Positions 1 through 49,904 of a stretch of 49,904 nt of DNA are shown here, piece after piece. Location of the stretch: the NCBI GenBank assembly GCA_018714725.1, contig DVMZ01000172.1, positions 1-49,904 on the forward strand, given 5' to 3'. This DNA comes from Candidatus Scatosoma pullistercoris. GTDB lineage: Bacteria; Bacillota; Clostridia; Christensenellales; Borkfalkiaceae. The notes under the pieces are model-generated. The model made no database searches, had not been told where the DNA came from, and saw nothing but the letters and a program-made list of their open reading frames with translations. The position numbers and the translations under genes were made by a program. Numbering within the stretch: position 1 is the stretch's first letter; every line of letters begins with the position of its first letter.

Positions 1-465
1 CACATCGGTGATGACGTAGTTGATCGTGACTTCCGCCGCGGTTCCCGCCGTCGTAGGCACTGCGATGATGGGCACAGAGGGTTTCTTGGTGGGCGCTACG
101 CCTTCCAGCGAACGCACGTCCTCAAATCCGGGGTTGGCGATGATAATGCCGATCGCCTTCGCGGTATCCATGGAAGAGCCGCCGCCGATAGCCACCAGGC
201 AGTCCGCGCCGCTGGCCTTGAACGCCGCCACGCCCGTCTGCACGTTCTCGATCGTGGGGTTGGGCTTGATCTCCGAATACAGCGTATAAGGAATGCCTGC
301 GCCTTCCAGGACATCCAGCACCTTCTTTGTAACGCCGAACTTCACGAGGTCGGGGTCAGAGCAGACAAAAGCTTTCGTCAGCCCTCTGCCGGCGATTTCG
401 CCGGGAATCTCTTTGATGCAACCTGCGCCGTGATAACTTGTCTCGTTCAGAACGATCCTTGCCAT
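1..465 (-). CDS. fucO: Lactaldehyde reductase / group III Fe-dependent alcohol dehydrogenase, N-terminal 155 codons only (C-terminus beyond left window edge)
   Basis: Not in the ORF track because it is open at the edge. Minus-strand ATG at 465-463 follows AAGGAG. My translation MARIVLNETSYHGAGCIKEIPGE...VAIGGGSSMDTAKAIGIIIANPGFEDVRSLEGVAPTKKPSVPIIAVPTTAGTAAEVTINYVITD closely parallels E. coli FucO. Last gene of the rhamnose operon. Confidence 0.9.
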   Translation of the reverse strand, partial: MARIVLNETSYHGAGCIKEIPGEIAGRGLTKAFVCSDPDLVKFGVTKKVLDVLEGAGIPYTLYSEIKPNPTIENVQTGVAAFKASGADCLVAIGGGSSMDTAKAIGIIIANPGFEDVRSLEGVAPTKKPSVPIIAVPTTAGTAAEVTINYVITDV

Positions 466-714
466 TGTTTTCTGTCTCCTTCTTTATTTATTTTTATTGT
501 TTTTTATTTCCGGAATCTCCGATTCCGATCGCTTTTTCTTTTCCGGCTTCCTTTCCGAATTGTTCCGGAATCTCTGCCGATCAGCCCTTCCGTCCGTCTG
601 TACGGACAGAAAACGCTTCCGCTTTATTTATAAACCGCTCATGCCTGCTTCAAACGCATTTCCGACCCCGATTTTCTGAATTTCCCGAAGTGCCGGGAAT
701 ACGCACACACCGGC

Positions 715-1032
715 TCAGGGGAGATAAAACACCTCTTCCAGCAGCGGCTGCGCGCCCGTATCCGCGTCCATGGTCATGTCCAGGACGTCTTTCATGAACT
801 CGTTCCACCTGTCCACGACGGGGCTCTCCGCCTGCACGCGGGCGGCGTAAGAAACGCCCTTTTCGCACTCGTAATAGCCGAAAACCTCTTCTCCCGAAAG
901 CCAGATGGAATAATTGACAATTCCCGCTTCTTTGAGGACCTTCTTCATCTCCGGCCAGATTTCCTTATGACGGCGGATATATTCCTCCCGTTTTCCGGGG
1001 CGGATTGCCGCTTTCCAGGCATAACGCTCCAT
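715..1032 (-). CDS. rhaM: L-rhamnose mutarotase
   Basis: Internal ATG (codon 72) of track ORF 715..1245. The 104-aa product MERYAWKAAIRPGKREEYIRRHKEIWPEM...LLEEVFYLP has the same length and EVFYLP C-terminus as E. coli RhaM/YiiL. Confidence 0.92.
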   Translation of the reverse strand: MERYAWKAAIRPGKREEYIRRHKEIWPEMKKVLKEAGIVNYSIWLSGEEVFGYYECEKGVSYAARVQAESPVVDRWNEFMKDVLDMTMDADTGAQPLLEEVFYLP

Positions 1033-1042
1033 AAACCGCCCC

Positions 1043-1891
1043 TTATTTTTCCAGCACGCCTTCGAGCGGGGTGACGTCAAAGCGCTTTGCCAGCCCCCAA
1101 AGCGTCTCGTCGGGGATGACGTTGACGGTGTGGCCGAGCGTAAGCATATAGATCTGCGCCGTCTTTTCCACCGTTTCGATGAGTCCGAACGCTTCGTCCA
1201 TGTCTTTGCCGGTGCCGTAAATGCCGTGATTGGTCCACACCACAAGCCGGAATTTCTTCATCTTTTCGGCGGTCGCTTCGCCGATCTCGTTGGTGCCGCA
1301 GACCATGCAGGGCAAAATGCCGACGCCGTCGGGAAATACGACGATGGATTCGGTATTGGACTGCCACAGTTTATGCGTAAAATCCTTTTCATCGGCGGGG
1401 CAGACGGTGTTCATCGCGATCGTATAGGTAGGATGCGAATGCATGACCACCCGGTGCGCGGGATCGACGGAAAGCCGGGAAATATGGCTCATGAGGTGCG
1501 CGGGCAGCTCCGAAGTGAAACGTCCGCCGTCCTTATATCCCCAGAGCAGTTCCGCCGTGGTGCCGTCCTTCGCGATCCGGATGATGCCGAGATTGGTTTC
1601 GGGATCGTATTCGACATTCTTGAAATACTTGCCCGTGCCCGTCACGATGAAAATTTTACCGATGAGCGGCGTGGCGTCAAATCCCGTGGGAATGGTACGG
1701 ATGACTTTGCCGAGGTCGAGGTACTGCGCCACTTCCTCTTCGTTCAGAAGATAGCTGATGTTGCCGCCGTTCCGCTCGTCCCAGCCGAGGCGGTACATGT
1801 TGGCCGTCGTCCGGCACATTTCCTGCACAAAAGGCGCTTTGAGGATATTCTTCAGTTTGCCTGCATTCTTTTTTGTTTCTGCCATGATCAT
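1043..1891 (-). CDS. rhaD: Rhamnulose-1-phosphate aldolase (class II aldolase fold)
   Basis: 282-aa track ORF. The motif LGWDERNGGNISYLL matches the RhaD signature GWDERNGGN. Located between rhaA and rhaM. Confidence 0.92.
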   Translation of the reverse strand: MIMAETKKNAGKLKNILKAPFVQEMCRTTANMYRLGWDERNGGNISYLLNEEEVAQYLDLGKVIRTIPTGFDATPLIGKIFIVTGTGKYFKNVEYDPETNLGIIRIAKDGTTAELLWGYKDGGRFTSELPAHLMSHISRLSVDPAHRVVMHSHPTYTIAMNTVCPADEKDFTHKLWQSNTESIVVFPDGVGILPCMVCGTNEIGEATAEKMKKFRLVVWTNHGIYGTGKDMDEAFGLIETVEKTAQIYMLTLGHTVNVIPDETLWGLAKRFDVTPLEGVLEK

Positions 1892-1968
1892 AAACTCCTT
1901 TTTTCAGACTCTTTTGAAATTTTCAGCTTTATCAATGTCACCGACATCCGCCGGACGGCATATTCCGG

Positions 1969-3213
1969 TTATTTGCGGGCGGAAAGAACTTCCTTTTCAT
2001 ACGTTTCCACTTCGCCGTACCATTCGTCGGAAAGGCCCTGTTTTGCGAGATATTCATTCCAGACGTCGCCCATGGGCATGGTCTTGAACAGCTCGTTCAT
2101 ATACATCAGCTTCCCGAAATTGGCTTCGTCCTGCAACGCTTTCAGCTGTGCATTGGGCAGCAACAGCGCATACAGAAGCGCTTTCTGCATCGAGCGTTCG
2201 CCCGTCACCCACGCACCGATACGGTTGATGGAAGCGTCGAAATAGTCCAGCCCGATGATGACCTTTTCCGTCGCGTCGTTGCGGACGATCTCCTTGGCGA
2301 TTTCCTTGAGTTCGTCGTCGAGAATCACCACATGATCGCTGTCCCAGCGCACGGGGCGGGAAACGTGCAGCGCCACTTTGTCATAGAAGGCAAGCAGTGC
2401 GGGAATCTTATCGGAAACCACTTCCGTGGGATGATAGTGTCCCGTATCCAGAAGACAGCAGATGCCCGCTTTCGCCGCATAATTCTGATAGAATTCGTTG
2501 CTGCCCACCGTATAGCTTTCCAGCCCGATGCCGAACACCTTGCTTTCGACGGCGGGAATCACCCATTTCTTGTCGTAGTCCGCAAGAATCTGGTCGAGCG
2601 AATCTTTAAGGCGCAGGCGGGGCGAAAGCCTGTCTGCGGGAATGTCCTTGTATCCGTCGGGAATCCAGATGTTGACGAAGCAGGGCGAGTTCATGGCTTT
2701 GCCGATCTCCGCCGCAATGGCGAGGCAGGCTTTGCCGTGATTGATCCAGAACTTTCTGGTCTCCGCGTCGGGCGAGGAGAGGGACAACCCGTCCTTCATC
2801 TTCGGGTGCGCGAAAAACGTCGGGTTGAAATCGATGCCCGAGATCCCGTTTTCCTTGGCAAATTTCACCCAGGGTTCAAAATACTTGTAAGTGTACGCGT
2901 CCCTGTCCACTTTGCCCTTGTCCGCGCCCAGCACGGCATAACTGGCGTGCAGGTTCAGCCGCTTCTTGCCGGGCATCAGGGAAAATGCCTTCTTGATGTC
3001 CTGTTTAAGCTGTTCGAATCCCACAGCTTTTCCGGGATAGTTTCCCGTCGTCTGAATGCCGCCGTCCAGCGAATCGCTTCCGTCGAACCCGATGACGTCG
3101 TCGCCCTGCCAGCAATGCACGCTGACGGGAATTTCTTTCAGCGCCGCAATCGCCTTGTCGGTGTCGATGCCGTATGCGGCATACATCTTTTTCGCTTCTT
3201 CGTATCTTAACAT
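1969..3213 (-). CDS. rhaA: L-rhamnose isomerase
   Basis: 414 aa. IPVSVHCWQGDDVIGFD parallels E. coli RhaA PVSMHCWQGDDVSGFE. The length is typical. Confidence 0.95.
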   Translation of the reverse strand: MLRYEEAKKMYAAYGIDTDKAIAALKEIPVSVHCWQGDDVIGFDGSDSLDGGIQTTGNYPGKAVGFEQLKQDIKKAFSLMPGKKRLNLHASYAVLGADKGKVDRDAYTYKYFEPWVKFAKENGISGIDFNPTFFAHPKMKDGLSLSSPDAETRKFWINHGKACLAIAAEIGKAMNSPCFVNIWIPDGYKDIPADRLSPRLRLKDSLDQILADYDKKWVIPAVESKVFGIGLESYTVGSNEFYQNYAAKAGICCLLDTGHYHPTEVVSDKIPALLAFYDKVALHVSRPVRWDSDHVVILDDELKEIAKEIVRNDATEKVIIGLDYFDASINRIGAWVTGERSMQKALLYALLLPNAQLKALQDEANFGKLMYMNELFKTMPMGDVWNEYLAKQGLSDEWYGEVETYEKEVLSARK

Positions 3214-3295
3214 GCTTTCCGTCTCCTTTTCAGGTTATTTTTTATGTACCGACAGAGCCGCCGGACACCGCCGTCACACTCTGTCCCTTTCTTTT

Positions 3296-4696
3296 TCAAA
3301 GCTCCCGGATGTCAAAGGAATTGCGGATAATTTCCCGTCCTTCCGCCACGGAAGCCAGTTCTCCGGCTCCGACCATCTGCATCATCGCATTGCCGATCGC
3401 CGTGCCCTCCGCAGGACCGGTGACGATCCGCTTTCCCGTGTACTCCGCCGTGAGCTCGTTGAGGAATTCGTTTTTGCTCCCCCCGCCGATGATGTTGAGC
3501 GTATCGTACTTTTCGCCCGTCAGCTCTTCCAGCGCGGCGAGGCTCTTCGCATAGCTCTTCGCCAGGCTGTTGAAAATGCAATAGGCCAGTCCGCCCACCG
3601 AAAGCTGTTTCCCGACCGCCGCGTTGATCTCCCCGATCATGCTCGTCGGTGCGAGGAACCGGTCGTCGTTGACGTCCACGACGTCGCTCACGCGGTTGAT
3701 CCGCGCCAGAGAAGCGAGGGTGGAGAAATCGTACTTATCGTTGAGCTCGTGCCGTACCTGCTGAATCATCCAAAGCCCCATGATGTTCTTCTGCAGGCGG
3801 AAATTCCCGTTCACGCTGCCCTCGTTGGAATAGTCGAGTTCGCGCGCCTTGTCCGAAGTGTTTGCCGCCCCGCGCTCCACGCCGAGCAGAGACCAGGTGC
3901 CGCTGGAAATATAGGGCGTCTGTCCGCGAAGGGGCGCTGCCAGAACGGCGCTGGCCGTGTCATGCGTCGCCGGCAAAACCACTTTCGATTGATAGCCGAC
4001 GAATTCTGCGACCTCTTCGGTGAATTCCCCCACCGTCTCGCCCGGCTGGGAAAGTTCGCCGAACAGCGATCTGTCATATCCGAGCGTATCGAGAATCTCC
4101 TCGTCCCAGCGATGCGTCCGGGCGTTCACCATACCCGTGGTCGTAGCGTTGGTGTATTCCTGTTTCTTCACGCCCGTCAGGCGGAAATGAAAGTAATCGG
4201 GGAGCATCAGAAAGCTCTTCGCCCCGTCCAGACGCCCGCTCCGCTTGTCGTCAAAGAGCTGATACACCGTATTGAACGGCTGGTGCTGAATGCCCGTACG
4301 CGCATACAGTTCGGCATAGGACATCTTCCGGTGCACCGAAGGAATGGCGCTCTTTGTCCGGCCGTCGCGGTAACAATACACGCCGTCGATCGGCCTGTCC
4401 TCTCCGTCCAGGAGCACATAGTCCACCCCCCAGGTGTCCACGCCCACGGAAGCGGGAATCTTGTTCATCTCCCCCGCCTTTTTCAGACCGTTGAGGATTT
4501 CGGAAAACAGGCGTTCCGCATTCCACATCAGACGCCGGTTCCCCTGCGCGCCCAGCGCGCCGGGCGTACCCGGAAACGTTTCCGGGCCGTTGGAAAAACG
4601 GTAAATCTCTTCCGTCACCATCTTCCCGTCTTCCAGATGCGCGAGAATATGACGGCCGGAAGACGCACCGATATCGACTGCAAGATAATATTTCAT
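3296..4696 (-). CDS. rhaB: Rhamnulokinase (FGGY carbohydrate kinase)
   Basis: Track ORF 3296..4702 begins at a GTG inside the SD. ATG at 4696 lies 5 nt after AAGGAG. MKYYLAVDIGASSGRHIL is the FGGY N-terminal motif. First gene of the operon. Confidence 0.93.
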   Translation of the reverse strand: MKYYLAVDIGASSGRHILAHLEDGKMVTEEIYRFSNGPETFPGTPGALGAQGNRRLMWNAERLFSEILNGLKKAGEMNKIPASVGVDTWGVDYVLLDGEDRPIDGVYCYRDGRTKSAIPSVHRKMSYAELYARTGIQHQPFNTVYQLFDDKRSGRLDGAKSFLMLPDYFHFRLTGVKKQEYTNATTTGMVNARTHRWDEEILDTLGYDRSLFGELSQPGETVGEFTEEVAEFVGYQSKVVLPATHDTASAVLAAPLRGQTPYISSGTWSLLGVERGAANTSDKARELDYSNEGSVNGNFRLQKNIMGLWMIQQVRHELNDKYDFSTLASLARINRVSDVVDVNDDRFLAPTSMIGEINAAVGKQLSVGGLAYCIFNSLAKSYAKSLAALEELTGEKYDTLNIIGGGSKNEFLNELTAEYTGKRIVTGPAEGTAIGNAMMQMVGAGELASVAEGREIIRNSFDIREL

Positions 4697-4746
4697 GTAC
4701 ACTCCTTATCCGGATTTTCCCGATTGCTTTTTTCAAAGACATTGAC

Positions 4747-4775
4747 ATTATAACACATCTTTTTTCATTTGTCTA
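4747..4775 (-). promoter_or_regulatory. Predicted sigma-A-type promoter of the rhaB-rhaA-rhaD-rhaM-fucO operon
   Basis: Minus strand: TAGACA (4775-4770), 17-nt spacer, TGtTATAAT (-10 hexamer 4752-4747 with extended TG), about 50 nt upstream of the rhaB ATG. Confidence 0.5.
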
Positions 4776-4790
4776 TATGTGACCGAAAGA

Positions 4791-4819
4791 TTGACAAAAA
4801 AGAATTTTTATGCTATCAT
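4791..4819 (+). promoter_or_regulatory. Predicted sigma-A-type promoter of the DeoR regulator gene
   Basis: TTGACA (4791-4796), 17-nt spacer, TGcTATCAT (-10 at 4814-4819). Coordinates anchored on track ORFs 4779 and 4810. Confidence 0.55.
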
Positions 4820-4827
4820 ACAATCAC

Positions 4828-4847
4828 AAACGAACAAAAACGAACAA
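4828..4847 (+). repeat. Perfect tandem direct repeat, 2 x AAACGAACAA, in the deoR leader (candidate operator)
   Basis: 4828-4837 and 4838-4847 are identical. The repeat lies between the -10 box and the deoR ATG at 4861. Confidence 0.85.
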
Positions 4848-4860
4848 GGAAATCCCAAAA

Positions 4861-5604
4861 ATGCTGACGACGGAAAGACAGAACATGATCATGGACTACC
4901 TCAAAGAGCACAAGACGGCGGTGGTGCGGAAGCTGGCCGCTTCGCTGTACGTCAGCGAAGCGACGGTGCGGCGGGATCTGAAAGAATTGCAGAAAATGGG
5001 GCTGATCGAACGCAGCCACGGCGGGGCGGTGCTCCCGGAAAACGCAGAGGAAATCTCCATCTTCGTGCGCATCAGCAAAAATGCGAAAGAAAAGGAACGG
5101 GCGGCGACCAACGCCCTGAAAATCCTTCCGGATTTTCCCTTCCGCAGCCTTTTCATCGACAGTTCTTCCACCGCGCTCGCGCTGGCGGGGCGCATGGACC
5201 TGAGCTATAAAACGGTGGTCACCAACAATCTGCAAACGGCGATGCAGCTTTCCAAAAAACCCAACATCACCCTCATTCTGCTGGGCGGAAACGTACAGTT
5301 CAACACCAATTCCGCAACCGGGAGCTGGACGGCCGGACAGCTGGGCGAGTTCTCGTTCGATCTCATGCTCGCCTCCTGTGCCGCGGTCATCGGCGGAGAG
5401 GCCTTCGAGCGATCTCTCGATCAGAAAGAGCTCAAACGCATTGCCATGACCCGGAGCGCCCGGCGCATTCTCCTCGTCGATTCCAGCAAATTTTCGGCGC
5501 ACGGCACCTATCGTCTCGCGCCGCTGTCCGCTTTCGACTGCGTCGTCACCGACGTTCCCCCTCCCGCCGACTTACAGGGCGGAAACATACGCTTTTCCTA
5601 CTGA
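4861..5604 (+). CDS. DeoR/GlpR-family transcriptional regulator (probable rhamnose-operon repressor)
   Basis: Internal ATG (codon 18) of track ORF 4810..5604. MLTTERQNMIMDYLKEHKTAVVRKLAASLYVSEATVRRDLKELQKMGLIERSHGGAV is a typical DeoR HTH N-terminus. The C-terminal sugar-phosphate-binding domain has typical length. Divergent from rhaB. Confidence 0.88.
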   Translation: MLTTERQNMIMDYLKEHKTAVVRKLAASLYVSEATVRRDLKELQKMGLIERSHGGAVLPENAEEISIFVRISKNAKEKERAATNALKILPDFPFRSLFIDSSSTALALAGRMDLSYKTVVTNNLQTAMQLSKKPNITLILLGGNVQFNTNSATGSWTAGQLGEFSFDLMLASCAAVIGGEAFERSLDQKELKRIAMTRSARRILLVDSSKFSAHGTYRLAPLSAFDCVVTDVPPPADLQGGNIRFSY

Positions 5605-5767
5605 CCCCGCCCTTTTTTGATTCCGGAACGCCCGGGAACGTGCAGGCGAAGCCGTCGTCTGCCGCGGCAGGCAAATCGCGGAGCGAATCGCGTATGGGAG
5701 CGCGTATATTTTCACCATAGGCGCAAATACTGTATCCGACGGGTTTTCCCGCCGGAGGAAACGCGAT

Positions 5768-6610
5768 GTGAAAAAGCTGTTCCGGTTATACCATCTTTTC
5801 TTCACGGCCTGGTTCTGCGGGCTCGTTTTGTTGTCCGGCGTCTGTGCCGCCGGCTTTTTTCCGTCTGCCGCAAGCTCCGGAGCCCTCTCTGTTTCCCGCG
5901 CCGTCCTCCCGGCGGCCGCCGTCACGGAAACGGAAGCGCTGCGCTGGGACACCTCGGATACGGACATTTCAAAGGTGGACGCAAACAGAAAGCTGATCGC
6001 TTTCACCTTTGACGACGCCCCCGACAGCACTCTGAAAGCGCTGACGGAAGTCTTTGAACAGTTTAACGAACAAAATCCCGACTGTCCTGCCTCCGCCACT
6101 TTTTTCTGCAACGGTATCCGGATCGATTCCGGCACTTTCCCGTTGCTCAAAAAAGCCTATCAGGCCGGTTTCGAGCTGGGAAATCATACCGATTCCCACA
6201 AAAATCTCCTCAGGCTCTCTTCCGAAGAAATCCGGAAAGAGATCGACGCGGTGGATAAAATCCTGCAGAAGATAGACGGAAAGCCCGTCCACCTCCTCCG
6301 CGTTCCCTACGGCAATTACAACGACAAAGTGAGACGGGAAGCGCAGGCACCTCTCATCGACTGGGAAATCGACACCGAGGACTGGAAGGGAATTTCCGCA
6401 GACCGCATTTTCAACGAAATTTATTCAAAACGCCGTCCCGGGTCTATCGTGCTCATGCACGACGGCTACCGCCACACGGTGGAAGCCGTCTCCCGGCTTT
6501 TGCCCCTTCTCAAAGCCGAAGGCTGGCAGGTCGTCGGAGTTTCCCAGCTGTCCAAAGCCCTCGGGCGCCCCTTGTATGCCGGAAAAGTCTACACGCACGT
6601 CAGCCGATGA
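5768..6610 (+). CDS. Polysaccharide deacetylase (NodB homology domain) with N-terminal membrane anchor/signal
   Basis: GTG start 8 nt after GGAGGAAA. Hydrophobic N-terminus LFRLYHLFFTAWFCGLVLLSGVCAAG. NodB motifs FTFDDAP, NHTDSH and LMHD. Confidence 0.85.
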   Translation: MKKLFRLYHLFFTAWFCGLVLLSGVCAAGFFPSAASSGALSVSRAVLPAAAVTETEALRWDTSDTDISKVDANRKLIAFTFDDAPDSTLKALTEVFEQFNEQNPDCPASATFFCNGIRIDSGTFPLLKKAYQAGFELGNHTDSHKNLLRLSSEEIRKEIDAVDKILQKIDGKPVHLLRVPYGNYNDKVRREAQAPLIDWEIDTEDWKGISADRIFNEIYSKRRPGSIVLMHDGYRHTVEAVSRLLPLLKAEGWQVVGVSQLSKALGRPLYAGKVYTHVSR

Positions 6611-6695
6611 CTGACCCGGCGCGACGCAGCTAAAAAAACGCGGACCAATGCTTGTCCCGCCGCGTATTCCTTTCTTTTCCCATATCATCCGAAAC

Positions 6696-6730
6696 CCGCA
6701 GGCGCCCGGCTTGAAGCCGGGCGCCTGCGG
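6696..6730. terminator. Perfect 15-bp GC-rich hairpin between convergent genes (candidate bidirectional terminator)
   Basis: CCGCAGGCGCCCGGC (6696-6710), loop TTGAA, GCCGGGCGCCTGCGG (6716-6730). It lies between the deacetylase stop (6610) and the Cys-rich ORF stop (6739). The flanking U-tracts are poor. Confidence 0.45.
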
Positions 6731-6738
6731 CCGGTCAT

Positions 6739-6999
6739 TTACCTGTCCGAAAAATTCCCGTCCGTCCGGAAAACGGCGCAGATCGGCGGCAGGCTCCTGC
6801 CGCAGCAGGGACAACACGGACAGCACGGACACCGACAAACGCAGACGCACGGACGGCAACAGCGAAAACAGGTGAGATCATAGCAATACCTTTTCGAGCG
6901 TACCGGGTCGCGCACGACGGTCGTCACCGGATTGCTGAAAAACACTCTGCCGCGCCCGTCCGATACGTTGGAAACATTGACAATCTTCATCGTCTTCAT
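6739..6999 (-). CDS. Hypothetical 86-aa protein with hyper-cysteine-rich C-terminal half
   Basis: Track ORF MKTMKIVNVSNVSDGRGRVFFSNPVTTVVRDPVRSKRYCYDLTCFRCCRPCVCVCRCPCCPCCPCCGRSLPPICAVFRTDGNFSDR. Its ATG overlaps the upstream stop (ATGA at 6999-6996). Codons are GC3-rich like neighbouring genes. No homologue recognised. Confidence 0.45.
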   Translation of the reverse strand: MKTMKIVNVSNVSDGRGRVFFSNPVTTVVRDPVRSKRYCYDLTCFRCCRPCVCVCRCPCCPCCPCCGRSLPPICAVFRTDGNFSDR

Positions 7000-7205
7000 A
7001 TCACCGTCACCGCAAATTCCACGGTGACGCTCTGCCCCGCGGGAAAATCGTTTACTTTCAACGAGCTGTCCGGACTGATAAACGCGCCGATCGAGCCCAG
7101 CGTTCCCGCCCGGTTCGCGTCCGCCGCTTTGCTCAGCCCCAACGTATTTCCGATAAAGACGATTTCCCCGTTTTTGATGTTGGAATATCGTTGCAGTATA
7201 GGCAT
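6996..7205 (-). CDS. Hypothetical 69-aa protein resembling the N-terminal segment of DUF11 / conserved-repeat-domain surface proteins (possibly a gene remnant)
   Basis: ATG at codon 15 of track ORF 6996..7247, with GAGG 9 nt upstream. MPILQRYSNIKNGEIVFIGNTLGLSKAADANRAGTLGSIGAFISPDSSLKVNDFPAGQS... recalls the xRFS..NG.I.F.GNTLGLS start of Bacillus/Clostridium DUF11 proteins. That pattern is from memory and has not been searched. Confidence 0.4.
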   Translation of the reverse strand: MPILQRYSNIKNGEIVFIGNTLGLSKAADANRAGTLGSIGAFISPDSSLKVNDFPAGQSVTVEFAVTVI

Positions 7206-7456
7206 CTGGTCAAACCTCAAAAAAATTACATAACTCCGGCCGGTCACAAAACATGACCGGCGGTTTTATGTAAAATCCTTTTCCCGAACCGGAGTCTTTT
7301 CCGGCTTTCCCGCCGGTTTCTCTTCGGGAAAATGCTCAATATGTCTTTCTGCATATATACGCCGGCATCAGAAAAATTAGTTCCCCCGATCGCGTGCGAT
7401 TGTCCCGCGGCCCAAGAACCGTCCGCCGCGACGCAAACGATGTCGCCGGACAACCG

Positions 7457-7504
7457 CAGAAAATACAAAACCCCCGGAGCGGATTTTTTAAGACCGCTCC
7501 GGGG
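7457..7504 (-). terminator. Intrinsic terminator downstream of the esterase gene
   Basis: 11-bp stem CCCCGGAGCGG (7472-7482) / CCGCTCCGGGG (7494-7504). On the minus strand it is followed by GUUUUGUAUUUUCUG (7471-7457). Confidence 0.6.
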
Positions 7505-7635
7505 ATAGGCAATATATTTTATGTATCGGACGTCCGTTCGCCGGAAAGGGTCCGCCGATCAGATTCCTTTCCCGATTTTCCGCATCCCGGACGGAAAAGA
7601 AAATCGGATACTCGCAGTTTCAAAAAGTCCGGCGC

Positions 7636-8469
7636 TCAGAAGTCTTCCTTGACAAACAGGCGGAAGAACGACGCGCAGTTGTCTAACCAGGCGCTGTTTT
7701 TCCGGAGGAAATCCCCGCCGCCGATATTGATTTCTTTATTGCAGACGGAGGAACCGTGCTCACCGCGCGGATAAATATGCAGTTCGTAGGGAATTTTCTT
7801 TTTGGCGAGGGCAAGCGCGAACACCAGCGAATTTTCCGCCGGAACGCAAGTGTCCTCGGCCGTCGTCCAGATAAAGGCGGGCGCCGTCGATCCGGTGACC
7901 CGGCTGTCGAGACTGAGCTCTTTCCGAAGCACTTCCTTCGCTTCTTCCGTATATCCCTCCAACAGGTTTTCAAAGGAATCCGTATGGCCGCAGGCATAGG
8001 AAATAACGGGATAGGAAAGCCCTACCGCCGTCGGGCGGCAATCGAGCGAAAGTCCCGTCTTCTGCGCCACGCAATCCCATTCCACGGCGAGATTTCCCGC
8101 CAGATGTCCGCCCGCGGAAAATCCCACCACAAAAATTTCATCGGGATTGACGGACATCTCCTCCGCGTGCTTTTTCACATAATCCACCGCGGCGGCCAGC
8201 TCGGCGAGCTGTTCGGGATAGCGCACGCCGTCCGGACGGCACAGGTAAGTGAGCACAAACGTCTGGAAGCCCCTGGCGAGAAACGCTTCGGCGACCGGTT
8301 CGCCCTCCCGTTTGCTCACCATCCAGTATCCGCCGCCGGGGACGACGATGACGGCCGGACGGCGCCATTCAGACGCGCCCGTGTCGTAAATATCATTCCC
8401 GAGAATACATTCCAGTTCGCCGCCTTCAAGTCCGTACTCCTTCTTCAAAGAAACTTTGTAGCTTTTCAT
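7636..8469 (-). CDS. Alpha/beta-hydrolase esterase (acetyl-esterase/lipase-like)
   Basis: 277 aa. PAVIVVPGGGY oxyanion region, nucleophile elbow GFSAGGHLA, C-terminal His region YPRGEHG. Confidence 0.8.
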   Translation of the reverse strand: MKSYKVSLKKEYGLEGGELECILGNDIYDTGASEWRRPAVIVVPGGGYWMVSKREGEPVAEAFLARGFQTFVLTYLCRPDGVRYPEQLAELAAAVDYVKKHAEEMSVNPDEIFVVGFSAGGHLAGNLAVEWDCVAQKTGLSLDCRPTAVGLSYPVISYACGHTDSFENLLEGYTEEAKEVLRKELSLDSRVTGSTAPAFIWTTAEDTCVPAENSLVFALALAKKKIPYELHIYPRGEHGSSVCNKEINIGGGDFLRKNSAWLDNCASFFRLFVKEDF

Positions 8470-8531
8470 CTCTTTTCTCCTGATTTTTATTTTCGGGAAA
8501 CGCGCGAAGACGCTTCCTGTTTTTTATAAAT

Positions 8532-8551
8532 TATTTCCGTATATTTCCGTA
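8532..8551 (-). repeat. Perfect tandem direct repeat 2 x TACGGAAATA (minus-strand reading) upstream of the esterase gene
   Basis: Plus strand TATTTCCGTA at 8532-8541 and 8542-8551. Coordinates anchored on the stop of track ORF 7756..8529 and the LtaS-like stop at 8570. Confidence 0.85.
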
Positions 8552-8569
8552 CGCTCGCCGATCGTCCGA

Positions 8570-10894
8570 TCAACCCTCCCACGGCTGCATGTAACGGAAT
8601 ACTTTTCCGTCTTTCACCACGCTTCCGAAAATCGGACGCTTTGAGAAATAATTCAGGCGGTACATCTCTTCCAGCATTTCCTGTTTATCGTAATATTTCA
8701 GGCTGTTTTTGAGGAAATCGATCACTTCCTGCGGGAAGCCCTCTTCCGAATACAGCGTGCCCTCGTAATCATACTGCACCCAGCTTCCGTCGTCCTGTTT
8801 CACAGAAACGGTCATGCCGTCATAATAGATTTCGTCGGTGAAAATCCCCGATTCCCGGCTGACAAACACGCTGGTCCGGTCGGAGAGCATACTGACGCCC
8901 TGATAGAGATTGAGGTTATAATTGTATCCGACCAGTTGCAGAAGCGTGGGAAGAATGTCGAAAGAACAGACGAACTTGTCCACAATGGTCTTCCCCTGCA
9001 AAGGGCTGTCCGTATCCTTTTCCGCACGGAAATCCAGAGCATGATAATCCGCGTAGAACCCGGAATCGGGCGTCACGAAACAATCCATGCTGCCGCCGTA
9101 CCAGAAGAAACAGGGAATGTTATAAAGCGCGGTATTCCAGTTGTCCCCTTCCGGAACCCCTTTGAGGTAGAAATTCTGATTCCCGTAATAAGCCGAATGA
9201 TCGGCATAGAACAGGAACGCCGTGTCGTCGAGCTGTCCCGTCCGGTCCAGATCGTAAATGAGGGAATTGACCGCTTCGTCCAGATCCATGAGCCCCGCCT
9301 GATACCGCTTATAGGACAAATAAATTTCTTCCAGCTTTCCGGCGGAAAAATCCGTCGTTTCGGGATCGGTGTCCAGCCGGATTTTTTTGTCCGCCACAAA
9401 CGTTTCGGGATACCCATCGATCACTTCATAGTATTTTTCAAATCCCTTCACCGTACAGTTTTCGGAAAATTCCGCTTTGAGCCGTTCCTGCTCGACAAGC
9501 CGTTCTTCTTCCGTCATGTCCGAATCGTAATACCAGTCCTGCCGGAACGGATAATCGCCGTTGTCGATCAGATCTTTATAATTCCCGTGCGAGGATAGGG
9601 TCATGTGCATGGTGAAAAACGCGTCGTCCCCGTCCTTCCGATAGGTGTATTCCGGGAAATAATTCTCCGTGACCTGCGCGTCTTTGTCAAAATCGTAAAA
9701 GCTGTCCTTGACAATCGAGCCGTCCTCCGCACATCCGTCCAGCGCGGGCATATCGTCGAGAAAATGCGCCGCATCGAACCCGAAGATCCCGCCTGCCCCG
9801 TAAGTGATTTCCCGGTTATAAAAGCTCTTCGTGTTCGCGTGAAAATAACTGGTCGTATAACCGGCCTCCCTCAGCAACGCGGGAAGCGTGAAGGGAAGCG
9901 AAGTCTTTTTCAGTTTGGTCGCCGGATCGCTGTTGACGGGATAACTGCCGAGCACGGACAGCGCTTCCGAATGATTGGTCTTGTCCCGCGCGTAATATTC
10001 CGTAAAGGCGATTCCCTCGGTCGCCAGCTCGTACAGCGTGGGCGTATATTCCTCGTTGATGCCGTACCATTCGCCCGATTCGATCACGATCAGCACGATA
10101 TTTTTTCCGTGCAGCGAACCCGTATAAATGCTGTCTCCGTAGGCGGAATTGCTCATCTCGCCCGACAGGAAATAATTGTCCAGCGCGGAGAGTTCCTGCC
10201 GTTCTTCATCGGGGTCGTTGCCCAACAGCATATCGATCGTATTTGAAATATTCATGAAATAAAATCCGAAAAAGCCGAATTTTTTCAGCGCTTTGGACGG
10301 AATGAACTGCGTGGTGTAAAGAAGTTTGTCGTCGTTGTAATCGGACAGCTCGTCCGCGACCGTCGCGCTCCGGAAGGAACCGACGGTGACGTTATAGAGG
10401 AGCAGGGACGCGTTCTCCCCGATAATGCAGCAGACCAGGAGCAGAATGACCATATTGCGGCTGAATTTTGCCCGCGGCGTCCGCAAAAAACGGAAAATCA
10501 GAGCAGATCCCGCCAGTTCCGCCGCAAACAGCAGCAACATACCCGCAAGCATCCACCAATTCATGAAATCGGCGTTGAAAACGCCCCCCACTTCCTTGGC
10601 GAGATTGAGCATGGTCAGGCTGAACACCATGCCGCTCATGCTGAACAGCGCCTCATTGATAAAAGAAATGATAATCTGAATCACAAGCAGAACAGCGCCT
10701 AGCACAATCGAGGGAATTTCCCACGGCAAAATAAAAATCAGCAACGCAATGCCGAAAATAAAGGCGAAGTCCAGCCCCCAATACGCGGGAAATGCCCCCA
10801 ATCCCATGACGGAAAAGGAGATAACTTCCAGAAGAATTGCCGTTACGGCATATAAAAGCGCGTACAGCGCTTTCTTTTTCAGCAGTCTTTCCAT
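8570..10894 (-). CDS. LTA synthase (LtaS)-family / sulfatase-domain membrane protein (phosphoglycerol-transferase-like)
   Basis: 774 aa. Multiple N-terminal TM helices are followed by an extracellular alkaline-phosphatase-superfamily domain (GKNIVLIVIESGEWYG..., ...FLFYADHSAYYG). Confidence 0.8.
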   Translation of the reverse strand: MERLLKKKALYALLYAVTAILLEVISFSVMGLGAFPAYWGLDFAFIFGIALLIFILPWEIPSIVLGAVLLVIQIIISFINEALFSMSGMVFSLTMLNLAKEVGGVFNADFMNWWMLAGMLLLFAAELAGSALIFRFLRTPRAKFSRNMVILLLVCCIIGENASLLLYNVTVGSFRSATVADELSDYNDDKLLYTTQFIPSKALKKFGFFGFYFMNISNTIDMLLGNDPDEERQELSALDNYFLSGEMSNSAYGDSIYTGSLHGKNIVLIVIESGEWYGINEEYTPTLYELATEGIAFTEYYARDKTNHSEALSVLGSYPVNSDPATKLKKTSLPFTLPALLREAGYTTSYFHANTKSFYNREITYGAGGIFGFDAAHFLDDMPALDGCAEDGSIVKDSFYDFDKDAQVTENYFPEYTYRKDGDDAFFTMHMTLSSHGNYKDLIDNGDYPFRQDWYYDSDMTEEERLVEQERLKAEFSENCTVKGFEKYYEVIDGYPETFVADKKIRLDTDPETTDFSAGKLEEIYLSYKRYQAGLMDLDEAVNSLIYDLDRTGQLDDTAFLFYADHSAYYGNQNFYLKGVPEGDNWNTALYNIPCFFWYGGSMDCFVTPDSGFYADYHALDFRAEKDTDSPLQGKTIVDKFVCSFDILPTLLQLVGYNYNLNLYQGVSMLSDRTSVFVSRESGIFTDEIYYDGMTVSVKQDDGSWVQYDYEGTLYSEEGFPQEVIDFLKNSLKYYDKQEMLEEMYRLNYFSKRPIFGSVVKDGKVFRYMQPWEG

Positions 10895-11051
10895 TTTTTA
10901 TCCCGAATTTGTTCCGGAGTCAATCCGGACTGTATTTCACTGTATTTATTGTTTTCTGTTTTACTGTTTTTTATTTTACTTTACCGTTTCTTTTACGGTT
11001 TCCTGATTGTTCCGCTTGAATTCCGTCTGTTTTCCGCCTGCGGTCGGAAGC

Positions 11052-12389
11052 TCAGGAACCCGTCCCGCCCTTCCCCTCAAAAAATTCCCGGTAAATTGCC
11101 CGGATGCAGGCGGCGCAATCGGCATTGTCCACGCCGACGATGATATTCAGCTCGCTGGATCCCTGGTCGATCATAATGACGTTGATATTCGCCTCGGACA
11201 ATGCCTTGAACAGCCTGGCGGCAGTGCCGATCGCGTTTGCCATGCCGTGCCCGACCGTGGCGATCAGCGCAATGTCCTCATGCGTGCGCACGGAATCGGG
11301 ATGCACTTCCTCCCGTATGTCCGAAACGATCTTTTCCAACACGCCGCCCGACAGATAGCGATTGTCGATGACCACGGACATGGTATCGATTCCCGAGGGC
11401 AAATGCTCGAACGAAACGCCGTAGCGGCTGAGAATACCCAATACTCTGGCGGCGAATCCGATTTCGCCGTTCATCATGGATTTTTCCAGAAAAATGACCG
11501 TAAAATCTTTTTTTCCCGCAATGCCCGTCACCGCGTTTTCTTCCCGGCGGCGCTTTGCGGAAGCGACGATATACGTCCCCTCGTCCGAAGGCCGGAACGT
11601 GTTGCAGATCCGGATGGGAATCCCCGCGCTGCGGACGGGAAAAATCGATTCGCTGTGCAGGACGTTCGCGCCCATATAGGACAATTCCCGAAGCTCTTGA
11701 TAGGAAAGTTCTCGGATGCACTGCGGAGAAGGGACGATTTTCGGATCGCAGGCGAAAAAGCCGCTGACGTCCGTCCAGTTCTCATAGAGCGCGGCCTTCA
11801 CCGCCCGCGCGACGACGGCGCCCGAAATATCGCTGCCGCCGCGGGAAAAGGTGCGGATTTTGCCGTCCGCCCCCCTGCCGTAAAAGCCGGGAATCACCGC
11901 GCGCGGATATTTCCGGAGCACGGACGCCGCCAGGGCATATGTAGTTGCGTCCAGCGAACCGTCCGGCGCGAACCGGACGATTTCCTCCGCGTCCACGAAC
12001 GGGACGTCCAGAACCGCCGCCATCAGCCGCCCGGCGAGATACTCTCCGCGGGAAGCGCAGTAATCCGCTCCCGCGCCCGCGCGGATATTCCGCCCGATTT
12101 CGTCCAGCGCTTCCCCCATTCCGACGTCCTTTTCCAGCTCCTTTTCCATTCCCTCGAACCGGGAACGGATCCTGGAAAACACTTCGCCGAAATTCGCCCC
12201 GGAAGAAGCCAGTTCATGACAGCGATAGAGAAGATCGGTCACCTTGACGTCTCCTCCAAAGCGTTTTCCGGGCGCGGAAACCACGACATACCGCCTCTCC
12301 GCGTCTGCATTCACTATCTCCGCCGCCCTGCGGATAATCGTTCCGTCTGCCATGGACGTACCGCCGAATTTACACACTTTGATGCTCAT
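11052..12389 (-). CDS. lysC: Aspartate kinase
   Basis: ATG at 12389 (the track start 12395 is a GTG inside the SD GGGGAG). MSIKVCKFGGTSMADG kinase N-terminus. C-terminal ACT-like regions. Confidence 0.92.
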   Translation of the reverse strand: MSIKVCKFGGTSMADGTIIRRAAEIVNADAERRYVVVSAPGKRFGGDVKVTDLLYRCHELASSGANFGEVFSRIRSRFEGMEKELEKDVGMGEALDEIGRNIRAGAGADYCASRGEYLAGRLMAAVLDVPFVDAEEIVRFAPDGSLDATTYALAASVLRKYPRAVIPGFYGRGADGKIRTFSRGGSDISGAVVARAVKAALYENWTDVSGFFACDPKIVPSPQCIRELSYQELRELSYMGANVLHSESIFPVRSAGIPIRICNTFRPSDEGTYIVASAKRRREENAVTGIAGKKDFTVIFLEKSMMNGEIGFAARVLGILSRYGVSFEHLPSGIDTMSVVIDNRYLSGGVLEKIVSDIREEVHPDSVRTHEDIALIATVGHGMANAIGTAARLFKALSEANINVIMIDQGSSELNIIVGVDNADCAACIRAIYREFFEGKGGTGS

Positions 12390-12474
12390 AGACACTCCCC
12401 GCGCCTTCGCGGACGCTGTTTTGCCGTACTTTCTTCCCTTTATTCATATGCCGGCGTCAGCCGGCAAAGTGCTT

Positions 12475-12497
12475 CCCCCGCGCGGAACGCGCGGGGG
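12475..12497 (-). terminator. GC hairpin downstream of the cdaA unit (weak terminator candidate)
   Basis: CCCCCGCGC (12475-12483), loop GGAAC, GCGCGGGGG (12489-12497). There is no clear U-tract on the minus strand. Confidence 0.3.
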
Positions 12498-12536
12498 ACG
12501 GAATCCGGACGCCTTGCTTGCGCCGGCCGGATGCGC

Positions 12537-12644
12537 TCAGATATTGAGAAAAACCACCACCAGCACCGCTACCGCCGCCGAAATCAGCTTGATCCAGAGT
12601 TTGTCGACAAACACGCCTTTCATGAATTTCCCGAATTTGTTCAT
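12537..12644 (-). CDS. Unlisted 35-aa single-TM micro-ORF immediately downstream of cdaA
   Basis: Below the track size cut-off. The cdaA stop TAA is directly followed by AGGAG, then 7 nt, then ATG at 12644. Translation MNKFGKFMKGVFVDKLWIKLISAAVAVLVVVFLNI* has a basic N-terminus and a hydrophobic helix. Confidence 0.45.
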   Translation of the reverse strand: MNKFGKFMKGVFVDKLWIKLISAAVAVLVVVFLNI

Positions 12645-12656
12645 TGTCCCGCTCCT

Positions 12657-13529
12657 TTACCTGGTTTTTTTGTCCGAAATGGGCAGTTCCTGCCAGTAAT
12701 AATCGCGAAGGGCGTTTTTGAGAATATCGTAATCGGCGTATCTCTGCACATTGCCCTGCTTGATCACCGAAATGATTCCGGTCTCTTCCGAGACGACCAG
12801 GGAAACGACGTTCGCCACTTCGGTGATGCCGATGCCCGCGCGGTGTCGGGTGCCAAATTCCTTGGGATAACTGGTTTTCTGCGTCAGCGGCAGAAAACAT
12901 CCCGCCGCCTGGATTTTATGGCCGCGGATGATCATCGCGCCGTCATGAAGGGGCGCCTTGGGGAAGAAAATTCCTTCAATGAGCTGCGTGGAGATTTCCG
13001 CGTCCAGCATCACGCCGCTCTGCAGCACCTGCTTGGGCAGATTGCCCTTGGAGAGCACGATCAGCGCCCCGACGTTATTTTTGGACATATTCTGCAGGGC
13101 CTTGATGATGTCGGAAATACAGCGCTCCACATCCGCGGGCGTGCGGTCTTCCGAGCCGCTGACAATTTTCTCCGCTTTCTCCGTGCGGGGATTATGCACG
13201 TCCCAAAGGCTCTTTTTCACTTCCACATTGAAGAGAATCAGCATGAACATGGAGAGCAATATGACAAAATACAGATAAAAGTCCCCTTTGAGCAGCGAGG
13301 TTGCAAACTGCATTACGCCCATGACGATGAGCAGGCCCCAGTACAGAAACATCAGCCGCGTGGCGTCATTCTCCCTGAGAACTCTGGAGACATAGTACAC
13401 CAACAGATATACCAGTACGATCTCCGCGGCATATGCCACCGTAAAGCCCGTGAAAAAATCGATGAGTCCGTTTCCGAACTTCGTCAGTCCCTCCGCAAAC
13501 GCAGAGCCTGCCAAAACAGATGTCTTCAT
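12657..13529 (-). CDS. cdaA: Diadenylate cyclase, membrane-anchored (CdaA/DacA type)
   Basis: ATG at codon 15 of the track ORF, preceded by GGGAGAAAGG. Three N-terminal TM helices. DAC-domain motifs LHDGAMII and GTRHRAGIGITE...VVSEETGIISV. Confidence 0.9.
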   Translation of the reverse strand: MKTSVLAGSAFAEGLTKFGNGLIDFFTGFTVAYAAEIVLVYLLVYYVSRVLRENDATRLMFLYWGLLIVMGVMQFATSLLKGDFYLYFVILLSMFMLILFNVEVKKSLWDVHNPRTEKAEKIVSGSEDRTPADVERCISDIIKALQNMSKNNVGALIVLSKGNLPKQVLQSGVMLDAEISTQLIEGIFFPKAPLHDGAMIIRGHKIQAAGCFLPLTQKTSYPKEFGTRHRAGIGITEVANVVSLVVSEETGIISVIKQGNVQRYADYDILKNALRDYYWQELPISDKKTR

Positions 13530-13720
13530 ATCCTTTCTCCCGAAGCGCCGTCCCTCTTTCGGACGCGCCAAAGAATAAACCGCTGCAACAACCGCCCCCG
13601 GCCGACCGCAAACTTTGCGAAGTCCGCCCGTAAAAAACGGTGAAATGAGAGTCCCCGACGGAGCCGCTCCTTACAGATTGTGCTTCCGCCCGATTCCGGC
13701 AGAGACGGGTCAAAAAAAGG

Positions 13721-14728
13721 TCATCGCTTCCCTGCCTTCCCGAAAAAGAGCTTTGCCGTCACCCGTTTCAGCGCGGAGGGAGAGGTGAGTTCCCCGCTCT
13801 TGACGGCGCTGACCGCCCCGTAGATATCCGTATAATATCCGAGAACGCTCCCGCGGGCAAACCCCGCCGCCTGTTCGCGGCTCTTTTTCACCGCGTATTC
13901 CTTCATGCCCAGCGCCGCCGCCACTTCCCGGTCGCTGCCGCCGGACACGGAGACTTCGTAAAGGCTGCGGAAATGATAGCACAGCGCGTTGAGAAGCGAA
14001 ATTTCGTCGAAGCCCTTGGAGGACAGCTCGCCGAGAATGCGCGCGAAAGCCGAATAATTTTTTCGGGATATCGCATTCGACAATTCGTAGATTTTATATT
14101 CCGAATCGGGGTACACGGCTTCGTCCACGACGGCGTCCGTCAGCCGCGAAAGGCCTTTGGCCTCGCAGTAAATCAGGAGTTTTTCCGTCTCTTTGGCGAT
14201 GCGGGACATGTCGTAGACGCAATAAGCGGCAAGTTTTCCGCAGGTCACCCCGTCGACGTATACGCCCGCGCGCTTACAGGTGACGTAAATCCATTTTTTG
14301 ATCGTCTCTTCGTCCGAGCGGCCGCAATCCACAAACACGACGCCGGGCTTTCTGGAAAGCGCCGCGCATCCGGCCTTTCCCTTGCCCGCGTTGTCGATGA
14401 TGAGCACCCCGTCCTCCGGCGGATGTTCAAAAAGATCGCGGAGATAGTTTTCGTAGTCCTTTTCCGTCGGATAAAATTCGGAAACTTTTACAAACCGTTT
14501 TCCGCCGGAAAAAGAGAAACTGCTCAACGCGGAAAGGAGGGTTTTGAGTTTGTCCCCTTTGAGCGCCCCGCCGTCGAACGCCGTATAATCCAGCACGGGA
14601 TCTTTGAGAAACCGGTCTTTGAGAAGCGCCGCTCCTCGTTCCCGGAAATACGTTTCCTCCCCTTCAAAGAGATAGACGGGCCGGGCGCCGTTTTCGTCCG
14701 TGAATTTTCTGAAATCGACGTATTTCAT
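13721..14728 (-). CDS. holA: DNA polymerase III delta subunit
   Basis: 335 aa. N-terminus ...RPVYLFEGEETYFRE... is typical of HolA. It directly follows comEC, as in many Firmicutes. Confidence 0.85.
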   Translation of the reverse strand: MKYVDFRKFTDENGARPVYLFEGEETYFRERGAALLKDRFLKDPVLDYTAFDGGALKGDKLKTLLSALSSFSFSGGKRFVKVSEFYPTEKDYENYLRDLFEHPPEDGVLIIDNAGKGKAGCAALSRKPGVVFVDCGRSDEETIKKWIYVTCKRAGVYVDGVTCGKLAAYCVYDMSRIAKETEKLLIYCEAKGLSRLTDAVVDEAVYPDSEYKIYELSNAISRKNYSAFARILGELSSKGFDEISLLNALCYHFRSLYEVSVSGGSDREVAAALGMKEYAVKKSREQAAGFARGSVLGYYTDIYGAVSAVKSGELTSPSALKRVTAKLFFGKAGKR

Positions 14729-14818
14729 GCCCTTTCCGAAACGCCTCCCGAAAACTTTCCCTTATTATAGCACATCAAAAGAAAAAACGCAAGGGAAACG
14801 AAGAGGGAAAAAGGTCGT

Positions 14819-16432
14819 TCAGCCCGCGACAATCCCTGCGGAAAACACAAAAGCGGCCAGAAAAACCGATGCCGCCGCAAATTTTCCCCGTTTTCCGAAA
14901 TTGATTTTTCCCGACAGCACGACAAAAAACGCATAATACGCCGCCAAAGCCCCGCCCGACAGCTTTCCGATCCCCGCCGGCGCAAAATCCGCGGCATGAA
15001 AAAGCAGCAATGCCGCCGACCAGAGCACGGAAGGGATATACAGCAATACGGAAGCGGCGGACGGCAAGAGACAGGCAAGCAGCACGATCGCCAGCAACGC
15101 CGCAAAAACCGCCCCGATCAAAGGCACGAACAGACAGTTGAGAAACAGGCTCCACACCGACAGATAGCCGAATGCGTTGAGGAGCAACGGCGCGGTTCCG
15201 ACCTGCGCCGAAAGGGTGACGGAGAAAAAGGAGACGGCGTCCCTGCGAGCCTTCGCCGCGATGCTCAACGGCTTGTCCTCCGCCTTCGGACTTTTTCCGG
15301 GCAACAGCGCGTCCAATCCGTCCCGGAAAAAACGGGAAAACAGACCGATGGACAAACAGGCCGCAAACGAGAGCTGAAAGCCGAGATCAAATACCTGTAC
15401 GGGATGAACCGCCAGCAGGACAAGCGCCGCTATCCCCGTATTCTCCACGAGGTCGGACTTTATCCCCAGCAAAAAAGAAGCGTACAGCACAAAGCACATC
15501 ACCGCGGCGCGGACGACGGATGCGGAAAAGCCGCAGACGCCCGCATAGAACAAAATGAAAAGGGATACGGAAAAAAGGCGGGCGAGTTTCGGAAGGCCGC
15601 GCAGCCCGGTCTTTTCCGTCAACATACGGACAAACGCATACAGGGCGCCGACATGCAATCCCGAGACGGAAAAGATGTGCGCGATGCCGCCGTAACGCAC
15701 GTTTTCGAGCAATCCCGCCTCTATTCCGGAGGTGTCTCCGATGAGCAGTGCATACGTCACCGCGGCAGACTGTTCGTCCATGGCGCCGTACAGCGTGTCC
15801 CGTATCCTGCGCCGGACGTTGAGAAACACATTTTCCGATCTGTCCGCCACGGCCAGCGATTCCGCTTCCGCCCGATAAAAAATGCTCTTTTCCACATTTT
15901 CGCTCCGGAACCCGTAATCGTCGGAAAGGGCGAGGTCGGTCTCCACCCTTCCCGTCAGCACCACGCGGTCGGCAATCTTCACCCGATCGGAAAATTCCGC
16001 AGGCAGGGAAGCGACGAGTTTGCCGGAAACCTTCTCTCCGTCCACGGAAAGCCCGGACAGGAGCAGCCGCGCTCCGCCGGAGAATTCCTCTTTTTCCTCC
16101 ACCGTGCCGACCACGACGCATTCGCCCGAAATTCCGGGCGCGGCGGAAAACGCGCGCACTTCCTCCCAAAAAGAAAGTGCGCCCCACCACGAACAGAGCA
16201 GAAGAGCAAAAGCCGCCAGGACGGAACGGAGTCCCCTCCCCGGGAAAAAGACGGGCGCCAGGACGGGCACGAGAAGCCCGGGCAACAGCCAAAGACAGGA
16301 CGCGCCGGAAAACAGCCGCGCCCGGGCGAATAAAATCCCGAGCGCGAAAAACGCCGCCGCAAACAAAGCGGGACGGAAATTGAACACTCTCCCGTCCTGT
16401 CTGTTTTCGGCAGCGTCTGAAAGTTTCTTCAT
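14819..16432 (-). CDS. comEC: ComEC/Rec2-family DNA-uptake channel protein, short form (no metallo-beta-lactamase domain evident)
   Basis: 537 aa. N-terminal OB/DUF4131-like region, then a polytopic competence domain (...HIFSVSGLHVGALY...). The ORF ends within the TM region. Confidence 0.85.
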   Translation of the reverse strand: MKKLSDAAENRQDGRVFNFRPALFAAAFFALGILFARARLFSGASCLWLLPGLLVPVLAPVFFPGRGLRSVLAAFALLLCSWWGALSFWEEVRAFSAAPGISGECVVVGTVEEKEEFSGGARLLLSGLSVDGEKVSGKLVASLPAEFSDRVKIADRVVLTGRVETDLALSDDYGFRSENVEKSIFYRAEAESLAVADRSENVFLNVRRRIRDTLYGAMDEQSAAVTYALLIGDTSGIEAGLLENVRYGGIAHIFSVSGLHVGALYAFVRMLTEKTGLRGLPKLARLFSVSLFILFYAGVCGFSASVVRAAVMCFVLYASFLLGIKSDLVENTGIAALVLLAVHPVQVFDLGFQLSFAACLSIGLFSRFFRDGLDALLPGKSPKAEDKPLSIAAKARRDAVSFFSVTLSAQVGTAPLLLNAFGYLSVWSLFLNCLFVPLIGAVFAALLAIVLLACLLPSAASVLLYIPSVLWSAALLLFHAADFAPAGIGKLSGGALAAYYAFFVVLSGKINFGKRGKFAAASVFLAAFVFSAGIVAG

Positions 16433-16594
16433 CGGTGTCGCAGGCTCTCCCGCCTCGTTTTGTCTTTCGCAGAATCCGCGCCGCGGAACGCCGCGGCTTG
16501 CGGCAAGAAGAAGTTCCGTGTTTCCGGGAACTTTTCCGGCTTTTCCGGAGAAGCGGGTTCTGTCTGCTCCGGCCCGTCCCTTGCTCCCCCCCCG

Positions 16595-19500
16595 TCAGGC
16601 GAGGGAAATCCGATCGGAAACGGAACGCACAAACAGGCCCTTTTCTTCGCCGAGCGTAACGCAGTTGTTCACATACACGGCGAACTGATCGGTGGGTTTG
16701 GTGATGCGGAACAGATTGCAGACGATCACCATGACCTCGTCCATATACAGAGCGACTTTATCTTCCAGCGCGCTGCGGATAAGCGCCACAACCTCGTAGG
16801 GGGTGAAATCCGTCTCGTTCTTGCGGAGCGTATCGCCCGTCTCCACGCGATACTTGTCAAAACCGATGTTTTTATCCGTTTTCCGGTAATATGCCGTTCC
16901 GAAAATCCGCTCGTAACGGAACCCGCAAAGCGCGACGAGCGCCTGCATCCGCGCGTCGATCTTCGCGCCGTATTTGACGATTCCGAGGCCGGAAAGGCAC
17001 CTTCTGACGAGGAAATCGTAAGAAATGGGCTCTTCCGCCGCAACGATGGCTTTCAGCCGGGAGATGATTTCGGCATCGTTTTCTCCCGACGTGACAAAAG
17101 TGGCATTCTCAAACCGCTGTTCGAGCGCCGCCGCTTTATACGGTTTCTTACTGCGGTTGAGACCCGTGCCGCCCCGTTTGTCCGCCCCCGTCAGCTTATC
17201 GAGCAGATCTTTGATCTTTTTGATCTCGCGTTTGGGGTTGTTGTAATAGTTGATGGAATAGACGCGGACGACGTTCCAGTTGTTGCGTTTGAGCGTCTGA
17301 ATCTGCAATACGTTGCGGTCCTTGACGGAAAAGGCATTGGGGCCGTCGCACATGACCGCGAGAATAAACCGGTGACGGTTCTTGGGATCGATGACGGCGA
17401 CGTCGATCTTGAAATCGGACACGCCGACGTCGTAACGGCAGTCGTAGCCGTACGAAGCGAGCTCTTCGGCGATGTATTTGCCGATCCCCGGCTTTTTCCG
17501 GACGAGATATTCGGAAGAAATCGCCAGCGTCGTGCGGCCCTTTTCGGCAAATTCGAGGAAGGCTTTCAGCCCCGCCACGCCCTTGGAACCCGTCTTGGAC
17601 AGGTCGATCATCGCGCCCGTCATCGACGAGAAAATCACCATTTCCTCGCGGGCGCGCGAAACTGCGACGTTCAGCCGCCGCCAGCCGCCGGCCTGGTTGA
17701 GCGGACCGAAGTTCAACGAAACCCTGCCCGTCTTATCCGGCCCGTAACAGACGGAAAAGAGAATGACGTCCCGCTCGTCGCCCTGCACGTTTTCGAGGTT
17801 CTTGACGAAGATGGGCTCCTCGCGGTCGTAGGCGGGGCCGTCCAGTTTTTTCTCGGCGATCAACGCCGTCAAACGTCGTTCGATGTACTCCTTCTGCACG
17901 TTGCTGAACGTCACGATCCCGATGCTGGATTTTCTCAGCGCCGGATCGGACAAACGGCGGATGACTTCCGCCACCAGCGCGTCCCCTTCCGCCTTGTTGC
18001 GCTTGGTGAACCCGCGGTCGTACACGCCGTCCTCCACGCGCACGAATTTCACACGGCTGTCCAGCGAATCCGGCGACGGGAAGGTGCACAGCTTGTTGCC
18101 GTAGTACATGATATTGGAGAAAGCGATCAGGCTTTCGTGCTTGCTCCGGTAGTGCCAGGTCAGGTGCCGCTGCGGAATACCGAGGGCGAGGCAGTCGTCG
18201 AGAACGCTTTCCATGTCCTCGTTTTCGAGGTTGTCCTCGTCCACGTAATTGGTGTTGAAAAAGGCCGTCGGCGGCAGCTGTTTGGGGTCTCCGACGACGA
18301 TCGCGCTCTTCGCGCGGGCCAGGGAGCCGATCGCTTCCGCGGTGGGCATCTGCGAAGCCTCGTCGAAAATCACCATGTCGAACATGCCGTTTTCCGCCTG
18401 CAGATACTGCGAAACGGTGATCGGACTCATCAGCATACACGGGGCCACGACTTTCAGAAGTTCGGGAATTTCCTCAAACAGCTTGCGAAGCCCCATACCG
18501 CGCAGATTGCTCTTGGCCAGCCGCCCGAAGTTGACCACTTCGAGGCTTAAACTTCCCTCCGTGGAAGCCGTGGGCAGGCGGGAAATCAGCCGCGCGCGGA
18601 TCTCCTCCCGCGTGAGCCTTGCAAAATCGTCCAGCGCCAGGCGCAGCGATTCCGTCTCCTCTTCCATGAGCGTGGCGGAAAACCGGGACAGCAACGGATC
18701 AAGGGGTATGTTCGTCTGCAAAAAGTTTTTGTAAATATTCTTTTCAAAACTGTCGACGATGTTTTCGCTGGTCACCGACCCGTTTTCCAGCGCGTCGGTC
18801 ATGAAGGTCAGCCCCGCCTCGTTCAGCTTCTCCGCCGTCGCGCGGTACATGCACCAGTTGCCCAGCATATCGATGTTGTCGATGAGCGCGCCCGCCTTGG
18901 AAGTATAATATTCCAGAACGTCCTCTTCGGGCACTTTTTTCCGGTCCGCGGCCGTGACGGACAAAAAGCTCTCTTCCGCCGCATAGAAACTCGACACCGA
19001 GCGCAGCAGCCCTTTGAGCACCGGCCGGGTATAGCCGTTCGCCGCGCGGATACACATGCTGTTGAAACTGTCGGCGTTATAATCCATGAACAGCCGCCCG
19101 CAGATATCGTGCAAAGCGTACAGGTCGGCGAGGAATTGCTTTCTGCCGTCGAAGAAATCCACTTTCCCGAACGCGCCCGTGAAATTCCGAGACAGCCGGG
19201 TATTGGTGCGGATGCGGTCCATCGCTTCGTAAATCTCCGTCACCGTCTGCAGATGCTTGACGACATCCTCGCTCTTCATCGGCGATACGGCGACTTTCGA
19301 GAGCTTTTTTGCCACCGCCGAAGCGGTTTTATCCCGCTCGTAATCAATTCTTCCCGTGTCCAGCCAGGCGCCCAGTTCCCTGTATTCCCTGCCGATATCC
19401 ACCAGTTTCTTAAAACTTCTGAAATAGGCGTCCAGGCAGACGTCCAGCCGCTTGTTGGCATTGAAAAACGCGTAGAATTCCTCTTCGTTTTCCCGGAAAT

Positions 19501-22252
19501 ACCGGTTCAGCGTCCCGCCGTCCAGCAATTTTGCCGCTTCCGTCAGCAATTCCAGCTTTTTCCGCGTGAGCGTGCTGATCCGCTGGCGATAGAGTTCCAG
19601 AAAGAGCGCGACGTAATTTTTCAGGTGCTTGATCTCCGCGATCACGACTTCGGAGGAGCAGTAAATGGCGTCCCGCAGATCGCGCGAATATTCGGTGAGA
19701 TTGACATTGGCGAACGGGGAATTGTACACGCCGCCGCACTCTTTCGCCGCCGCGGCCGCCTGCACCATCATCGTTTCGTACTCCTCGATCTTCTCCTTTG
19801 TGAGGCTGTCGTAGAAAGTACTCTCGATGTTCATGATGTCCGGCGCGTTTTTATTGCGCAGACAGATGAGCAGCGCCTCGTACACCGATACGCCCAGACG
19901 GCGCTTTTTATGCAGGGCCGCCGACGGTTCCGCCAGGTCCTTTTTCAGCTGCGCGACGGACGCGCTCTTTTCCGAAAGACTGACGTTTTCCTGCGCCCCG
20001 GCAAGGGCCAGGGTTGCGGTGAGCTTCTGCAGCACTTCCGCTTTGTTGGTCTTGTTGGAATGCAGTTCGAGACAGAAATCCCCCAGGCCCAAAGCGTCCA
20101 GACGCTTTTTGACGACGGACAGCGCCGCCTGTTTTTCCGCAACGAACAGCACCCGTTTCCCGTCGTTGAGCGCATTTGCGATCATATTGGTGATCGTCTG
20201 GCTTTTGCCCGTTCCGGGCGGGCCGTGCAGGACAAACGTCTTGCCCGTCTGCGAAAGCGCCACCGCTTCCCATTGCGAGGAATCGGCCGGCAGGGGCATC
20301 AGCGTCTGCGCAGGCGCGCATTCGTCCTCTTTCAGTTCGACGTCCTTCGTATCGGAAATTTCGCAACGGTTGTGCAGAAGGGAAGAGATGAGTTCGTTTT
20401 TCGCGAACACGTCCATATTCTTGCGCAGGTCCTGCCACATCTGATACCGGGCGAAAGAAAAGGCCGCGATATAAACGTCGTCAAATACCTGCCAGTCCTT
20501 CATGTTGACGACTTCCATGCGGACCATCGCCAGAATTTCGGAAATTTTCAACCCCTGCACCGCGCCGTCCAGGCCGCGGATATCGATGTTGAATTCCTGT
20601 TTGAGAAATTCGAGCAGGGTGGAATTGACGGAAAATTCCTCGTCGGTGGGCGAAACGGCATACCCGACCCCGCCCTTGGCCTTTTTCAGGACGACGGGCC
20701 TGAGAACGAGCGGCGCATAGTTGACTTTGCCGTCCTCGCGCGAATACCAGCGCAAAAATCCGAGCGCGAGATAGAGAATTTTCGTTCCCGATTCCTCGTC
20801 CGCCTCTTTGCTCCGCTTGATCAGCCGGTTGACCGTCTCATTGAGGACGACCTCTTCCGAAAAGGTGCGCATGACCCCGCCCGAAACTTCCAGGGCGATG
20901 AGTTCGCGCATGCTCTTGATTTCCTGCGCCGCGCCGAAAAAGACTTTGCGGCGGGTGATTTCCGATACTGCCGCGGTGGCGCCCGCCAGCCGCATTTCAT
21001 CCTTTTCCTCCAACGCCGCCAACGTGGCGTCCGGATCGGCGGACAGGACGTGCAGGACCATCTTTTCGGGCGGGAAATTGAGCAATGTATTTTTCAGGGA
21101 AAGATCGAGCAGTCTCCGTTCCCACTGTTTGTCCTTGGTCTGTTTGCCGTCGAGGCTGAGTTTCTTCGCCTCGGTGAGCATTTTCGGCGCGGCGTCGGGA
21201 GACATATCCTCTTCCGACAGAATTTCATAGCCTTTGAGATTGCGCGCGCGGAGGGGCAACGGCCGGATATGCGCGATCCGGCAACGGCGGATGTCCACAT
21301 ATTTGTCGTAATATCCGCCCGCGTTCAGACGTTGCAGGAAATGCGCTTCCGAAGTGGAATAGGCGACGTTCTTGTCCGAAAACAGGTCGTTGATGTCAAA
21401 ACAGCTGAGATTGTTGATCCCGTCGGAAACGTATTTTCCCAGTCTCTGGATATCGTCCGACACCGTATCCATAAAACAGCTGTCATACAGCCAGACGCCG
21501 CAGGTGACTTCCTTTTCCCCCAGGACAATGACGGGATGCAGGCCGAGATTCTCGACGCAGGCCGAAAAGAGCAAAGCCAGTTCCAGCGGAGTGGCCTTGC
21601 GTTCCGCCAGCAATTTTACGCCCGCGCCCGCTTCCGTCGGAACGGAAATATCCGATTCTTTCCGCTCGAAAGCATAACGCCGGATACAGGCATACAGCGC
21701 CGCCGCCGTCTGTCTGATCGCGTTTTTGTTGTTCCCCTCATAGCCGCCGAGTTCATTTTCGACGCCCCATTTTTTCAGCTGCGCCGCGATCTCCGCTTTC
21801 AGCCGCTCGCAATCGGCGAGTTTCGGCCGCACAAAAGAAGCGAGCAATTCCGCATTTCCCGAAGTCCCCTGCCAATAATCGAACGGCAGCGCGACGACTT
21901 TCAGCCGCGCGGAAGCGAGCAGCTGCTTGTCCTTTCTGAGCTCAACGGAAATTTCCTCTTCCCGCACTTCTTCCAGGCCGACAAAGTACAGCGGGGAAAG
22001 TATGTTGCCCAGCTCCACTTCCACCGTGCTTTCAAACGGAATTTCTTCCAACGGCTTGACGCAGGACACCAAAAGTCCATGGTCGTTGGTGACGGAAAGA
22101 ATCAGATCGGCAATCGCATCCGTTCCGCCGTTCTCAATCCGAAGGGTCGTAAAAAGAGGTGCCTGCGTGAAATAATCGGCATACGACACCACTCCCAGCG
22201 CTTCCGCACTGAGCGTGATCCCGTCTTCCAGTCTCTGCTTTTTCTGTGCCAT
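16595..22252 (-). CDS. Giant (1885 aa) fusion protein: uncharacterised N-terminal module, DUF4011-like region, Upf1/DNA2-like SF1 helicase, restriction-endonuclease-like module, DUF3320-like tail
   Basis: Longest ORF in the window. DUF4011-like: WERRLLDLSLKNTLLNF, ILYLALGFLRWY, APLVLRPVVL (aa ~375-600). Helicase: GPPGTGKSQT (aa 677-686), VIFDEASQM (1294-1302), VVGDPKQLPPT (1319-1329), HYRSKHESLIAFSN, VQGDERDVILFS, RRLNVAVSRAREEM. REase-like: YGYDCRYDVGVSDFKIDVAVIDP...ILAVMCDG...WNVVRVYSINYY (aa ~1595-1685). C-terminal ~170 aa are DUF3320-like. Confidence 0.9.
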   Translation of the reverse strand: MAQKKQRLEDGITLSAEALGVVSYADYFTQAPLFTTLRIENGGTDAIADLILSVTNDHGLLVSCVKPLEEIPFESTVEVELGNILSPLYFVGLEEVREEEISVELRKDKQLLASARLKVVALPFDYWQGTSGNAELLASFVRPKLADCERLKAEIAAQLKKWGVENELGGYEGNNKNAIRQTAAALYACIRRYAFERKESDISVPTEAGAGVKLLAERKATPLELALLFSACVENLGLHPVIVLGEKEVTCGVWLYDSCFMDTVSDDIQRLGKYVSDGINNLSCFDINDLFSDKNVAYSTSEAHFLQRLNAGGYYDKYVDIRRCRIAHIRPLPLRARNLKGYEILSEEDMSPDAAPKMLTEAKKLSLDGKQTKDKQWERRLLDLSLKNTLLNFPPEKMVLHVLSADPDATLAALEEKDEMRLAGATAAVSEITRRKVFFGAAQEIKSMRELIALEVSGGVMRTFSEEVVLNETVNRLIKRSKEADEESGTKILYLALGFLRWYSREDGKVNYAPLVLRPVVLKKAKGGVGYAVSPTDEEFSVNSTLLEFLKQEFNIDIRGLDGAVQGLKISEILAMVRMEVVNMKDWQVFDDVYIAAFSFARYQMWQDLRKNMDVFAKNELISSLLHNRCEISDTKDVELKEDECAPAQTLMPLPADSSQWEAVALSQTGKTFVLHGPPGTGKSQTITNMIANALNDGKRVLFVAEKQAALSVVKKRLDALGLGDFCLELHSNKTNKAEVLQKLTATLALAGAQENVSLSEKSASVAQLKKDLAEPSAALHKKRRLGVSVYEALLICLRNKNAPDIMNIESTFYDSLTKEKIEEYETMMVQAAAAAKECGGVYNSPFANVNLTEYSRDLRDAIYCSSEVVIAEIKHLKNYVALFLELYRQRISTLTRKKLELLTEAAKLLDGGTLNRYFRENEEEFYAFFNANKRLDVCLDAYFRSFKKLVDIGREYRELGAWLDTGRIDYERDKTASAVAKKLSKVAVSPMKSEDVVKHLQTVTEIYEAMDRIRTNTRLSRNFTGAFGKVDFFDGRKQFLADLYALHDICGRLFMDYNADSFNSMCIRAANGYTRPVLKGLLRSVSSFYAAEESFLSVTAADRKKVPEEDVLEYYTSKAGALIDNIDMLGNWCMYRATAEKLNEAGLTFMTDALENGSVTSENIVDSFEKNIYKNFLQTNIPLDPLLSRFSATLMEEETESLRLALDDFARLTREEIRARLISRLPTASTEGSLSLEVVNFGRLAKSNLRGMGLRKLFEEIPELLKVVAPCMLMSPITVSQYLQAENGMFDMVIFDEASQMPTAEAIGSLARAKSAIVVGDPKQLPPTAFFNTNYVDEDNLENEDMESVLDDCLALGIPQRHLTWHYRSKHESLIAFSNIMYYGNKLCTFPSPDSLDSRVKFVRVEDGVYDRGFTKRNKAEGDALVAEVIRRLSDPALRKSSIGIVTFSNVQKEYIERRLTALIAEKKLDGPAYDREEPIFVKNLENVQGDERDVILFSVCYGPDKTGRVSLNFGPLNQAGGWRRLNVAVSRAREEMVIFSSMTGAMIDLSKTGSKGVAGLKAFLEFAEKGRTTLAISSEYLVRKKPGIGKYIAEELASYGYDCRYDVGVSDFKIDVAVIDPKNRHRFILAVMCDGPNAFSVKDRNVLQIQTLKRNNWNVVRVYSINYYNNPKREIKKIKDLLDKLTGADKRGGTGLNRSKKPYKAAALEQRFENATFVTSGENDAEIISRLKAIVAAEEPISYDFLVRRCLSGLGIVKYGAKIDARMQALVALCGFRYERIFGTAYYRKTDKNIGFDKYRVETGDTLRKNETDFTPYEVVALIRSALEDKVALYMDEVMVIVCNLFRITKPTDQFAVYVNNCVTLGEEKGLFVRSVSDRISLA

Positions 22253-22289
22253 GATCGGTTTTGCACTCCGCCTGAATAATTTCCCTTTT

Positions 22290-22318
22290 ATTATACACTT
22301 TTTTTATTGAAAAATCAA
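22290..22318 (-). promoter_or_regulatory. Predicted sigma-A-type promoter of the giant helicase gene
   Basis: Minus strand TTGATT (22318-22313), 17-nt spacer, TATAAT (22295-22290), ~38 nt upstream of the ATG at 22252. Anchored on the stop of track ORF 19109..22279. Confidence 0.55.
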
Positions 22319-22431
22319 CCCCTGCAAGGCTTTTTTCTGCGAAAGGTCCGACAAATGTCGTTTTCTCTTTTCTTCCCCGGAATCCGGCATTTTCCGCCTT
22401 AATTTTTTGCCGCTTCCCCGTTTTTTTATCT

Positions 22432-22464
22432 AAAAAATCCCCTTTCCTGTCGCCGGAAACGGGA
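22432..22464 (-). terminator. Second intrinsic-terminator-like hairpin between the XRE gene and the helicase promoter
   Basis: Arms 22438-22447 / 22455-22464 pair at 9 of 10 positions, with a 7-nt loop. The minus strand then reads UUUUUU (22437-22432). Confidence 0.4.
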
Positions 22465-22555
22465 TTGCATATCGGCTTCCTCTTCCCGCCCGCACCGACT
22501 GAAAAAACTTTTCCTCATAAAAACCGTCCGCCCTGACGCCGGCCCGGCCCAAGTC

Positions 22556-22579
22556 AAAAAAAGCGGCGCCCCCCGCGCC
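22556..22579 (-). terminator. Intrinsic terminator of the XRE gene
   Basis: 5-bp GC stem (22565-22569 / 22575-22579), C5 loop, followed on the minus strand by U7 (22562-22556). It starts 5 nt after the XRE stop. Confidence 0.5.
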
Positions 22580-22583
22580 CCTT

Positions 22584-22784
22584 CTACGTCAGAATTCCGT
22601 CAAACGTCTCATCGAAAATTTCACAGAGCTTCGCCAGCAGAAAAAAACCGGGTTCGCACACTCCCTTTTCCCAGGCGCTGATCGTCCTCTGGTCTACCCC
22701 CAACGCCCCTGCCAGCTGCTTCTGCGTCATTCCCGCACTCCGCCGCAAAGCCCTCAGATTTTCGGCAAATTTTATGGCTTTCAT
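22584..22784 (-). CDS. XRE-family helix-turn-helix transcriptional regulator (66 aa)
   Basis: MKAIKFAENLRALRRSAGMTQKQLAGALGVDQRTISAWEKGVCEPGFFLLAKLCEIFD... is a canonical HTH_3/Cro-C1 pattern. Confidence 0.9.
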   Translation of the reverse strand: MKAIKFAENLRALRRSAGMTQKQLAGALGVDQRTISAWEKGVCEPGFFLLAKLCEIFDETFDGILT

Positions 22785-22790
22785 ATGATT

Positions 22791-22799
22791 ATTTTACCA
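22791..22799 (-). promoter_or_regulatory. Extended -10 element (TGGTAAAAT) for the XRE gene, implying a leaderless or near-leaderless mRNA
   Basis: The minus strand reads TGGTAAAAT AATCAT ATG. Only 6 nt separate the -10 hexamer from the ATG. There is no SD and no good -35. Confidence 0.4.
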
Positions 22800-22810
22800 A
22801 ATTATTTGGT
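22796..22810. promoter_or_regulatory. Perfect palindrome ACCAAAT-T-ATTTGGT (candidate XRE operator 1)
   Basis: 7-bp arms overlap the XRE extended -10 element. Confidence 0.45.
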
Positions 22811-22817
22811 TTTTTAA

Positions 22818-22846
22818 TTGACATACCAAAAATATTGGTGTATAAT
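22818..22846 (+). promoter_or_regulatory. Perfect-consensus sigma-A promoter TTGACA-17-TATAAT, divergent from the XRE gene
   Basis: TTGACA 22818-22823, 17-nt spacer, TATAAT 22841-22846. Anchored on track ORF starts 22818 and 22835. Confidence 0.6.
22825..22839. promoter_or_regulatory. Palindrome ACCAA-AAATA-TTGGT (candidate XRE operator 2) inside the promoter spacer
   Basis: Same ACCAA-N5-TTGGT architecture as operator 1. It fills the spacer between the -35 and -10 of the plus-strand promoter. Confidence 0.45.
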
Positions 22847-22856
22847 AAAGAAAGTC

Positions 22857-23234
22857 ATGATACTATCGATGAAAGAACTTTTGTTTTCCAGGACAAAGAC
22901 TACACGATTCTTCATTGGTTTTCCCGTACGGCCGTCACAGGGCGTGCGGGAAATTTTTATTTTCGGGGACGAAAATCCGACCCGAAAAAAACAGAGCCGA
23001 CGCGGCAAAGCAGTAAGCGGAAAAGGATCGGAGCAGCCGGAAACAAAAAGGCGGAACGGAAACACGGCACGGACAAAAAACGCGAAACCGGTATCCGAAG
23101 CGGAAAAGCCGAAGCCGGAAACAAAACGGGTTACGGGACAGCGCAAAGCGGTCGACGGGGCAAAAGCCGCGGCGTCCGAAGCGCAGAGCCGAACGAAAAA
23201 ACGGGCGGATTCAAAAAACGCAGCCGCCGTTTGA
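22857..23234 (+). CDS. Hypothetical 125-aa protein with short N-terminal segment and long Lys/Arg/Glu/Ala-rich low-complexity tail (start uncertain)
   Basis: First ATG of track ORF 22818..23234 downstream of the consensus promoter. Tail: ...TRKKQSRRGKAVSGKGSEQPETKRRNGNTARTKNAKPVSEAEKPKPETKRVTGQRKAVDGAKAAASEAQSRTKKRADSKNAAAV. Codons (AAA, GAA, CCG, GCG, ACG, CGG) resemble those of neighbouring genes. No SD. The ATG is only ~4 nt from the predicted transcription start. Confidence 0.3.
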   Translation: MILSMKELLFSRTKTTRFFIGFPVRPSQGVREIFIFGDENPTRKKQSRRGKAVSGKGSEQPETKRRNGNTARTKNAKPVSEAEKPKPETKRVTGQRKAVDGAKAAASEAQSRTKKRADSKNAAAV

Positions 23235-23384
23235 CCGGTCATTCATGCGGCAGGCCTCTCCCGGCGTCAGCGTCGGGAACGCCTTGCTTCCGGCGTCAGA
23301 CAAAACGTGCTTTTACGGAACGGCAGGCTTCCGATCCCGTAAACCGGATGAATATGCAACAAACATCCATTTTTTATACAATTT

Positions 23385-23438
23385 TACTGAAAAATCGGTA
23401 ACGGATGCCCGCCGGCCATCATTGGTCGGCGGGCATCC
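23385..23438 (-). terminator. Intrinsic terminator of the rimP...nrnA operon
   Basis: 12-bp stem GGATGCCCGCCG (23403-23414) / CGGCGGGCATCC (23427-23438), extendable by 3-4 bp. The minus strand then reads GUUACCGAUUUUUCAG. Anchored on track ORF 23405. Confidence 0.65.
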
Positions 23439-23555
23439 GGCAGAATGAAATTTTCCGGCTTACGACACCCCGAAAGCCGGGCGCAGAGGACCTTGAAACT
23501 TCCGGAATGGTTTCCCGTCCGCCGTGTTCCTCTCCCGGAAAGACGGGTTGTTTTT

Positions 23556-24518
23556 TCAGAGATATTGCGACACCGTGTACGACAGGCGGTCGATGACTTC
23601 TTCGGGATCGCCGAACAACATACAACCCGCCGCGCGGACATGGCCCCCGCCGCCGTAGACGCCGGCAATTTTGTTGACGTCCGCATAGGTTTTGGAGCGC
23701 AGAGAAATCTTATACTGTCCCTCTTTCACTTCCATGACGGAAGCGCTGACCTCCACCGTATCCACGGTGAGCGGGAAATCGACAAATCCTTCCGTCATGC
23801 CGTTGTCCGCGCCGAATTTTTTCATCGCGTCCAGCGTGATGAGAATCACCGCGAAACGGTCGCTGAGAAGATAGCGGATCCGGCTCATCGTATCCACATA
23901 AAAATCCGCGCGAGCCCGGGGCTGTTTCCGGAAAAGGTTATAGTTGAGCGCGGCGGGATCCGCCCCCGCTTTCACCAGTTTCGCCGCCGTCAGAAAAGTT
24001 TCTTCCGTCACGTCGTCGTGAGAAAAATTCCCCGAATCGGTCAAAAGGCCCAACAGGAGATACTCTGCCGTTTTTCGGTCAAGTGCGACACCCATGGCTT
24101 CGATGAGCAACGTCATATTCATACAATTCGCGGAACATTCCCGCACGAAATTGTACTTTGCGAAACGGGTGTTGGAGATGTGGTGATCGATGTTGATCGT
24201 ATCGTGTTTCTTCGCCGCGAGACGGAATTTGTCCGCAAGGGCGCCGAAACGCTGTTCGTCGCTCGAATCCACCGCGATATACAGTTCGCAATCGCCCGGC
24301 AATTCCTTCTGAACCCGGCCGATCCCTTCCAGGAAAGCAAGATTGGACGGAATCTCCGATTCGTCGCACACGCAATGCGGAATCCCGAGGGTTTCCAATG
24401 CCGACGACAGGGCCAGCGCACTGCCGAAAGCGTCGCCGTCCGGGCGCATATGCGTCAGAACGGCGACGCTTTTCGCCCCTTTGATGCGCGAAGCGATTTC
24501 TTCCAGCGTCGCGTTCAC
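23556..24518 (-). CDS. nrnA: DHH/DHHA1 phosphoesterase (NrnA-type oligoribonuclease / pAp phosphatase)
   Basis: GTG start (codon 29 of the track ORF) after GGAGGAGGAAAA, overlapping the rbfA stop (GTGA). Motifs THMRPDGDAFGS, INIDHHISN, GGGGHVRAAG. Confidence 0.88.
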   Translation of the reverse strand: MNATLEEIASRIKGAKSVAVLTHMRPDGDAFGSALALSSALETLGIPHCVCDESEIPSNLAFLEGIGRVQKELPGDCELYIAVDSSDEQRFGALADKFRLAAKKHDTINIDHHISNTRFAKYNFVRECSANCMNMTLLIEAMGVALDRKTAEYLLLGLLTDSGNFSHDDVTEETFLTAAKLVKAGADPAALNYNLFRKQPRARADFYVDTMSRIRYLLSDRFAVILITLDAMKKFGADNGMTEGFVDFPLTVDTVEVSASVMEVKEGQYKISLRSKTYADVNKIAGVYGGGGHVRAAGCMLFGDPEEVIDRLSYTVSQYL

Positions 24519-24892
24519 TTTTCCTCCTCCCCTTCTTCGGAAACGTGGATTTTTTTGAAAAGTTCGTCCATTTTCGCGCCGTAAGCCATGCTGCCGTCCC
24601 ACAGAAAAGTGAGCGCCGGCACCGTGCGCATGCGCATGACCTGCGACAGTTCATGCCGGATGAATCCGGCGTTTTCCGAAAGGATGTCGAAGGACTTCGC
24701 TTTTTCCGCGTCGTCCTTCGCGTAAATGCTGATATAGATCTTTGCCGTTTTGAGATCGGGCGCGACATCCGCTTCCGTCACGGAAATGATGCCTTTCAGC
24801 TCCGGTTCCTTATCTTTGAGCCGGGTACGGATGATTTCGCTGATCTCTTTCTGATATTCCCCGTTCAGACGGGAACTTCTCGAAACCTTCAT
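24515..24892 (-). CDS. rbfA: Ribosome-binding factor A
   Basis: ATG at codon 11 of the track ORF overlaps the infB stop (ATGA). [27 protein letters not shown]... is the RbfA pattern. Canonical position after infB. Confidence 0.9.
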   Translation of the reverse strand: MKVSRSSRLNGEYQKEISEIIRTRLKDKEPELKGIISVTEADVAPDLKTAKIYISIYAKDDAEKAKSFDILSENAGFIRHELSQVMRMRTVPALTFLWDGSMAYGAKMDELFKKIHVSEEGEEEK

Positions 24893-27657
24893 GCGGTTTT
24901 GATTTCCTCCGTCACATAGCATTCGATGATATCGCCGACGTGGATATCGTTGAAGCCCTCAATGGAACAGCCGCACTCATATCCCTTGGCGACCTCTTTC
25001 ACGTCGTCCTTGAAGCGTTTGAGCTGACGCACGCCGCCTTCGCAAATCATGATATCGTCGCGGTAAATTCTCAGCTTGCCGCCGCGGCGGATCGAGCCTT
25101 CCGTGACATAGCATCCCGCAACCGTTCCGACGCCCGTGATGTTGAACGTCTGGCGCACTTCGCATTTCCCCGTGAGCACTTCCCGCGTCTTAGGCGCAAG
25201 CATGCCTTTGAGCGCCGCTTCCATGTCGTCGATCAGTTCGTAGATGATTCTATAGCTCCGCACGTCCACTTTGCTCATTTCAGCCAGTTTCTTGGCCTTG
25301 GTGTCGGGACGGACGTTGAAGCCGATCACGATGGCATTCGCGCTGTCCGCCAGCATGATGTCGCTCTCGTTGATCGCGCCTGCCGCCGCGTGGATAACTT
25401 TCACGCGGACCTCTTCGCCCGAAAGTTTTTCAAGCGACTGTTTCACCGCTTCGACGCTGCCCTGCACGTCACCTTTCACGATCAGGTTGAGCGCTTTGAT
25501 CTTGCCCTCTTCCACCTGGGCGAATACGTCGTCCAACGTCACGCGCGCCTGTTCCTTGATCATGCTTTCGCGCTCTTTGTTCTTGCGCTCTTCCTGGACC
25601 TGCTTCATCAGCGCCTGATCGACGGCCATGATGCTGTCGCCAGCGTTGGGCACCTCTTCCAGTCCGAGTACGGACACCGCCATGGACGGCCCTGCCGACT
25701 TCACCGTCCGGCCCTTGTCGTCGAACATGGCGCGCACGCGGCCCATCGTCGTACCGGACAGGATATTGTCTCCCGTATGCAGCGTGCCGTTCTGAATGAT
25801 GACGCTGGCCACGGGGCCCTTGCCTTTGTCCAGTTTCGCTTCGATGATCGTGCCCTTTGCCTGCCGGTCGGGATTGGCTTTGAGTTCCAGCATTTCCGCC
25901 TGCAGACTGATGGCGTCGAGGAGTTCGTCGATTCCCTTGCCCGTCTTGGCCGAAACGGGAACAATCATCGTATCCCCGCCCCATTCTTCCGGAACGAGGT
26001 TTTGTTCGATGAGTCCCTGCTTCACGCGGTCGGGATTGACTTCGTTCTTATCCATTTTGTTCATCGCGACGATGATGGGCACGTTTGCCGCCTTGGCGTG
26101 ATTGATCGCCTCCACCGTCTGCGGCATGATGCCGTCGTCCGCCGCCACCACGAGCACGACGATATCCGTCACCTGTGCGCCGCGGGCACGCATCGCCGTA
26201 AACGCCGCATGGCCGGGCGTATCGATGAACGTGATCTGTTTGCCCTTCGCCGTCACCGTGTAGGCGCCGATGCTCTGCGTAATGCCGCCCGCTTCGCCCG
26301 CCGTGACGGACGTGGAGCGGATTTTGTCGAGCAACGAGGTCTTGCCGTGGTCGACGTGGCCCATCACCGTGACGACAGGCGCGCGGGGAACCAGATTCCC
26401 CTCGTTCTCTTCCGTCACGACGGTAGCCTGCAAAATTTCCTCCGCCGTCTTTTCCGGCTTGTATTCGAGGTCGATTCCCATATCCGCCGCCAACAGCGCC
26501 GCATTGTCGTAATCGATGGAATCGTTGATGCTCTTCATGATTCCTTCCTTGAACAGCCGTTTGGAAATCTCCACCGCCGAAATTCCCAGTTTTTCCGAAA
26601 GCACTTTCAGAGGAATTTCCTGCGTCGTGACCACCGCATGATCGATCTTGACGGCGGCAATCTCCTGTTTCTTCTGTTTCTTGGGAACGCGGAGCTTTCT
26701 GTACCCCGTCTTGTTCTCGTCGAAATCCTCCACCGTCATGCCCTGCTGTTTGATGAGGGTGCGCTTGGAAACGGGTTTCTTTTCGACATACGTCTTATCG
26801 AACGTCTTTTTCTTGGCCGGCGCGCTCTTCTCTTTGGGAAGCACGGGGGCCGGCGCGCTCATCCCGCGGGGACCTCCGGACGCCGGTCTGTTCTGGAATC
26901 CGCCGGCGGGCCGGGCAGAACCCGCGGGCCGGGGCGCCGGACGGGCCGGACGATCGGTGCGGGGACGATAGGAATTGCCCGCAGATCCCGCATTCACGTC
27001 CACCCCGGGTTTCGCGATATAAACGCCCTGTTCCTGTCCGTTGCGGAAATATCTCGGCGCGCGCGGCGCTGCCGGAGCCGCCGGGCGCACGGGTCTCCCT
27101 TCTGAAGAATGAGAAACGGAAGCGCCGGATGCGACGGGCGCCGCAGGGGCGGAAGCCGCCGCGGAAGGCGCGGGAGAAAGGGGTTTCTTCGCCGGTTCCT
27201 CCGCTTTCTTCGCTTCCGCCGGTCCGGCCGCCGGTTTTTGCTCGGGCGCCGCCGTTTCCGCGGCTTTTTCCGGAATCGGCTTGGGCTGCGGCGCCGGCGC
27301 TTCTTTTTCTTCTTTCGGCTCCGCGGGCGCTTTCGCCGCCGGTTTCGCGGCGGGCTTGGCGGGCTTCGGCTCTTCCGTCGCCGCTTTCGGCTGTTCTGCC
27401 TGCGGCTGCTCCGCTTCAGGCGTTTGGACAACGGGCGCTTTTTCGGGTTCGGAAACAGCCGACGCGGCTTCCGCCCTGGCCGCTTCTTCTCTCGCCAGAG
27501 CTTCTTTTTCCGCCTTGTCGGCTTCCAGCGCGGAGAGTTTTCTCAAAATCTCCGCGAGGCTCTTTTCTGTGGAAAAGATTCGCTTCTGCAGCTGCCCCAG
27601 CTGCTTATCGTCCAGCAATTCTTTCACTTTCTCCACATTTTCGTATTTTTTTGCCAT
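24889..27657 (-). CDS. infB: Translation initiation factor IF-2
   Basis: ATG at codon 21 of the track ORF (MAKKYENV...). Ala/Pro/Lys-rich low-complexity N-terminal third. GTPase motifs [25 protein letters not shown]. Confidence 0.95.
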
Positions 27658-27661
27658 AAGT

Positions 27662-28018
27662 TCAGTTGTTTCCTCCCGAATATATTTTGTACTTATCGTC
27701 ACCCTCGGCAGCGGCAAGAATTGCCGAAGCGAGATGTTTTTCCCGCACTGCCGCCGCTTTCACCTGAGGCCGGTGCAAGAGCTCTCCCAGGGAGACGCCT
27801 TCCGTCCACAACAGCGGGCAGGTGAATTTTTCCCGCAGTTTCTCCAGCGCCTTTTTTGAATTTTCCGAAATCGTTCCGTCTGCGATCAGCAGATAGACCC
27901 CTTTTCTCAGTCCCTCCGCGCCGTCCACGCCGAACGTCAGCTTTCCCGCGCGGATACAGAACCCGAGATAGGTCGCGATCTTATCGTTTTCCAAAAAACT
28001 CCTCCTCGATCTGCGCAT
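27662..28018 (-). CDS. ylxQ: L7Ae-family RNA-binding protein YlxQ
   Basis: KIATYLGFCIRAGKLTFGVDGAEG...LLIADGTISENSKK pattern, between ylxR and infB. The start is ambiguous: ATG 28018 after GGGAGG, or TTG 27994 after GAGGAGGAG. Confidence 0.8.
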   Translation of the reverse strand: MRRSRRSFLENDKIATYLGFCIRAGKLTFGVDGAEGLRKGVYLLIADGTISENSKKALEKLREKFTCPLLWTEGVSLGELLHRPQVKAAAVREKHLASAILAAAEGDDKYKIYSGGNN

Positions 28019-28256
28019 AGACCTCCCGGGGTACCTCTGCGGAAAAAGTGCGGTTTAACAGCTTTTGCTTTCCCAGTTTCAGAACGCATTCCGGTTTATT
28101 GCAAAGATATGCCCCGCGCCCGGGCGCTTTTCCGGAAAAATCCAACCCTATCTTTCCCTCCGCGTCCTTCACCACGCGCAGCATTTCCTTTTTCGGAAGC
28201 ATCTCCCGACAGGCGATGCACATCCGCATGGGCACCGATTTCGTCTTTGCCATCAT
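27981..28256 (-). CDS. ylxR: YlxR/DUF448 RNA-binding protein
   Basis: 91 aa. The motif MRMCIACREMLPKKEMLRVV...PGRGAYLC is characteristic. ATGA overlap with the nusA stop. Confidence 0.9.
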   Translation of the reverse strand: MMAKTKSVPMRMCIACREMLPKKEMLRVVKDAEGKIGLDFSGKAPGRGAYLCNKPECVLKLGKQKLLNRTFSAEVPREVYAQIEEEFFGKR

Positions 28257-29467
28257 TCCCCTTCCTTATTTTCCTCCGCGGGCTCCGCAGCCGCTTCCCC
28301 GGCTCCGTTTTCCGTGCCGGCCGCTTCCGCCTCTCCGGACGCTTCCGCCGCAGACGCCTCTTCCGGAGCCGCTTGTTCGGCAATTTCTTCTTCCGCGGGC
28401 ATTTCCTCTTCCGTATGAAGATTCATCTTTTCAGCGGCGGAAACGCTCTTCACGTCGATCTTCCAGCCGGTCAGGCGCGCCGCAAGCCGTGCGTTCTGGC
28501 CGTCCCTGCCGATCGCCAGCGAAAGTTTGTCGTCGGGTACGACGGCCACCGCTCCCTTTTCGCTGATCTGCGTGACGGAAATCACCGTCGCGGGCGAAAG
28601 CGCCTTGGCGATGAATTCCAGAGGATTTTCGCTCCAGAAGATGATATCGATCTTTTCCCCGCCCAGCTCTTCGACGACCGCGTTCACGCGCGAACCGCGG
28701 TTGCCCACGCAGGCGCCGACCGCGTCCACGCGCGCGTCGGTGGAATGAATGGCGATCTTGGTACGATGTCCCGGTTCGCGGGAAATCCCCTTGATCTCCA
28801 CAATCCCCTGCGCCAGTTCGGGCACCTGTTCCTCGAACAGTTTTCTGACCAGCCCGGGCGCCGCGCGGGAAACGAGAATCTGCGAATTTTTGCCGCTGTT
28901 CTTGACCCGCTTGACGAACACTTTCAGTCTGTCGCCCACCGCATACCGCTCCGTGGGGGACTGATCCTGGGGCAGCATCACCCCTTCGATCTTCTTTTCG
29001 CCCAGTTCGACATAGACGTTTCTTTCGTCCGTCTTGCGCACGACGGCCTCCATCAGCTCGCCTTCCTTATCGGAAAACGCGGAGAAAGTGCTGTCGCGCT
29101 CCGCTTCGTGGAGTTTCTGCAAAATCACCTGTTTGGCGGTCTGCGCGGCAATGCGCCCGAAATCCTTGGGCACGAAAGTTTTGATGATTTCGTCCCCTTC
29201 GCGGTAAGCGGGATTGAGCTCCTGCGCTTCTTCGACGGAAATTTCCTTGTCTCGGTCCGTCACTTCCGCCACGACGCGGCGGGTGGCGCGGAACTCGATG
29301 GTGCCCGCTTCGGGATCGAGCTCGACGGAAATGTCCGCCCCGTTGTCATACTGCTTCTTATAAGCGGAAGCGAGCGCGTTTCTCAGCGTCTCGATAAACG
29401 ACTCCTGACTGATCCCCTTTTCCTTCACCAGATCGGCGAGCGCCGCAAAAAACTCCTTGTTGACCAT
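28253..29467 (-). CDS. nusA: Transcription termination/antitermination factor NusA with acidic C-terminal tail
   Basis: 404 aa. N-terminal domain, S1 and two KH regions are recognisable (…GDRLKVFVKRV…, …GACVGNRGSRVNAVVEELGGEKIDII…). Ends in a Glu/Ala-rich tail. Confidence 0.95.
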   Translation of the reverse strand: MVNKEFFAALADLVKEKGISQESFIETLRNALASAYKKQYDNGADISVELDPEAGTIEFRATRRVVAEVTDRDKEISVEEAQELNPAYREGDEIIKTFVPKDFGRIAAQTAKQVILQKLHEAERDSTFSAFSDKEGELMEAVVRKTDERNVYVELGEKKIEGVMLPQDQSPTERYAVGDRLKVFVKRVKNSGKNSQILVSRAAPGLVRKLFEEQVPELAQGIVEIKGISREPGHRTKIAIHSTDARVDAVGACVGNRGSRVNAVVEELGGEKIDIIFWSENPLEFIAKALSPATVISVTQISEKGAVAVVPDDKLSLAIGRDGQNARLAARLTGWKIDVKSVSAAEKMNLHTEEEMPAEEEIAEQAAPEEASAAEASGEAEAAGTENGAGEAAAEPAEENKEGE

Positions 29468-29559
29468 TGTATCGTTCTCCTTGATTTCTTAAACTTGCTT
29501 GTGTGTCCGGCCGGAATACTCCCAAAGGGATTTCCGTCCGGAAGCCCCGGGGTCCGGGG

Positions 29560-30024
29560 TCAGTCGTCCAGCTCGATCGCGCGGCAGATTTTGGCAATCC
29601 GGCTGAGTTCGAGGGAAATTTCCCCTTTCTCCGCTTCCAGGCGGACATTGTTCCCGTCAAATCCGGCCAGCACTCCTTCTAGGTACTTTTTGCCGCGCAG
29701 GGGCGCGAACAGCCGCACCTCCACTTTTTCGCCCAGACATCTGTCGAAATCCCGCTGTGTCTTCAGCGGCCGGTCCAGGCCGGGGCTGGATACATTCAGC
29801 GTATACGGTTCGCCGAAGGTCGGGTCCAGCGCGTCGAGCGCTTCATCGATCGCGCGGTGGTATTTTTCGCAGGTGTCGAGGTCCACGCCGTCCTCCGTAT
29901 CAATATAGGCGGTGAGCGACGGATTGTGTCCCTGTTTGAATTCCACATCCACCAGCTCGACGCCCATTCCGTCCGCCACCGACTGCAACAGCGCGCGGAT
30001 TTCCTCCATGGGTTTGATTTTCAT
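29560..30024 (-). CDS. rimP: Ribosome maturation factor RimP
   Basis: ATG at codon 18 of the track ORF. ...GVELVDVEF...SPGLDRPLK... is the RimP pattern. First gene of the nusA-infB operon. Confidence 0.9.
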   Translation of the reverse strand: MKIKPMEEIRALLQSVADGMGVELVDVEFKQGHNPSLTAYIDTEDGVDLDTCEKYHRAIDEALDALDPTFGEPYTLNVSSPGLDRPLKTQRDFDRCLGEKVEVRLFAPLRGKKYLEGVLAGFDGNNVRLEAEKGEISLELSRIAKICRAIELDD

Positions 30025-30049
30025 GCCCTGTTTCTCCCTCACATAGCAA

Positions 30050-30077
30050 TATTGAGAGTGGCAAGCCACTCTCAATA
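30050..30077 (-). promoter_or_regulatory. Strong hairpin in the rimP-nusA operon leader (candidate attenuator)
   Basis: 13-nt perfect inverted repeat TATTGAGAGTGGC (30050-30062) / GCCACTCTCAATA (30065-30077). It lies between the predicted promoter and the rimP ATG. On the minus strand it is followed by UUGCUAUGUG, an interrupted U-tract. Confidence 0.5.
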
Positions 30078-30104
30078 CTCAGTAACTGATTATTAAGTAT
30101 TTCA

Positions 30105-30133
30105 ATTATACCATTATCTTGCGCAAGATGCAA
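30105..30133 (-). promoter_or_regulatory. Predicted sigma-A promoter of the rimP-nusA-ylxR-ylxQ-infB-rbfA-nrnA operon
   Basis: Minus strand TTGCAT (30133-30128), 17-nt spacer, TGgTATAAT (-10 at 30110-30105, extended TG). Coordinates anchored codon by codon on track ORF 29900..30157. Confidence 0.6.
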
Positions 30134-30206
30134 CCGTTTTGCACGGGTTTTCCGCATTTTTTTGGATTTTTTCCCTTTTGCGGCCCGGCTTCCGGCCTGC
30201 GGCGGT

Positions 30207-31793
30207 TCAGGGCAGCGTTTTTCTCTGCCGGATCAGCTCGATGAAAATTTTCGCCGTCGTGAGCGCGTCGTCGAACGCGCGGTGATGGTTGAAGGTGAAC
30301 CCGTAATGATCCGCGATGGTATTCAGCTTGTAATTGGCAAGCCCCTCTCCCCTCAAAAGTTCCTGCGCGAGCGTCATCGTATCGAACTGCCGCTGATCGA
30401 ACATGTAACCGTTTTCCTCCCCGTAATAGCGGATGAAACGGTAATCGAACTGCACGTTGTGCCCCACGAGAAAACAGCCGTCGCAGAACTTATAGAAATC
30501 GGGAATCACCCGCGCGATGTCCGGCGCGCCGGCGAGATCCTCGTCCCTGATTCCCGTCAGCGCCACGATTTCGGGCGGCAGCCGGGTGGGGCAGGCGACA
30601 AAGGTGGAAAACTTTTCGGCAATTTCGCCGTGGGAGAGCTTCACCGCGCCGATTTCGATGATCCGGTCCATTTTCCCCATGGCCGGCTGATTGTTGAGAC
30701 CGGTGGTTTCCAGGTCGAACACCACGAAGGTATTGTCCTGCAGGGCGGCGGGTTTTTCGCAGACGTCGAACATTCCCGCCTGCGTGTAGTCCGCATACGC
30801 TTCGGGGAACACGGTGTGATAGGCGGCGGGAACGGGCTTTCCCTTCCGCGCCTCCGGGACAAAGTTTTCCGGCGGTCTGCCGAAATTGATGCGTTTCGCG
30901 GTGTAGGAAATGCTGCCGTTGTAAGCCTCGTTGGCGCCGGAAAGCACCACCCAGTCCCCCGCTTTCAGCGCCCGGACCTTTTCCACCGTCGCTTTCTTGG
31001 GGAAATACGTCGCGCGCAGACTGCCCGTCCCGTCCGAAACGGTGAGGGAAAAACGGGATTTGAGCACTTCCTCGCCCGTCTTTTCGTTTTTCCGCGTATA
31101 TTCCCGCTCCTGGATAAAAGAAATGGCGCCGCAGACGGTCAGATCGTCGCTCTCCCCGGAAACGTCCGCGATATACGTCGCGTATTTGGGCACCGTCTCC
31201 ACGCCGTCCAGGCGATGAAAATCCGTCACAGGGAAGACCCGGACGGTCTGGGCGTACTCCTCTTCTTCCTCCGGAATCTCCGCGTCGGGATCGAATTCTT
31301 CCTTCTCCCGTTCCACAATGCGCACGTTGCCGTAAAAACTGCCGCAATAAATGCCGGAAAGATAGGCGCTCACCTCGTCGAGAATCTTTCCCGACGTAAA
31401 CAGCGACTGATCGCCCGAGGCCACGTCGAAGCTGAAATTGGCGCCGCTGCCCTCCCGGAGCATGGCCACTTCGATGTCCTCTTCCCGGAGAAACGCGGAG
31501 GCCGCCGGGAAACGCGCCGCCATGAACGCTGCGATCTTCGCCCGGATCATTCCCTCATCGGGCACCCTTTTCTCAATGCGGATACGCGGGGAAAATGCAG
31601 AGGGCAGGTATTTGATCGCCGCGGCCTTTGCGCGCGCCGCGGCGTCGGGAGAATAGGTGTGGTCGGTCACCAGAAACAATTCCGCCGTCATCTCCCGGCG
31701 GTTTACGGTGATTCCCGCCAGAATCGCATTTTCCAATCCGGGCAGCGCGCGGATTTCATTCAGGTATTCTTCCGTCGTTTGCGTCTTTTCCAT
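30207..31793 (-). CDS. PolC-like N-terminal domain + OB fold + DEDDh 3'-5' exonuclease, without PHP or polymerase domains
   Basis: 528 aa. OB-like segment LTVCGAISFIQ...LRATYFPKKATVEKVRALKAGDWVVLSGANEAYNG parallels the PolC OB fold. Exo motifs FVVFDLETTGL (I), LVGHNVQFDYRF (II), HRAFDDALTTAKIF (III). The ORF ends ~20 aa after Exo III. Confidence 0.8.
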   Translation of the reverse strand: MEKTQTTEEYLNEIRALPGLENAILAGITVNRREMTAELFLVTDHTYSPDAAARAKAAAIKYLPSAFSPRIRIEKRVPDEGMIRAKIAAFMAARFPAASAFLREEDIEVAMLREGSGANFSFDVASGDQSLFTSGKILDEVSAYLSGIYCGSFYGNVRIVEREKEEFDPDAEIPEEEEEYAQTVRVFPVTDFHRLDGVETVPKYATYIADVSGESDDLTVCGAISFIQEREYTRKNEKTGEEVLKSRFSLTVSDGTGSLRATYFPKKATVEKVRALKAGDWVVLSGANEAYNGSISYTAKRINFGRPPENFVPEARKGKPVPAAYHTVFPEAYADYTQAGMFDVCEKPAALQDNTFVVFDLETTGLNNQPAMGKMDRIIEIGAVKLSHGEIAEKFSTFVACPTRLPPEIVALTGIRDEDLAGAPDIARVIPDFYKFCDGCFLVGHNVQFDYRFIRYYGEENGYMFDQRQFDTMTLAQELLRGEGLANYKLNTIADHYGFTFNHHRAFDDALTTAKIFIELIRQRKTLP

Positions 31794-32841
31794 CGTTCAA
31801 CAGTACTTTCAACTCCTTGAAAAATTCCTCACCCGCATTCTCCGCGTTCACCGTCTTAAAAGGCGCTCCCTTGCGGAACAACACACACTTTCCCCGGCCG
31901 CCGGCAATCCCGAGATCGGCGTCTTTCGCCTCCCCCGGCCCGTTCACGACGCAACCCATCACCGCCACTTTGGCACGCTTTTTATACGGGCGCACAAATT
32001 CCGTCACCCGCGCGGCCAGCTCCATGCTGTTCCATTCGCACCGGCCGCAGGTGGGGCAGGACACCACTTCCACATACTCCTTTTCCAGCCCGCAGGCGCG
32101 CAGGATATTCTGCGCCGCATACACCTCCCGCACGGGGTCGTCCGTCAGCGAAACCCGGATGGTGTCCCCGATTCCTCTGAGGAGCAGCGCGCCGATTCCC
32201 ACCGCGCTCTTGACGATGCCGGCTTCCGTCGTACCCGCTTCCGTCACCCCGACGTGCAGGGGGAAATCCGTGCGCGCGGACAACAGCGTGTACGCTTCCA
32301 CCGTCAGCGGGACGTCCGACGCCTTGACGGAAATCACGATGTCCTCCACCCCGTATTTTTCCAGAATCCCCACGTTATACAGGGCGCTTTCCACCAGCGC
32401 TTCGGCGCTCCTGCCGTACTTTTCGAGAAAATGCGGCTCGATACTGCCCGTATTGGCGCCCACGCGCACGGGGATGCGATGTGCGCGGATACAGTCCGCC
32501 ACATATCGGATTTCTTTTTCCCCGCCGATGTTTCCGGGATTGATACGCACTTTGTCGGCACCGTTTTCTATCGCGGCTACCGCGAGTTTCGGAGAAAAAT
32601 GAATGTCCGCCACAATCGGCACACCCGTTTTTCCGCGAAGAATCCCGATCGCCGCCGCGTCCGCCTCATCCGTCACCGCCACCCGCACGATTTCGCAGCC
32701 GGCGGCTTTCAGCGCGGCGATCTGCGCCGCCAATTTTTCGATATCCGAAGTTTTCGTCGTCGTCATCGACTGAATTTTCACCGGGCTTCCGCCCCCGATC
32801 AGAACGCCGCCGACGCTTACCTGCCTGGTCTGTTTACTCAT
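31756..32841 (-). CDS. ispG: 4-hydroxy-3-methylbut-2-enyl diphosphate synthase
   Basis: 361 aa. ...VKIQSMTTTKT...RVAV... and the C-terminal CPTCGRC 4Fe-4S cysteines are typical of IspG/GcpE. Confidence 0.93.
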   Translation of the reverse strand: MSKQTRQVSVGGVLIGGGSPVKIQSMTTTKTSDIEKLAAQIAALKAAGCEIVRVAVTDEADAAAIGILRGKTGVPIVADIHFSPKLAVAAIENGADKVRINPGNIGGEKEIRYVADCIRAHRIPVRVGANTGSIEPHFLEKYGRSAEALVESALYNVGILEKYGVEDIVISVKASDVPLTVEAYTLLSARTDFPLHVGVTEAGTTEAGIVKSAVGIGALLLRGIGDTIRVSLTDDPVREVYAAQNILRACGLEKEYVEVVSCPTCGRCEWNSMELAARVTEFVRPYKKRAKVAVMGCVVNGPGEAKDADLGIAGGRGKCVLFRKGAPFKTVNAENAGEEFFKELKVLLNDGKDANDGRIPE

Positions 32842-33346
32842 TTTTCCCCTCTTTTCCCGCGTCTTTTGCCCGGCCGCGGCGCGCCTCCCCTTCCCGCTCC
32901 TTCATCATGTCTTTGAGTTCCGCGAGGAAAGAAGAGATATCCTTGAACGAGCGATAGACGGAAGCGTACCGCACATAGGCCACCTCATCCACCTTTTTCA
33001 GCCGTTCCATCACCATTTCCCCGATCTGTTTGGAAGTGATTTCGCTCTCCATACTGTTGTACACCTGCTTGGAGATGTCGGCCACCATGCCGTCGATCAC
33101 CGCCATGGGCACCGGCCGCTTTTCGCAGGACTTGATGATGCCGTTGCGTACCTTCTCGGCATTGAACGCCTGCCGGGTACCGTTGTTCTTCACCACGAGC
33201 ACGGGCGTCACTTCGATCGTCTCGTAAGTCGTGAAGCGCCTGCCGCACCCCACGCACTCCCTGCGCCGGCGGATGGTTCTGTCATCGTCCGCCGAACGGG
33301 AATCGATCACTTTGCTCTCCGTGCAATCACAATACAAACACTTCAT
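32834..33346 (-). CDS. nrdR: Transcriptional repressor NrdR
   Basis: ATG at codon 63 of the track ORF after GGAGGAGAGAGG. MKCLYCDCTESKVIDSRSADDDRTIRRRRECVGCGRRFTTYE zinc ribbon plus ATP-cone. Short Lys/Glu/Arg-rich C-terminal extension. Confidence 0.93.
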   Translation of the reverse strand: MKCLYCDCTESKVIDSRSADDDRTIRRRRECVGCGRRFTTYETIEVTPVLVVKNNGTRQAFNAEKVRNGIIKSCEKRPVPMAVIDGMVADISKQVYNSMESEITSKQIGEMVMERLKKVDEVAYVRYASVYRSFKDISSFLAELKDMMKEREGEARRGRAKDAGKEGKNE

Positions 33347-33461
33347 TTCCTCTCTCCTCCGTCCGTTATTTTTTTGTCGCTCCGCGCCCGTGCGGCTTTT
33401 CCGGCTTCTCCGGCTATTCCGCTTCTTCAGGCGTTTTTTCGCTGTTTCCTCGGCTTTGTTT

Positions 33462-34769
33462 TCAGCGTTTCTTGCCCTTCCGGACCCGGATCTCCCGCAC
33501 GGTGTTTTCGTACCCTTTGTCGCCCGGCACATAATACACCCGGTCTTTCAGCGAATCGGGCAGATACTGCTGTTCGACGTATCCGCCGTAATCGTGCGGA
33601 TATTTATAATCGGCGCTTTTGGCTTTGTCCTCCTGGCTGCCGAACGAATTGTCTTTGAGATAGGGCGGAATGTTGTCGTCGCGGACGCGGGAAGCGTCCT
33701 CTTTTGCCGCAAACATCGCGGTCTTGACCGAACAGCTCTTTTCCGCTTCACAGACGTATACGATCGCTTCGGACAGCGGCAGCAGTCCTTCGGGCGCCCC
33801 GATCTTTTCCAGCGCATACATCGCCGACGTCGCCACCTGCAGGGCCTGCGGGTCCGCCATGCCGACGTCCTCCGCCGAATGCACCACCAGCCGCCTCGCC
33901 ACGATCATGGGGTCGCATCCTCCCTCGATCAGCCGCATCGCATAATAGAGCGCCGCGTTCGCGTCGCTGCCGCGGAGGGATTTGCAGAACGCCGACAGAA
34001 AATCGTAATAGGAATCCTCGTTATAGCTGAGCGCTTTGCGCTGAATGGACTGCTCGGCGTCGGCCAGCGTGATGTGCACCTTTCCTTCCCCGTCGGGCGG
34101 GGTCGTGATCGCCGCCAGTTCCAGCGCGTTGTACGCCGAACGGAGATCCCCGCCCGCCATGCGGGCGATGTGCCCGATGGCGTCCGCGTCCGCCTCCACG
34201 TTCATTTTGCCCAGGCCCTTGTGGCGATTTCTGAGCGCCGCATACAGCGCCCCCGAAATGTCCTCTTCGGACAGTCTTCTGAACTCGAACACCCGGCACC
34301 TCGACACGATGGCCGGCGTCATCGAGGCATACGGATTCTCCGTCGTGGAGCCGATGAAAATAATCGTACCCTGCTCGATGGCGGGCAGCAGCGAATCGCT
34401 CTGCGTCTTGTTGAAGCGATGGCACTCGTCCAGCATGAGATAGGTGCGCTTGCCGTACAGTTTCAGGTTGTCCCGCGCCTGATCCACCGCTTTTTTGACG
34501 TCCGCCACCCCCGAATTGACGGCGTTCAGCTTGATGAACTCCCCGTCGGTGCCGAGCGCGATGATGTTCGCCAGCGTCGTTTTCCCGCACCCGGGCGGCC
34601 CCCAGAAAATACAGCTGCCCAGCCGGTCGGAAGCAATTGCCCGCCTGAGCAGGGAATTTTCCGAAACGATGTGCTTCTGACCGATGAATTCGTTCAGGGA
34701 ATTGGCGCGCATCCGCTCGGCCAACGGTTTCGCCGTCTGTTCGTTGTCGTTGAAATCAAATAAATCCAT
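33462..34769 (-). CDS. rarA: Replication-associated recombination protein A (AAA+ ATPase)
   Basis: 435 aa. Walker A GPPGCGKTT, LMLDECHRFNK, MgsA C-terminal region. Confidence 0.92.
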   Translation of the reverse strand: MDLFDFNDNEQTAKPLAERMRANSLNEFIGQKHIVSENSLLRRAIASDRLGSCIFWGPPGCGKTTLANIIALGTDGEFIKLNAVNSGVADVKKAVDQARDNLKLYGKRTYLMLDECHRFNKTQSDSLLPAIEQGTIIFIGSTTENPYASMTPAIVSRCRVFEFRRLSEEDISGALYAALRNRHKGLGKMNVEADADAIGHIARMAGGDLRSAYNALELAAITTPPDGEGKVHITLADAEQSIQRKALSYNEDSYYDFLSAFCKSLRGSDANAALYYAMRLIEGGCDPMIVARRLVVHSAEDVGMADPQALQVATSAMYALEKIGAPEGLLPLSEAIVYVCEAEKSCSVKTAMFAAKEDASRVRDDNIPPYLKDNSFGSQEDKAKSADYKYPHDYGGYVEQQYLPDSLKDRVYYVPGDKGYENTVREIRVRKGKKR

Positions 34770-34784
34770 AATGCAATTTTTTTT

Positions 34785-34817
34785 CGTAATTTTCCCGTAA
34801 CTTTCCGTAACTTTTCC
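34785..34817 (-). repeat. Three imperfect tandem 10-12-nt repeats (minus strand GGAAAAGTTACG / GAAAGTTACG / GGAAAATTACG) directly upstream of rarA
   Basis: Plus strand CGTAATTTTCC (34785-34795), CGTAACTTTC (34796-34805), CGTAACTTTTCC (34806-34817). Anchored on the rarA ATG at 34769. Confidence 0.8.
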
Positions 34818-34908
34818 GCTCGCCGCCAGAGCGCTCCGTTCCCGGTCGCCCGAGCGCTGCGCGCCGGCGTTTGATCAGCCCTTCCCCGCCGCAGCGCGGA
34901 ACGCCCGC

Positions 34909-35811
34909 TCAGCCTTCCTTCTTCCCGCCGCAGACAAGCGCCCGGATCTCCTCCGCGTGTTCTTCGCCCAGCCGGTAACCGCTGTCATACGCCTCCTGAA
35001 AACGCCGGAAGGTGTACTCGCTCATATCCCCGAGATCGGGTTCCAGCCAGAGATCGGTAAAGCGCCGGTTTTCCTTGCGGCGGCGGTCGGTGAGATGATT
35101 GTCCATAACGCCGAGCACTTCGATGAGCATACGGAACGCGCTGGCGCTCTTTCTGCCGCTGGAACGGCGGCCGAGCACGTCCACCGCCACGATTTTATTC
35201 GCGCCCATCTCCTTGAGCTGACGCACGGGCACACGTTCGAGTACGCCGCCGTCCACCAGCCGCCTTTCTCCGTCGTCCACCGGTTTGAAAACGGCGGGGA
35301 TACACGCGGAAGCCATCACCGCGTCCGCCACGCTGCCCTCGGAAAAAGTGACCACCGATTGCGTGATCATGTCCACCGCCGCACAGCGGAAGGGAATTTT
35401 CAACTGATCAAACGTCACGTCCCCGAGATATTTTCCGAGTACTTTACGCATTTTTCGGGTATCGAACAGTCCGCCCGGCCGCATCGTGATATCGACGAGA
35501 TCGAGCGGTTTGAGCTTACACACCGCTTCCAGCATTTCCTTGGGCGTCATGCCCGAAGCGTACGCGCCGCCGACGACCGCGCCCATCGAACACCCCGTCA
35601 GACAATCGGGCTTTATCCCCGCGTCCTCCATCGCCTGCAAAAATCCGATGTGCGCGACCCCCCGGCTGCCGCCGCAGCCCAAGGCAAACCCCAGTTTCTT
35701 CTTTTTCGGCGCTTTTTCTGTCTTTACGATTTTTTCCGATTTTTCCGTTTTTACAACTTCTTCCTCTTTTGCCTCGTTTTCCGCATTTTTCGTTCTTTTC
35801 GTTTTCGCCAT
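34909..35811 (-). CDS. Patatin-like phospholipase (YlbK-like) with Lys/Glu-rich N-terminal extension
   Basis: ATG at codon 39 of the track ORF after GGGAGGCGGAAGG. Patatin motifs GCGGSRGVAHIG and GCSMGAVVG, plus a DGG region. Confidence 0.85.
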   Translation of the reverse strand: MAKTKRTKNAENEAKEEEVVKTEKSEKIVKTEKAPKKKKLGFALGCGGSRGVAHIGFLQAMEDAGIKPDCLTGCSMGAVVGGAYASGMTPKEMLEAVCKLKPLDLVDITMRPGGLFDTRKMRKVLGKYLGDVTFDQLKIPFRCAAVDMITQSVVTFSEGSVADAVMASACIPAVFKPVDDGERRLVDGGVLERVPVRQLKEMGANKIVAVDVLGRRSSGRKSASAFRMLIEVLGVMDNHLTDRRRKENRRFTDLWLEPDLGDMSEYTFRRFQEAYDSGYRLGEEHAEEIRALVCGGKKEG

Positions 35812-35967
35812 CCTTCCGCCTCCCAGCATTTTTCTTTTTTCATTTTCCCTTCGCCGCTTTGTCCGGCGAAATCTTTCCCGGTTCTCTCCGTCCGGAATTT
35901 CCTCTCCCCTGTTTTCCTTATTCACGGCTTCATATTTTCATCCGGGCGCACATAAGGATAAACCGTG

Positions 35968-37068
35968 ATGAAAAATTCTTCTGCTTCTCCCGTTTCCTCT
36001 GCTTCTCCTGCTCCTTCCCGCGCCCCGTGTTCTTCCCGCACCGCTCCGGCTTCCGCCGAAGCCCGGTCAGCGCCTGTCCCCGTGCGGCGCACGCGTCAAA
36101 AGCGCCGGATCTCGTTCTTCCGGGGCGCGCTCACCGCAACCCTGCTCCTCTTTGCTTTTCTTTTCGCGCTGTTTCCGGAACGGTATGTCCCCGTCTGTCT
36201 GGACGGAATCCGGCTTTGGGCGCTGAACGTGCTGCCCGCCGTCTTTCCCTTTCTCTTCGTCGTTTCCCTTTTGCAGATTACGGGCGGCGCGGAAAAAGTG
36301 TCCCGCGCGCTTCTCCCGGTCTCCCGCGCGCTGTTCGGCACGGGCGGCGCCGGAGGTTTCTGCTTTTTCATGAGCATTCTTTCCGGATACCCCGTCGGCG
36401 CAACCCTGGTGGCCGGATTTTATAAAGACGGCCGGCTTTCCGACCGGGAAGCGAAAATTCTCGCCTGCGCCTGTTCCACGTCCGGACCGTTGTTTATCGT
36501 CGGGAGCGTGGGCGCGGGAATGTTCTCGGACAAACGGACGGGATTTCTCATTCTCGCCGCGCACCTCCTTGCCGTCCTCTTTTCGGGCGTGCTCCTCCGA
36601 TTGCTCTCCTGCCGGCGCGGAAAGCGACAATTGCGCGGCGTTTCCGTTCCGCATTCCTCGCAAGCGCTCACTCTTTCGGACGGCATCCGGAATTCCGCAA
36701 TCACCGCAATCGGCGTCGGCGGCTGTATCGCATTCTTCTATGTACTGGCCGCCATGGCCTACGATTTTCGTCTGCTCCTGCCCCTGCAACGGGCGATTTC
36801 CCGTATCCCGGCGCTGGCGCCGTATGCGGACGGACTGAGCAGAGGCCTTATCGAAATGACCGGCGGCTGCCTTTCTGCGGCAAGCATTTCCTCGCCGCTT
36901 TCCGCCCCCTGCTGCGCCTTTCTCGTCACGCTCGGCGGCGCCAGTATCCTCTTCCAGCAGATCGCCTGTCTGCGTTCGGCAAACGTCCGGATTCCCTTTT
37001 TTCTCGCCGTCAAGCTCTTCCAGTCCGCCGTCGCCTTTTTGCTCTGCCTGCTGTTCGTCTCCCTCTGA
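35968..37068 (+). CDS. ylbJ: Sporulation integral membrane protein YlbJ (nucleoside-recognition/Gate-domain family)
   Basis: ATG 9 nt after AAGGA (the track start 35965 is a GTG). Polytopic. ...SILSGYPVGA...CSTSGPLFIVGSVG... is the YlbJ-like pattern. Confidence 0.8.
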   Translation: MKNSSASPVSSASPAPSRAPCSSRTAPASAEARSAPVPVRRTRQKRRISFFRGALTATLLLFAFLFALFPERYVPVCLDGIRLWALNVLPAVFPFLFVVSLLQITGGAEKVSRALLPVSRALFGTGGAGGFCFFMSILSGYPVGATLVAGFYKDGRLSDREAKILACACSTSGPLFIVGSVGAGMFSDKRTGFLILAAHLLAVLFSGVLLRLLSCRRGKRQLRGVSVPHSSQALTLSDGIRNSAITAIGVGGCIAFFYVLAAMAYDFRLLLPLQRAISRIPALAPYADGLSRGLIEMTGGCLSAASISSPLSAPCCAFLVTLGGASILFQQIACLRSANVRIPFFLAVKLFQSAVAFLLCLLFVSL

Positions 37069-37142
37069 CGCCGGAAAAACTTCCCCTTCGCGGACTCGTC
37101 TGACAGCCATAAGAACGCGGCCGGAACACTCGGCAAACGGAG

Positions 37143-37991
37143 TTAAGTGCGATTATAAGCGCCGAGGAGCTTGCATTCCAGCGTTTTTTCTTTCATTTCC
37201 CGGAAAAAGGCGTCAAACGCGTCGCTGCCGACATCCGTTTCCGCTTCGATAAAGAAGCGGTAATCTCCCGGCCGGTCCTTGACGGGACGGCTTTCGATCT
37301 TGCTCATATTGACGCCGTGCGCGGCAATGATTTCCAGAAGGGCGAGCAGACTGCCCGGACGGTGCGGACAGACCGCGGAAAAGAAAATCCGGGAGCTGTT
37401 CCGGGGCAGGTGCTTCCTGCCCTTTTTCACCAGCAGAAACTGCGTAAAATTGTTTTTTTCGTCGGAGATGCATTCTTCGCCGATGACAAAGCCTTCGGGC
37501 ACGAACGAAATATGCGCCCCCGCGATCGCCGCGCTGCGGCCGGAGAAATCTTCCGCCGCCCTCGCGACGCCGAACGCCGTGGATTCCGTCTCTTTCAGGG
37601 ACGCAAACGGCATGCGGCTGCTTAAAAAGGACAGGCACTGCCCCAGCGCCTGGCGATGCGAATACACCCGCCCGATCTCCGAATAAGGGGTTCCCTCCCG
37701 GTAAATCAGGCGATGATCGATTTTTAACAGACTTTCCCGAACGGCGTACAATTCCTCGGAAGCCTGCAGAAGATCGAGATTCTGCAAAACCCCGCCTTCC
37801 AGGCTGTTTTCGATGGGTACCGCCGCCGCATCCGCACGGCCCGTTTCCACCGCATGGAACACCTCCGAAAAATTGCGGAAAGGAATACATTCGTCCCGCT
37901 CGTAAGAAGCGCCTTTGTCCTCTGTTTTCAGAAAAGTGTCCGCCGCGAGATGCGAATAACTGTCCTCCGGACCAAGATATGCGATTTTCAT
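37143..37991 (-). CDS. pheA: Prephenate dehydratase with C-terminal ACT domain
   Basis: 282 aa. MKIAYLGPEDSYSHLAA... is the PDT N-terminus. The ...TRF..V... region and ACT-like end are present. Confidence 0.88.
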   Translation of the reverse strand: MKIAYLGPEDSYSHLAADTFLKTEDKGASYERDECIPFRNFSEVFHAVETGRADAAAVPIENSLEGGVLQNLDLLQASEELYAVRESLLKIDHRLIYREGTPYSEIGRVYSHRQALGQCLSFLSSRMPFASLKETESTAFGVARAAEDFSGRSAAIAGAHISFVPEGFVIGEECISDEKNNFTQFLLVKKGRKHLPRNSSRIFFSAVCPHRPGSLLALLEIIAAHGVNMSKIESRPVKDRPGDYRFFIEAETDVGSDAFDAFFREMKEKTLECKLLGAYNRT

Positions 37992-38133
37992 ATGTGCTGT
38001 CTCCTTTTGCTTCGCTTAACGCTCTGTTTTTCTCTCATCTTCCCTCTGCTCTCTGCTTTTTCGTTTTGATTCCCTTTATCTTTCAAGCCCTGCCCGTCCC
38101 GGAAAATTTCCGGAGCGCCAAGACCGGCCGCCC

Positions 38134-39156
38134 TCAGACCATGTCCGCGATTTCGAGAATCAGCCGCTCGGTGTCCTCCCAGCCCAGACAGGGATCGGTG
38201 ATCGACTGGCCGAACACTTCCCCGGAGGGCTGGCTGCCTTCCACGAGAAAGCTCTCGATCATAAACCCTTTGACGATCTTTTTGAAGTCGGGGTCAAAAT
38301 TGCGGTTTTCCATCACTTCTTTGGCGATCCGGATCTGTTGGCGGCATTGTTTGCCGGAGTTGGAATGGTTGCAGTCGATGACCACGGCGGGATTCCGGAG
38401 CTTAGCGCCCGCATACAGTTCCGCCACCCGCATCACCGTCTCGTAATGGAAATTCGGCACGTCCATGCCCGCTCCGTCCACGCCGCCGCGCAGAATGGCA
38501 TGCGCGTAAATATTCCCGCCCGAATGCACCTGATAATTGCGATACTTGAATACCTGGGGGCTCTGTGCGGCAAAAATAGAGTTGATCAGAGCCGGCAGGT
38601 TGCCGCTCATCGGATTCTTCATGCCCACCGCGGTGTCAATGCCGCTGGCCACCAGCCGGTGCAGCTGATTCTCGACGCTCCTCGCCCCCACCGCGTGGTA
38701 ACAGAGCAAATCTTCGACGTACGCCGTATTCTCGGGATAGAGCATTTCGTCCGCCCCCGGAAGTTCCGATTCCCGCATGGCGGCGATGTGCAGCGCGCGG
38801 ATACTGCGGATTCCCCGCACGATGTCCGCCGCTCCGTCCGGATCGGGCTGTATGAACATACCCTTATACCCCACGCCCTTGGTGCGGGGTTTGTTCGTAT
38901 AAATTCTCGGCACCAGCACCAGTTTTTCCTTCACCCGCTCGTTCAGCTTGCCCAGGCGGGAAATGTATTCGAGTACGGGCGCCGATTCGTGCGCCGAACA
39001 GGGCCCCACGATCATCAGCATCTTGTCGCTCCGCCCCGAAATCACCGCGCGCACCTCTTCGTCCCTGTGCCGCTTGACCTCTTTCAGCGATTCCGGCAGC
39101 GGATTTTCCGCCATGAATTCCTCCGGTTCGGGAATGTAATACTGTTTTTCCAACAT
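38134..39156 (-). CDS. 3-deoxy-7-phosphoheptulonate (DAHP) synthase, class I
   Basis: 340 aa. LMIVGPCSAHE, RIYTNKPRT, ILRGG, IDCNHSNSGKQ and SITDPCLGWEDTE parallel E. coli AroG motifs. Confidence 0.92.
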   Translation of the reverse strand: MLEKQYYIPEPEEFMAENPLPESLKEVKRHRDEEVRAVISGRSDKMLMIVGPCSAHESAPVLEYISRLGKLNERVKEKLVLVPRIYTNKPRTKGVGYKGMFIQPDPDGAADIVRGIRSIRALHIAAMRESELPGADEMLYPENTAYVEDLLCYHAVGARSVENQLHRLVASGIDTAVGMKNPMSGNLPALINSIFAAQSPQVFKYRNYQVHSGGNIYAHAILRGGVDGAGMDVPNFHYETVMRVAELYAGAKLRNPAVVIDCNHSNSGKQCRQQIRIAKEVMENRNFDPDFKKIVKGFMIESFLVEGSQPSGEVFGQSITDPCLGWEDTERLILEIADMV

Positions 39157-39309
39157 ATCTGACTCCTCGGTTCCTTTTTTGCCTGCTCTTTCTCTTCTGT
39201 CTTTTTGCCCTTTTGTCCTTTTGGGGTGTTTTCTGTTTTTTCCGGGGCCGCTCCGTCCTTTGCGCCCGCCGCGTTTTTCTTCCCGTTTCCGCCCGGATTG
39301 TTCAGTCGT

Positions 39310-39819
39310 TCAGCGTTTTTTATCTTTCAGCCCGTCGATGTACGCCCGGACTTCCGGCGTCAGGAATGCGTCCGTCGGCGCCGAAAAGCGCAGACAGGCC
39401 CTGGCGGCCGTGGAGGTGACGTGCAGAAGTTCCTGACGGCAGGGCAGATAAACGGGCAAGATGTCCGGATCGAGCTTTGCGGAAGCGAAGAAATCGGCGT
39501 TTTCATACTCGAAATCCACGGCACTGCGCACGCCGCGGACATAAATGCGGGTGTTTTCCTTCCTTAAAAGCTCCGCCGCCGTTCCGCCGAAAGTCATCAC
39601 CCGGATCCGAGGCTCGTCCGGGAACATCCGCCGGAGCATTTCCACCCGTTCTTCCGGAAGAAAACAAGGCCGTTTCCCGGGATTGACCATGACCGCCACG
39701 ACCGCTTCGTCAAAGAGCGCAAGGCAATCTTCGATCATCGCTTTGTGGCCGATCGTCGGCGGGTCGAACGACCCCGCGAACACGCATTTTCTCTTCTGAA
39801 CGCCTGCCTGCATCGCCAT
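39310..39819 (-). CDS. coaD: Phosphopantetheine adenylyltransferase
   Basis: Start at ATG 39819 (or 39813) after GGAAGGAG. CVFAGSFDPPTIGHKAMIE motif. Immediately follows rsmD. Confidence 0.9.
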   Translation of the reverse strand: MAMQAGVQKRKCVFAGSFDPPTIGHKAMIEDCLALFDEAVVAVMVNPGKRPCFLPEERVEMLRRMFPDEPRIRVMTFGGTAAELLRKENTRIYVRGVRSAVDFEYENADFFASAKLDPDILPVYLPCRQELLHVTSTAARACLRFSAPTDAFLTPEVRAYIDGLKDKKR

Positions 39820-39820
39820 T

Positions 39821-40375
39821 TCACTCCTTCCGCGGCGCCATGCGGAAAAATGAAAGCCAGGTTTTCCCGTATTTGCGCTCGTCATATTTTTCCAGCCCGT
39901 CCACCTCTTCGCCGAACGGGCGATCGCGCTCGTACACCGCGACGCCGCCGTCGCCGAGCAGTCCCTTCTCCGCAATCTTTTTCAATGCGGAACTGCCGTA
40001 CCCGAAACGGTACGGCGGATCGAGAAAAATCAGGTCGAACTTTCCCGTCTGCCCGTCCAGACAGACGGAATAGTCCGCCGTATGTATTTTTACGGCTGAT
40101 CCGGGGGAAATTCCGAGAATGCGCAGATTCTTTTCCAGCAATTTCACGCTTTCCCGCGCGGCGTCGTTGAAAACGACCTCTTTCGCGCCGCGGGAAAGGC
40201 ATTCCAGCCCCAGCGCGCCGCTCCCGCAGAAAAGGTCCAGCACCCGCGCCCCGTAAATTTTCAGAGAAAGAATGTTGAACAGCGATTCCTTCACACGGTC
40301 CGCCGTGGGCCGCACCTCTTCGCCGGGAAACTCCGCAAGCACCCTGCTCCTGTATGTACCGCCGATAATGCGCAT
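39821..40375 (-). CDS. rsmD: 16S rRNA (guanine966-N2)-methyltransferase
   Basis: ATG at codon 25 of the track ORF after GGGAG. MRIIGGTYRSRVL...RPTADRVKESLFNIL...LDLFCGSGALGLE...DPPY. Confidence 0.9.
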   Translation of the reverse strand: MRIIGGTYRSRVLAEFPGEEVRPTADRVKESLFNILSLKIYGARVLDLFCGSGALGLECLSRGAKEVVFNDAARESVKLLEKNLRILGISPGSAVKIHTADYSVCLDGQTGKFDLIFLDPPYRFGYGSSALKKIAEKGLLGDGGVAVYERDRPFGEEVDGLEKYDERKYGKTWLSFFRMAPRKE

Positions 40376-40446
40376 ATCCTGCTCCCTGTGTTTCTGATCT
40401 CTCCCCTGCCTGTCCCTTTCCGGGAAAACCGGGAAGCCTGCCGGCA

Positions 40447-41187
40447 TTATTTCTTCTTTCTGGGCTTGGTGCCCGGCAGTCCGCCGTAGTTGATTTTCTT
40501 GGGCTTATTGGCCTCTTCCGCCGCCGCGCGGGCCGCGATCTCCTGCTGGCGGACCGTCTTGTTTCTCCGGCCGTAGGCGCCCGCGATGTACATTCCGCCC
40601 GACACGAGAATCGGGAGCAGCGCCACTGCGCAGCCGACGAAAAAGCTGACCGCGGTGCCCGTGGCGTTGAGCTCGAGCAGGGGCAGAAGCACCCAGCCCG
40701 CAAACAGATAGAAGACCAGGGACAAAAAGGCAAGTCCGCGGCTGAGCCCCGCTTCGGAATCCTTCGCAAACGCCACCAGGGCTTCCTGATTGCAACCGAA
40801 CGCAATGCTGCCGATCACGACCAACACGGCGACAAACCCGCCGATCGCAAACCCCTTCCAGGGGCGGTATTCCTTTTCAAACTTATAGCTGGAAATATTC
40901 AGCTCCCCGCCCGTCTGCATGGCGGAACGGCGTTTCATGTTCCCCGAAACCAGCATTTCGTAGTGCGTTCCGCCGCACACCCACATGAGCAGACCGTTGT
41001 AGGCAATCGCCACCACGCCGCACACAACCGCCCAGGCCATCTGCGCCGCCAGGCTCATGCCCTTGGAATACACCGTCAGCATCACGAGGCTGGCGACGAA
41101 ATACATCAGCCCCGGCGTCAGCGAACGCAGAAAACATTCGCGCACGATTCTCCAGAATACCTTCCATTTTGTCTTGAATCCGGACAT
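40447..41187 (-). CDS. Hypothetical polytopic membrane protein with basic C-terminal tail
   Basis: 246 aa with about six hydrophobic helices. C-terminus ...AAEEANKPKKINYGGLPGTKPRKKK. No family recognised. Confidence 0.6.
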   Translation of the reverse strand: MSGFKTKWKVFWRIVRECFLRSLTPGLMYFVASLVMLTVYSKGMSLAAQMAWAVVCGVVAIAYNGLLMWVCGGTHYEMLVSGNMKRRSAMQTGGELNISSYKFEKEYRPWKGFAIGGFVAVLVVIGSIAFGCNQEALVAFAKDSEAGLSRGLAFLSLVFYLFAGWVLLPLLELNATGTAVSFFVGCAVALLPILVSGGMYIAGAYGRRNKTVRQQEIAARAAAEEANKPKKINYGGLPGTKPRKKK

Positions 41188-41398
41188 ACTATCCTCCGTT
41201 TTTTGATGTTATTTTTTCTTTTGTCCCGTCCGTAACAGGCGTAACAGACGCGACAGCCGTATCGGCTCCGATCGGCCGGGCGTTCCGCTCGTCTCAACCC
41301 TGGTTACTTTTCTCTCGCCCTTGCGTCTCTCCGGCGCCGTCCCGGCCCCGGGCTTCCGGCCGACGGCAGTCGGCTATTTTTCACCTTTCTTTCCGACC

Positions 41399-42046
41399 TC
41401 ATTTGTCCCCGGATTTGCCCCCGGAATCCGAAAATTTCCCGCCGGGAACAAGAATCCGCTTGTCCGAGACGATGAGCGCGGCGCGGCGGTCGAACGGCTC
41501 CTCGGGCACCTCGCGCACGATCTGGAAATCGAAACAGTAAGCCAGCGGAAAAGTTTCGGGATGGGCGGCGAGAAACCTGTCGTAACATCCGCCGCCGTAT
41601 CCCAGCCGCACCCCCCTTTCGTCCACGGCGAGAAGGGGAAGCACCGCCACGTCTATTTTTCCCGAAAACGGCTCGCCGACCGGCTCCCGGATCCCGCGGG
41701 GCGAAAGGGTGAAATCCTCCTTCCACGCGACCGCTTCCATGCTCTCTCCCGCCATGCGGGGACAGTACACCCGTCTGCCTTGAGCCAGCAGGGTTTCGAC
41801 GAGCTTGTCCGTCGGCGCTTCGGAAGAAAAGGAAAGATAAACCAGAAAGCTCTCTTTCCCCGCCGCCTCCGTTCTCAAAAAGTTTTCCAGCAGCAGCGTT
41901 TCCTTCACGTCCCGGTTTTCGTTTTCCCCGCGCCGTTCCTTCATCGTCCGGCGGAGGGAAGCCTTCCTTTCCGCGGCGGAACGCTCTTCCCTCTCCACAA
42001 ACCGGAATGTATCGGCAAATGAAAATTTATCGGTAATCATACGCAA
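41399..42046 (-). CDS. 5-formyltetrahydrofolate cyclo-ligase (start codon uncertain)
   Basis: ...KASLRRTMKERR..., VYCPRM and LLAVDERGVRLGYGGGCYDRFL are typical MTHFS motifs. Overlaps the alr stop by ~20 nt. Confidence 0.82.
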   Translation of the reverse strand: MRMITDKFSFADTFRFVEREERSAAERKASLRRTMKERRGENENRDVKETLLLENFLRTEAAGKESFLVYLSFSSEAPTDKLVETLLAQGRRVYCPRMAGESMEAVAWKEDFTLSPRGIREPVGEPFSGKIDVAVLPLLAVDERGVRLGYGGGCYDRFLAAHPETFPLAYCFDFQIVREVPEEPFDRRAALIVSDKRILVPGGKFSDSGGKSGDK

Positions 42047-43100
42047 ACTCCGCCCTCCGGGTCACCGAACAGAGCACCTCGTAGGAAATGGTCCCGAGCG
42101 CCTCCGCGGTTTTGTCCGCGTCCGTCATGACGGGCGTCATCGCCCCCGGACGGCTGCCGCCCCGGCGCAGACAGGCGTCCATGCACAGCGGTGAGAGATT
42201 TTTTTCCGCGCCCGCCATGCCGTTCTTACGCTTCCGGAAAAATCCGTCCGCATACCCCACCCGCCATACGGTGAGCCGCTCCGGCAGGTTTTCCCGCTCG
42301 TTTTCGGGAGAGCTGTATCCCTGTTCTCCGAAAGAGTATTTCCGGCTCTGCGCCGCCTGCGCATAGACTTTCATGGCCTTTTTCAGACGCGGGCCGACCG
42401 CTTTTATGCCCGTCTCCGCGCCCTCCGCCACGGCCGGGAGATATCCGTACAATCCCAGGCCGATCCGCACCATGTCGAACGCAAATTCCCTTCCGAGCAA
42501 CGCGCCGTAGGTCGCGGAGAGATGACAGCAGACGTCGGGGAAATACCGCCGGCAGATTTCCCGCATCCGGACAAACAGCAGGCGCTGTCTTTCCGATTGT
42601 TCGCGGGAATGGGAACAGAGATGGGAATACAGCCCCTCCGTGCTGACAAGCGGACAACTTCTGAGAAATTTACAGACTTTTCCCAGCACGGACGCGTTCA
42701 TACCGTATCGGTTCATCCCGGTGTTCACCTGCAAATGCGCCCTTGCCGGGCGCCCCAGCCTTCCGGCTTCCCGACAGATAAGTTCCGCCGTTTTCAGATC
42801 GGGCACGGAAGCGATGAATCCGTTGACGATGAGTTCGTCGGCCATGGCTTCGTCCGAGGGGGGCGTCAGCACGAGGACGGGTCTGCCGCAGGCCGCCGTC
42901 CGGATCGCCTTTGCCTCGTCGAGCAGCGCCACCGCGAACATGTCCGCTTCGCCGCTCAGCGCACAGGCCACCGCTTCCGCGCCGTGGCCGTAAGCGTCCG
43001 CCTTCACCACCGCGCAAAGTTTCGTCCCCGTCAGCGCCCGGAACGCCCGCGCGTTGTCCTCAATGGATTTCAGATTGATTTTTGCGATAATTTTCTGCAC
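42027..43100 (-). CDS. alr: Alanine racemase
   Basis: 357 aa. PLP-lysine motif AVVKADAYGHG. Confidence 0.9.
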   Translation of the reverse strand: MQKIIAKINLKSIEDNARAFRALTGTKLCAVVKADAYGHGAEAVACALSGEADMFAVALLDEAKAIRTAACGRPVLVLTPPSDEAMADELIVNGFIASVPDLKTAELICREAGRLGRPARAHLQVNTGMNRYGMNASVLGKVCKFLRSCPLVSTEGLYSHLCSHSREQSERQRLLFVRMREICRRYFPDVCCHLSATYGALLGREFAFDMVRIGLGLYGYLPAVAEGAETGIKAVGPRLKKAMKVYAQAAQSRKYSFGEQGYSSPENERENLPERLTVWRVGYADGFFRKRKNGMAGAEKNLSPLCMDACLRRGGSRPGAMTPVMTDADKTAEALGTISYEVLCSVTRRAEFAYDYR

Positions 43101-43219
43101 ATATCATGATATGCGCCGCGCCCCCGCAATGTGACGGAAACAGAAAATTTTTCCTTGCCGCGCAAAACCGGACTTTGAATACTCCCGGACTTGCGGGCTT
43201 CCGGCCGGAGCGCAGAAAA

Positions 43220-43915
43220 TTATTCGTAAATAATCCTGCGGCAGTTCTCGCATTCGATGACGCCGCCGCCGCTGAGTTTGCCGCGCGCGGCAAGCGGGGG
43301 TTCCATTCCGCAGAAGGGACAGCGGTTGTCTTTGAGTTTTCCGACGACGGGGAACACCTTTTCCTTCCGCTTGATCTTGTATTTTTCCATCACCTGAGCG
43401 GGAATTTCCTTTCCGGCGACCTGCAACTCCGCCTCGATCGCCTTGCGTTCTCCCTCTTTGGAGGCCTTGACGGCATTGTATTTCTCGTAGGCGTCCTTGT
43501 ACTGCTTCTGCATCGCGATCACCTGCTTTTTCAGTTTCTGGTATTCGTCGTGCGTCGCGTTGATTGCCGCCGTAAGCGTCGCGAGATCCGCCTTGATCTT
43601 CTTCAGCTGATCGGAAAGGGAGAGCGCGCTCTTTTTATAGAACGCGATGTCCGCGCCGCCCGCCACCAATTCGTCGATGTGGGCGAAATCCTTCAGCGTG
43701 TCCTCCATTCTCAGGTATTTTTTGGTCAGTTCGATCGCCTCGTTTTTCAGCTGCGTCGCCTTCGCGTCGTAACCGTCCAGTTTGTCCGCCGCCGTTTCGA
43801 GGAATTTTTTCGCCTTGACGTATTCCTTGCGCTCCTCGCAGCCCGCAAGTTCCCGTTCCAGCGCATACAGCCGCTTGTCGATTTCCTGATAGTTCAAAAT
43901 TGCCTGCAAATCCAT
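43220..43915 (-). CDS. COG1579/DUF164-type coiled-coil protein with C-terminal C4 zinc ribbon
   Basis: 231 aa. Long heptad-rich region, then CPFCGM...CENCRRIIY. Typical partner gene downstream of nif3. Confidence 0.8.
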   Translation of the reverse strand: MDLQAILNYQEIDKRLYALERELAGCEERKEYVKAKKFLETAADKLDGYDAKATQLKNEAIELTKKYLRMEDTLKDFAHIDELVAGGADIAFYKKSALSLSDQLKKIKADLATLTAAINATHDEYQKLKKQVIAMQKQYKDAYEKYNAVKASKEGERKAIEAELQVAGKEIPAQVMEKYKIKRKEKVFPVVGKLKDNRCPFCGMEPPLAARGKLSGGGVIECENCRRIIYE

Positions 43916-43930
43916 AATTCACTCCTCCCG

Positions 43931-44740
43931 TCAGAGCAGTTCTTCGTCCGTATGGAACACACACGGCACGCCCGCCTGCCCGCGGATTTTGCGATAATAT
44001 TTTTCAAAGCCGTAATTTTCCGAGGCATAGTGGGTGAGTTGCACCACCGCCAGCCCCGTTTCCGACGCAAGCGTCAGAATGTGATGTTTGAAGTCGGACG
44101 ACACGACGACGTCCGCGCCTTCGCGCAGGGCAAATTCCAGCGAATCCTCTCCCGCGCCCGCGCCGCAGAAACTGGCCGCGCGGCATATTTTCCGTTCCGC
44201 CCGGCCGTACACCTCGACCCGGCGGGCGCCCAGTCCGGTTTTCACCGCTTCCGCAAACGCCGACAGCGGCAGTTCCCGGACGCCGTAGGCCCGGCCGTAA
44301 CCGCAACCTTCTCCGCTCAGCGGCTGCATCACGGCGGGCTTTGCCGTTCCGGCCGCACCCGTCGCCCCGCGGACCCCCTGCATCAGGCAATCGTCGATTC
44401 CTCCCGCCGCCGCGTCCAGATTGAGGTGCATGGAGACGACGGAAATGCCGTTTCTGAGACAGGCCGCGAGCTTGGCGCCCAGCGGATCCCCGACCCGGAT
44501 ATTGCCGATTCTGGAATAAATCGCGGGATGATGAGTCACGATCAGATTCGCGCCCGCTTTTTCCGCTTCCCGCACCGCCGCCGCGGACAGGTCGAGGGAA
44601 AAGAGGATTTTTCCGATGTCCGCGCCCGTATCGATCAATACGCCGCTGTTGTCGTAAGCGCCGTATTTCGCGCAGTATTCGTCGCTCAATGCCCTGGGCG
44701 CAGGCGCGTCGAGCAGAGCGTAAATTTCATTCAGTTTCAT
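43931..44740 (-). CDS. Nif3-family dinuclear metal-centre protein (GTP cyclohydrolase 1 type 2 homologue)
   Basis: ATG at codon 34 of the track ORF after GGAAGGAG. MKLNEIYALLD...DNSGVLID...LIVTHHP... Confidence 0.88.
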   Translation of the reverse strand: MKLNEIYALLDAPAPRALSDEYCAKYGAYDNSGVLIDTGADIGKILFSLDLSAAAVREAEKAGANLIVTHHPAIYSRIGNIRVGDPLGAKLAACLRNGISVVSMHLNLDAAAGGIDDCLMQGVRGATGAAGTAKPAVMQPLSGEGCGYGRAYGVRELPLSAFAEAVKTGLGARRVEVYGRAERKICRAASFCGAGAGEDSLEFALREGADVVVSSDFKHHILTLASETGLAVVQLTHYASENYGFEKYYRKIRGQAGVPCVFHTDEELL

Positions 44741-45404
44741 CGCCGAGCACTCCTTCCAGTCGTTTTTTGCGTTCCAGCAGCTGCGCGCGGCTCTCCTCGC
44801 CGAGCCGCTCCTCTTTGAGGTATTCCTCGACCGCGGCAAGCCGGCGGCGGGTACGTTCGAGAAAGTCCGCCGGACGTTCCCGCAGATTTTCCCTGCCGAA
44901 CTCGTATTCCTCGGGCGTATACGCCTGCGCGGCCTCGCCCGCTTTCAGGCGCCGGCCCTTGACGACGTCGTAGAACTTGCCGTCGCGGAAGGTGAAGTCC
45001 CGTTCGAGAAACGCCCCCGCGCCCACGAGATACCGCCTGAGACAGTCCGCGTTGTGCATGGGCTGAAAGACAAATTTTTCCGGCAGATAGCCGTAAAGGG
45101 GATGGGAGAGAATCCCGACGATCTCGTGCCCGCCCATGCCCGCGATCAGCACTTCGTCCGCACGCGGCAGGCCGCAGAACCCGTCTCCCAGCACCCCGAT
45201 CGCCCGGCCGGAGGATATGTAGCCGGCGAGCAGGCGCTCCGCCTTGGCCAGACTGCCTTTGCTGATGTCCGAAAACACCGCTTTTTTGCAGAGGGAATTT
45301 CCGAGCATGTATTCCGTGCAGTAACCGTGATCGCACCCCACGTCCGCGAAGACCTCCGCGGGTTCCAACAGCGAACACAGCGTTCCGATGCGTTTGGTAT
45401 ACAT
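44727..45404 (-). CDS. trmK: tRNA (adenine22-N1)-methyltransferase
   Basis: 225 aa. ...FADVGCDHGY... motif. Conserved position after rpoD. Confidence 0.88.
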   Translation of the reverse strand: MYTKRIGTLCSLLEPAEVFADVGCDHGYCTEYMLGNSLCKKAVFSDISKGSLAKAERLLAGYISSGRAIGVLGDGFCGLPRADEVLIAGMGGHEIVGILSHPLYGYLPEKFVFQPMHNADCLRRYLVGAGAFLERDFTFRDGKFYDVVKGRRLKAGEAAQAYTPEEYEFGRENLRERPADFLERTRRRLAAVEEYLKEERLGEESRAQLLERKKRLEGVLGDETE

Positions 45405-45408
45405 CGGT

Positions 45409-46461
45409 TCAGTCCAGAAAATCCTTGAGTTTCTTGCTCCTCGAAGGATGCCGGAGCTTTCTCAGCGCCTTCGCTTCGATCTGGCGGATACGCTCCCTCG
45501 TGACGTTGAACTCCTTGCCCACCTCTTCCAGGGTGCGGGGTTTGCCGTCGTCGATGCCGTAGCGGAGCCGGAGCACTTTCTCCTCGCGCGGGGTCAGGGT
45601 GTCGAGCACGTTCAGGAGCTGTTCTTTCAGCATGGTGAACGCCGCCGAATCGCTGGGGGTGGTCGTCTTTTCGTCCTCGATGAAATCGCCCAGGTGGCTG
45701 TCCTCTTCCTCGCCGATCGGCGTTTCGAGAGAGACGGGATCCTGCGCGATCTTCTGGATTTCGCACACCCGCTCTTCCGAGACCCCCATCTTTTCCGCGA
45801 TTTCCCGCGGAGTGGGTTCCCGGCCGTATTCCTGCAACAGAATGCGGGAAACCCGGGTGAGTTTGTTGATGGTCTCCACCATATGCACGGGGATACGGAT
45901 GGTACGCGCCTGATCGGCGATCGCGCGGGTGATCGACTGACGGATCCACCAGGTCGCATACGTCGAGAACTTGAATCCTTTCTGATAATCGAATTTTTCC
46001 ACCGCCTTCATCAGTCCCAGATTGCCTTCCTGAATGAGATCGAGAAAGAGCATGCCCCGGCCGACATAGCGCTTTGCAATCGACACCACCAGCCGGAGGT
46101 TGGCTTCGGAAAGCCGTTTTTTCGCGGCCTCGTCCCCGTCCTGCATGTGCTGAGCCAGCTCGATCTCCTCGTCCGCGGAAAGCAGCGGCACTTTGCCGAT
46201 ATCTTTGAGATACATCTTGACGGGGTCGTCCAGGCCGATGTCGGAAAGCGCCTGTTCAAACAATTCCTTGTCCCGCTCGTCCTCGTCCACGATCTGAATG
46301 CCCGCTTCGCCTAGGGATTTGTAAATATAATCGATCTGGTTGGGGTTGGTGTCGTACTTTTCCATGATGTCGCAAAGCGCGTTGGTGGAAATGCACCCTT
46401 TCATTTTGTAGTTGTTGATGATACCGCCTAAAATTTCATTGAGTTTCTGCTCGGATACCAT
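45409..46461 (-). CDS. rpoD: Primary RNA polymerase sigma factor (sigma-70/SigA)
   Basis: 350 aa. Regions 2-4 present: [27 protein letters not shown] and [30 protein letters not shown]. Confidence 0.96.
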
Positions 46462-46497
46462 GTTTTATCCTCCGTTTGATACCGGAACGGCCGCCGT

Positions 46498-48288
46498 TTA
46501 TTTTCCGCCGCCGTTTCTTTTGAGCCGTTTGGTGTATTCGTTGATTTCGCGGGCGATTTCCTTGCGCTTTTCCGCGTCCCGCTCCGTCTCGAAAAGACGT
46601 TTGTACCGTTCGATTCTGTCCCGCAGGTTCTCCTCTTCCAGCGTGCGGACGCTGTCGCGGAAAAACCGCTCCGCCACCGGCCCGGACAGCTTGTCCCCGT
46701 AGTTGAGATCGAGGATCTCGTTGAACTCCGGACTGTCCTCGTCCAGAATCTCGAAGAGTTCCGAAGGGCGCACTCTGTCCCCGTTGCGGGCGCAGGCAGA
46801 AATATATTCCGCTATGATTTTATGCACATTATCGTCAAATTCGATACCTTCAAAGTCGCAATTTTCCGCATAGGGAGCGGAAAAAAGTTTTGCCGCCAGC
46901 ACAAACCGCGCCGCTTTTTTATACTTGTCCGCACCCGTTTCCGAAGGAGGCGGCAGATAAATTTCCGTCTGTTTCCGCTCCGCGGGCAAATTGTGCAGAT
47001 CCCGTTCCAGGGACTGATAGGTGATTCCCGTCTTTTCGCGCAGCTTTTTGAGAAGGTCCTCTTTCTCGCTTTCGCTCTCCGCCGTGCGGACCACCTTCAG
47101 CGCTTCCGAAAGAAAAGCCCGCTTTTCCTCCGATTTTCCAAGATCGTATTTCTGTTCGAGGGAATGGATTTTATAATCGATGAGCGGCATGGCCGCGTCC
47201 AGACAATTTTGGTAGGCGTCCGCGCCCTGTTTGACCACATCGTCCGGGTCCAGCCCGTCCGGCAGCGGCACCACTTTTACGTTCAGATTTTCGTCTTTGA
47301 GAATTTCCAGTCCCCTCAGATCCGCCTTCTGTCCCGCGAAATCCCCGTCGTAACTGATGAGCACGTTCTCCGAATACCGCTTGACCAACCTCGCCTGGTC
47401 TTTGGTCAACGAGGTACCCATGGAAGCGACGACGTTTCTGAATCCCGCCTGATACAGGGAAATTGTATCCATGTATCCCTCGACGACGATCACTTCGCGG
47501 ATGGTCTGTTCGCGCTTGAGTTTTTTGAGAAGATTGATGTTATAGAGGGTTTTGCTCTTGTTGAACACCATCGTTTCCTTGGTGTTCTTGTATTTGGCGA
47601 AATCGGCTTTTTCCAGCAGTCTGCCGCCGAACGCCACCACTTCGTCAAAGGCGTTGATGATGGGAAAAATCAGCCTTCCGCCCTGGGAATCGATGAGTTT
47701 TCCGTTTTTCGATTCGGTCAGAACGCCGCTGTCGGTCAGTTCCTCTCTGGTATATCCCTTTCCCGCGAGATAATCGGGCAGGGAATAGAAATCGAGCGAA
47801 GCGCCCAGCCCGAATTTCTTCACCGTGGTGGGGGAAAGTTTGCGGCGGGAAATGTATTCCAGGTGTGCCTGCGCGCTTCCGCCGTACAGATTGGCGAGAT
47901 AAAACTTCGCGCTGTCCAGCAGAATTTTCACCATGGTATCCCGCTTGCGTTTGAGCTCCGCCGCCCGTTCGTTGTCGAAATCTCCTTCGGGCACCGGCAT
48001 TTTCGCACGCGCGGCGAGAATGCGGACGGCGCCCATGAAATCAGTGGATTCCATTTCCTGCACAAATTTCACCACGTCTCCGGAAACGCCGCAGCCGAAA
48101 CAGTGATAAAACTGATCGGCTTCGTTTACGGCAAAAGACGGGGTCTTTTCATGATGAAAGGGACAGCAGGCCCAGTAGTTTCCGCCCTTCCGGTCCAGCG
48201 CGACGTAGTTGCCGATCACCTCCACGATGTTGTTTTTTTGTTTGAGTTCCTGCATATAGCGGGGATCGATGCCTCTCCCGCCGCTCAT
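46498..48288 (-). CDS. dnaG: DNA primase
   Basis: 596 aa. Zinc-binding CPFHHEKTPSF...CFGC and a TOPRIM region EGYMD...DGD.AG. Confidence 0.95.
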   Translation of the reverse strand: MSGGRGIDPRYMQELKQKNNIVEVIGNYVALDRKGGNYWACCPFHHEKTPSFAVNEADQFYHCFGCGVSGDVVKFVQEMESTDFMGAVRILAARAKMPVPEGDFDNERAAELKRKRDTMVKILLDSAKFYLANLYGGSAQAHLEYISRRKLSPTTVKKFGLGASLDFYSLPDYLAGKGYTREELTDSGVLTESKNGKLIDSQGGRLIFPIINAFDEVVAFGGRLLEKADFAKYKNTKETMVFNKSKTLYNINLLKKLKREQTIREVIVVEGYMDTISLYQAGFRNVVASMGTSLTKDQARLVKRYSENVLISYDGDFAGQKADLRGLEILKDENLNVKVVPLPDGLDPDDVVKQGADAYQNCLDAAMPLIDYKIHSLEQKYDLGKSEEKRAFLSEALKVVRTAESESEKEDLLKKLREKTGITYQSLERDLHNLPAERKQTEIYLPPPSETGADKYKKAARFVLAAKLFSAPYAENCDFEGIEFDDNVHKIIAEYISACARNGDRVRPSELFEILDEDSPEFNEILDLNYGDKLSGPVAERFFRDSVRTLEEENLRDRIERYKRLFETERDAEKRKEIAREINEYTKRLKRNGGGK

Positions 48289-49310
48289 ACCGTAACACCT
48301 CCCAGGGAAAAAGTTTCGGGAATAAACAATCCTTCAAACACGCCGATCGCATACCTGTCCGTCATTCCCGAAAGATAATCGCAGACGATCTGTTCTTTCG
48401 GCGCGTTTTCGGCCAGAGCGAGATACTGCTCCGGCAGACGCTCGGGATATCTGAGAAAATATCCGTACATCGCCGTCAGCATTCTCTCCGCCCTGTCCTG
48501 CATGGATTTGTTGGTCAGAGAATAAATATTCCGGAACATGAAGGAACGCAGTTCGTTCATCGCGTCCGCCACATTTTCCGACATATGCACGCCGTCCGTA
48601 CCCGCGGAACGGAGATAAATATCGGTGATGACGGTGTTGATGCGCTCCCGCGTGGCATGTCCCAGCACTTCCGCCGCGTTTTTAGGCAGATCGGAATCTT
48701 TGAGGATCCCCGCCCGGATCGCGTCCTCGATGTCATGATTGATATAGGCAATCCGATCGGCCAGGGATACGGCGACGCCTTCCAGAGTGGCGGGATGTCC
48801 GGAACTCTTATGCTGTAAAATCCCGTCCCGGACCTCCGCCGTCAGATTCAGCCCGCGTCCGTCCTTCTCGATGACGTCCACCACCCGAAGGGATTGAACA
48901 TTGTGCTCGAATCCGGAGGGAGACAGCTTGTCCAGCACCCGTTCTCCGACATGTCCGAAGGGGGTATGTCCGAGATCATGGCCGAGCGCAATCGCTTCCG
49001 CCAGATCCTCGTTGAGAGCGAGCGCGCGGGCGATGGCACGGGCGATCTGCGCCACGTCCAGGGTGTGCGTCAGCCGGGTGATGTAATGATCCCCTTCCGG
49101 CGCAAAAAACACCTGCGTCTTGTTTTTCAGGCGCTTGAAGGAATTGCTGTAAATAATCCTGTCCCTGTCCCGCTGAAAATCGGTGCGGAACGCACAGGGC
49201 ACCTCCTTCCTCGCCCGCCCCGCCGTCTCTGCGGATTTCTTCGCGTACGGGGAAAGATAGCGCGATTCCATTTCGTACGTCCGTTCCTTTACAGGACGTC
49301 CTTCCGTCAT
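48285..49310 (-). CDS. dgt: dGTPase-like HD-domain deoxynucleoside triphosphate triphosphohydrolase
   Basis: 341 aa. ...RLTHTLDVAQIAR...GHDLGHTPFGH... HD motif. ATGA-type overlap with dnaG. Confidence 0.88.
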   Translation of the reverse strand: MTEGRPVKERTYEMESRYLSPYAKKSAETAGRARKEVPCAFRTDFQRDRDRIIYSNSFKRLKNKTQVFFAPEGDHYITRLTHTLDVAQIARAIARALALNEDLAEAIALGHDLGHTPFGHVGERVLDKLSPSGFEHNVQSLRVVDVIEKDGRGLNLTAEVRDGILQHKSSGHPATLEGVAVSLADRIAYINHDIEDAIRAGILKDSDLPKNAAEVLGHATRERINTVITDIYLRSAGTDGVHMSENVADAMNELRSFMFRNIYSLTNKSMQDRAERMLTAMYGYFLRYPERLPEQYLALAENAPKEQIVCDYLSGMTDRYAIGVFEGLFIPETFSLGGVTV

Positions 49311-49772
49311 CTTCCTCCTCCTTTTTCGGGCTGCCGTCCTTTCCCGTTCCCGGCCCGCCGGGCCCGGACACCCGTCCGATCTTCCGGCCCTAACTCGCCT
49401 CCTGCACTTGTATTTGCCCGCTCTTATTTGTCCGCTCTCCCCGACTTTTCCGGAATTTCAAAAAAGGACAGAGCTTTTCCGGCATTGCGGGGAAATCTTA
49501 GGCACTCCGGAATCTCGGGAAACTCCGAAGTTTCCGGAGTGCAGAACGTACAAAAAAACGCCCCCGGAAAGCGGCATCTGACAGTTCCCGACAATTTAAC
49601 AATAATATATACGATTTTTCCCCGCCCTTTTCCTCTTTTTTTTCGCAAAAAACAAGGATTTTTTTGTTTTTCCCGCCCGGAGAAGCCGAAAACTGCCTTT
49701 CCTGCCGTGCCGAAAGATTTTCAACAGCCGTAAGACCGACCGGAATGCTCCCGTGCCTCTGTGGATTTTCAG

Positions 49773-49805
49773 AAATAAATTCAAAACCACCAGTGAACTG
49801 GTAGT
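49773..49805 (-). terminator. Intrinsic terminator of an upstream minus-strand unit that starts beyond the right edge
   Basis: The minus strand reads ACUACCAG-UUCA-CUGGUGGU (49805-49786, 7 of 8 bp), followed by UUUGAAUUUAUUU. Anchored on track ORF 49498..49842. Confidence 0.5.
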
Positions 49806-49845
49806 TTGCACATACCCTAAAAGGGTTTAGTTGCCGGCACACCCG

Positions 49846-49904
49846 TCAACGGGTATCGAAATTTGGCAACGCATCACTATCTCGGGCAGCCGCTATGTCG
49901 CGGC
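49846..49904 (-). CDS. Possible C-terminal 18 codons of an unidentified gene truncated by the right window edge
   Basis: The only open minus-strand frame at the edge is ...RDIAAARDSDALPNFDTR*, with TGA at 49848-49846, ~40 nt before the terminator. Too short to identify. Confidence 0.2.
   Translation of the reverse strand, partial: RDIAAARDSDALPNFDTR

Follow-up and report, generated by a model that had tools for sequence, protein, structure and literature searches.

A fixed chromosomal locus, between nrnA and comEC, for a predicted ProA-family helicase-nuclease of Candidatus Scatosoma and its uncultured relatives among the gut Clostridia

Why should a very large gene for a helicase-nuclease, of a kind that databases label as anti-phage, lie between two housekeeping units of a gut bacterium? 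The question is raised by a 49,904-nt stretch of Candidatus Scatosoma pullistercoris DNA (contig DVMZ01000172.1), here called the window. A first-pass annotation, made from the letters alone, had described the gene as an orphan, stand-alone immunity or genome-surveillance gene, possibly under the control of a neighboring XRE regulator. We find that the product is, by sequence, a member of a large catalogued family of single-gene helicase-nucleases labeled in databases as anti-phage. Its setting is chromosomal, core-like and unusual.

Domain architecture of the 1885-aa protein

The gene is the longest open reading frame of the window and begins with ATG; the list of open reading frames and the translation agree on it. 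Its predicted features, with the evidence for each, are as follows.

16595..22252, minus strand: coding sequence of the 1885-aa DUF4011 / SF1B helicase / Vsr-like REase / wHTH-tail protein, ProA / PDC-S37 family (ORF and translation; Pfam, PADLOC and NCBIfam matches)
21128..22252, minus strand: N-terminal module, aa 1-375, a beta-sandwich (aa ~12-121) and an alpha/beta domain (aa ~134-345) (AF2, ProA HMM)
20603..21115, minus strand: DUF4011 domain, aa 380-550 (Pfam PF13195, 1.5e-30)
20033..20332, minus strand: helicase domain 1A, N-terminal part, with Walker A (GPPGTGKS, K683) (AAA_11, AAA_30 and AAA_19 at aa 657-729)
18443..20032, minus strand: entirely helical insert, about 530 aa long (aa 741-1270), separating helicase motifs I/Ia from motif II (AF2)
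17618..18442, minus strand: helicase motifs II-VI, the end of domain 1A and domain 2A (AAA_12, Viral_helicase1)
17183..17482, minus strand: Vsr-like REase-fold domain (REase_MTES_1575), aa ~1591-1690 (Pfam PF18741)
16598..17182, minus strand: C-terminal tail, aa 1691-1885, DUF3320-like or winged-helix-like (sub-threshold Pfam, AF2)

The N-terminal module is predicted with good confidence (AF2 pLDDT of about 90 across aa 10-345), and it is common to the ProA model, the HMM of which aligns from aa 24, while lying outside the PDC-S37 and Hhe matches. No Pfam family was detected in it, even at E≤10, and the PDB profile search gave 0 matches. Foldseek returned weak matches, for the beta-sandwich only, to transglutaminase N-domains (TM of about 0.13). 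The alpha/beta domain was considered as a candidate counterpart of the transglutaminase described for MTES_1575. A transglutaminase/papain-like core would carry a Cys-His-Asp triad; in this module, the positions expected for Cys and His are T/S/N and G family-wide. The DUF4011 domain that follows covers the whole of its Pfam model (positions 1-158 of 158; 106.7 bits against a gathering score of 22.2), and in relatives at 36-63% identity the residues W377, L381, D383, N388, L390, F393, E486-E487 and G489 of this region are invariant.

The helicase motifs lie at the residues first reported for them: GPPGTGKSQT at 677-686, VIFDEASQM at 1294-1302 and VVGDPKQLPPT at 1319-1329. AAA_11 matches at 2.7e-18, and conservation across the Walker A segment is 0.90. 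From motif II to motif VI we read DEASQ (1297-1301), GDPKQLPPT, HYRS, VQGDERD and RRLNVA.SRAR, with AAA_12 at aa 1351-1543 (2.3e-16) and Viral_helicase1 at aa 1279-1329. More than 50% of the positions of this region are invariant in 46 orthologues. G677-T686, F1296-Q1301 and G1321/D1322/Q1325/P1327-T1329 are invariant down to relatives at 36-63% identity; K683, D1297/E1298, Q1325 and R1533 are invariant, and with AAA_11 and AAA_12 the SF1B motif set is complete. The only PDB sequence matches were to IGHMBP2 and Sen1 (1.5e-11 and 2.4e-05), which together with a match to TIGR00376 (5e-30) support classing the predicted helicase as Upf1-like SF1B. The likeness to IGHMBP2 and to Sen1/SETX, which are eukaryotic RNA/DNA helicases, is confined to the core motifs; none of them has DUF4011, an insert of 530 aa, a Vsr nuclease or a wHTH tail. 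The insert itself (aa 741-1270) is modeled as helices with a pLDDT of 70-88 in parts, has no Pfam family and is the most divergent and least alignable region relative to ProA-type and Hhe-type relatives.

The REase domain matches PF18741 at aa 1594-1682 (2.1e-18; 66.6 bits against a gathering score of 38.2). DUF559-type Vsr domains carry an E and an H in the motif, and the window protein reads VMCDGPNAF there. We considered a degenerate nuclease, and rejected it because every strongly conserved position is kept in the window REase: across 150 diverse representatives the consensus likewise reads ILCDG...RDR...W, and D1617, D1636, G1637, D1645, R1646 and W1659, each at least 86% conserved among these representatives and likely relevant to catalysis, are all present. 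For the tail, the DUF3320 score (PF11784) is 20.9 bits in the whole protein and 24.5 bits in the isolated tail, against a gathering score of 25. AF2 places three helices followed by two strands at aa ~1726-1790 (pLDDT 75-88), consistent with a DUF3320 wHTH fold, and DUF3320 has been equated with wHTH repeats (PMC3710099). Thus, of the domain chain first proposed, DUF4011, AAA_11/AAA_12 and the MTES_1575 REase are borne out by Pfam, whereas DUF3320 falls just below threshold. Pfam detected no HEPN domain in the 1885-aa protein. For aa 640-1839, AF2 gave a low-quality model (mean pLDDT 59), with which a Foldseek search of the PDB returned nothing at E≤0.001. From its sequence, the protein is apparently full-length and catalytically intact.

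Relationship to named helicase-nuclease families

The gene is no orphan: the sequence search gave at least 800 matches, the best 120 of which are full-length at 69-100% identity, and the wider family comprises more than 7,600 clusters at 50% identity. The earlier statement that proteins with this domain chain have no assigned function is likewise out of date at the family level, given NCBIfam ProA, PADLOC PDC-S37 and, in part, Hhe. The suggested homology to helicase-nuclease families labeled as single-gene anti-phage systems did hold, over the full length for ProA and PDC-S37 and partially for Hhe. No names are attached to the members of the family clusters.

The closest named family is NCBIfam NF058533, "anti-phage protein ProA" (equivalog), which the protein matches at 1506.6 bits against a cutoff of 1500. 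Residues 24-1690 align colinearly with positions 2-1709 of the 1903-position model, a second stretch is also reported, and the near-full-length colinearity extends into the N-terminal module, a part left out by PDC-S37 and Hhe. The same order of N-terminal module, helicase, REase and tail is found in the ProA-matching proteins P0127, P0141 and P0149, the first two of which align to model position 1902. However, the window clade sits at the edge of the family. The window protein clears the cutoff by a margin of just 6.6 bits, and P0121, which represents the clade at 50% identity, scores 1461 bits and falls short, so that the clade spans 1461-1507 bits compared with 2040 for the 1963-aa P0149. 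The plasmid-borne relatives are only 32-35% identical to the window protein, and those relatives are plasmid-borne or IS-flanked whereas the window gene is chromosomal, syntenic and core-like. A literature search found no experimental paper behind the ProA name.

The PADLOC model PDC-S37 matches at 1.2e-299 (995.8 bits; aa 375-1868, model positions 11-1533 of 1550), spanning DUF4011, helicase, REase and tail. It differs from the window protein in lacking the 375-aa N-terminal module, and its association with defense islands is absent in the window's clade. PDC entries are guilt-by-association candidates (PADLOC-DB v2), and PDC-S37 is only a candidate system; our literature search found no paper that names it.

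Hhe, reportedly the system of Gao et al. 2020, likewise combines DUF4011, an SF1 helicase and a Vsr-like nuclease in one polypeptide of large size. NCBIfam NF042953 scores 711 bits, below its equivalog cutoff of 2000 bits, and aligns to aa 991-1733 only. The E-values over this C-terminal part (aa ~990-1730) are 3e-142 and 3e-213, and the PADLOC Hhe match is restricted to aa 1121-1684. Since the score is far below the cutoff and the N-terminal half is unalignable, the window protein belongs to a different subfamily. Hhe is nevertheless the best available functional analogue. It is a single-gene defense system of helicase and Vsr nuclease that protects against lambda, T3, T7 and PhiV-1 in a nuclease-dependent manner, protection being lost in a nuclease point mutant (bioRxiv 10.1101/2022.06.16.496414), and its triggers seem linked to phage functions in DNA metabolism (bioRxiv 10.1101/2024.10.10.617714). 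A further comparison is offered by the MTES_1575-type modules, which combine transglutaminase, SF1 helicase, a novel Vsr REase and two wHTH repeats overlapping DUF3320 (Anantharaman et al. 2013, PMC3710099). The window REase matches the Pfam family built on MTES_1575, and the window tail is wHTH-like; unlike in that system, HEPN is undetected in the window protein.

The gene is fixed and under housekeeping-level selection

The history of the gene was examined in 80 species loci anchored on nrnA, 61 of which keep nrnA-comEC-type synteny. The order nrnA, helicase, comEC-holA occurs in 55 of the 80 (55 of the 61 syntenic loci). In Candidatus Scatosoma and related uncultured gut Clostridia, the helicase gene is ancestral, vertically inherited and fixed between nrnA and comEC. 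Orthologues are 1875-1889 aa long in 45-46 species representatives, with gaps in 53 of 1901 alignment columns. Mean identity is 72.8% for the helicase, 66.8% for NrnA, 64.5% for HolA and 43.6% for ComEC; locus by locus, its conservation exceeds that of nrnA in 44 of 45 cases, that of holA in 34 of 34 and that of comEC in 42 of 42. Its median dN/dS is 0.064, compared with 0.059 for infB and 0.052 for holA. The gene is thus under purifying selection at housekeeping level. The clade has lost it at least three times, cleanly, leaving comEC-holA intact.

These results bear on what the first-pass annotation had proposed to look for, namely presence/absence polymorphism of the comEC-nrnA interval and a defense-island context of homologues: among relatives, the interval is a fixed slot (55 of 61) with no defense-island context. 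That annotation had also named what would count against an immunity gene, an invariant core gene at this exact locus in all relatives, not enriched near defense or mobile genes and giving no phage or plasmid phenotype on expression. Much of the genomic part of that picture is what we observe, in the shared locus, the housekeeping selection and the missing defense-island context, although the repeated losses show that the gene is not strictly invariant.

One orthologue, L036, carries an internal stop. Insertions of varied content occur in the low-GC gap that separates nrnA from the helicase. In about 18 species this gap is enlarged, holding MFS transporters and Toastrack+HAAS, Metallophos (phosphoesterase), trypsin-like (peptidase) and TMEM164 proteins. 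The exception is L023, with a serine-recombinase element bearing TIR and Fic genes. A defense island upstream was rejected as a general feature, since the gap cargo is mostly non-defense and L023 alone differs. A match to a defense-family HMM does not by itself imply a defense island, which calls for caution in annotation.

Promoter, neighbors and probable co-transcription

The features around the gene are as follows.

22290..22318, minus strand: sigma-70-type promoter TTGATT-17-TATAAT, 37 nt 5' of the ATG (10/12 matches)
22565..22579, minus strand: intrinsic terminator hairpin 3' of the XRE gene, GGCGCGGGGGGCGCC then GCTTTTTTTG (terminator scan, one clean hit)
22584..22784, minus strand: XRE-family HTH gene, 66 aa (Pfam HTH_3)
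14819..16432, minus strand: comEC, 537 aa, with DUF4131 and Competence domains only, the downstream gene (Pfam)
13721..14728, minus strand: holA, DNA polymerase III delta subunit, the next gene (Pfam DNA_pol3_delta_C)

The flanks are as first described. Upstream is nrnA (DHH/DHHA1), the end of the rimP-nusA-infB-rbfA unit, and downstream is comEC-holA, with holA syntenic in all relatives with enough sequence. The GC content of the helicase gene (0.56-0.58) matches that of the surrounding genome. The near-consensus promoter was also correctly read: a TTGATT/TTGCTT-17-TATAAT element stands upstream of 47 of 50 orthologues and is the sole part of the window's upstream gap common to relatives. Alternatively, its conservation could reflect the needs of holA, an essential gene further downstream, and not those of the helicase. 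Of the two terminators proposed 3' of the XRE gene, one is a clean hit; the other, near 22430-22460, is an imperfect hairpin with a T-run, read by eye.

The picture of a stand-alone, shielded gene does not survive on the downstream side. In the window, the 162-nt spacer between helicase and comEC contains no terminator and no RNA structure (z = -0.23), and in 38 of 47 orthologous loci the helicase stop codon lies no more than 60 nt from the comEC start. Judging from this arrangement, comEC-holA is probably co-transcribed with the helicase, read through from its promoter. The window comEC lacks the metallo-beta-lactamase nuclease domain by Pfam.

Control by the XRE gene, the other element of the earlier model, finds no backing in the comparison. 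Among helicase-bearing species, only the window and the sister species L005 (82% aa identity; DNA match), the contig of which ends at the helicase start, have an XRE gene in the interval from nrnA to the helicase; it is absent from L001-L003 and from all other helicase-bearing nrnA-anchored loci surveyed. Four species without the helicase carry an XRE gene in the same slot. The XRE gene is a lineage-specific neighbor and no conserved partner.

Distant relatives and mobile carriage

Distant relatives at 28-49% identity adjoin integrases, HsdR-like and MmeI-like restriction genes, a reverse transcriptase and IS elements, and such relatives occur on 600 plasmid records. The generic signs of a defense gene, defense or mobile neighbors and a patchy horizontal distribution, are found only among these distant relatives and not in the clade. 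Phage carriage amounts to one near-full-length match among 50,697 phage records. Seventeen IMG/VR contigs also match, several with integrases, and look proviral or island-like.

No comEC, holA or nrnA gene was found near any of 38 distant relatives. We had considered a deep functional link to comEC; since the adjacency is clade-specific (0 of 38), we demoted it to a minority hypothesis.

Every isolate of Pseudomonas aeruginosa carries a large DUF4011 gene, which flanks the defense hotspot cDHS1 (Johnson et al. 2023, PMC10250203). As in the window clade, that gene, PA14_RS11765, is core, not accessory, and borders a region of variable insertion. The hotspot is defense-rich, whereas the cargo in the window clade is mostly non-defense, and the two proteins are likened by description only.

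Immunity, housekeeping or passenger

The reading that we favor, at a probability of roughly 0.55 for the whole of it, is a chromosomally fixed nucleic-acid surveillance enzyme of the ProA family, acting as a core gene of innate immunity or genome policing. Its own conserved, strong promoter would drive constitutive expression of the helicase-nuclease. The SF1B motor would load onto and move along foreign or aberrantly replicating DNA, the C-terminal Vsr-like nuclease would cleave the DNA that the motor has engaged, and the wHTH tail would add DNA binding; the N-terminal beta-sandwich and alpha/beta module, DUF4011 and the large helical insert may gate this activity. What the sequences show is the identity, architecture, conservation, synteny and promoter of the gene; the substrate, the trigger and a role against mobile genetic elements in Scatosoma are inferred. 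Defense genes usually turn over and diversify, and the strict synteny, few indels and translation-factor-like dN/dS seen here are atypical of them and speak against this reading, as do the housekeeping nature of the immediate neighbors and the mostly non-defense cargo of the variable spot upstream. The slim margin over the ProA cutoff, the candidate status of PDC-S37 and the chance that the promoter is kept for holA count against it too. On its side are the family matches, the intact helicase motifs and REase residues, the nuclease-dependent defense by Hhe, the mobile settings of distant relatives and the fixation of the gene in the clade, and the core DUF4011 gene of P. aeruginosa is a precedent within the family (PMC10250203).

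Much of the locus evidence would also be expected of a defense-family enzyme exapted for housekeeping and no longer mainly concerned with immunity in this clade, an alternative that we regard as possible but less likely. It could process or police DNA imported by ComEC, deal with replication/transcription conflicts or R-loops, or act in a repair pathway. Other Upf1-like SF1B helicases resolve such conflicts or R-loops, and IGHMBP2 and Sen1 are the closest PDB sequence relatives. A single fixed locus in 55 species, conservation above that of nrnA, holA and comEC with a housekeeping-level dN/dS, a stop codon close to comEC with no terminator between them in the window, a comEC without its nuclease domain and the missing defense-island context all accord with exaptation. 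Yet the link to comEC-holA is confined to the clade, so the adjacency may be a frozen accident, and the helicase is dispensable, since it was cleanly lost at least three times with comEC-holA intact. The known biology of the named relatives, too, is all phage defense, and we know of no competence or repair pathway with this architecture. Doubtful, in our estimate, is the more specific proposal of a domesticated helicase-nuclease, promoter-proximal in a helicase-comEC-holA operon, that acts on DNA entering through ComEC or on replication-associated structures. If it were true, the protein would control natural transformation as a gatekeeper or help to maintain the genome, either instead of or in addition to acting as an anti-phage effector.

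The model of the first-pass annotation, an insulated, horizontally acquired single-gene defense cassette under an XRE repressor, is largely refuted and now seems very improbable. The gene does have its own promoter, a terminator after the XRE gene, clear homology to anti-phage families and a variable, low-GC gap toward nrnA, but it is ancestral and syntenic clade-wide, uninsulated downstream, no orphan, indistinguishable in GC from the surrounding genome, and accompanied by the XRE gene in the window and L005 only. We give equally little credence to a selfish or addictive element, or a decaying remnant, hitch-hiking with the promoter of the essential holA. That the promoter may be needed for comEC-holA, that the L036 orthologue has an internal stop and that the gene can be cleanly lost would suit such a passenger; hitch-hiking cannot account for the dN/dS of 0.064 across 5.6 kb, catalytic-domain positions more than 50% invariant or a constant length in 46 species. 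Moreover, species without the helicase are read as still expressing comEC-holA without this promoter, and the inactivating substitutions that decay would leave in most orthologues are not seen.

Together with the P. aeruginosa DUF4011 gene, the window clade suggests that part of the family serves core genome policing, not accessory immunity. The clade is a natural contrast to the plasmid- and island-borne members, with the same architecture frozen at one locus in about 55 species.

Family assignment and domain architecture

The helicase gene had been described as an orphan without assigned function. Neither description holds: a word-indexed search returned at least 800 homologues, the top 120 all full-length and 69-100% identical, and the family is already named in databases (NCBIfam ProA, PADLOC PDC-S37). 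When the C-terminal 1200 aa served as query in an exhaustive search, 7,672 clusters (50% identity) were found at E<=1e-30, most of the proteins being 1,800-2,300 aa. The NCBIfam model "anti-phage protein ProA" gives an equivalog-level match over aa 24 to 1690, with 1506.6 bits (cutoff 1500). Membership is marginal, as the model assigns 2040 bits to a 1963-aa representative and 1461-1507 to the window's clade, whose own 50% representative falls under the cutoff. A literature search found no paper behind the name ProA, the label being a database entry alone. The match to PDC-S37 (1.2e-299) covers aa 375-1868, and that to Hhe is partial and sub-threshold (711 bits versus 2000). To our knowledge, PDC-S37 is a candidate system with no validation so far.

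Features of the gene and its product are as follows.

16595-22252, minus strand: helicase gene, ATG start, 1885 aa, longest ORF in the window
aa 12-121: beta-sandwich (AF2 model)
aa 134-345: alpha/beta domain (AF2 model)
aa 355-386: disordered linker (AF2 model)
aa 380-550: DUF4011 (Pfam, 1.5e-30); its fold is the fourth part of the AF2 model of aa 1-660
aa 1594-1682: REase_MTES_1575 (Pfam, 2.1e-18)

The motif coordinates of the first-pass annotation are exact (GPPGTGKSQT, 677-686; VIFDEASQM, 1294-1302; VVGDPKQLPPT, 1319-1329), and most helicase motif residues, for example G677-T686, F1296-Q1301, and G1321/D1322/Q1325/P1327-T1329, are invariant in relatives only 36-63% identical. Pfam bore out the proposed DUF4011 and REase-like modules and matched both AAA_11 and AAA_12; the DUF3320-like tail just missed the gathering score of 25, with 20.9 bits for the whole protein and 24.5 for the tail alone. 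Neither the N-terminal 375 aa nor the 530-aa helical insert that separates helicase motif Ia from motif II belongs to a Pfam family. Among PDB sequences, matches were limited to the Upf1-like helicases IGHMBP2 and Sen1. The AF2 model of aa 1-660 is confident (mean pLDDT 80.6, ~90 over aa 10-345).

The MTES_1575 prototype of Anantharaman et al. combines HEPN, transglutaminase, SF1 helicase, and Vsr REase domains with two wHTH repeats overlapping DUF3320 (PMC3710099). No HEPN domain was found in the window protein. For a putative transglutaminase-like identity of its alpha/beta domain, Foldseek gave only weak matches, and these to the beta-sandwich. A PDB profile search with the N-terminal region found no match, transglutaminase or other, and the catalytic Cys and His positions that we would expect of a transglutaminase are not conserved. 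A degenerate nuclease was suspected and ruled out by comparison with 150 diverse representatives: the strongly conserved REase residues D1617, D1636, G1637, D1645, R1646, and W1659 are all retained, and thus both the helicase and nuclease modules look intact. Two antisense ORFs, one of 1056 aa wholly within the helicase gene (19109-22279, plus strand) and one of 696 aa (16460-18550, plus strand), are most likely shadow ORFs, the gene being rich in GC and biased in codon use.

Conservation of the locus

The flanking genes match their earlier description, and three homologues (85, 74, and 70% identity) occupy the same slot, rimP-nusA-ylxR-infB-rbfA-nrnA, helicase, comEC-holA, none with an XRE gene there. 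To guard against ascertainment bias, GTDB species representatives were scanned with nrnA rather than the helicase as anchor, giving 80 loci, which belong to "Candidatus Scatosoma" and to uncultured gut Clostridia related to it, all relatives being MAG contigs with genes called by tblastn and simple ORF finding.

55/80: helicase downstream of nrnA
6/80: nrnA directly followed by comEC-holA, without helicase remnant
8/80: other sequence for 5 kb or more downstream, five being Christensenella/Catabacter-like outgroups
11/80: contig too short to decide

The six absences fall in at least three separate lineages of a rough NJ tree (rbfA+nrnA+infB); the helicase is thus ancestral to the clade and has been lost now and then. 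One orthologue (locus L036, 4240-9894) carries a single in-frame stop and is either a pseudogene of recent origin or misassembled. At locus L003, three tandem Exo_endo_phos (endonuclease/exonuclease/phosphatase) genes separate holA from the DAC (diadenylate cyclase) gene (18489-22973), a second variable spot in an otherwise syntenic block.

The 46 orthologues aligned are 1875-1889 aa long, with gaps in only 53 of 1901 columns; more than 50% of positions are invariant in the helicase and REase modules, and conservation is 0.73-0.84 in all other regions. The helicase surpasses nrnA in conservation in 44/45 loci, holA in 34/34, and comEC in 42/42. These figures and its dN/dS amount to purifying selection at housekeeping level over 5.6 kb.

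Table. Mean identity to the window and median dN/dS. For each gene the median was taken over 9-14 pairs of close species, with dS ~1 in many pairs; the medians are the robust figures, a few outliers being alignment artefacts.
helicase: 72.8%, 0.064
infB (C-terminal part): 82.3%, 0.059
rbfA: 73.4%, 0.077
nrnA: 66.8%, 0.107
holA: 64.5%, 0.052
comEC: 43.6%, 0.211

Promoter and operon structure

The proposed TTGATT-17-TATAAT promoter is present at 22318-22290. The same element (TTGATT/TTGCTT-17-TATAAT, often with a TG-extended -10) precedes 47/50 orthologues and is the sole portion of the window's upstream gap common to relatives. Of the two terminators said to shield the gene from the XRE gene, one is clean (3' of XRE); the second is only an imperfect hairpin read by eye. 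Insulation fails downstream: the helicase stop lies at most 60 nt from the comEC start in 38/47 loci (median 18 nt), and no T-tract terminator was found in the window's 162-nt helicase-comEC spacer. Most probably, then, the gene heads a helicase-comEC-holA unit and is not an insulated cassette. Conservation of the promoter may partly serve the essential holA. The window's ComEC (14819-16432, minus strand) is only 537 aa, with DUF4131 and Competence domains alone and no detected metallo-beta-lactamase nuclease domain.

The XRE gene and the upstream insertion spot

Only two loci, the window's and that of its sister species (L005), have both an XRE gene and the helicase, and in four helicase-less species an XRE gene sits in the helicase slot, directly before comEC; XRE is thus not a conserved partner. 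Together with the ancestry of the helicase in the clade, this largely refutes the idea of an XRE-controlled mobile cassette. The slot genes (L015, 11103-11273; L018, 11136-11318; L039, 5040-5210; L044, 8706-8888) are small, ~42% identical to the window's XRE, and ~40 nt upstream of comEC.

The spacer between nrnA and the helicase, low in GC, is a spot for insertions, with cargo that differs between species; it is no defence island.

MFS transporters
Toastrack+HAAS pair
phosphoesterase
trypsin-like peptidase
L023, 2460-12190: serine-recombinase element, 9.7 kb, low GC (0.34), between nrnA and helicase

The last, present in one Scatosoma species, has genes for a large serine recombinase (with DUF4368) and for sigma-70 region-4, DUF6273, TIR_2-domain, and Bro-N+Fic proteins, and is probably an integrative element with defence or toxin cargo. 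The spot loosely recalls hotspot cDHS1 of P. aeruginosa, which is bordered by a core DUF4011 gene (PMC10250203).

The ~770-bp nrnA-XRE stretch of the window has no match in the fetched relatives, save the XRE gene (L005) and, more widely, the helicase promoter, and looks like a small inserted module of XRE plus a divergent gene. A perfect 12/12 sigma-70 promoter (TTGACA-17-TATAAT, 22818-22846, plus strand), directed away from XRE, leads into a K/R/G-rich ORF of 188 aa (22835-23401, plus strand) with no Pfam match; another ORF overlaps it (22814-23242, minus strand).

Distant relatives and functional interpretation

Family members at 28-49% identity are found on 600 plasmid records, among them Klebsiella, Ralstonia, and Acinetobacter, and the family is also found on 17 IMG/VR contigs. 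Some distant relatives are flanked by IS110 and IS5 elements, others by integrases, an HsdR-like helicase, an MmeI/Eco57I-type methylase, or a reverse transcriptase. In all 38 long loci, comEC, holA, and nrnA are missing from the vicinity, so that the link to comEC is peculiar to the window's clade.

By homology, the best functional analogue is Hhe, in which one gene encodes helicase plus Vsr nuclease and defends against lambda, T3, T7, and PhiV-1; this defence is abolished by a nuclease point mutation (bioRxiv 10.1101/2022.06.16.496414) and apparently triggered by phage DNA-metabolism functions (bioRxiv 10.1101/2024.10.10.617714). This analogy favours a nucleic-acid surveillance enzyme that is constitutively expressed and fixed in the chromosome, a model to which we give a probability of roughly 55%. 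The SF1B motor would translocate on foreign or aberrant DNA, the Vsr-like domain would cleave DNA, the wHTH tail would bind it, and the N-terminal modules and helical insert may gate activity. Synteny, selection, and operon structure make it plausible that the helicase was instead exapted to an endogenous DNA transaction, tied to ComEC-mediated uptake or replication, but the restriction of the comEC linkage to one clade and the repeated, clean loss of the gene make this main rival less likely. The gene belongs to a known kind of system; its core-like, operonic setting is unusual and of note for work on Hhe/ProA mechanisms or "core" defence genes.

One distant homologue (33% identity, 90% coverage; L084, NZ_OY725931.1, "Bacteroides finegoldii plasmid 29") has rpsA on one side and a convergent reverse-transcriptase-family gene on the other; the presence of rpsA, glutamine synthetase, and trxB on this "plasmid" suggests that it is a piece of chromosome. 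A 240-kb metagenome contig (L094) shows the rpsA/helicase/reverse-transcriptase arrangement as well.
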